A stretch of 32,000 bases of DNA from Candidatus Thorarchaeota archaeon (GCA_048882505.1 JBHLRO010000024.1:9860-41859); one strand, 5' to 3'. Shown: positions 1 to 32,000, numbered from the stretch's first letter. Notes: a model not told the origin generated them from the letters alone. Numbers and translations: made by a program.

Positions 1-2
1 CC

Positions 3-356
3 ATAGAGAGGAACACAATCACGGAAGTGTGTGCGTCTCTGCCACTCCAATCTAAGATAGTTATCTCTTCAATTTATCTCTTGGAGAGCACCCAGGAGAC
101 GTCTCAAACGGTGTCCACTGGTGATGTTTATGACGAATATGTCCGTTTGTGTCGAGAAACGGGGATGGATTCCCTAACACAACGTCGGGTAGGGGATCTC
201 ATTAATGAGCTTGACGCCCTAGGCATAATTAGTGCCCGAGTCGTTTCACGAGGACGTCATGGACGGACAAAAGAGATACGTATATCAGTACCCCGCCCGT
301 TGGTGGCAAAAATATTGCGAGAAGACAAAATCATTGGAAAAAGGATAACCAACTAG
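3..356 (+). CDS. cdc6: Orc1/Cdc6 replication initiator, C-terminal winged-helix part (5' truncated by the window edge)
   Basis: Frame is open from nt 3 (IERNTITEVCASLPLQSK...). Contains TGDVYDEYVRLC and RRVGDLINELDALGIISARVVSRGRHGRTKEI, the typical Orc1/Cdc6 WH domain. Confidence 0.93.
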   Translation: MERNTITEVCASLPLQSKIVISSIYLLESTQETSQTVSTGDVYDEYVRLCRETGMDSLTQRRVGDLINELDALGIISARVVSRGRHGRTKEIRISVPRPLVAKILREDKIIGKRITN

Positions 357-409
357 CATTGGTTTCAATAAATGCAGGAAATCCGCTTGAAAGAGAGCAG
401 GTCTCACGA

Positions 410-1981
410 TTAGGAGGGAATTATACGCATTTTTCTAAGATCGATCATGGTAATTTGACCAGTTTGGGTGTCTAAAATATGGACAACCCCTACTGATGTT
501 TTCTGTGGGGTTTTCAAATGGTCTGGGCCCTTACCTTGAAATGTACCACAAGCGATTATTTTGACTCCTTTGTACTCGGCCATTGATGCTTGGTGGCTGT
601 GCCCGACCACGAGTATTTCTGGGACCCGATCAATGACAAGATAGTCCCGTTTTGCAGGTACAAGCGGAATAGTGACTCCATACTCCGGAGCCAAATGCCG
701 ATATTCTAATAATTGTTGAATGCTCGAAATAGGATTGATCGGATCGAGTTGTTCAAGCCCTTGTCCATGGTAGACTAGGAGGTTCAGACCATCGATTATC
801 ACGCGAAGCGGGTTACCATGAGTGAGTACGTTCGGAAGGGAAAAAATCGAATTTCCTACTTCTCGATCAATAGCAGGCTGTGGTAAGGCCATTTGGGTGG
901 CATCATGCTCTCCTGGGATTACTATTATCTGAATGTAAGAAGGAATTTTAGAGAATAGAGCTGATAAGCCATCATATTGAGCTTGAAGGGAAGATACACT
1001 CAAATTGGCTTGCTGGTCAGGAAATTGCCCAACTCCGTCACAAAGATCCCCCGCAACAATAACAACTTTGATATCCTGGGCTATTGCAACCAGATCGGGG
1101 GGTAGGTCATCCAACTGAACCAATTTTACTAAGTTGGCAAAAGCCCGTGTGGCGAAAGATTTGGCCCCATAGTGAATATCTGCAAGAAACAAGATTTTTC
1201 CAGAACGGGGATTCTGTTGAAATCGGATAGGAGTGAGACCAGGCCGAATCACATCTTTTCCCCAAAAGGCAGTAATAGCTCCCTCCTCATACTTCTTGGG
1301 TAGATCTCCCGCAACCCCGATCACGGTATCACGGAGAATTTCGTGATACTCTGGAAAAGATGTACTCTCTTGAACCATGACACATCGAGTAAGTATTTCA
1401 TCAGTAGGATCTTCTAACTGGATAACAAACTTACCCGTATGTAATACCCCCGTATCTTGCACCATCCCAATCAAGATTCCGCTTTTGTCAAGAGGAACTT
1501 CCTGTATCGTCAGATTTCGGCCAAGAATCCGTCCTTGATCTGTTAGTTGATCCCTTATGATTCTTGAGAGTCGCTGAAACCTGTCAAGAAACAAATTCCG
1601 AAACGTGTCAACGTCGACGGGATCAGAAAGGGAAGTCGGGATATCGAGATCAATAACAATTTCGGGTAGAGAGGGGGGTTTCTTTGGAGCAGAGAGTTGA
1701 GGTGTTTGTGTTGTTGAAATCTGGCCAGAATTAGTGGTTGATAAGACTTGCTCTGTAGAAGCTATTTCACGATCTTTTGATATCTCAGAATTGTGTTTAG
1801 TTGTCGCCAAGACTTCCTGAATGACAGGGACGGTTACAACAGGGATTTCTTGAGGTAATTGGGAAACCAGAGTCTTTATTTGGCTTTTGGAGAGGGAACT
1901 GTTTCTTAGATAATCGAGAACCTCGCCTGTGACATTGAACCTGTGTTTCAAGAACAGAGCGATTAGTTCACCTCGATCCAT
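410..1981 (-). CDS. DNA polymerase D (PolD) small subunit DP1, phosphoesterase-fold proofreading subunit
   Basis: N-terminal helical domain, OB-fold region, then calcineurin-like motifs ADIHYG, AGDLCDG, PGEHD, ALPQP, YHG and GHSH. Confidence 0.92.
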   Translation of the reverse strand: MDRGELIALFLKHRFNVTGEVLDYLRNSSLSKSQIKTLVSQLPQEIPVVTVPVIQEVLATTKHNSEISKDREIASTEQVLSTTNSGQISTTQTPQLSAPKKPPSLPEIVIDLDIPTSLSDPVDVDTFRNLFLDRFQRLSRIIRDQLTDQGRILGRNLTIQEVPLDKSGILIGMVQDTGVLHTGKFVIQLEDPTDEILTRCVMVQESTSFPEYHEILRDTVIGVAGDLPKKYEEGAITAFWGKDVIRPGLTPIRFQQNPRSGKILFLADIHYGAKSFATRAFANLVKLVQLDDLPPDLVAIAQDIKVVIVAGDLCDGVGQFPDQQANLSVSSLQAQYDGLSALFSKIPSYIQIIVIPGEHDATQMALPQPAIDREVGNSIFSLPNVLTHGNPLRVIIDGLNLLVYHGQGLEQLDPINPISSIQQLLEYRHLAPEYGVTIPLVPAKRDYLVIDRVPEILVVGHSHQASMAEYKGVKIIACGTFQGKGPDHLKTPQKTSVGVVHILDTQTGQITMIDLRKMRIIPS

Positions 1982-2067
1982 ACTGCTGACGATCCTGACT
2001 TCTTAATAACCATCCTATCCCACGTATCTGAACATAAGTTCCTTTTATTATTTTTCTCCATGGTACG

Positions 2068-2092
2068 GGCTGCCCTCGCTTAGAGGGCAGTC
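2068..2092. other. GC-rich hairpin between stt3 and DP1 (possible terminator or processing signal)
   Basis: Perfect 8-bp inverted repeat CTGCCCTC-gctta-GAGGGCAG (2070-2090), extendable by G-U and G-C pairs; about 60 nt downstream of the stt3 stop. Confidence 0.4.
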
Positions 2093-2151
2093 GGAACATC
2101 AGCTCACTCCATGTACTTAAAATAGTCGTAATTTATGTGAAAGAAGAAAGA

Positions 2152-4317
2152 TTATGGAGCAATGGCACCTGGTGGAATGGCGTCCCACTTAATTCTCCAA
2201 ATATAAACCCAATCATGAGAGGTTTTATATGCCAACTCATAATAGTCGGCGTATTCCGCATAATCCGGGGAAAATCCTTTATCCGCGGGAGCATTATCTG
2301 AAATGGGAGCATAGCTGGTGATTCGATCATATGTGGCCTGCTCGACTTCAGCGGTGTATAAGGCCCAAAAGACCGAGTCATAGAATTTGTTGACATACCC
2401 TTCAATGAATTGACCCCGTGAATCATAGGCTAGGTAATCGTTTTGGGTGATATGGACAATGTTGCCATTTTTTTCGCCAATCCTTACAAACCAAGGAACT
2501 TTGCCTAGGTCTGAATCCAAGCCTTGAGCTCCGAACCCATCCGAAACCAATAGTACAATATATGAGATATCATAAATCTTGGCGATCTTGAGACTTTCGC
2601 GAGGGTTTAAAACCAGCATGCAGCCGATATTGGCAATTTTGGTACTATTGATAGTCGCATTATCCACAAGAATCGTCGTATTCGAGTTCCCACTGATCCA
2701 ATACCCATAGTCCCACCACGAAGCTACGGTGCCATCATTAATAGTGACTTGATAATCGAGCCATCCGATGGCTTCTTGCCAATCATTCCCTACGATCAAT
2801 CTATTCTCTTCTACAACAAGAGTGAGAATCGAAGGTGCATGAGTACTTTGGACCGCCGCATCGCTAGCCAGCATTATCGAGGAAAGTAGGAAGAGGCCGA
2901 TGAAGGCAAAGGCGATGGCTGTATGCTCATTAGTCAGGGGTTGGCTAATACGGGTTTTTCGCCGAGAAAGGGCAAATCGTTCTTGAAAAGTGAACACAAA
3001 GGGGAGTAGGGTTTGATCCACTCCTTTCGCTATGAGGAGGGCCGCTGCTGGGGCTAAAATAAGAGCCAGTCGTACCATACTTCCCGCGAAGAAAATAGCC
3101 GTAACCCCAAAGAGTAACAACAAGATATTCTTCTCCGTTGGCTGTTCCCAGAGATAATACATGCTAAGAGGTACGAAAACAATAATTATGCCGATATTAT
3201 TGAAAAAAGCCAGCCAAGTGGCGATTTGATGCTCAGCAACGGATTTGAGAATCGGGGTTTCATCTCGATAGAACGGAAGCAGAACCGTGATAAACTTGGA
3301 AGATAAACTGGTCAGAACCCCAGTCAACAGAAGAATGATGGTTCCGATCCCAGCAAGGATAATTAGATATGGAATGAGAGGGCGGATTCGATCATAAACT
3401 GAAGAAGTGTCATAGTATTCACTAATATAGTTCCATAACGCCACTAAGACAAGGAATCCCACCACCCCCAGGGGAATCAAGCCATCCGTTGACACGAGCG
3501 ATCGGGGACCATTCCGTGGGATAAGAACCATGATTAAATCGCCAATGAGGATGGCGCCCGAATATGATATCAGCAATCGATCCGAATATTTCTTGAGAAG
3601 AACCAGTATGAAGGCAAACAGCGCCAAGAGGTTAAAGACATAGGTGGAAGCCCCCCAAGAGCCCGACATTACTCCAAGTGAAATGCCTGCCAAAATAGTG
3701 GTGATTATGGAACCCGTTCTTAAGGATCGGGCGAAGAAATAGAGGGATATAACCAATAACAGGATGCCTAGGCCTTCATTATCGAAAAAACCCGCAACAG
3801 TGCGTTGAAGATGGCCCGCTGAGACCGATAATAGCAAGGCAGACAGAATCCCGACCTTTTTATTGGCCAGCTCCTTGCCCAAAAAGTATATCGCGATCGT
3901 AGTTAACGATCCTGTGATGGCTGGTTGGAAATAACACATCACTCTTAGCGGAACATCGATTCCTAAAACGAGGGCTAATTCGTGAAGGAGGACAGCCGAG
4001 AGGGGAGTACCGATGTATTGAGATCTACCCCAGAAACGGCCTTCAGGATACCAGGTCTGGTAGTCCACCCAAGAAAAAAAGTCGAACAATCCGTGCTCAG
4101 AGATGTACTCGGCCGCCCGTAACTGAGAGTAGGGATCGTTGGCAGAAAGGATCACCTCATACCGAAAAAAAGGCAAAATTCGCAGTATGAAAGCTATCAC
4201 AAAGATAAGAACCAGAGAGGAGTAGAGAAGGATATGTTGTCTGGTAAGGGTTGTTGTTGCAAAATTATACCGAGTTCTGAGGTCATCGGTAATTCTAGAT
4301 GTAAGACTAGGCGACAA
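2152..4317 (-). CDS. aglB: Oligosaccharyltransferase catalytic subunit STT3/AglB
   Basis: Multi-TM N-terminal region with NDPY, WYPEGR, FFDNEG and SVAEHQ; soluble domain with WWDYG and DNATIN. TTG start. Confidence 0.96.
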   Translation of the reverse strand: MSPSLTSRITDDLRTRYNFATTTLTRQHILLYSSLVLIFVIAFILRILPFFRYEVILSANDPYSQLRAAEYISEHGLFDFFSWVDYQTWYPEGRFWGRSQYIGTPLSAVLLHELALVLGIDVPLRVMCYFQPAITGSLTTIAIYFLGKELANKKVGILSALLLSVSAGHLQRTVAGFFDNEGLGILLLVISLYFFARSLRTGSIITTILAGISLGVMSGSWGASTYVFNLLALFAFILVLLKKYSDRLLISYSGAILIGDLIMVLIPRNGPRSLVSTDGLIPLGVVGFLVLVALWNYISEYYDTSSVYDRIRPLIPYLIILAGIGTIILLLTGVLTSLSSKFITVLLPFYRDETPILKSVAEHQIATWLAFFNNIGIIIVFVPLSMYYLWEQPTEKNILLLLFGVTAIFFAGSMVRLALILAPAAALLIAKGVDQTLLPFVFTFQERFALSRRKTRISQPLTNEHTAIAFAFIGLFLLSSIMLASDAAVQSTHAPSILTLVVEENRLIVGNDWQEAIGWLDYQVTINDGTVASWWDYGYWISGNSNTTILVDNATINSTKIANIGCMLVLNPRESLKIAKIYDISYIVLLVSDGFGAQGLDSDLGKVPWFVRIGEKNGNIVHITQNDYLAYDSRGQFIEGYVNKFYDSVFWALYTAEVEQATYDRITSYAPISDNAPADKGFSPDYAEYADYYELAYKTSHDWVYIWRIKWDAIPPGAIAP

Positions 4318-4525
4318 AATGGTTCACCGAGATGGATCTAAACGGGTACCCTCGGATGTTACGGGATATCTGATTTCCTGTTAAAGATAACGAAATGCTT
4401 GATGAATGATCTGCCTTTTCATTTTGTTTTTTGTTTTTTGCAGTTCGATGTTCTTTTAGATAGTTCTTTTTACACGATGTCAGGGTAAATTGAAAGTTAT
4501 TCACTAAATAAATGCAGTTGTAAAG

Positions 4526-4885
4526 GTGCTATTCGTGACGAAACCATCGATTACCCCAGATATTGATCTAGAGTTGTTCGAACTTAAATTTCCTGGCAAA
4601 ATCATAGGTAAAGCAGTCATAGATGCCAATGCACAGATGATTGGGGTAATCCGTAATGTTAGAGTTCAAATTGGATCAACAACAACCGTGACGAGCTTAA
4701 CGATCAAAGGCTTGAATACTGAATTTGAAATAAAGTCAGAAGATATCAAAGCAATCGGGAATGTCGTCAATTTAAATGTCACCATCAAGCACTCCGAACC
4801 CATAGAGGTCCAAGATGTTATCCGCTTACGTAATGAAATCCAAGAGGAACTCCTCCATTTCTATCAGGTGATCCAGCCCCGATGA
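4526..4885 (+). CDS. PRC-barrel domain protein
   Basis: KIIGKAVIDANAQMIGVIRNV...IKSEDIKAIGNVV matches the PRC-barrel pattern. Start may be the in-frame GTG at 4535, which follows AGGTG. Confidence 0.72.
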   Translation: MLFVTKPSITPDIDLELFELKFPGKIIGKAVIDANAQMIGVIRNVRVQIGSTTTVTSLTIKGLNTEFEIKSEDIKAIGNVVNLNVTIKHSEPIEVQDVIRLRNEIQEELLHFYQVIQPR

Positions 4886-4891
4886 CAAGGC

Positions 4892-5263
4892 TTATTGATC
4901 GAAATTGGCGATCTTTAATGTAATGTCTACTATAGTGTCAATTGTTTGAATAATACGCTTGAGTTCGTCCAAAGATTCCGTAGCAGCTAGCTGATGACCT
5001 AGGGCAAGGAGTTTTCCTACAAGAATGTCTTGCAACAGTTCAATTGTCTCACCAAGGGAATATCTATGCTCAATTTGCTTTGCCTCTGCATCTGATCGTG
5101 CAAAAACCGCTTCTCTATTACATTTAGGACAAAAAATCTTGTTTTCTTTCTTGAAGAGGGGAACATGACAGTCCGGGCAGGCATCTGATAACATTGTTGC
5201 TCCTGTGAGAAGTAATGAACTCATACGTGCAATGGGATCAGATTCTGAGGGTTCTTTTGCCAT
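4892..5263 (-). CDS. UPF0148 / Sjogren autoantigen p27-like Zn-ribbon protein
   Basis: MSSLLLTGATMLSDACPDCHVPLF...IFCPKC, followed by a helical C-terminus. Confidence 0.85.
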   Translation of the reverse strand: MAKEPSESDPIARMSSLLLTGATMLSDACPDCHVPLFKKENKIFCPKCNREAVFARSDAEAKQIEHRYSLGETIELLQDILVGKLLALGHQLAATESLDELKRIIQTIDTIVDITLKIANFDQ

Positions 5264-5335
5264 AGTGGACGCCTCCTTTTACATGATTCTTTCTAGGTTC
5301 CGGTATTAATATAATATTAACATCAATCCATACCA

Positions 5336-7933
5336 CTAGAATTTGATGATAGAGGAGATATGGGCGTTTGCACCATCAGCGATGGATTCTTGCTTGCTGA
5401 GAATAATTTTCTGGACATTATGCATGTTCTTAAAATCATCAGCGAAGGCGGCAAGCGCAGGAGGAATATTTAGGCTAGTGAGAGGGGCCTTGAATGATAG
5501 TTTTCTGAGTTTTTTATTTCTCCAAATTAATGAGTTAAGTTCCATGATTTTTGGAGTACGAAGATCTTCTTCTGGAGAATTAGTGCCCGATTTTGGCATC
5601 AGTTCTTTATGGATACTTTGTGAGGGCTCATAAAGTTTTTGATAAATAGCCTCGGCTATGAACGGGGTGATAGGAGCGAGAAGCTTGAGAATGGTTTGGA
5701 AGACGTGGTGCATGGTGAAGTGGGCACTTTTGGCCGCCTCTTGATGTGAAATGTCATCACTATACGCACGAGCTTTTGCTAATTCTATATAATGGGCCGC
5801 AAAGACCGTTCGTACCCAATTGTAGATATTTATCGATGGAATGGAGAAATCGAGTTGTCGATAACCTATATGACACCTATTGATAAGCCCATTTAGACTT
5901 GATAAAATCCATTCATCTGTGGGATATAATACGGAGGGTTGGGTGCTATTGGGAAAGGAGGAGACGAACCGGGCGATATTCCAAAGTTTGGTGATAAATT
6001 TGGTGTGGCCATTCAATTTGGCCAAAGAAAATCGAATGTCGGTTCCATGGCTACCTTGTAAACATGACGAAAGCCTGACACTATCGGCACCGCAGTAGAG
6101 ATTCGGGAGTTCATTCTTCCCCTTAAATCCATTAATAATCTTCTTCTCGGCAATATACCTCCAGCTATCCATTTCGGGTTTCAAGGTTTCAGGAGTATTC
6201 ACAGGTAAATTGCGGGGTTGAATGAATACCAATGGGTCTACACTGTTACCGAGGCTTTTGGACATTTTCCCACCAAATGGATCAAGAACAAGGCCAGATA
6301 TCCATACTTGTTTGAACGCTGGTTTCTTAAAAAGATGATAAGCGCGCAGAATGGTATAGTAAAGCCAAGTTCGTACGATTTCCTTCCCTTGAGGACGAAT
6401 TGAACAGGGGAAATTCTGGATGAAAAAAGACTGATCAGGATCTTCAAAAAAGATCTCGCCATAATTGCATACAGCAAGTTCTGAGATTGAAGAATCGTAC
6501 CAAGTGTCAAATGTTTTTTCCTCTCCTATGGCGTCTGCGAGCGCATTTCCACATTGAGAACACCTAGAAAGGCTAGCTGGGGGATTCTCTTTCCAAGCTT
6601 CATAATAACGATCGAGTGATTTCGGGACGTTTGGAAATTGACATTTCTGGCAATACCAAATTGGAATTGAAGTACCGTAAAACCGGCTTCTGCTTATCGC
6701 CCAGTCCATGGATAGATCTTTCATCCAGTTCTCTAGGATATTCTGACTAGATTGAGGATAGAAATGCATAAGCTCAGATATCTTTCTAAGCTCAGGAAGA
6801 AATTCTACCTGTTGGAGATAATATTCGTCTTGGCCGATAATTTCGATCACTGTTTTGGATCTCCAACAAATAGGTACACGTCGAGAAATGGGTGACGATT
6901 TGATCAAGAAAGCTGCGCTTTTTAGATCAGATAGGATAGCTTCTTGTGCTTCTTTGACCGTTTTTCCTTGATACTTACCTGCTACCGAGTTTAATTTCCC
7001 ATCAGTTGTAATAACGGTTTTGGGATGATTAATACCGAAATCTCGAAGGATTTTTACGTCTGATTTATCACCATACGCACAAATCATCATGATCCCAGTA
7101 CCCAATCCAGGATCAGCTTCTGGATGAGAGAATATAGGAACTGATTTGTTATATAGAGGTGTTAATGCCTGCTTTCCCTCCAGATGAACGTAGCGGAAAT
7201 CATCAGGATGATAAATTATTAGTTCACAGGCTGCAATTAGCTCTGGGCGTGTTGTGGCGATTCTGATTGCTTCATCCGAATCAACAAGATTAAACGTTAT
7301 TTCATGAATTAATGAGTCATCATTTCGATATTCGATTTCCGCATCAGCTATAGTCGTCCCACAATCTATGCACCAGTTATTTGGTCTGGTAGATCTATAG
7401 ATTAATCCATTATACCAAGCTTGAATAAAAGTACGTTGTGTTAGCAAACGGTATTGTGGAGAGTCTGTTTGGTAATAAATGCTGGGGGTTCCGTAAAATG
7501 GGTTACAAGATAACCCCATCCACTTCATTACTGCCAATGTGTTTTCTTCGGCTTTATCTAGCTCAGTTTTACAGATTTTAAGGAATTCCTCACGATTCAT
7601 ATCATGCATCGATTGACCTAGTTTACGTTCAACTTTGACCTCCACGGGAAGGCCATTTCGATCGACACAGGCTGGAAATAACACTTCATAACCCATCATT
7701 CTGTAATAGCGTGCAATCATGTCTATCTGTGCATAGTGTATGGCAAAACCCAGATGGGCCCGACCAGAAACATATGGAGGGGGAGTATCTATGATATAAA
7801 CGGGTTTACTTGTCTTAGGGTTGAACTGAAAGGTTGCATCCTTTTCCCAATAAGCAATGACATCCCGTTCGATATTCGGGTTCCAATATTTCATATCTAG
7901 CTTTGATTTAGTTTTCATTGATTTTATCTCCAT
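5336..7933 (-). CDS. valS: Valyl-tRNA synthetase (archaeal type, no C-terminal coiled coil)
   Basis: DTPPPYVSG-HLGF (HIGH), ATTRPELI and GTGIMMICAYGD editing domain, DWAISRSRFYGT, QGKEIVRTW, KMSKS. Confidence 0.93.
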   Translation of the reverse strand: MEIKSMKTKSKLDMKYWNPNIERDVIAYWEKDATFQFNPKTSKPVYIIDTPPPYVSGRAHLGFAIHYAQIDMIARYYRMMGYEVLFPACVDRNGLPVEVKVERKLGQSMHDMNREEFLKICKTELDKAEENTLAVMKWMGLSCNPFYGTPSIYYQTDSPQYRLLTQRTFIQAWYNGLIYRSTRPNNWCIDCGTTIADAEIEYRNDDSLIHEITFNLVDSDEAIRIATTRPELIAACELIIYHPDDFRYVHLEGKQALTPLYNKSVPIFSHPEADPGLGTGIMMICAYGDKSDVKILRDFGINHPKTVITTDGKLNSVAGKYQGKTVKEAQEAILSDLKSAAFLIKSSPISRRVPICWRSKTVIEIIGQDEYYLQQVEFLPELRKISELMHFYPQSSQNILENWMKDLSMDWAISRSRFYGTSIPIWYCQKCQFPNVPKSLDRYYEAWKENPPASLSRCSQCGNALADAIGEEKTFDTWYDSSISELAVCNYGEIFFEDPDQSFFIQNFPCSIRPQGKEIVRTWLYYTILRAYHLFKKPAFKQVWISGLVLDPFGGKMSKSLGNSVDPLVFIQPRNLPVNTPETLKPEMDSWRYIAEKKIINGFKGKNELPNLYCGADSVRLSSCLQGSHGTDIRFSLAKLNGHTKFITKLWNIARFVSSFPNSTQPSVLYPTDEWILSSLNGLINRCHIGYRQLDFSIPSINIYNWVRTVFAAHYIELAKARAYSDDISHQEAAKSAHFTMHHVFQTILKLLAPITPFIAEAIYQKLYEPSQSIHKELMPKSGTNSPEEDLRTPKIMELNSLIWRNKKLRKLSFKAPLTSLNIPPALAAFADDFKNMHNVQKIILSKQESIADGANAHISSIIKF

Positions 7934-8266
7934 CAGAACAGAGACCGTGGCATAAAGCCCCCTTCAGAAGTCCTAAGAAAAAAAATTCAGCTGATTTTGG
8001 GGATAAAAGGATATAAACAAGATCTTCTTCTCCCAATAATCCATTCCATCTCTGTTGAGAGCTGCGAGAAAAGAGCGTTACGGGAAATGGTGTTGTTTCA
8101 CACGAGGCCATGATTGAGGGATCTAACAAAGCGATCCCGGCTGGTAGATACCACTATTTCACCATTCGTTTCTGGAAAACACAGCTTTAAAAAGCCGTCT
8201 ATTATTGATCGTGGTTGCTTGATAGCAAGATAAAAAGCTTTGCATGGATTGCGTGAGAATAAAGGC

Positions 8267-9370
8267 ATGAGTCGAGATATTTTAGCAGAAGAACAACTTA
8301 AATTTGAAATAATACGCGTTCTTTCCCGTTACTTCCTCCGTCAAATTGAAGATCTAGTTAGAACTAAAACAGGGGCTTTCTTTCCCGTAGAAAAAATCGA
8401 AAATATAGAGCTAGGCCGAAGGCTGGGGAAACGGAGGGAATTGCAGTTAGCGACGCTCACGGTTCGAGATGCAATTTCTGATCGCAAATTCAGTTTCGAA
8501 CTTGCCTTTAAGTTCCATGCAGATCAAGATGCCGCTATCAAGGAGGGAAATGGGGCGTTATGGCTAGGAGATGTCTTAAAGAACAATTTTAAGGTGCACA
8601 CACCACAATTACTGTATTTATCTAGAGAAAGCTCGCTATTAATTTATGAGGGAGTTCAAGCAAAGGAATTCTATGACAGTGAGCTTGGAGAACACGAAAA
8701 ACTGCTTTTAGCTGGCATGGCACTACCTTATGTTCATGGCATTTTCAAACAGAGGGTGCAAGTGGATCGCTATCTCCACCTAATTTCAGGGGTAACCGCT
8801 GGTTTACGAATGTCACCAGATGAGAAAACAGAGTTTAATTCTCTTTTTAAACCGTTCCTCCGTCATATAGGCATCAGCGAAGCGGGTGGGAATTGTTTTG
8901 GTGATTTCCATCCCGGAAATATTATGTTTCAACATGGCGGGGATATAAATGCATCTACGAGTAATACGGGGAATGTAGTGGTAGATCACACCCATATTTT
9001 TTTAATTGATCCAGCTTTTTTAGATAATGAAGGAAACGTTGATAGAACTGAGGACATCGGGACTTTTTTTTCAAAAATTGCTTCGAATGAATGGTTATTG
9101 AACCAATCATTTGACACTAGTATAGGCCAAATTGAGCAATTCGTTAAAGGTTACAATTACATCACCCAAATGAACGGTACAACGTTACAGGATTATTATG
9201 TGGACGGAAAACCCTCTTTCGATTTTCAAATTGGGTTGGGAATCCTGCTTGATACCTTATATAAAATGAAAACACCTGGTGGAGATTTTGGAACCAAAAC
9301 AAGCACTAATATTGAGGCGGCCAAACAGATTTTGACTCGACAGCCGTTTGAAGCAGTCGAACCTGCCTAG
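8267..9370 (+). CDS. APH/choline-kinase-like phosphotransferase-fold protein, substrate unknown
   Basis: LAFKF (ATP-binding Lys), GDFHPGN catalytic loop, LIDP metal-binding Asp. ATG at 8267 preferred over TTG at 8240. Confidence 0.65.
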   Translation: MSRDILAEEQLKFEIIRVLSRYFLRQIEDLVRTKTGAFFPVEKIENIELGRRLGKRRELQLATLTVRDAISDRKFSFELAFKFHADQDAAIKEGNGALWLGDVLKNNFKVHTPQLLYLSRESSLLIYEGVQAKEFYDSELGEHEKLLLAGMALPYVHGIFKQRVQVDRYLHLISGVTAGLRMSPDEKTEFNSLFKPFLRHIGISEAGGNCFGDFHPGNIMFQHGGDINASTSNTGNVVVDHTHIFLIDPAFLDNEGNVDRTEDIGTFFSKIASNEWLLNQSFDTSIGQIEQFVKGYNYITQMNGTTLQDYYVDGKPSFDFQIGLGILLDTLYKMKTPGGDFGTKTSTNIEAAKQILTRQPFEAVEPA

Positions 9371-9567
9371 CCATATTTTTGTTATTTTCGACAGACTCTT
9401 AACAAAATATTAGAAGGACTGAGAATTTTCGCACTACCTGCCTTTAAGGTAGTCCTCCATCCCGTCTTCCTAGACGATAGGGTGCTAAATTTAGGTACCT
9501 GGCGTTAATAGTTTTAATAGTTTTTTTCGCAAGGATTAATAGAGATACTCGGGGCGTTTGCTTGAAT

Positions 9568-12500
9568 ATGGAAAAACTTTCCAATGATGATAAATGGGTT
9601 GTCTTGCGGGCGATGTACAACGAGTTTGGCCTAGTTAGACAACATTTACTGTCGTTTAATGAATTTATTTCTCTTTCATTAAATGAAATTGTTAGGGAAA
9701 GACCCAAAATTGAACCTGATATTGAGGGCTTTTACGTCAAGCTGGAAGGGGTGGAATTAGGAACTCCATCAGTAAAAGAAGCAGATGGTTCTGAACGCAC
9801 AATTTACCCTATGGAGGCGCGTATCCGAAACTTAATTTATTCCAGCCCATTAAATTTAAAAATGAAACCAGTATATGTGGATGCCGGCATAGAGAAAGAA
9901 GAAGAGGAGGTAACCGCATATATCGGGCGATTACCCATTATGTTGAAATCAGAGGCATGCCTTCTAAACAATTTGCCTCGTGATGAATTGATTCGACTCG
10001 GAGAAGATCCAGAAGATCCTGGAGGATATTTCATTATAAATGGATCAGAACGAGTAATTGTTACCCAGGAGTATCTTGTAAGTAATCGCGTGTTAGTTGA
10101 CGAGGGGAGAAAGGGTTCATCGACAACCGCCGTTGCAAAAGTCTTCAGTACCGTTGCAGGATTTCGATCCCTAGTGTCAGTTCAGCGTAGGAAAGATGGG
10201 CGGTTATTGGTCAATTTCTTTAGTGTTCCGCGTCCCCTTCCACTTGCGGTTTTGATTAAGGCATTAGGGGTGACCATAGATCGTGATATTGCCAATCTTG
10301 TAACCAATGATCCTGAAATTATTCAAGAATTATTGCCCACTCTTAGAGAAGCCGCAGAGATCATTGATCAGGAAGAAGCTTTGGATTTCATTGGTAAACG
10401 TGTGGCTGTGGGGCAAACTAAACAATACCGTATACTCCGGGCGAAACAGGTTCTTGACAACTATTTATTGCCTCATGTAGGAAAGGATGAGAGATTCCGC
10501 CCCCAGAAAGCCCTTTACCTCGCACAGATGGCGCTTAAAGTCATCCAACTTAATTTAGGTCATACTATGCTAGATGACAAAGATCATTATGCTAATAAAC
10601 GCCTAAAACTTGCAGGAGAGATGTTAACCAGTCTTTTTCGAGTTGCTTTTCATTCGCTTTACCGAGATATCAAATATCAATTGGAGAAAGGCGCCCGGAG
10701 GGGGAAGCTCCCCAATCTCCGTGTTGCAATGCGGGCCGATGTCATCACAGAACGTATTCGCCACGCCCTCGCAACGGGAAATTGGGTAGGAGGAAAGGCA
10801 GGAGTATCTCAGCTTCTGGACCGTACCAACTATATGTCTACGTATAGCCATTTACGCAGAGTAATCAGTCCCTTAATCCGAAGTCAGGCGCATTTTGAAG
10901 CTCGTGATCTTCACTCGACGCATTGGGGTAAAATTTGCCCCAATGAAACTCCTGAAGGCCCAAATTGTGGATTAGTCAAGAATTTGGCGATGCAGGCTTA
11001 TATTTCAGTAGGAACCGATGAAAACAAGGTAATTGATTTCATCATACAGAATTGTAAGATTACCCCTGTATCCGAAACCATTGATCACGAAGGGGTTCAC
11101 ATTCTTGTGAATGGAAATCTGATTGCTACAACACGTGAACCAGAAATAACTTTCGATATGATCCGTGAGGCCCGCAGAGCCTCCAAACTGAGTCATGAAA
11201 TTAATTTGGCCTATTTTGATGAAAACAAGGTCATATCCATAAATACAGATGAAGGGCGTGTTCGGCGCCCTCTGATTATCTTGGATCCGAAAGGTGAGGG
11301 ATCGGAGGAACCGGCCATACCCAGGTTAAAAACCTCTCATATTGAAAAGATAAAAAGAGAAGATGCTAAATTTTCGGATCTTCTTAAGGATGGGGTCATT
11401 GAATTTCTAGATGCAGAGGAAGAGGAAAACGCCTTTATTGCCATGACATTGGACGAGATTGGTTCACATCATACTCATGTTGAAATCTCCCCTTCAGCCA
11501 TTTTAGGTATTTGTGCCTCAATTATTCCGTATGCAGAACACAATCAATCCCCTCGTAATACCTACGAAGCAGGTATGACTAAACAAGCCTTGGGTTTGTA
11601 TGCTTCAAATTTCTACTTCCGAACCGATCGTCGTTCTCATATTCTGCAAGCTCCACAGATCCCCCTTGTAGGGAGTAAGTCCATGGAGGTTATCGGATTT
11701 AACGATAGACCTGCCGGTCAAAACTTTATTGTTGCCATTTTAAGTTTTCAAGGGTATAATATCGAAGATGCAATTATCCTGAATCGTGCCAGCATTCAAC
11801 GTGGTCTCGCGCGAAGTCATTTCTTTCGCTCTTATGTTGGAGAAGAAAAAAAGTATCTAGGGGGTCAGGAGGATCGATTTGAGATTCCTCAAAAAGGCGT
11901 ACGCGGGTATAGGGCAAAAGAAGTTTATCGTCATCTTTCAGAAGTCGATGGAATTATTGAACCAGAGATAGAAGTTGGGGGTGGTGATATTTTAATAGGA
12001 CGAACTTCTAGGCCTCGATTTTTAGAAGAATATATTGATTTAGAACCGTTAGAAGCATCCACCCCACAGCGGCGAGAAACAAGCGTGGCTATCCGTCATG
12101 GAGAAAAAGGAATCGTTGACTCAGTTATCCTGACTGAAACCTCAGAGGGCAGCACACTAGTAAAAATCAAGGTTCGTGACCAGCGCATTCCTGAGTTAGG
12201 AGACAAATTCGCTTCGCGACATGGACAAAAAGGAATTATCGGGCACATTGTACCCCAAGAAGATATGCCGTTCACTGAACATGGAATTGTCCCCGATCTT
12301 ATCATTAATCCTCACGCCATCCCATCTAGGATGACATTGGGTCAGATTATTGAATGTATGAGCGCTATAGTTGCCTGTTATGATGGTAACCAAATTGATG
12401 CCACTTTATTTGAAGCACCTGATCCTGAAGATATAGCATCTAGGCTTCGTAGTCTTGGATTTCATCCTTACGCCGAATCCGTGATGTATGATGGTATGAC

Positions 12501-12987
12501 GGGGCATAAACTTCCCGCTCGGATTTTTATTGGTCCCACGTATTATCAAAAACTGCATCACCTAGTGGCTGACAAAATACACGCTCGGGCAAGAGGACCG
12601 ATCCAGATTTTGACTCGACAACCGACCGAGGGCCGTGCCAGAGAAGGTGGACTTCGTTTTGGCGAAATGGAAAGAGATTGTTTGATTGGGCATGGAGCGG
12701 CCTTGTTGCTCAAAGAACGTCTCCTGGAAGAATCCGATAAGACAGAGATATTCATTTGCGAAAAATGCGGGCTAATTGCAACCTTTAATCGTAAAAAGGA
12801 TCAAACATACTGTGCAATTTGCGGAAATGTAGATACGGGGATTTACAAAATTGCAATTTCCTATGCCTTTAAATTACTCCTTCAGGAACTTATGAGTCTT
12901 ACAATAAAGCCGCAGCTAATTCTCGACGAAGCTACAGGACAATCTGAGGAAACTCCGTACGAATCAGAAAGCACAATTTCATCCTAG
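9568..12987 (+). CDS. rpoB: DNA-directed RNA polymerase subunit B (Rpo2), unsplit
   Basis: GYFIINGSERV, CPNETPEGPNCGLVKN, GDKFASRHGQKG, YYQKLHHLV, GGLRFGEMERDC and C-terminal CxxC...CxxC. ATG at 9568. Confidence 0.98.
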   Translation: MEKLSNDDKWVVLRAMYNEFGLVRQHLLSFNEFISLSLNEIVRERPKIEPDIEGFYVKLEGVELGTPSVKEADGSERTIYPMEARIRNLIYSSPLNLKMKPVYVDAGIEKEEEEVTAYIGRLPIMLKSEACLLNNLPRDELIRLGEDPEDPGGYFIINGSERVIVTQEYLVSNRVLVDEGRKGSSTTAVAKVFSTVAGFRSLVSVQRRKDGRLLVNFFSVPRPLPLAVLIKALGVTIDRDIANLVTNDPEIIQELLPTLREAAEIIDQEEALDFIGKRVAVGQTKQYRILRAKQVLDNYLLPHVGKDERFRPQKALYLAQMALKVIQLNLGHTMLDDKDHYANKRLKLAGEMLTSLFRVAFHSLYRDIKYQLEKGARRGKLPNLRVAMRADVITERIRHALATGNWVGGKAGVSQLLDRTNYMSTYSHLRRVISPLIRSQAHFEARDLHSTHWGKICPNETPEGPNCGLVKNLAMQAYISVGTDENKVIDFIIQNCKITPVSETIDHEGVHILVNGNLIATTREPEITFDMIREARRASKLSHEINLAYFDENKVISINTDEGRVRRPLIILDPKGEGSEEPAIPRLKTSHIEKIKREDAKFSDLLKDGVIEFLDAEEEENAFIAMTLDEIGSHHTHVEISPSAILGICASIIPYAEHNQSPRNTYEAGMTKQALGLYASNFYFRTDRRSHILQAPQIPLVGSKSMEVIGFNDRPAGQNFIVAILSFQGYNIEDAIILNRASIQRGLARSHFFRSYVGEEKKYLGGQEDRFEIPQKGVRGYRAKEVYRHLSEVDGIIEPEIEVGGGDILIGRTSRPRFLEEYIDLEPLEASTPQRRETSVAIRHGEKGIVDSVILTETSEGSTLVKIKVRDQRIPELGDKFASRHGQKGIIGHIVPQEDMPFTEHGIVPDLIINPHAIPSRMTLGQIIECMSAIVACYDGNQIDATLFEAPDPEDIASRLRSLGFHPYAESVMYDGMTGHKLPARIFIGPTYYQKLHHLVADKIHARARGPIQILTRQPTEGRAREGGLRFGEMERDCLIGHGAALLLKERLLEESDKTEIFICEKCGLIATFNRKKDQTYCAICGNVDTGIYKIAISYAFKLLLQELMSLTIKPQLILDEATGQSEETPYESESTISS

Positions 12988-13025
12988 AAAAATAGCCCAT
13001 TAGAAGAAATCTAACTGAGAAACTT

Positions 13026-13235
13026 GTGACCATCATGTCAACTGATAGCAGTAGATTGGGAACTGCTAGTTTTTATAAGCGTTCTCGGCGTATCCTACGT
13101 CTAGCAAAGAAGCCAGACCGATCTGAGGTATTTATGGTGATTAAGATTACTTTGGCTGGTATGGTGATCTTAGGATTGGTTGCGTTCCTCATTAGAATTG
13201 TCATTTTTTTCGTATTGGGGAAAAGTTTTACGTAG
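13026..13235 (+). CDS. secE: Protein translocase subunit SecE/Sec61-gamma
   Basis: RILRLAKKPDRSE followed by one TM helix; directly upstream of spt5. Alternative ATG at 13035. Confidence 0.92.
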   Translation: MTIMSTDSSRLGTASFYKRSRRILRLAKKPDRSEVFMVIKITLAGMVILGLVAFLIRIVIFFVLGKSFT

Positions 13236-13246
13236 ATAGGTGGTCC

Positions 13247-13726
13247 GTGGTTTCTATGTTGGATCGCAAGGCGATTCTATGTTATAAGGTGAAAAAAGGG
13301 CAAGAGATGAATACCGCTGAAATTATAGCCAGGCGTGCTGAATTACATGGCTATGATATCAGGACAATCCTTGTAACGGAAATACAAGGCTATATCTTCT
13401 TCGAAGGGGATGTAGAGGACATAACAAAGGCAGTTGATAATGCACAGTATGTGGGTAAATTACTGGGCCGCGTTTCAGTAGGGGAAATCGAGAATCATCT
13501 GCTACCCGCCCCAGTTATTGATGGTTTAAAGAAAGGAGATATTGTAGAGATTATAGATGGCCCATTTAAAGGATCCAACGCTCGAATTACTTCTATCTAT
13601 CATTCACGAGAGGAAATCACTGTAGACTTGATGACAAGTAGTGTGACGATTCCCATCGTTCTCCATGCGGATACAGTTAAATTAATTCAACCCAGTCAAG
13701 AAGAAGAAGAAGAGCTGAGTCTCTAG
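13247..13726 (+). CDS. spt5: Transcription elongation factor Spt5 (NusG family)
   Basis: NGN domain (GQE...GYIFFEG) plus KOW domain KKGDIVEIIDGPFKG. Confidence 0.95.
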   Translation: MVSMLDRKAILCYKVKKGQEMNTAEIIARRAELHGYDIRTILVTEIQGYIFFEGDVEDITKAVDNAQYVGKLLGRVSVGEIENHLLPAPVIDGLKKGDIVEIIDGPFKGSNARITSIYHSREEITVDLMTSSVTIPIVLHADTVKLIQPSQEEEEELSL

Positions 13727-13814
13727 GTTTATGTACTTGGAGCTGCCGATTTGTCGGAATTCTAGGTAACCGTAAAAAACCCGAATAAAAAAAGCCGAAA
13801 AATGGGTAGATGGC

Positions 13815-14726
13815 ATGGCGACGAGTGTTGCTGAATTTTCATCGGGCCTGGCAAGAAAACAGGCACAAATCACGTCGATCAGAGACTTGATCTCTCAGAA
13901 CGCAAACATTGCGATAGCAGATCTGAGTGGTATCTCTTCCAAGGCACTGCAAGGAATTAGGAGATCATTGAGATCAGGTGATGTTACTGCCACTATTAAA
14001 ATCGCAAAAAATACGTTGAAATCCCTAGCGTTCGAGAAATTGGCAAGGGAGTCAGGTAACAAGGATCTCACCAAACTCATCCCTTATATTAGAGGTTCCT
14101 GTGCCTTAGTTTTCTTTAATACCAATCCATTCAAAATGCAGAAATTCCTGGATCAGAATCGAGTACCAGCTCCAGCAAAGGCAGGCCAAATTTCTTCGGT
14201 GGATGTTTATGTACCAGAAGGGGCAACCAATCTGGAGCCAGGGCCGATTATAAGTGAACTTGGGGCTGTTGGATTGGCAACAAGGATAGAACGTGGTAAA
14301 ATAAAAATCACGAAAACGACAAAGGTATTGTCAGTTGGGGAAACAGTAACAGAAACACTGGCTGCAGTACTGACTCGACTTGGAATTCAACCATTCAAGG
14401 TGGGCTTGGAGCTTGGCGTCGTCTTAGAAGACGGAGGACTCATTGATGGAGCAGTCCTCAAGGTTGATAAGGAGAAGGTGGTGGCAGATCTACAAAGAGC
14501 ATATGTAGATGCCATTGCATTGGCCATTCATCCTGAAGTCGCGTATTATGCTGAAAATACAATTGGTTTACTTATGAGAAAGGCAGTTCTGCATGCACTC
14601 ACACTCTCATTAGTTACCGGTTATGTGACAAACAAAACAACAATACCTCTCCTAACTAAATCACGTAGTCAAGCCTTAATGCTAAAAGAGGCAATTAAAA
14701 AGAAGAATCCTGAGATTGAACTTTAA
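13815..14726 (+). CDS. rplP0: 50S ribosomal protein uL10/P0
   Basis: KIAKNTL, NPF, PAPAKAG, GATNLEPGPIISEL and three C-terminal spine helices. Confidence 0.95.
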   Translation: MATSVAEFSSGLARKQAQITSIRDLISQNANIAIADLSGISSKALQGIRRSLRSGDVTATIKIAKNTLKSLAFEKLARESGNKDLTKLIPYIRGSCALVFFNTNPFKMQKFLDQNRVPAPAKAGQISSVDVYVPEGATNLEPGPIISELGAVGLATRIERGKIKITKTTKVLSVGETVTETLAAVLTRLGIQPFKVGLELGVVLEDGGLIDGAVLKVDKEKVVADLQRAYVDAIALAIHPEVAYYAENTIGLLMRKAVLHALTLSLVTGYVTNKTTIPLLTKSRSQALMLKEAIKKKNPEIEL

Positions 14727-14783
14727 GCATGAATCGAGATTTAATCTCTGTATCAATCCTGCGTGTAATCATTTTCTCGGGAT

Positions 14784-15710
14784 TTAGACTCTTAAAAGCT
14801 GCGTCACATAATCTTTTGGATCAAACGGCTGTAAATCATCATATTTTTGCCCATTTCCAATGAACAATACGGGGATACCTCCCGTTGCGTGTGTAATCGA
14901 TATTAAAGCTCCGCCACGAGCATCTGCATCCATTTTCGCGAGAATTACCCCATTAAGGGGGATGTGTTTATTGAAATCTATGGCCTGGTTTGTCGCATCG
15001 TTACCAGCAAGGGCATCTACCACAAGGATTGTGAAATCAGGATTTGTAACACGATGAATTTTTTTCATTTCTTCCATTAGATCACGGTTCACAGCCATTC
15101 GACCGGATGTATCAATGATGACTACATCAGCGTATTTTGCTTTAGCATGAGCGATGGCATCATATGCCACTGCTGCTGAGTCCCCACCATATTTTCCTGA
15201 GATCATTCTAACCCCAATTTTGTCAGCATGGGTCTTAAGTTGTTCTTGGGCACCGGAACGGAATGTATCACTTCCTGCAAGCACGACCCGTAAATTCCTT
15301 TTTTTCAAGAGGTAAGCAAGTTTGGCAATCGTAGTCGTTTTTCCCGTCCCGTTAATTCCGAGAAAGAGGATAACCATTGGATTAATGTGTCTTTCTAGCT
15401 TTTTTGTCTCTTTATGACGAGTTAAAATCTCAAAAAGGTCTATTGGGGTTTTGGAGGTAACAATATCCACCAAAATGGGTTTTGCCGCATCTAGGATCAA
15501 TTTCGAAAGATCACTAAATCGTTTCGCACGTCTCCCATGCAAAGCCGCAATAAGCTTTTTGGAGATTTGCTTGGCAACTGCTAAAGATACGTCGTTAGAG
15601 ATGAGAAGTTGTTCGAATCCTCTAATTGCGTTTTGTATGTTCTTTTCAGTGATTTCACGGGTCGAAATCCTTGTTAGGAATGCATTTAGCCCCGATTTCA
15701 GCATAGACAT
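14784..15710 (-). CDS. ftsY: SRP receptor FtsY (NG domain only)
   Basis: GINGTGKTTTIAKLA, DTFRSGAQEQL, DTSGR, KMDADARGG, GNGQKYDDL. Confidence 0.96.
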   Translation of the reverse strand: MSMLKSGLNAFLTRISTREITEKNIQNAIRGFEQLLISNDVSLAVAKQISKKLIAALHGRRAKRFSDLSKLILDAAKPILVDIVTSKTPIDLFEILTRHKETKKLERHINPMVILFLGINGTGKTTTIAKLAYLLKKRNLRVVLAGSDTFRSGAQEQLKTHADKIGVRMISGKYGGDSAAVAYDAIAHAKAKYADVVIIDTSGRMAVNRDLMEEMKKIHRVTNPDFTILVVDALAGNDATNQAIDFNKHIPLNGVILAKMDADARGGALISITHATGGIPVLFIGNGQKYDDLQPFDPKDYVTQLLRV

Positions 15711-15740
15711 GGGAATTATGCAACCAAAAAGATCTCTGTC

Positions 15741-16184
15741 TCACATCACTATCTGATACTTTTGTGCAAGCTGAATTAGCTCTTGCCTGCGTCCCTCAAG
15801 TGCTTGTGCGAACTGAAAGTAATTGCTTTGGAGTTGTTTTACGCTTTGTTCCAAACTAGTTACTTGGTTTTTGTTTTTTTCCTCTGAAAGGTCTCGAGAG
15901 ATCTGAAGATTGATACCAGAGCCTATTGAGACAAAAGCAGTGTCAGGATCCTTTACTGTACAAAGAATAAGATTAGATCCTCCAATTGGGACCAGTATTT
16001 CATCTCCGGATTTTGCATGCTTTAGTTCTTCTTGGATTTTGATTGCATCATTGATGGAATCTATGGCCCTTGCCGTAAGATTAAGCTGTTGTTCGATCGC
16101 GGAGAGCTGAAGCTGTACTTGATCAATTTCATACTGCAATGTTCGGATTTTCGTGACAATTTCGTTGGTGATTTCATTGGACAT
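15741..16184 (-). CDS. pfdA: Prefoldin alpha subunit
   Basis: Coiled coils flanking EILVPIGG...VSIGSGI beta-hairpins; conserved position between eL20 and ftsY. ATG at 16184 follows GGGAG. Confidence 0.92.
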   Translation of the reverse strand: MSNEITNEIVTKIRTLQYEIDQVQLQLSAIEQQLNLTARAIDSINDAIKIQEELKHAKSGDEILVPIGGSNLILCTVKDPDTAFVSIGSGINLQISRDLSEEKNKNQVTSLEQSVKQLQSNYFQFAQALEGRRQELIQLAQKYQIVM

Positions 16185-16188
16185 AGGA

Positions 16189-16452
16189 TTAATCTCTCCC
16201 AAAAGGAATTTTGAAATCAGTAGAGATTAATTGCTTAATCATTGGGTCTTGAACGTCATCAGGGGAAATTTCCTGAATGGAAGATACTCGAATTTGATTC
16301 CTCTTCAACCGATTACAACTACCCAAATCTTGCATTAGTTTTTCAATTGCGTTTTCTTCCGTGGTCTCACATAACTCCTTGGAAAAAGCAGTAACTTTGT
16401 TTCGTTGTTTGAACTTCCCCTTAATACGAAAAATTTTTACTTCTTGTGTCAA
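16189..16452 (-). CDS. rpl18a: 50S ribosomal protein eL20 (L18Ae/LX)
   Basis: KIFRIKG...FSKE...A.EK...LGS.NRLKRNQIRV..IQEI and conserved operon position. TTG start after AGGAAGG. Confidence 0.9.
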   Translation of the reverse strand: MTQEVKIFRIKGKFKQRNKVTAFSKELCETTEENAIEKLMQDLGSCNRLKRNQIRVSSIQEISPDDVQDPMIKQLISTDFKIPFGRD

Positions 16453-16486
16453 GTTGTTGAACCTTCCTAGTAAGTATGATTGTCAT

Positions 16487-17140
16487 TTATGGTATGAATA
16501 CCCGGGTAAACTCCATGAGTTCGATACCAGTCGTTTCCCGTCCTATAAACATCCCTTTTGAATTTCCAAAAATGCCCGACGCTACAAATTCTGAACCTTT
16601 ATTAACACTACCAATTCCTACTTCTTTCAATTTGAGAATGGACTTTATTTCAGCTATCTCATCCTCTTTTGATAATGGGGAAAATAAACCACCGTTATTA
16701 TTTGCGTATGCTAGGCTACCCACCAAATCCGAGTTTGCGAGAGTTTTGGGTTCGATAGGTACATCCAATGTATCTGAGATTTCTTTTCGAATCTCATTAG
16801 GGATAATTGGCGAGATAATACCTCCCTGATCGTTCACAAGAGCCACGTTTCCAAAGGCGAAGAATTCAGGGGCCTGATAGACAGGTAATTGGGTATTCTT
16901 AAGCTGTCCTAGTACCTCTGCGGAAATAACCTTTGATACAACTAATCCATACGAATTTCCTGCTACCAAACTTCCAAGAATGGTATCTGATACAAGGAAG
17001 ACATCGGCCTGAAGGCGCCGTTTCATGAGATCGATAAGTTTGGGAGGAGAAGTAATGGGACCGAAGGCATAGGCCTCCGCAGCAAATAAGGGTACACCGA
17101 TATGCTGACTACCTAAGAAGTCTATAAGTTCGATCTCCAT
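16487..17140 (-). CDS. eif6: Translation initiation/anti-association factor aIF6
   Basis: Pentein repeats IGV, LVGSL...NNNGGL, GSVNKGSEFVASG...NSKG..IG..TTGIEL. Confidence 0.93.
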   Translation of the reverse strand: MEIELIDFLGSQHIGVPLFAAEAYAFGPITSPPKLIDLMKRRLQADVFLVSDTILGSLVAGNSYGLVVSKVISAEVLGQLKNTQLPVYQAPEFFAFGNVALVNDQGGIISPIIPNEIRKEISDTLDVPIEPKTLANSDLVGSLAYANNNGGLFSPLSKEDEIAEIKSILKLKEVGIGSVNKGSEFVASGIFGNSKGMFIGRETTGIELMEFTRVFIP

Positions 17141-17219
17141 AGATTAGGCCTCCGCTTCGGTAGATTTTTGGTATAAGCATATTATTTGGGAAAAACCTTG
17201 ACATAAAGGAGGTGAGAGA

Positions 17220-17504
17220 TTATTCCAAAAATACGCTAACTCGATCATCTTCTGTTTTTACAGCCCGAATACGGATTTTTCGGGGTGGGTGTTGAATGCC
17301 GCGTGCCCACATAAATGCATTAACCACAGGATCTATACTGAGTTCATCATCACTACATCGCATATGACGCTTGATAAAATCCTTGAGATGACGAACAGCT
17401 CGAGGAGTTCGTTGGGGACGCGGGATGTTTCTTCCATAGATCTTCTTTCCAAAAGGAATCGTGTAGATTCGTTCTTCAACAATAGTCTCTGGGGATTCAC
17501 TCAA
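17220..17504 (-). CDS. rpl31e: 50S ribosomal protein eL31
   Basis: EERIYTIP...RTPRAVRHLKDFIKRHM...WARGIQHPPRKIRIRA. TTG start. Confidence 0.95.
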   Translation of the reverse strand: MSESPETIVEERIYTIPFGKKIYGRNIPRPQRTPRAVRHLKDFIKRHMRCSDDELSIDPVVNAFMWARGIQHPPRKIRIRAVKTEDDRVSVFLE

Positions 17505-17518
17505 CGAGATATCCTTCC

Positions 17519-17674
17519 TCAGGGCTTAATTTTGGTTCTACGCCAATGTCTTCTCTTTGGATGGCTAGTGACGGTACGGTTTGTCTTGAGAATGACCCAT
17601 GTCGGTACTGTCTGATTCTGAGTATATTTTTTCGCAAGACGTAGCTTTTTCGCAGGAGGTTTATTGCGTGCCAG
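17519..17674 (-). CDS. rpl39e: 50S ribosomal protein eL39 (absent from the ORF track; probable CTG start)
   Basis: My translation: (M)[50 protein letters not shown], 51 codons from CTG at 17674. An in-frame GTG lies at 17683. Confidence 0.96.
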
Positions 17675-17678
17675 TTTT

Positions 17679-17685
17679 ATCACCT
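17679..17685 (-). promoter_or_regulatory. Shine-Dalgarno motif for rpl39e, overlapping the rpl1 stop codon
   Basis: Minus strand reads ...AAC TAG GTGATAAAA CTG GCA: AGGTGAT followed by 4 nt and then CTG. Confidence 0.7.
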
Positions 17686-18352
17686 AGTTTTTTGCAAGTT
17701 TTACTGTCGGCCCCATAGTAGTTTTGAAACTCACTGATTTGACTTGAACCATTCCTTTCGGGAGTCTTCCGGAAATAGCTTGTAGAATTGTAGACGCGTT
17801 CTCTGCTAAATCTTTGTCTGGCTGATTAATTTTTCCAATTGGGGCATTAATTACGGGGCTGGACTTTAATCTTAGTTTGACTGTCCTGTCATATCGATTA
17901 ACCAATTGCTGTAGATCGGTTCTAGGGGAAATAGGTTTTGGCATTTTACCCCTCGGACCTAGTACTTTTCCCAAGAATCGAGCCACGACCGCCATCAATT
18001 GAGGTTGTGCCAGGAAGAATGTAAATTCATTTGCCAGCTTTTTTGCAGATTTAGGTTCCTTACCAAGCTGTTCGATTTCCTCCCGACCGATGGTTCGAAG
18101 GCCTAGATCGTTAGTTCGGACAGCCAGATCTCCTTCTGCAAAAACAGCAACCTTTGGTGATCTCGAGGCCGCTCCCAGATCGTTTGGCACTATAGTTTCC
18201 AGATTAATCCTGTTGGAAGGGTTTTTCAAATCCAAATCCCGTAAACCAATGGAGATCTCTACTGTTTCTTCGAAATTACGTTTCCTTCGCTCCTGGCTTT
18301 TGGTTTTCGCTTGGGAAATAGCTTCTTCCAATCGACTTGACGTGTAAGACAC
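17684..18352 (-). CDS. rpl1: 50S ribosomal protein uL1
   Basis: KRNFEETVEISIGLRDLDLK, LGKVLGPRGKMP, KTTMGP. GTG start. Confidence 0.96.
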   Translation of the reverse strand: MSYTSSRLEEAISQAKTKSQERRKRNFEETVEISIGLRDLDLKNPSNRINLETIVPNDLGAASRSPKVAVFAEGDLAVRTNDLGLRTIGREEIEQLGKEPKSAKKLANEFTFFLAQPQLMAVVARFLGKVLGPRGKMPKPISPRTDLQQLVNRYDRTVKLRLKSSPVINAPIGKINQPDKDLAENASTILQAISGRLPKGMVQVKSVSFKTTMGPTVKLAKN

Positions 18353-18516
18353 GATAAACCACTTAACTTGCGAATTACTACTGTTTTTGGTTGTTTTGAC
18401 CTGGCTATTTTATTTTTTCAGTTCACGATTAGAAATAAAGCCAGTTTATACAGTCAAGTGTACATAAGTCTAGGCATGAACAACATCAAAAAATCCTATA
18501 TTTATGGTGAAACTCG

Positions 18517-18990
18517 ATGACAACGACAGTTGAAGCACTTGTAGACGCGGGACAAGCAACTCCAGGCCCAGCATTAGGGGGGTCTCTTGGACCATTGGGT
18601 GTAAACGTCAATGAGGTCATTTCGGAAATAAACAAGAGAACTCAACAATTCAAAGGTATGAAAGTCCCAATTACAATTGAAGTGGATGATAATCGGAAAT
18701 ACACCATTACAGTTGGAATACCTCCGACGGCTTCATTGCTATTAGGAGAGGTTAAGGTCGAAAAAGGTTCTGGTACCCCCAATACTGAAAAAATTGGAAA
18801 TATAACGATGAATCAGGTTATTAAAATTGCTAGGATGAAACATGATACCATGTTAGCGATAGATTTGCGTAGTGCAGTCAAAGAGGTCATTGGCACTTGT
18901 GTCTCAATCGGACTCTCAGTAGACAATAAAGATCCAAAAGAAATACTTTTGGATATCAATAAAGGGAATTATAACAAGTATTTTGATTAA
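18517..18990 (+). CDS. rpl11: 50S ribosomal protein uL11
   Basis: AGQATPGPALG..LGPLGVN, VGIPPTASLL, KEVIGTCVSIG. GGTGA SD upstream. Confidence 0.96.
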   Translation: MTTTVEALVDAGQATPGPALGGSLGPLGVNVNEVISEINKRTQQFKGMKVPITIEVDDNRKYTITVGIPPTASLLLGEVKVEKGSGTPNTEKIGNITMNQVIKIARMKHDTMLAIDLRSAVKEVIGTCVSIGLSVDNKDPKEILLDINKGNYNKYFD

Positions 18991-18992
18991 AC

Positions 18993-20225
18993 ATGGTTGG
19001 GTCTTCGATTGAATCTCTTATCGGGATTCGAGGATTCTCAACCCCAGCCATAATTGGCATGGGAGGGGTGATAAGGCAGCATTTTTCCGATTTTATAGTT
19101 CGAGAAATACTGCCTAATGGTTCCCCAATATCTGATGGATCAAAAATTGGATTTGGAGCCATTGGCGGGTTATATGTGCACTGTATTCTCCAAAAATCAG
19201 GATTAGATACCTTTACCGCCATTAGAAAGATCAGTAATTGTCTGAAAGTTTCTGAAGGAGATTTTGGATATGCTGGATTAAAAGATGCGGAAGCAGTTAC
19301 TTACCAAAGAATCTCCATTTGGAACATCCGGATTAATCGTGTAATCGCTATAGATTTACCTCAAATTAGGTTATTTAATCCAGTACGACAAAGATTTGCC
19401 GTTAAGATTGGGGATCTGATAGGGAACCATTTCGAAATAACCATACGAAAGATTCAGAGGAACTGGAATTCCCTTATGTGGGAGGAATTTATGAGATCCA
19501 TTTCATCGCGTGGTATATTGAATTATTTTATGGCCCAACGATTTGGATCCCGCCGACCTATACTTCATCTAATTGGACGTTTTCTGATTCAAAAGAGATA
19601 TACAGAGGTGATACGTACATATTTGGGGCATACCAGTTTATTAGAGAATCCAAAAATTACGGAATTACGAAAGAATTGGCTACAGAATTGGAAAGAAGGC
19701 GAAGAGATAAAAAATGCTTTTATATTCCCAAATTCATATCATATCGAAAATATTATGCTCAAAGGATTGAAAAGGGGGTTACCTGCAAGAAGTATCATCG
19801 AAAACCTTCCCCAAGCTTTTCTACGATTGGCGATTTCGGCGTACCAATCCTATCTCTATAATATAGTGCTTAGTTATCTAAATAAGTCTCATATCATTAC
19901 GAAAAACACTCTTATTCCTTTGATAGGTTATCAAAGCCCTAAACATAAACATTTATTCTCTGAGTTAGTATGGGATACCATGAATGAGATTTTAGAGGAT
20001 GAGGCAGTTGATTTTGATTGCTTTCGGCATGTAGAATTACCATGGCTGCGTTCAAAAGGATCAAAACGCAATGCGGTGGTATATCCCACCAATTTCGAAC
20101 GATTCAGGTTAGCTAGTTCAGCAATAAAAGTGGCGTTTTCCCTTCCTAAAGGATCCTATGGAACAGCAGTTATGAGAGAATTATTGAAAGACCAAAGGGA
20201 TCTTGAAATGGGTCATTCAGGGTAG
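18993..20225 (+). CDS. truD: tRNA pseudouridine(13) synthase TruD/Pus7
   Basis: DFIVRE, YAGLKDAEAVTYQ (catalytic Asp), GNHFEITIR, NYF..QRFG, FSLPKGSYGT.VMREL. Confidence 0.92.
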   Translation: MVGSSIESLIGIRGFSTPAIIGMGGVIRQHFSDFIVREILPNGSPISDGSKIGFGAIGGLYVHCILQKSGLDTFTAIRKISNCLKVSEGDFGYAGLKDAEAVTYQRISIWNIRINRVIAIDLPQIRLFNPVRQRFAVKIGDLIGNHFEITIRKIQRNWNSLMWEEFMRSISSRGILNYFMAQRFGSRRPILHLIGRFLIQKRYTEVIRTYLGHTSLLENPKITELRKNWLQNWKEGEEIKNAFIFPNSYHIENIMLKGLKRGLPARSIIENLPQAFLRLAISAYQSYLYNIVLSYLNKSHIITKNTLIPLIGYQSPKHKHLFSELVWDTMNEILEDEAVDFDCFRHVELPWLRSKGSKRNAVVYPTNFERFRLASSAIKVAFSLPKGSYGTAVMRELLKDQRDLEMGHSG

Positions 20226-20617
20226 AAAATATTTTCCTCTATTCTTCCACTAAGTGAGCCAGTTTTTATAAGGGTCTGAATAGCCTTTTCAACAGAGGTA
20301 GATGAAACTCCCTTTATTTCAATTTGATCTATTGACGTTGGTTCTCGGATTAAAGAAACAGCTTGGAGAAGAGTTTCCTTTTTTGACATCCCCGAACCTA
20401 TCTCATCGCCTTTGATTTTTTTCAATGAGGCCTTAATCGACGCGCCGCAAGTTGGGCACCGGAAACTTCCCATAATAGTCAGTGTCACGCGTCCTTCTTT
20501 ATCTGGCATTGGGCTGACTAGCTGCCAGGTCTTACTAGGTGGCGTCTCGACCGGATTGATTGTGGTATCACACTTTTTACAGACAATCGTTTTACTACGC
20601 TTTTTCTTTGGAGGCAT
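20213..20617 (-). CDS. Zn-ribbon Cren7-like domain fused to a C-terminal winged-helix-like domain
   Basis: CKKC...PSKTWQLVSPMPDKEGRVTLTIMGSFRCPTCG, then VEKAIQTLIKTGSLSGRIEE. ATG at 20617 follows GGGAGAAG. Confidence 0.6.
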   Translation of the reverse strand: MPPKKKRSKTIVCKKCDTTINPVETPPSKTWQLVSPMPDKEGRVTLTIMGSFRCPTCGASIKASLKKIKGDEIGSGMSKKETLLQAVSLIREPTSIDQIEIKGVSSTSVEKAIQTLIKTGSLSGRIEENIFYPE

Positions 20618-20651
20618 ATGAACTTCTCCCACAAAACACAAACAGAGCTAA

Positions 20652-20879
20652 TTAGGTTGAAACTAGTTGGATCGAGGTTTTCAAACAGGCATGGCACAGT
20701 TCTCCCCCGTAAGGGCGGGCCGCATGCCGAGTACTCCTGGTTCTTTTTCTTCTATGCAAATGAATTATCGCTCCACAGATCCGACAATGACCCTTAGAGG
20801 GTTTTTTCTTTGTAGAATGGCGAAGAGATCGGGCTCCCGGGCTTTTCTTTTGAGTAGTTCCCTTTTTAGTAGTTACCAA
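20652..20879 (-). CDS. rpl34e: 50S ribosomal protein eL34
   Basis: SPGAR...KKKP...CRICG...RPYGGELCHACL; adjacent to DUF106 as in many archaea. TTG start. Confidence 0.9.
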   Translation of the reverse strand: MVTTKKGTTQKKSPGARSLRHSTKKKPSKGHCRICGAIIHLHRRKRTRSTRHAARPYGGELCHACLKTSIQLVST

Positions 20880-20944
20880 GTACTTAAATCTCCAAACAAT
20901 TCATGACGAAATCCTTTTCAAACTTGTCATTAGTATCTTCATGT

Positions 20945-21523
20945 TTATTCTGGCTGCAGGCCGAATGCTCTTCTGAAAATACCCGAAAACAGCAATGAGC
21001 CTGCCATGTACCACATGTAATAGAACGGTACAAAAACTCGCCCCCACTCTGGATGTACAATATTCCTTCCTGTCGGAAGGATAATGAGGGATTCAGGGAG
21101 GTTAAACGGTATTACAGCAGGTAAGGTACCATGAGCTTCCCAAACCCCGTTTACCTCGACGAATCCGGGATCATAATATGCATTGAATACGGCAAAAAAT
21201 ACAAAAATTGGAATAATTAGAATTAATGTCGGTTTCAATTGCATCCTACTCAGTTCGGATTGCACACGTCGCATACGGTCAGCCTCGTGCTCATACTGTT
21301 TTTTTAGTTTCACATCAGCCGTTTTAAGCATTCGAGTACGCAGTTTTTGATAGCGTTTCGTCTCTCTAGTAAGCCTGCGCAGCTTATCTGTGTCAGTAAG
21401 GTATCTAGCAAGCACTGCAGAGATAAGTGCGACAATGAAGGAAATCAAGAGGATAAAGATGGATGATAGGGGAGGTTCGGTTGGGGGAAACTGGGCCACA
21501 GGCAATACATTCACATCAAGCAT
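20945..21523 (-). CDS. DUF106 / EMC3-TMCO1 (Oxa1 superfamily) membrane protein
   Basis: TM1, cytoplasmic coiled coil (TDKLRRL...QSEL.RMQLKP), TM2, and final WYMAGSLLFSGIFRRAFGL. Confidence 0.88.
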   Translation of the reverse strand: MLDVNVLPVAQFPPTEPPLSSIFILLISFIVALISAVLARYLTDTDKLRRLTRETKRYQKLRTRMLKTADVKLKKQYEHEADRMRRVQSELSRMQLKPTLILIIPIFVFFAVFNAYYDPGFVEVNGVWEAHGTLPAVIPFNLPESLIILPTGRNIVHPEWGRVFVPFYYMWYMAGSLLFSGIFRRAFGLQPE

Positions 21524-21672
21524 GTTGTGCTATCATTAGAGGGTCTAGTTGTATATAAATCCGTATAACACTTTCCTGCTGTTTTACATCCAAGTTCTCG
21601 GCCGTTTTTTATCATTGATTTCTTGATATTATTCCCCCAGCTAAACACCAAATTTATTGGAATATGGGGTCA

Positions 21673-23154
21673 TTAAGCCTTACGGACGATTTTCTTTGCT
21701 TCTAGTGCGTAATATAGCACTTCAGCCACGGATCGATCCTTGGTTCGGTTATCATGACGCAATCGCGCAACACGGTTAAAGCGGTTAATCTCTTCCTGAG
21801 CTCGTCGTGCCTCAATATGCAAACCCTCTTTTTGAGCTGTCTCTAGAACCTGCTCGATTTCGGAGAAGTCCGTTTCTCCCTCTAAGGTAATTTTCAGCAT
21901 GGCACTTACCATCGAAGCTCTTACATAGCCTCGTAAGTGATCGGTATCTTTTGTAATCTGAATTGCTTCTTCTATCAAATCCTGGGCAGTACTCAAAAAT
22001 GTAATATCAAAATAAATCCGATATCGATATATCGAAATGATTGCTAATGAAATTAGGGCGCCATAAAGATCAGAGATTCGTGCACGGTTCTTTCGACGTA
22101 AAATATAGTTATATAACTCTTCGGCTCGAGCCAAATTTAATTTAGTCAGCTCTAAATTTCCCTTGTCGCCTGCAATGGCCATGCGACCCCATGGTAGGGA
22201 TTTAAAGTCAAAAGATTGGCTCGATTCTATATTAGCTTGGCGAAGAATACGTTCCAGCTCCGATATCAGGATCGTTACTTGATCTAGATCTCCAAGTTCA
22301 AGGAAAAGGTCACAAAACCTTGATAGATGTTCGAAACGATCAGAAAGAGGGATTTTGTTTTCGTTTGCTTTTAGTAGAGTCTCAAAATCACCGTAATATT
22401 TGGCTAAAACGTCAATGGGTTTCTCACCCTCGTCTGAGAGTGATACAAGTTGTGATTCTACATCTGTGATTGAGACAAGAACTTCAAGGATTTTACGTTC
22501 ATTACCTAGATATTCAAAAATCTGCAAAGCAATCTCATAATTCCGACGAGCTTCTTTTAGATTGCCCAGACGTAGGAAGCACTCCCCGATTCCATGATGT
22601 ATCTGTGCAATATAATATTTGTCATTTTCTTCAATAGCGTACTCAAGTGCCTTTTGGAATTCTTTAAAGATCGAATCGAAGCGGGATTCTCCGCGTTGAA
22701 TCGCCCGTCTCCCATGTCGGAAAATAACATTCTTTAGAATCTTTTTCTTCTCTCCCTCCGTTAGCTGGGTTTCTGCGATTTCACGTGCCTCTTTAAAACT
22801 TGCCTGAGCTATTTCAGGAAGATTAGTTGATTGGGCAAGCTCGAGAAGAGCGTTAACAATTCCCTTGTGATAGTGTAACGCTCTTGCGTTATCTAGATTC
22901 CGATTCAAGTCGATCTGTTTATTACTGAAGTTCTTTCCTTCCCAAACGCGCTGAAACATTGCTAGATTCGTGAGGGCATCAATTTCACTAAAACGGTCTT
23001 GACTGTCTTCTGCTTGGCCTCTCACAAAATACCAAATCTCTGCAGCTCGGATTTCATTCCCATGAATCCACTCATTCCACGCCATATCAAGTTGTTCAGT
23101 TAACAGTTCTGACCTCGTGGTCGTGAATTCATTCGTGGCAGGCATATCTATCAT
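21673..23154 (-). CDS. TPR-repeat (alpha-solenoid) protein
   Basis: Repeats such as AQIHHGIGECFLRLGNLKEARRNYEIALQIF; ATG overlaps the tiaS stop (ATGA, 23151-23154). Confidence 0.75.
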   Translation of the reverse strand: MIDMPATNEFTTTRSELLTEQLDMAWNEWIHGNEIRAAEIWYFVRGQAEDSQDRFSEIDALTNLAMFQRVWEGKNFSNKQIDLNRNLDNARALHYHKGIVNALLELAQSTNLPEIAQASFKEAREIAETQLTEGEKKKILKNVIFRHGRRAIQRGESRFDSIFKEFQKALEYAIEENDKYYIAQIHHGIGECFLRLGNLKEARRNYEIALQIFEYLGNERKILEVLVSITDVESQLVSLSDEGEKPIDVLAKYYGDFETLLKANENKIPLSDRFEHLSRFCDLFLELGDLDQVTILISELERILRQANIESSQSFDFKSLPWGRMAIAGDKGNLELTKLNLARAEELYNYILRRKNRARISDLYGALISLAIISIYRYRIYFDITFLSTAQDLIEEAIQITKDTDHLRGYVRASMVSAMLKITLEGETDFSEIEQVLETAQKEGLHIEARRAQEEINRFNRVARLRHDNRTKDRSVAEVLYYALEAKKIVRKA

Positions 23155-24533
23155 CTGGGGATTAATCGCTCACGATTCCTTAAAAAGGCACTAAAGAGTT
23201 GGGAGAAACTCGTATCCGAGGAGAGGTGGAATTGGAGACGTCCGTCTCTGACAATCGGTTTAGTTAGATGTCTATGTGCACACACTGGAGGGATATACCT
23301 AACCCTGGCTCGAATTTTCCTATGTGATGGCAAGTAAATATATTCTTTCGTAGGCGTATCAAAGGAGCATCGTTTACACTTGAATCCCTGTTTACGGCCA
23401 GCAGATTTTAGAGTTATTCCACATTCGGGACATTTGGGAGTTTTTCTTTCATGTGAAGCTGTTAACTTGACAATTTCTATTTCTTCAAGGTTAATTGTCA
23501 TAGGGATATGATTAGAGGCTGGTCGTACTCCACCACTTACAATAATTTCGTCGTCTTCCTCTAATTCCCGAACTATCTTACGATATTGCTTAGTGGGTTC
23601 GTATGCAGCACAATCAATCAAAACATGACCCGAGCTTAGTTTAAAAATGACATGGCCACCCGGATAATCCTTTGGTTTGGTAGCTACGGTTCCTCTTACG
23701 CGTACCGAAAGATACGGTTCTAGTTCATTTCCTTTGAATTCCTTAGGAAAATGAACTTGGGTGTGTTGGTTGGTTCTAAAGATCATAGAAGTTTGAACAG
23801 CTTCTAAAACATTAATCCTTTTCCACATTTGGATTACTGATTCTGGGGTTTCACCCCTGATCCCGCAAAAAACAGGATCAGGACCATGTGGGGTGATCAT
23901 AACTTGTCGATTAATATAATCATAATTATTGAAGGTTAACGGCGTACTTTTGTCTGCTTCTATCACTGAATCTACATCGACCAGTCGTTTGGATTTTTTT
24001 TGATTGGGATGACGATAAACGATTAGTTCAAAGGTGTAATCAGGAGATAGATCGGCCCCAATAGCTGCAGCGGCGCCTATCAATCCTCTTCCCTTCTTTG
24101 GAATAAAATACCGAGAACTGGATATCCTTTCTAAAATTCCTGTTATTTGGTTGAGCGGAACCACCTGATAAAGAGCTTGGTGATAAAGATCTCTAAACGA
24201 TGCTGGAACGTTTCCATCAATTAAAATCAGGCCAGGGTCTGTGTTCGGGTCTTTTACATCTGCATGGTCCATAATGAGATTGGTAATCGTATTCCACAGT
24301 CTAATCATTTGTTTTTCCGATGTTGCAAAAGTAATGGCGACCGCTCCATTACCTCGAGTTTTATAAGGAATATTTGGATTTAATCGGACTAATTTTGGAA
24401 AATCTAAAAAGTGGACAGGGATAGAAAGCAATAGATCAACGATAAGGGTTCCGATGTAGGTTGTACACATACCATTCTGTGAATCGGTATCATCTATGCC
24501 GAGATGCCATGTATGAATGTAAGGATTATTCAA
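23151..24533 (-). CDS. tiaS: tRNA(Ile2) 2-agmatinylcytidine synthetase TiaS
   Basis: GIDDTDS..GMCTTY, PKLVRLNPNIPYKTRGNGAV, GRGLIGA, TPHGPDPVFCGIRG, AAYEPT OB fold, CPEC...CKRC Zn ribbon. TTG start after GGGAG. Confidence 0.96.
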   Translation of the reverse strand: MNNPYIHTWHLGIDDTDSQNGMCTTYIGTLIVDLLLSIPVHFLDFPKLVRLNPNIPYKTRGNGAVAITFATSEKQMIRLWNTITNLIMDHADVKDPNTDPGLILIDGNVPASFRDLYHQALYQVVPLNQITGILERISSSRYFIPKKGRGLIGAAAAIGADLSPDYTFELIVYRHPNQKKSKRLVDVDSVIEADKSTPLTFNNYDYINRQVMITPHGPDPVFCGIRGETPESVIQMWKRINVLEAVQTSMIFRTNQHTQVHFPKEFKGNELEPYLSVRVRGTVATKPKDYPGGHVIFKLSSGHVLIDCAAYEPTKQYRKIVRELEEDDEIIVSGGVRPASNHIPMTINLEEIEIVKLTASHERKTPKCPECGITLKSAGRKQGFKCKRCSFDTPTKEYIYLPSHRKIRARVRYIPPVCAHRHLTKPIVRDGRLQFHLSSDTSFSQLFSAFLRNRERLIPR

Positions 24534-24551
24534 TTATCTCCCTTCATCTCA

Positions 24552-25472
24552 TCAAACGAGTCGAGACAAAACACCAGAAACCAATAATGGCAATACCAAG
24601 GTTACATCGCCCATGATATCAATCCATTTAGCATCAACAGATACTTTCCCCCAAGAAATGGCCTCTCGCATGGAAGCTCCACTTACCCCGCCATGTTCCG
24701 GTCTATCCATTGTGATTTGGATGGCATAACTGAGTCCATTATGTAATTGGGAGCCATTCATAATGAAATGTTTTGGTACGCCACCACCCAAGATAAGGGC
24801 ACCCATTCGTTTGGTTTCATAGACAATCTGAGCAAATTCAGTATGGTCCTGGAGGACATCTATTATTAATGGCCTTGACTGAGAAAAAAGCCAGGACTGT
24901 ACCCCCAGTAAGGAGTCCGCAAAAGAGGGCGAAAAAATGGGTATGTTTTTAAGAAACGCTGATCGAATGATGGAGTTAGAATCTGAGATCAGTCGCCCGA
25001 GTTCATAAAGGAAGCTGCGTGTGCTCATCTTTTTATTTGGAACGGTTTCAAGCATTTGCTGTGCAAGAGTTTCAAATTCCGCAAAAGCCCTATATGGGAT
25101 TAATGTACTGAAAATCCTGCTAAATTCCATTTCATGAAGTTTTTCATCATCTATATATTCTGTTCCGTGAAAATGCGATCTGCCAGAACTTTCTAATAGA
25201 TCGTGACTCAAATTAGCTCCTGTGGTAACGATACAATCGACTATATCTTTCTCAATAAGATCTCGTATGATATTACGCATTCCTCCAGGAATTAACGCAC
25301 CAGCAAGACCAAGAAAAACAGTACAGTCTGAATCTCTAGTCATCTCTTCGAGGAGATCAGCAGCCAGGCCTATTTTGCGACAGGTAAATCCACCATCCTT
25401 CATAGAGGTCAATAGTTCGTTAACTGTCATGTTCGGATATACTTCGACCTGGTTCATTTTTTTAAAGTTCAA
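24552..25472 (-). CDS. dys: Deoxyhypusine synthase (DHS family)
   Basis: GGF, FLGLAGALIPGG, TTGANLSHD, GGGVPKH, SGA..REAISWGK (catalytic Lys). TTG start after AGGTGA. Confidence 0.93.
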   Translation of the reverse strand: MNFKKMNQVEVYPNMTVNELLTSMKDGGFTCRKIGLAADLLEEMTRDSDCTVFLGLAGALIPGGMRNIIRDLIEKDIVDCIVTTGANLSHDLLESSGRSHFHGTEYIDDEKLHEMEFSRIFSTLIPYRAFAEFETLAQQMLETVPNKKMSTRSFLYELGRLISDSNSIIRSAFLKNIPIFSPSFADSLLGVQSWLFSQSRPLIIDVLQDHTEFAQIVYETKRMGALILGGGVPKHFIMNGSQLHNGLSYAIQITMDRPEHGGVSGASMREAISWGKVSVDAKWIDIMGDVTLVLPLLVSGVLSRLV

Positions 25473-25487
25473 TGTGTATTCACCTAT

Positions 25488-26792
25488 TCAGGAATTTGAG
25501 GGGGTTCCATTTTTCAGATGAAAATAAACGTAGGGGCGATCTTCTAGACAATAGGTTGCATTAAATGACAAAGAATAGGCGCCTGCCTGAAGGAAGAGAA
25601 TCTGATCCCCTTCACGAATGGTATGTAGTGGTACAGTCTGTTTTGTGGGTGAATTATGGGGAAGATATTGGTCCATGGTGTCATTGGTCGACCCGTTGAT
25701 GCGATATACTGTTACAGGATCGTTTTCATTGGCTATTACATTGAGAATAGGAAATTGCCAGTTGATTGACACCGTGTCCAAAAGAAGATTGTAGAAACTT
25801 CCATCTACGAATGCAAGAGGTATTCCAGAGGGATCCTGCTTAAGTTTAACGATAGTACAGGCCAGAATACCTGCAGGTGCCGTCAAATATCTTCCAGATT
25901 CCGCGATGATTGTTATATTATGGAATTCGTCAGGGAGCTCCTCACTGATCGCCCTGCCAAACTGTTCCACAGAAGGGATAGAATCCTTCGCGCCGTAATC
26001 AACAGGAAATCCGCCGCCAATATCCAAAAGGGATAGGTCAACGTCATAAGCTTCCAAATGTCTAGTCAGTCTCACAAGTGCACGAAAACTACGTTTATAT
26101 AGAGCTACGTTAAGTAATTGGCTGCCTAAGTGCATATGGAGACCAACCAATTCTAACCATGGTGAATTGTTAAAGTATGAGATGATTGAACTTAGAGGAG
26201 ACGGAGTATCGAAATCGAGAGGTATGGGGACTCCAACTTTACTATATGGACCAGTAGAGCTGAAAACCGTTTCGTGAAACGCATGTAACGGGTTAACACG
26301 AAGTAATACACGCACAGGTGCTCTTTTTGATTTAGCAGCCTTTTCGATTCGTTTCATATCACTACGTGAGTCGACAGCAAAATAAGCAATATTATGATCC
26401 AAGGCAAATTCAATAGTTTTCTGGGGTTTTACGATATTTGTGTAGATGAATTTCTGTGGGTCTCCTCCAAGCTCTATGATGCGCCTCATTTCACCTAATG
26501 ATGTGACTTCAAAGTATATATTTTTCTTAACAAACGTTTGAACAACTTCGGGCTGAGGATTTGCCTTTATTGAGTAGGCTACCTGGAATGGGTTCTTTAA
26601 ATTCGAAACGAACGCAGAATTGAGTTTATCATACTGAAGAAGGAGTTGGCGTTCCGAGAATATGAATGATGGAGTTCCAATGTCATTAAGAAGGGCTTTA
26701 ATATCCAATCCATCAAAATATACCCCATCATTAATTCTTTCAAGAAGTAATAACTTGTCAACAAAGGTCGTAAGCATTTTCGCAGTCCACAA
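25488..26792 (-). CDS. Fold-type III PLP-dependent decarboxylase (Orn/DAP/Arg family); candidate arginine or ornithine decarboxylase
   Basis: AYSIKAN (PLP Lys), TSLGE, HMHLGSQ, DIGGGF, AESGRYL, GAY. Alternative ATG at 26777. Substrate inferred from context only. Confidence 0.85.
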   Translation of the reverse strand: MWTAKMLTTFVDKLLLLERINDGVYFDGLDIKALLNDIGTPSFIFSERQLLLQYDKLNSAFVSNLKNPFQVAYSIKANPQPEVVQTFVKKNIYFEVTSLGEMRRIIELGGDPQKFIYTNIVKPQKTIEFALDHNIAYFAVDSRSDMKRIEKAAKSKRAPVRVLLRVNPLHAFHETVFSSTGPYSKVGVPIPLDFDTPSPLSSIISYFNNSPWLELVGLHMHLGSQLLNVALYKRSFRALVRLTRHLEAYDVDLSLLDIGGGFPVDYGAKDSIPSVEQFGRAISEELPDEFHNITIIAESGRYLTAPAGILACTIVKLKQDPSGIPLAFVDGSFYNLLLDTVSINWQFPILNVIANENDPVTVYRINGSTNDTMDQYLPHNSPTKQTVPLHTIREGDQILFLQAGAYSLSFNATYCLEDRPYVYFHLKNGTPSNS

Positions 26793-26882
26793 CTTTTTTT
26801 TGAAAGAGTTTTTTTAACAAGCTGAAAGGAATCTAAATTCATCCTTGAGATCAAGAATCATCCTTAATCTGCGTGAGGTATT

Positions 26883-27812
26883 GTGAAAAATCTGGATTTT
26901 GTGCTCCACGAACCCGATATGTTGTGCGGAATCATAAAGCGTGAATGGAATGCAGATGATCCCAACTACCATTTGTTGGGCGTTCCTCTTGATATTTCTT
27001 CAACTTATCGTACTGGATCGCGTCACGGCCCTGAATATCTACGTCGTGTTTTTACCTCTGAAAATTTTGAATGTACGACCGAACAGGGAATCGATCTAAT
27101 CCAGCATTTTCGTATAAAAGATTGGGGAAACGTGGGAATTATTCCCACAGACATAGAAAAAAGCCTAAAATTCGTATCTGAAGGCATCCAGGATCTTCTT
27201 GATACCAAGCAGCCCTTCTTGATTGTTGGTGGGGATCACAGCATCACGATCGGGATTGGGGAGGCATTTGAGGCCTCAAAGTTCCCGTTTTACTCAATCT
27301 ACATCGATGCGCATCTTGATTTATATTTGGAGATGAAAGGATCTCCTCTTTCACACGCATGTTCGCTTAGGCGTCTGTCCGAAATGGAGTTTTTCCAGGG
27401 AGCAACGGTTCTGGGGTACCGTGATTTCACTTTGGCTCAACTTGAATACGCCAAAACAGCAGATATTACTCCTATTTCCCTTATTAAATTACTCCAGGAA
27501 GAGGATCTCTTCCAATATGGATACGAGTTAGCTCAATCATTGATTAGCAAAGAGAACAGAATCCACGTCTCTTTAGACTTGGATGTTTTGGATCCTAGTT
27601 ATGCACCAGGAGTGAATAATCCTGTGTCCGGTGGAATGGGGACACGACAACTGATCGAACTATTAACAGGCATTTTTCAGGGCTTAAGCAAGCCAAGAGC
27701 TGTCAGCTGGGATATTGTTGAGTTTAATCCGCTATATGATCTCTCCGAAATAACGGCCTTTACCGTTGTCAAGTTAATGATCGAAGGACTAGGGGCCCAG
27801 ATTAAGAAGTAG
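26883..27812 (+). CDS. speB: Agmatinase / ureohydrolase (arginase family)
   Basis: GVPLD..STYRTGSRHGP, GGDHSIT, DAHLD, SHA, SLDLDVLDPSYAPGV..PVSGG, DIVEFNP; full set of Mn ligands. Confidence 0.92.
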   Translation: MKNLDFVLHEPDMLCGIIKREWNADDPNYHLLGVPLDISSTYRTGSRHGPEYLRRVFTSENFECTTEQGIDLIQHFRIKDWGNVGIIPTDIEKSLKFVSEGIQDLLDTKQPFLIVGGDHSITIGIGEAFEASKFPFYSIYIDAHLDLYLEMKGSPLSHACSLRRLSEMEFFQGATVLGYRDFTLAQLEYAKTADITPISLIKLLQEEDLFQYGYELAQSLISKENRIHVSLDLDVLDPSYAPGVNNPVSGGMGTRQLIELLTGIFQGLSKPRAVSWDIVEFNPLYDLSEITAFTVVKLMIEGLGAQIKK

Positions 27813-28088
27813 GATGCAGCCATGCTACAACTGAAGCAAGGTTGTATTTGTACCCGTCCAAACCAGCATTTATTCGAGCATCGTGACTAACCAGTATGAT
27901 TATGACCTTCAATTGAATAAACATTCTCAAAACGGACTAATCAAAGATAAAATCATGGTATGACGTAATGAAATCAGGATTCCTGACAACAACAGCGGAA
28001 TAACTAATATTGGCGAACCAGCAATACTTAAATCAGTTATTAGTTAGGAAAATTGGAAATTACTCCTCCCTCCCTGGAACCCTGCATT

Positions 28089-28741
28089 ATGAAAACTCCC
28101 AAAACTGTTCAAATAAAACTGTTAAAATGGACTCTTATTGGTATCTGTGGAATCGTTGTTTTTGCTTATTCCGCGCTACTTCTTCCTTTTCTTCGCCAAA
28201 TCCACTTTTTTTTGACATTCAAGGGCCAGAGAAACTCTACAATGATCTGATTGTGTTGGGCTGGATACCAATTGCGTTCCTGATCACAGTAGGGTATTTT
28301 TATGTTTCCCATCTGGAGCATCTATTATGGACCATATGGGAGATTTTGTGGGGTTGTGCCCTTTATCTTACTTACAAAAACCGTAAGATTTGGAGCCTAA
28401 AAAGGCAATTCCTCAGTCATGTGTCCGTAGCCAGTTTCGCATTGATCCCTTTCATATTATGGAACGTGCTGGTAACTCCTGAAAAACCAGGTATACCCAT
28501 GGTTTCTGATATTCAAGTATTAGACCCATTCTATACCATCCAAGTTTCCTGGATAATTCCCTTATGGTTCGTTATCTGGTGTTATGGCTGGATCATGGAT
28601 GTCCCCCGAATTTCTATCAAACAGCAAAAATGGGACCTAATCCGTCTTATATGGTTATGTCTGTTTTTACTAATCCAATTCTATGTTATGTTTTTATTGG
28701 GAGAATATATCTGGTGGGTACCCTCGGGCCCAGTTATATGA
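28089..28741 (+). pseudogene. Hypothetical multi-TM membrane protein split by a frameshift at a T8 run
   Basis: ATG 28089 frame gives MKTPKTVQIKLLKWTLIGICGIVVFAYSALLLPFLRQIHFF; the long hydrophobic frame continues FFDIQGPEKLYNDL... to the stop at 28741. The frames cross at T8 (28206-28213). Could be a sequencing error. Confidence 0.5.
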
Positions 28742-28783
28742 CATTTCTCTTGGGGGAATATACCTGGAGGGTACCCTCGCCAG
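28691..28783 (+). repeat. Imperfect tandem duplication (53-bp period) of the 3' end of the membrane-protein gene
   Basis: 28691-28726 vs 28744-28779 are 31/36 identical, encoding FLLGEYIWWVPS and FLLGEYTWRVPS. Confidence 0.85.
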
Positions 28784-29021
28784 GATATTTTAAGATTCAA
28801 GAGAGGGGAGCCCAAATCCAAAAATAGTCTGGCATCACCATAACTAAGGCATTTTTATTCGATTTATGGAATTCGTTTCTATTTTGGGCTCGTTCCGTTG
28901 TTCTGACCTGATCAAAACCTCGATTCATGTGAATGAAACCATAGAAAACCTTAAAAACGGGGGTGGGTAGGCATATGGAATCGATTATGACCCATATTGT
29001 GTCATATGGAGATTAAAGTAG

Positions 29022-30248
29022 TTGGGACGAAAAAAGATCTCTTTAGTATTCATGGTGGCATTTAACATTCTTGTCTTGGGAGTTATGAGTATATCGACCA
29101 CCAGTTTGACTATTGGATATACGACGATGATCAACGGGCAGGAACTTTTGGTCATCGAAAACGGAACCCCAGAGGGAGAGAATGCCATCAATCTGTTAAA
29201 GGGAGGAAAGGCCCGGGCTGAGTCGTTCTCTGTGAATAAAACAAGTTTTATTGACAGTATTTCTCTCAATCTAGATCTATCAGGACCGGATGGTGTGGAT
29301 GCACCTACTGCACATATTCAGGTTTTTAATACCAATTCGTCTCTCCTGCCTGTCCGGCCAATAACCACGGAAGTAAATATGGTTTTAGTGAGTCCTGGTT
29401 TACAGAATTTTACCAATTTAAATTGGGTGGTTGATCCTCTAAACACCTATAATAACACTTTTTATCTCTCAGTATATGCTATTCATTCACAAAAGACAAT
29501 AACATGGCGATACGTTCTTGATAGTACCAATGGAGATCAGGCCGATGTTTATAGATGGGAGGCCCCCATCTGGGTTAAGGATGACAACGGAATCGGCGGT
29601 GACATTGATTACATTCTCCAGCTGGAAATAACAACACCTCCAGATCCTATAGTTAGCATTGTGTCACCGTTAGCGCAAGCGTACGGAACCAACACAATCA
29701 AAGTGGCTTTTTCAGGAAACTGTCCTCATTATTGGTACTATATTGAGGGTGTAGACAATCAGAATCAGACCTGGGTTGCAGACCTGGATCGTGTCTTAAC
29801 GGATGGGAGCTATACTCTACATGCTTATGGCAACAATTCCTTCGACACCATTTCAACAGTCTCGGTCATATTCACAGTTGATACCGTTGCCCCCGTTGTT
29901 GTTATCAAATCACCCATTGCTAAAACTTACAAAACAGATATTATCTCTATAAATCTCTCTGGTGATGCAGGTACTTATTGGTATTACATAGAAGGTATTG
30001 ACACAATCAATCAGACTTGGATAGAAAGCACAGATCGTGTTATCCCTGATGGAACTTACACCATGCACGCATATGGGAATGACTCTGCTGGAAATATCGG
30101 CCATTCAACTGCAGGCTTCATCATTGATACTTCTTCTACCACTGATACCTCTTCAGTAACAATCCCAGTTGGAACCTCTGGTTGGATCCTCCCTCTGGTA
30201 ATCGGTGCGCTCGTTACTCTGAAGCGTTCGATAAGGTCCAAGCGATGA
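29022..30248 (+). CDS. Cell-surface glycoprotein: signal peptide, unknown N-terminal domain, two Ig-like repeats, Thr/Ser linker, C-terminal anchor
   Basis: Basic + hydrophobic N-terminus; 10 N-x-S/T sequons by my count; C-terminus TSGWILPLVIGALVTLKRSIRSKR. Confidence 0.8.
   Translation: MGRKKISLVFMVAFNILVLGVMSISTTSLTIGYTTMINGQELLVIENGTPEGENAINLLKGGKARAESFSVNKTSFIDSISLNLDLSGPDGVDAPTAHIQVFNTNSSLLPVRPITTEVNMVLVSPGLQNFTNLNWVVDPLNTYNNTFYLSVYAIHSQKTITWRYVLDSTNGDQADVYRWEAPIWVKDDNGIGGDIDYILQLEITTPPDPIVSIVSPLAQAYGTNTIKVAFSGNCPHYWYYIEGVDNQNQTWVADLDRVLTDGSYTLHAYGNNSFDTISTVSVIFTVDTVAPVVVIKSPIAKTYKTDIISINLSGDAGTYWYYIEGIDTINQTWIESTDRVIPDGTYTMHAYGNDSAGNIGHSTAGFIIDTSSTTDTSSVTIPVGTSGWILPLVIGALVTLKRSIRSKR
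29646..30128 (+). repeat. Two intragenic repeats with 82-codon (246-bp) period, Ig-like
   Basis: P.V.I.SP.A..Y.T..I....SG....YWYYIEG.D..NQTW....DRV..DG.YT.HAYGN.S...I......F..D occurs twice. Confidence 0.9.
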
Positions 30249-30335
30249 TCTGCCTTCTTACGGAAGATAGGTAAATCTGAGTCGATTTATTTTCCTTTGA
30301 TTCAATAGGCATAACATGGGATGTCGTAAATTCCC

Positions 30336-31247
30336 CTATTCTTGAATCGCCTGAACGGCCTTGAAAATACCATCACACAATGTCCTATCTTTTCTCTGTC
30401 TTCGTCCTAAGAACTGTTTGATATCCTCTGGTGTTTTGATTGTAGCTTCTGCTATGGCTATTAGTTTCTTCTTGTCAAGAATCATAAATGGTGCCCGATC
30501 TTGTCTCCGTGCTTCCACGTCTCTCCAAGAATAGAGTGCTTTCAGGACTTTTCTCGAGTAAAACGATAGTTCAGACGCCCCTCCAATTTTGATGAAATTC
30601 TCTGGATTGAACTGTTTTTCCTTGGGCATAATACGTTCTAATCGGCTGCATTTTTCCTTAAATTCCTCATAACGCGGTAATTTTTCTAGGAACAGCTCTC
30701 GTAATTCGATTAAGTATCGGACATCAGTTGCAGCATACGCTATCCACTCTTTAGGTAATGGTCGTTTGGCCCAATCGACTTTATTCAATTTTTTTGTGTG
30801 CTCTACTTGTAATACCTGTTTTAGGAGGTTGTCAAGCCCGAGCTTTCTAAATCCGAGGTGTTGCCCCGCTATGGATGTATCAAAGATGCTTCTTGGTGCG
30901 ATGGAAAGGGTCTTCTTGAGAAGCGTAATATCATACGTTGGATCGTGCATGACTTTTTCGATTGCAGGATCTTCCAAGATCTCTTTAACAGGTGAAATAT
31001 CCAATCCTGCCAGAGGATCAATGAGGTATATATCCGCTGGAGTTCCAATCTGAATTAGACAAATTTTTTCATAATATCGGTGAAAAGAATCGGCCTCCAG
31101 ATCAACCCCGATAATACGGCCGCCCCTTATTTCGTCGATGACCTGATTATAGTCCTCTGGTCTGTGGATATATTTTACACTTTTTCTCTCACATTTTTGT
31201 CGAATTTCGTCCCCTCTTAAGGGTAGAACATCAAAATTATTACTCAT
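30336..31247 (-). CDS. rnd: Ribonuclease D family 3'-5' exoribonuclease (DEDDy + HRDC)
   Basis: VDLEADS...ICLIQI, KVMHD..YD, FDT..A...LG, DW.KRPL...YAATDV; HRDC LYSWRD.EARRQDRAPFMIL. ATG at 31247 (in-frame TTG at 31262). Confidence 0.92.
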   Translation of the reverse strand: MSNNFDVLPLRGDEIRQKCERKSVKYIHRPEDYNQVIDEIRGGRIIGVDLEADSFHRYYEKICLIQIGTPADIYLIDPLAGLDISPVKEILEDPAIEKVMHDPTYDITLLKKTLSIAPRSIFDTSIAGQHLGFRKLGLDNLLKQVLQVEHTKKLNKVDWAKRPLPKEWIAYAATDVRYLIELRELFLEKLPRYEEFKEKCSRLERIMPKEKQFNPENFIKIGGASELSFYSRKVLKALYSWRDVEARRQDRAPFMILDKKKLIAIAEATIKTPEDIKQFLGRRQRKDRTLCDGIFKAVQAIQE

Positions 31248-31590
31248 TTGTAAGTTCCCCAATACAAATTAAACGTGATCATCTGCCTTTTTAAGAAATT
31301 AGGCTTCGCCAGGTGTTGAAACTTGATAATCTATATTGTAATTAAATGATCTTGGAGCAAATTAATAAAAAAAACTTAGATTCGGGCTATACATCTTTTA
31401 TGTATCACACATCTTCTTTAATTACTCATAATACCCTAATTATAGTAATTTATGGTGCGATACAAAAAGTGGGTATGAATAGAAATGAAGCAAAATGCCA
31501 ACCAAGAATTCATCTGTTCTTTTGGTTGGAGAAGATAGGGAACCGATTTGGTTATATTTCTAAATTGATTGATGTATGAAGGTGAATAGA

Positions 31591-32000
31591 ATGCGTGAGG
31601 CAACGAAATTCTTGGAAACAGAGATGAATGAGATCCGTGAAGCTGGTAGAGAGTGGATACATCGTGTTCTCGAAGGCGCTTCAGACACGGTTTGCAAAGT
31701 AGAGGGTAAAGAGGTCATTATGCTTTGCTCCAATAACTATTTGGGTCTCAGTAACCACCCAAAGATGAAAGAGGCAGCTATTGAAGCTGTAAGAACTCAC
31801 GGAGTAGGATCTGGGTCTGTTCGCGCAATTGCGGGTAACATGGACTTGCATGAGAAATGGGAACAACGATTGGCAGAGTTTAAGGAACAAGAGGCGGCCT
31901 TTATTACCTCTGCGGGCTTTACCGCTAATCAAGGAGTTATCCAACAGCTGGCGCCGACAGCCGATGATGTTATTTTATCTGATGAATTGAACCACGGATC
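31591..32000 (+). CDS. Glycine C-acetyltransferase (Kbl) / 8-amino-7-oxononanoate synthase family PLP enzyme, 3' truncated (absent from the ORF track)
   Basis: My translation: MREATKFLETEMNEIREAG...MLCSNNYLGLSNHP...GVGSGSVRAIAG...SAGFTANQG...LSDELNHGS. AGGTGA SD 5 nt upstream of ATG. Confidence 0.92.
   Translation, partial: MREATKFLETEMNEIREAGREWIHRVLEGASDTVCKVEGKEVIMLCSNNYLGLSNHPKMKEAAIEAVRTHGVGSGSVRAIAGNMDLHEKWEQRLAEFKEQEAAFITSAGFTANQGVIQQLAPTADDVILSDELNHG

Follow-up and report, generated by a model that had tools for sequence, protein, structure and literature searches.

Clusters around deoxyhypusine synthase in other organisms

In Thermococcus and Thermus, agmatine is converted to N1-aminopropylagmatine and this to spermidine. 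The route proposed below for an Asgard archaeon would share with it the entry at agmatine, a SpeB homologue acting after aminopropylation and spermidine as the substrate of deoxyhypusine synthase (DHS). Unlike that route, it would have no SpeE-family transferase, the sole candidate being a BpsA_C domain fused to an AdoMet decarboxylase (AdoMetDC).

In bacteria, MGII and DPANN, speY+duh modules and ADC-speY-speB clusters have been described, in which ADC is an arginine decarboxylase of variable fold and homospermidine is formed via N1,N9-bis(guanidino)homospermidine (Li et al. 2023, PMC10407285; Li et al. 2026, PMC13625781). The Asgard locus resembles these clusters in that a candidate ADC lies beside genes of the DHS and agmatinase families, and in both cases the linked ureohydrolase has diverged from true agmatinase. 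It differs in that the DHS-family gene is the only DHS of the organism, passing the DHS model and failing the SpeY model, that the decarboxylase is LysA-derived and carries Asn for the motif Cys, and that TiaS, the tRNA(Ile2) 2-agmatinylcytidine synthetase, is part of the operon. The host belongs to the Heimdallarchaeia/Hodarchaeales lineage, and its genome also encodes a canonical agmatinase and an AdoMetDC-aminopropyltransferase fusion.

Another cluster type, composed of aIF5A, agmatinase and DHS genes, is found in Euryarchaeota and goes together with a model for Haloferax volcanii (Prunetti et al. 2016, PMC5178350). It shares with the Asgard locus the linkage of an agmatinase-like gene to DHS and, with it, the question whether agmatine or spermidine is the donor. 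However, aIF5A is unlinked in the Asgard genome, the Haloferax ADC is the pyruvoyl enzyme PdaD encoded elsewhere, and haloarchaea lack AdoMetDC, whereas the Asgard genome has one. An initial sequence-only reading of the locus had relied on the agmatine-dependent deoxyhypusine route of Haloferax as reported; the source puts this route forward as a model and does not demonstrate it (PMC5178350). Both ADC-DHS/SpeY-SpeB and aIF5A-agmatinase-DHS clusters are already published, and the Asgard cluster is a variant of these.

Organization of the locus

The locus is part of a contig stretch of 32,000 nucleotides (the window) and is embedded among translation and transcription genes, the flanking genes being those for TruD, L11, L1, eIF6, L10, Spt5, RpoB and FtsY. 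The minus strand encodes, in order of transcription, a fold-III PLP-dependent decarboxylase that is a probable arginine decarboxylase (25488..26777, or to 26792 with an alternative start), DHS (24552..25472) and TiaS (23151..24533). Between the decarboxylase stop codon TGA (25488-25490) and the DHS start codon, a TTG at 25472, lie 15 nt that include a Shine-Dalgarno-like GGTGA motif. The DHS stop codon (24552-24554) is separated by 18 nt from the TTG start of TiaS at 24533; no other start precedes the conserved WHLGIDDTD. A diverged agmatinase-like ureohydrolase of the arginase family is encoded divergently on the plus strand (26883..27812). The open reading frames and junctions thus bear out the earlier description of three co-oriented genes with 15- and 18-nt gaps opposite a speB-like gene. 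The minus-strand chain ends with a gene absent from that description, for a TPR protein of 493 amino acids (21673..23154; PF13424, 28.8 bits against a cut-off of 30.1), whose start shares 4 nt with the TiaS stop; among 20 related loci, 9 have a TPR protein after TiaS or DHS.

The divergent spacer had been given as 90 bp, which holds only for the TTG start of the decarboxylase at 26792. Homologues start at the ATG (MLTTF...), consistent with a spacer of 105 nt (26778..26882); in relatives it measures 92-192 nt. The region, read directly from the sequence, is A/T-rich and presumably carries both divergent promoters. The ureohydrolase starts with GTG, with GAGGT 4 nt upstream, and a GTG or TTG start occupies the same position in 19 orthologues.

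Conservation and history of the cluster

Synteny of the block extends to 21 related Heimdallarchaeia/Hodarchaeales genomes, which together with the present one make 22 genomes of the family, and this recurrence indicates that the arrangement is more than chance. Conservation is confined to the one family; the cluster is not Asgard-wide. The conserved core consists of TiaS-DHS opposite the divergent ureohydrolase, which adjoins DHS in 22 of the 22 genomes. In 16 relatives DHS and TiaS lie close together (gap of -8 to 21 nt); the decarboxylase-DHS gap, 15 nt in this lineage, ranges from 44 to 190 nt in the others. The decarboxylase occupies the exact site between DHS and ureohydrolase in only half of the genomes (11/22). 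Its tree matches that of the locus and two losses account for its distribution; it looks ancestral to the family locus, vertically inherited and lost twice. The family has had the TiaS-DHS/ureohydrolase core for a long time; the decarboxylase gene likewise looks ancestral but can be dispensed with.

In such a translation-gene-rich neighbourhood, adjacency of TiaS and DHS need not mean a common metabolite, and the genes may simply be neighbours within a conserved housekeeping block, with the decarboxylase as an accessory or decaying insert. The two losses agree with this, as do the position of aIF5A, which in a closed relative lies about 400 kb off, and the members of the decarboxylase clade found elsewhere, which stand alone. 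We nevertheless regard such an absence of metabolic coupling as very improbable: no PLP motif of the decarboxylase is lost and its tree agrees with that of the neighbouring genes, DHS has its most constant partner in the ureohydrolase gene, which does not belong to the translation genes, and similar ADC/DHS/ureohydrolase linkages recur in unrelated lineages.

The decarboxylase is related to LysA but has lost DAP recognition

The decarboxylase (429 amino acids) matches both domains of the fold-III (alanine racemase fold) enzymes in Pfam, with 144.2 bits for PF02784 and 25.1 bits for PF00278. The PLP motifs are kept: Lys71 (codon 26565-26567), H214/H216, G254-256 and E293/R296 do not vary within the clade. 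The best matches in sequence and structure are LysA and DokD, the latter being the D-ornithine/D-lysine decarboxylase of Salmonella and represented by D-Orn/D-Lys decarboxylase structures, and the protein branches with LysA-like enzymes. Whereas fold and PLP motifs are shared with these, the score is below both the LysA and the DokD cut-offs (210.5 against 297.9 for the LysA model TIGR01048). The DAP-binding RP..Y is replaced by L..S (L-D..S) and C-E by N-D; both motifs are kept in 70 of 72 bacterial LysA sequences, in E. coli LysA and in the second Nitrosopumilales copy. No DapA (PF00701) or DapF (PF01678) was found in the 94.6%-complete genome, and DapF was found in 0 of 83 genomes of the class. 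DAP decarboxylase activity, which would have undermined the sequence-only reading, is therefore rejected on score, lost motifs and the absence of DapA and DapF. Assignment as SpeA was also rejected, with 76 bits against cut-offs of 369 (NF003763) and 624 (TIGR01273) and a length of 429 amino acids against an architecture of ~630.

Asn365 (codon 25683-25685) takes the place of the motif Cys of C-D/C-E (Cys360 in ODC, Cys387 in DokD). Asn is present in every copy of family f1, and N, T, S or A occurs there across the clade. The Asp of C-D, partner of the motif position in ODC and SpeA, is retained; it is a known ornithine-binding residue (PMC3543441). Cys410 (codon 25548-25550) replaces a usual Asn in 12 of 12 f1 copies, but among about 19 representatives of the clade 7 do not have it. 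It is possibly a relocated motif Cys that could serve as proton donor in f1.

According to its PDB title, DokD C387S was crystallised with PMP and 4-guanidinobutanal; together with Asn365 this means that plain decarboxylation is not assured. Substitution of the proton donor turns fold-I decarboxylases into aldehyde synthases (PMC7497351), and the fixed Asn365 might likewise allow decarboxylation-dependent deamination to 4-guanidinobutanal or 4-aminobutanal, the aldehyde being coupled reductively to aIF5A by the adjoining gene's product, DHS, and trimmed by the ureohydrolase. We consider this the least probable of the alternatives, as a transaminated cofactor is inactive until recycled, Cys410 may replace the proton donor in f1, a free aldehyde as DHS substrate is without precedent, and TiaS requires agmatine itself.

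Source of agmatine

The decarboxylase is the only PF02784 gene in the genome, and no PdaD, SpeA or OKR_DC_1 (AAT-fold) ADC was found there; the sole AdoMet_dc domain is part of a fusion protein, and its ESH..HTWPE motif is intact. As the only candidate ADC of a known type, the protein is likely to have this function. Agmatine-derived substrates are nonetheless required by TiaS and by each of the three agmatinase-like enzymes that the genome encodes. PdaD is missing from exactly the two families (f1 and f7) that bear this decarboxylase clade, and in Geothermarchaeota, where PdaD is also absent, a related enzyme is the sole fold-III gene. There is precedent for such a change of substrate: AR-fold ODC homologues that adjoin speY/speB in Rhodophila globiformis, Rhodothalassium salexigens and Ca. 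Fonsibacter were demonstrated to be ADCs (PMC13625781), and the chlorella virus ADC (2nv9) is likewise a fold-III enzyme annotated for another substrate. The likeness to the Asgard decarboxylase is one of position and fold; the neofunctionalised enzymes are ODC-derived and keep C-D, whereas the Asgard protein belongs to the LysA-like branch and has N-D. On context and elimination, we consider it somewhat more probable than otherwise that the decarboxylase converts arginine.

The distribution of the gene does not fully fit this assignment. Of the 11 family genomes without the decarboxylase, nine have TiaS but no recognised ADC, so there can be another source of agmatine. Canonical SpeA (386-389 bits) is present in four relatives, two of which (G048 and G050) also have the decarboxylase, and in the sister family SpeA stands in tandem with a decarboxylase homologue; this hints at a different substrate for the decarboxylase. 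L- or D-ornithine or lysine would yield putrescine or cadaverine, and a carboxy-polyamine, for instance carboxyaminopropylagmatine, is a further candidate; agmatine would then be obtained from another source. The D-Orn/D-Lys decarboxylases among the top structural matches and the acidic distal-site residues, which suit any cationic side chain, agree with such a role, as does a saccharopine-dehydrogenase-like gene that adjoins another ureohydrolase gene and has weak similarity to carboxynorspermidine synthase. However, orthologues of this saccharopine-dehydrogenase-like gene do not co-vary with the decarboxylase, being present in G051 and G063, which lack it, and missing from seven genomes that have it, and the nspC model gives only 23 bits. 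The genome holds no other agmatine maker, and a site between DHS/TiaS and an agmatinase-like gene best suits agmatine; we therefore judge another substrate improbable.

The proposal that a fold-III ADC feeds both translation modifications accordingly stands as far as the enzyme is concerned (not LysA, sole fold-III gene, no PdaD or SpeA), but half of the family does without it. Supply of agmatine is the best reading of a gene fixed in 11 genomes between DHS and ureohydrolase; the AdoMetDC fusion means that an agmatine-dependent DHS does not follow from it.

Possible users of agmatine or its derivatives: TiaS, DHS and the ureohydrolase

TiaS has all four expected Pfam domains above their cut-offs (TiaS_TCKD, TiaS_FLD, OB and Zn_ribbon_TiaS), and scores 405 bits on the equivalog model NF040849, below the cut-off of 600. 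DHS, present as a single copy and the sole DHS homologue in the genome, scores 324 bits on PF01916 and 307 on TIGR00321 (cut-off 304.25), compared with 203.4 on the SpeY-type model NF002699 (cut-off 500). The catalytic Lys276 lies within EAISWGK. The pocket has Val at the positions of human D243 and D316; the nearest solved archaeal enzymes, 8put (the best solved relative) and 7cmc, have changes similar in kind, so these are not diagnostic. Archaeal DHSs of Sulfolobus and Thermococcus accept spermidine in vitro. The target protein, aIF5A, is encoded in the genome and carries SKPGK38HG, invariant in 20 genomes.

The ureohydrolase is a member of the PF00491 superfamily (195 bits) with the motifs GGDH, DAHLD and SVDLDVLDP invariant in 19 orthologues, including the binuclear Mn ligands H119, D142, H144, D146, D232 and D234. 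Its score on the agmatinase model TIGR01230 (155.1) is below the cut-off of 174.3, whereas a paralogue elsewhere in the genome (L003:1435-2376) reaches 178.8 and represents the canonical agmatinase. The cluster protein belongs to a Hodarchaeales-only clade of at least 53% identity, and identity falls to at most 37% with generic agmatinases. The presence of a separate, better-scoring agmatinase suggests that the DHS-linked paralogue is specialised, and counts against the earlier reading.

Spermidine synthase and AdoMetDC had been noted as missing, which is correct for the window; SpeE, like PdaD, was not found in the genome either. The genome, however, encodes a BpsA-like aminopropyltransferase (BpsA_C) fused to AdoMetDC, as do 20 of the 22 family genomes in all. 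A spermidine-type route is thus available, and spermidine formation via N1-aminopropylagmatine is as plausible as an agmatine-dependent DHS.

Proposed agmatine module

We propose, with a probability of roughly 0.45, that the cluster is a lineage-specific agmatine module that feeds the TiaS and DHS routes, with the ureohydrolase acting on N1-aminopropylagmatine. The LysA-derived decarboxylase would most likely convert arginine to agmatine. TiaS would use part of it, together with ATP, to form agmatidine at C34 of tRNA-Ile2, a reaction established for the family, and another share would supply the aminobutyl donor with which DHS modifies Lys38 of the unlinked aIF5A. For the latter, the BpsA-like/AdoMetDC fusion, the only aminopropyltransferase of the genome, would make N1-aminopropylagmatine. 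The diverged ureohydrolase would then strip the amidino group from an agmatine derivative, most likely this one, and so yield the spermidine that a conventional spermidine-dependent DHS would use.

Alternatively, DHS could be agmatine-dependent and SpeY-like, transferring a 4-guanidinobutyl group to Lys38 of aIF5A or to a second agmatine (forming G44G), after which the ureohydrolase would release deoxyhypusine or homospermidine without spermidine being involved. The same steps appear in Haloferax model 1d, and the layout mirrors the speY+duh and ADC-speY-speB clusters (PMC10407285, PMC13625781): DHS and ureohydrolase are paired in all family genomes, with the ADC candidate, where present, exactly between them, the linked paralogue is not the canonical agmatinase, and the tight coupling of DHS to TiaS pairs two possible users of agmatine. 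Nevertheless this is rather unlikely in view of the DHS and SpeY scores and the conserved AdoMetDC-aminopropyltransferase fusion, and the Val residues of the pocket lend it no diagnostic weight. In addition, agmatine would be lost to the canonical agmatinase, and according to Li et al. such a drain is incompatible with an efficient SpeY route (PMC13625781).

The full form of the agmatine-dependent scheme, in which the sole DHS of these archaea, close relatives of eukaryotes, transfers 4-guanidinobutyl groups to aIF5A or forms G44G, a dedicated ureohydrolase blind to agmatine completes the reaction and a hitherto unrecognised LysA-derived ADC lacking the canonical active-site Cys provides the supply, is unlikely. 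If true, it would answer the question whether archaea have an agmatine-dependent DHS, and the spermidine dependence of hypusination would be a later development. The cluster is a good test case for the question whether hypusine synthesis in archaea may begin with agmatine.

Gene organization and conservation of the locus

The source genome comprises 4.3 Mb in 83 contigs and is 94.6% complete; the nearest protein relatives of the window are from named Heimdallarchaeota/Hodarchaeales. The minus strand carries the genes for a fold-III PLP decarboxylase of 429 amino acids (25488-26777), deoxyhypusine synthase (DHS, 24552-25472), TiaS (23151-24533) and a TPR protein of 493 amino acids (21673-23154), which overlaps the TiaS gene by 4 nt. 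An arginase-family gene, here called the ureohydrolase (26883-27812, plus strand), is transcribed divergently from these. The gaps of 15 and 18 nt given in the sequence-only reading are borne out by the junction sequences: GGTGA is present in the 15-nt decarboxylase-DHS gap before the TTG start of DHS, and the sole possible start of TiaS comes after the 18-nt gap. The divergent spacer of 90 nt given in the same reading holds only for an upstream TTG (26792), to which the decarboxylase ORF extends; from the ATG that homologs use it measures 105 nt. The GTG start of the ureohydrolase is kept as GTG or TTG in 19 orthologs. Sigma-70 promoter scans do not apply to archaeal DNA. The remaining genes of the window encode the DNA polymerase small subunit, STT3, RpoB, Spt5, L10, FtsY, eIF6, L1, L11 and TruD, and no polyamine genes were found among them.

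The four proteins were each used as queries against 83 genomes from the same class, and 20 loci were fetched. Throughout the source genome's own family (f1, 22 genomes) the gene order is TruD, a small Zn-ribbon protein, an EMC3-like protein, (TPR), TiaS, DHS and (decarboxylase), facing the ureohydrolase and an aminotransferase. All 22 genomes have DHS facing the ureohydrolase, the two being separated by 92-192 nt, and in 16 loci TiaS comes after DHS at a distance of -8 to 21 nt. In 11 f1 genomes the decarboxylase gene is found at this same site, and its tree agrees with that of the flanking genes; its absences are explained by two losses, in G063 and in a clade of nine genomes. The 15-nt decarboxylase-DHS gap is found only in the source genome and its nearest relative, the others having 44-190 nt. 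Conservation of the cluster across the Asgards, a possibility raised earlier, was not observed: the linkage is confined to f1, no linkage of the four genes being found beyond it in the 83 class genomes, and where the decarboxylase clade is represented on other metagenomic contigs, its genes lack these neighbors. The gene for aIF5A, which keeps the SKPGK38HG loop, is unlinked to the cluster; in a closed relative the distance is about 400 kb.

The Zn-ribbon protein of the window (142 amino acids, 20213-20641) has the same position in the family block with 63-73% identity; it matched no significant Pfam family, having been noted as Cren7-like from the sequence. Between the ureohydrolase and the conserved aminotransferase, which directly follows the ureohydrolase in 19 relatives, three genes are inserted (28010-31262). 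One encodes a 243-amino-acid protein that belongs to no known family and another a protein with a Big_13 domain; the third is for an RNase D-like DEDD exonuclease that also carries an HRDC domain. In the closest relative, the site contains just the RNase D gene.

Relation of the decarboxylase to LysA

The best family and structure matches of the decarboxylase (AF2 model, pLDDT 84.5) are LysA and the LysA-like D-Orn/D-Lys decarboxylase. Identity as LysA was rejected, every LysA test having failed (score 210 vs cut-off 297.9). Residue-level alignment with four solved DAPDCs, E. coli LysA and about 70 bacterial LysA sequences showed that in the decarboxylase clade the LysA motif DAGMNxLxRPALY is replaced by (D/N)GSFYNT(L/I)PD, and GPxCExxD by GS(S/T)NDTLD. 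The source genome has neither DapA nor DapF, and DapF is missing from every one of the 83 class genomes. With the score below cut-off, the motifs lost and DapA and DapF absent, the DAP specificity that would have spoken against the sequence-only reading is not seen. In a SpeA-rooted tree the f1 genes form one clade (support 100), sister to a second Heimdallarchaeial clade from the sister family f7 (95), and neither groups with true LysA or with a C-D-bearing clade from Nitrososphaerota. A locus search with the clade alignment returned mostly bacterial LysA, which served as LysA controls, and only about 7 useful archaeal loci.

LysW (TIGR01206) is also absent from the source genome. Since neither DapA/DapF nor LysW was detected, the organism may be a lysine auxotroph or use a different lysine pathway. 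A further LysA-like group with the motifs GPLCLPVD and D(I/V)GAN..P(M/L)RY occurs in genomes of another family, f4 (loci L116-L120), where it coexists with PdaD in the absence of DapF.

Arginine as the probable substrate

From genomic context and elimination, arginine is the best guess for the substrate, and we put the probability that the enzyme is an arginine decarboxylase (ADC) slightly above even, at about 0.55. The sequence-only reading had proposed a PLP-dependent ADC supplying both translation modifications. The source genome has a single PF02784 gene, and no PdaD, SpeA, AAT-fold decarboxylase or second AdoMet_dc paralog was found in it (94.6% complete), in line with that proposal; it nevertheless encodes TiaS and several agmatinase-like enzymes. 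PdaD is missing in exactly f1 and f7, the families with the decarboxylase clade, and is present in most others. Likewise, in Geothermarchaeota a related enzyme is the sole fold-III gene and PdaD is absent. The Asp beside the motif position is kept, as in the C-D of ODC and SpeA, where it is a known contact to the distal cation of the substrate (PMC3543441). Furthermore, AR-fold 'ODCs' adjoining speY/speB were found experimentally by Li et al. to be ADCs (PMC13625781).

The estimate is held at this level because of genomes with TiaS and no recognized ADC, the coexistence with SpeA, and the tandem with SpeA in f7. Nine f1 genomes without a recognized ADC of any known fold (G051, G057, G058, G059, G062, G063, G065, G067 and G068; one closed, several 94-99% complete) retain TiaS; they have either an unknown ADC or agmatine uptake. 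Four relatives have a canonical SpeA that passes NF003763, and two of these have the decarboxylase as well. No complementary distribution of ADC types was found within the 22 f1 genomes: the decarboxylase is the only fold-III gene in eight and is accompanied by a second in three (in G048 and G050 this is SpeA, in G061 a different LysA-like gene), two have SpeA only, and nine have neither. In f7 a SpeA-type and a Cys-less LysA-like decarboxylase are encoded in tandem (L011:3831-7723, L015:7942-11398, L123:2994-6372). This pair sits downstream of dCache/TPR/VWA sensor-like genes. Only G058 has an extra 124-amino-acid AdoMet_dc paralog, adjoining a DUF3326 gene (L115:1469-3079).

Substitution of the motif cysteine

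The Asn reported earlier in place of the motif Cys is correct for the decarboxylase, and non-Cys residues are found throughout the clade. When the C-terminal 120 residues were compared with the PDB, query residues 13-115 matched DokD 345-445, a range consistent with Asn365 being in register with Cys387 of DokD. The C387S variant of this LysA-like enzyme was crystallized with PMP and 4-guanidinobutanal, according to PDB titles, and fold-I decarboxylases have been turned into aldehyde synthases by proton-donor substitutions (PMC7497351). Where the motif Cys is present, the 'YN/HN' position, nine residues past GAY, is Asn (LysA 70/72, SpeA 8/8, Geothermarchaeota 3/3), whereas in f1 (12/12) and f7 (7/9) the motif has Asn, Thr or Ala and this second position has Cys. 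The reciprocal swap may point to a relocated proton donor in the f1 and f7 enzymes. Against this counts that 7 of about 19 clade representatives from a library of 1.8 billion proteins have Cys at neither position.

DHS, its possible donor and the ureohydrolase

DHS, the sole copy in the source genome, passes the DHS model, fails the model for SpeY (the DHS homolog of the agmatine-dependent homospermidine route) and keeps the catalytic Lys. Among solved structures it is closest to archaeal DHSs. The pocket argument put forward earlier, from Val at the positions of human D243 and D316, is not diagnostic, because one or both acids are likewise missing from the nearest archaeal DHSs of known structure. 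The Sulfolobus and Thermococcus enzymes use spermidine in vitro.

The search for speD and speE gave a divided result: SpeE is absent from the source genome, and AdoMetDC is present as a 464-amino-acid fusion of a BpsA_C aminopropyltransferase domain with a class-1b AdoMetDC domain (L002:445-1839; G000:C4:81488-82882). Its AdoMetDC portion scores above the TIGR03330 cut-off and has retained ESH..HTWPE. The genome encodes no other aminopropyltransferase or AdoMetDC, and the fusion is kept in 20 of 22 f1 genomes; no description of such a fusion was found in the literature searched.

There are five arginase-family matches in the source genome. The canonical agmatinase is encoded elsewhere (L003:1435-2376, G000:C29), adjoining a TPR protein, and scores 178.8 with TIGR01230 vs a cut-off of 174.3; the DHS-linked ureohydrolase scores 155.1, below that cut-off, keeps all Mn ligands and belongs to a clade found only in Hodarchaeales. 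These features together fit a specialized ureohydrolase. Its action on N1-aminopropylagmatine, yielding spermidine, is slightly favored. Possibly, by analogy, it is instead a SpeY-type partner acting on N1,N9-bis(guanidino)homospermidine (G44G) or on guanidinobutyl-aIF5A, a role that is part of both the Haloferax model and the diagmatine pathway of bacteria (PMC5178350, PMC13625781). The predicted complex of the ureohydrolase with aIF5A scored 0.06, which counts neither for nor against an interaction.

Elsewhere in the genome, an arginase-like gene adjoins an arginine-deiminase-like gene (L006:1498-3297, G000:C9), and overlapping genes encode a 407-amino-acid saccharopine-dehydrogenase-like and a 371-amino-acid arginase-family protein (L004:252-2568, G000:C17). 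The former is weakly similar to carboxynorspermidine synthase and its orthologs are patchy in f1; the pair is possibly a further polyamine module, derived from agmatine or putrescine. A link of the decarboxylase to a carboxyaminopropylagmatine-type route was rejected, as the saccharopine-dehydrogenase-like ortholog does not co-vary with the decarboxylase.

Comparison with known systems and significance

In STRING, 39% of archaeal genomes show agmatinase, DHS and aIF5A physically linked (PMC5178350), and ADC-speY-speB clusters have been published for MGII/III, DPANN and many bacteria (PMC10407285, PMC13625781). New here are the LysA-derived Cys-less decarboxylase, the position of TiaS inside the operon, and the Heimdallarchaeial setting with natural presence/absence variants. 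To our knowledge, hypusination of eIF5A is the single essential role of spermidine across all eukaryotes, and Heimdallarchaeia are the nearest group to eukaryotes in some phylogenies. Li et al. ask whether agmatine- and spermidine-dependent DHSs both exist in archaea (PMC13625781). The f1 family offers a compact, testable set of parts, comprising one DHS, one aIF5A and a ureohydrolase which is linked to DHS and differs from the canonical agmatinase; the linked decarboxylase is naturally present in some of its genomes and absent from others. The active site of the decarboxylase is unusual in having Asn where Cys is expected and Cys where Asn is usual, and this is relevant to the control of protonation versus transamination in fold-III enzymes. 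If the decarboxylase is an ADC, it would represent another independent origin of this activity, from the LysA branch.
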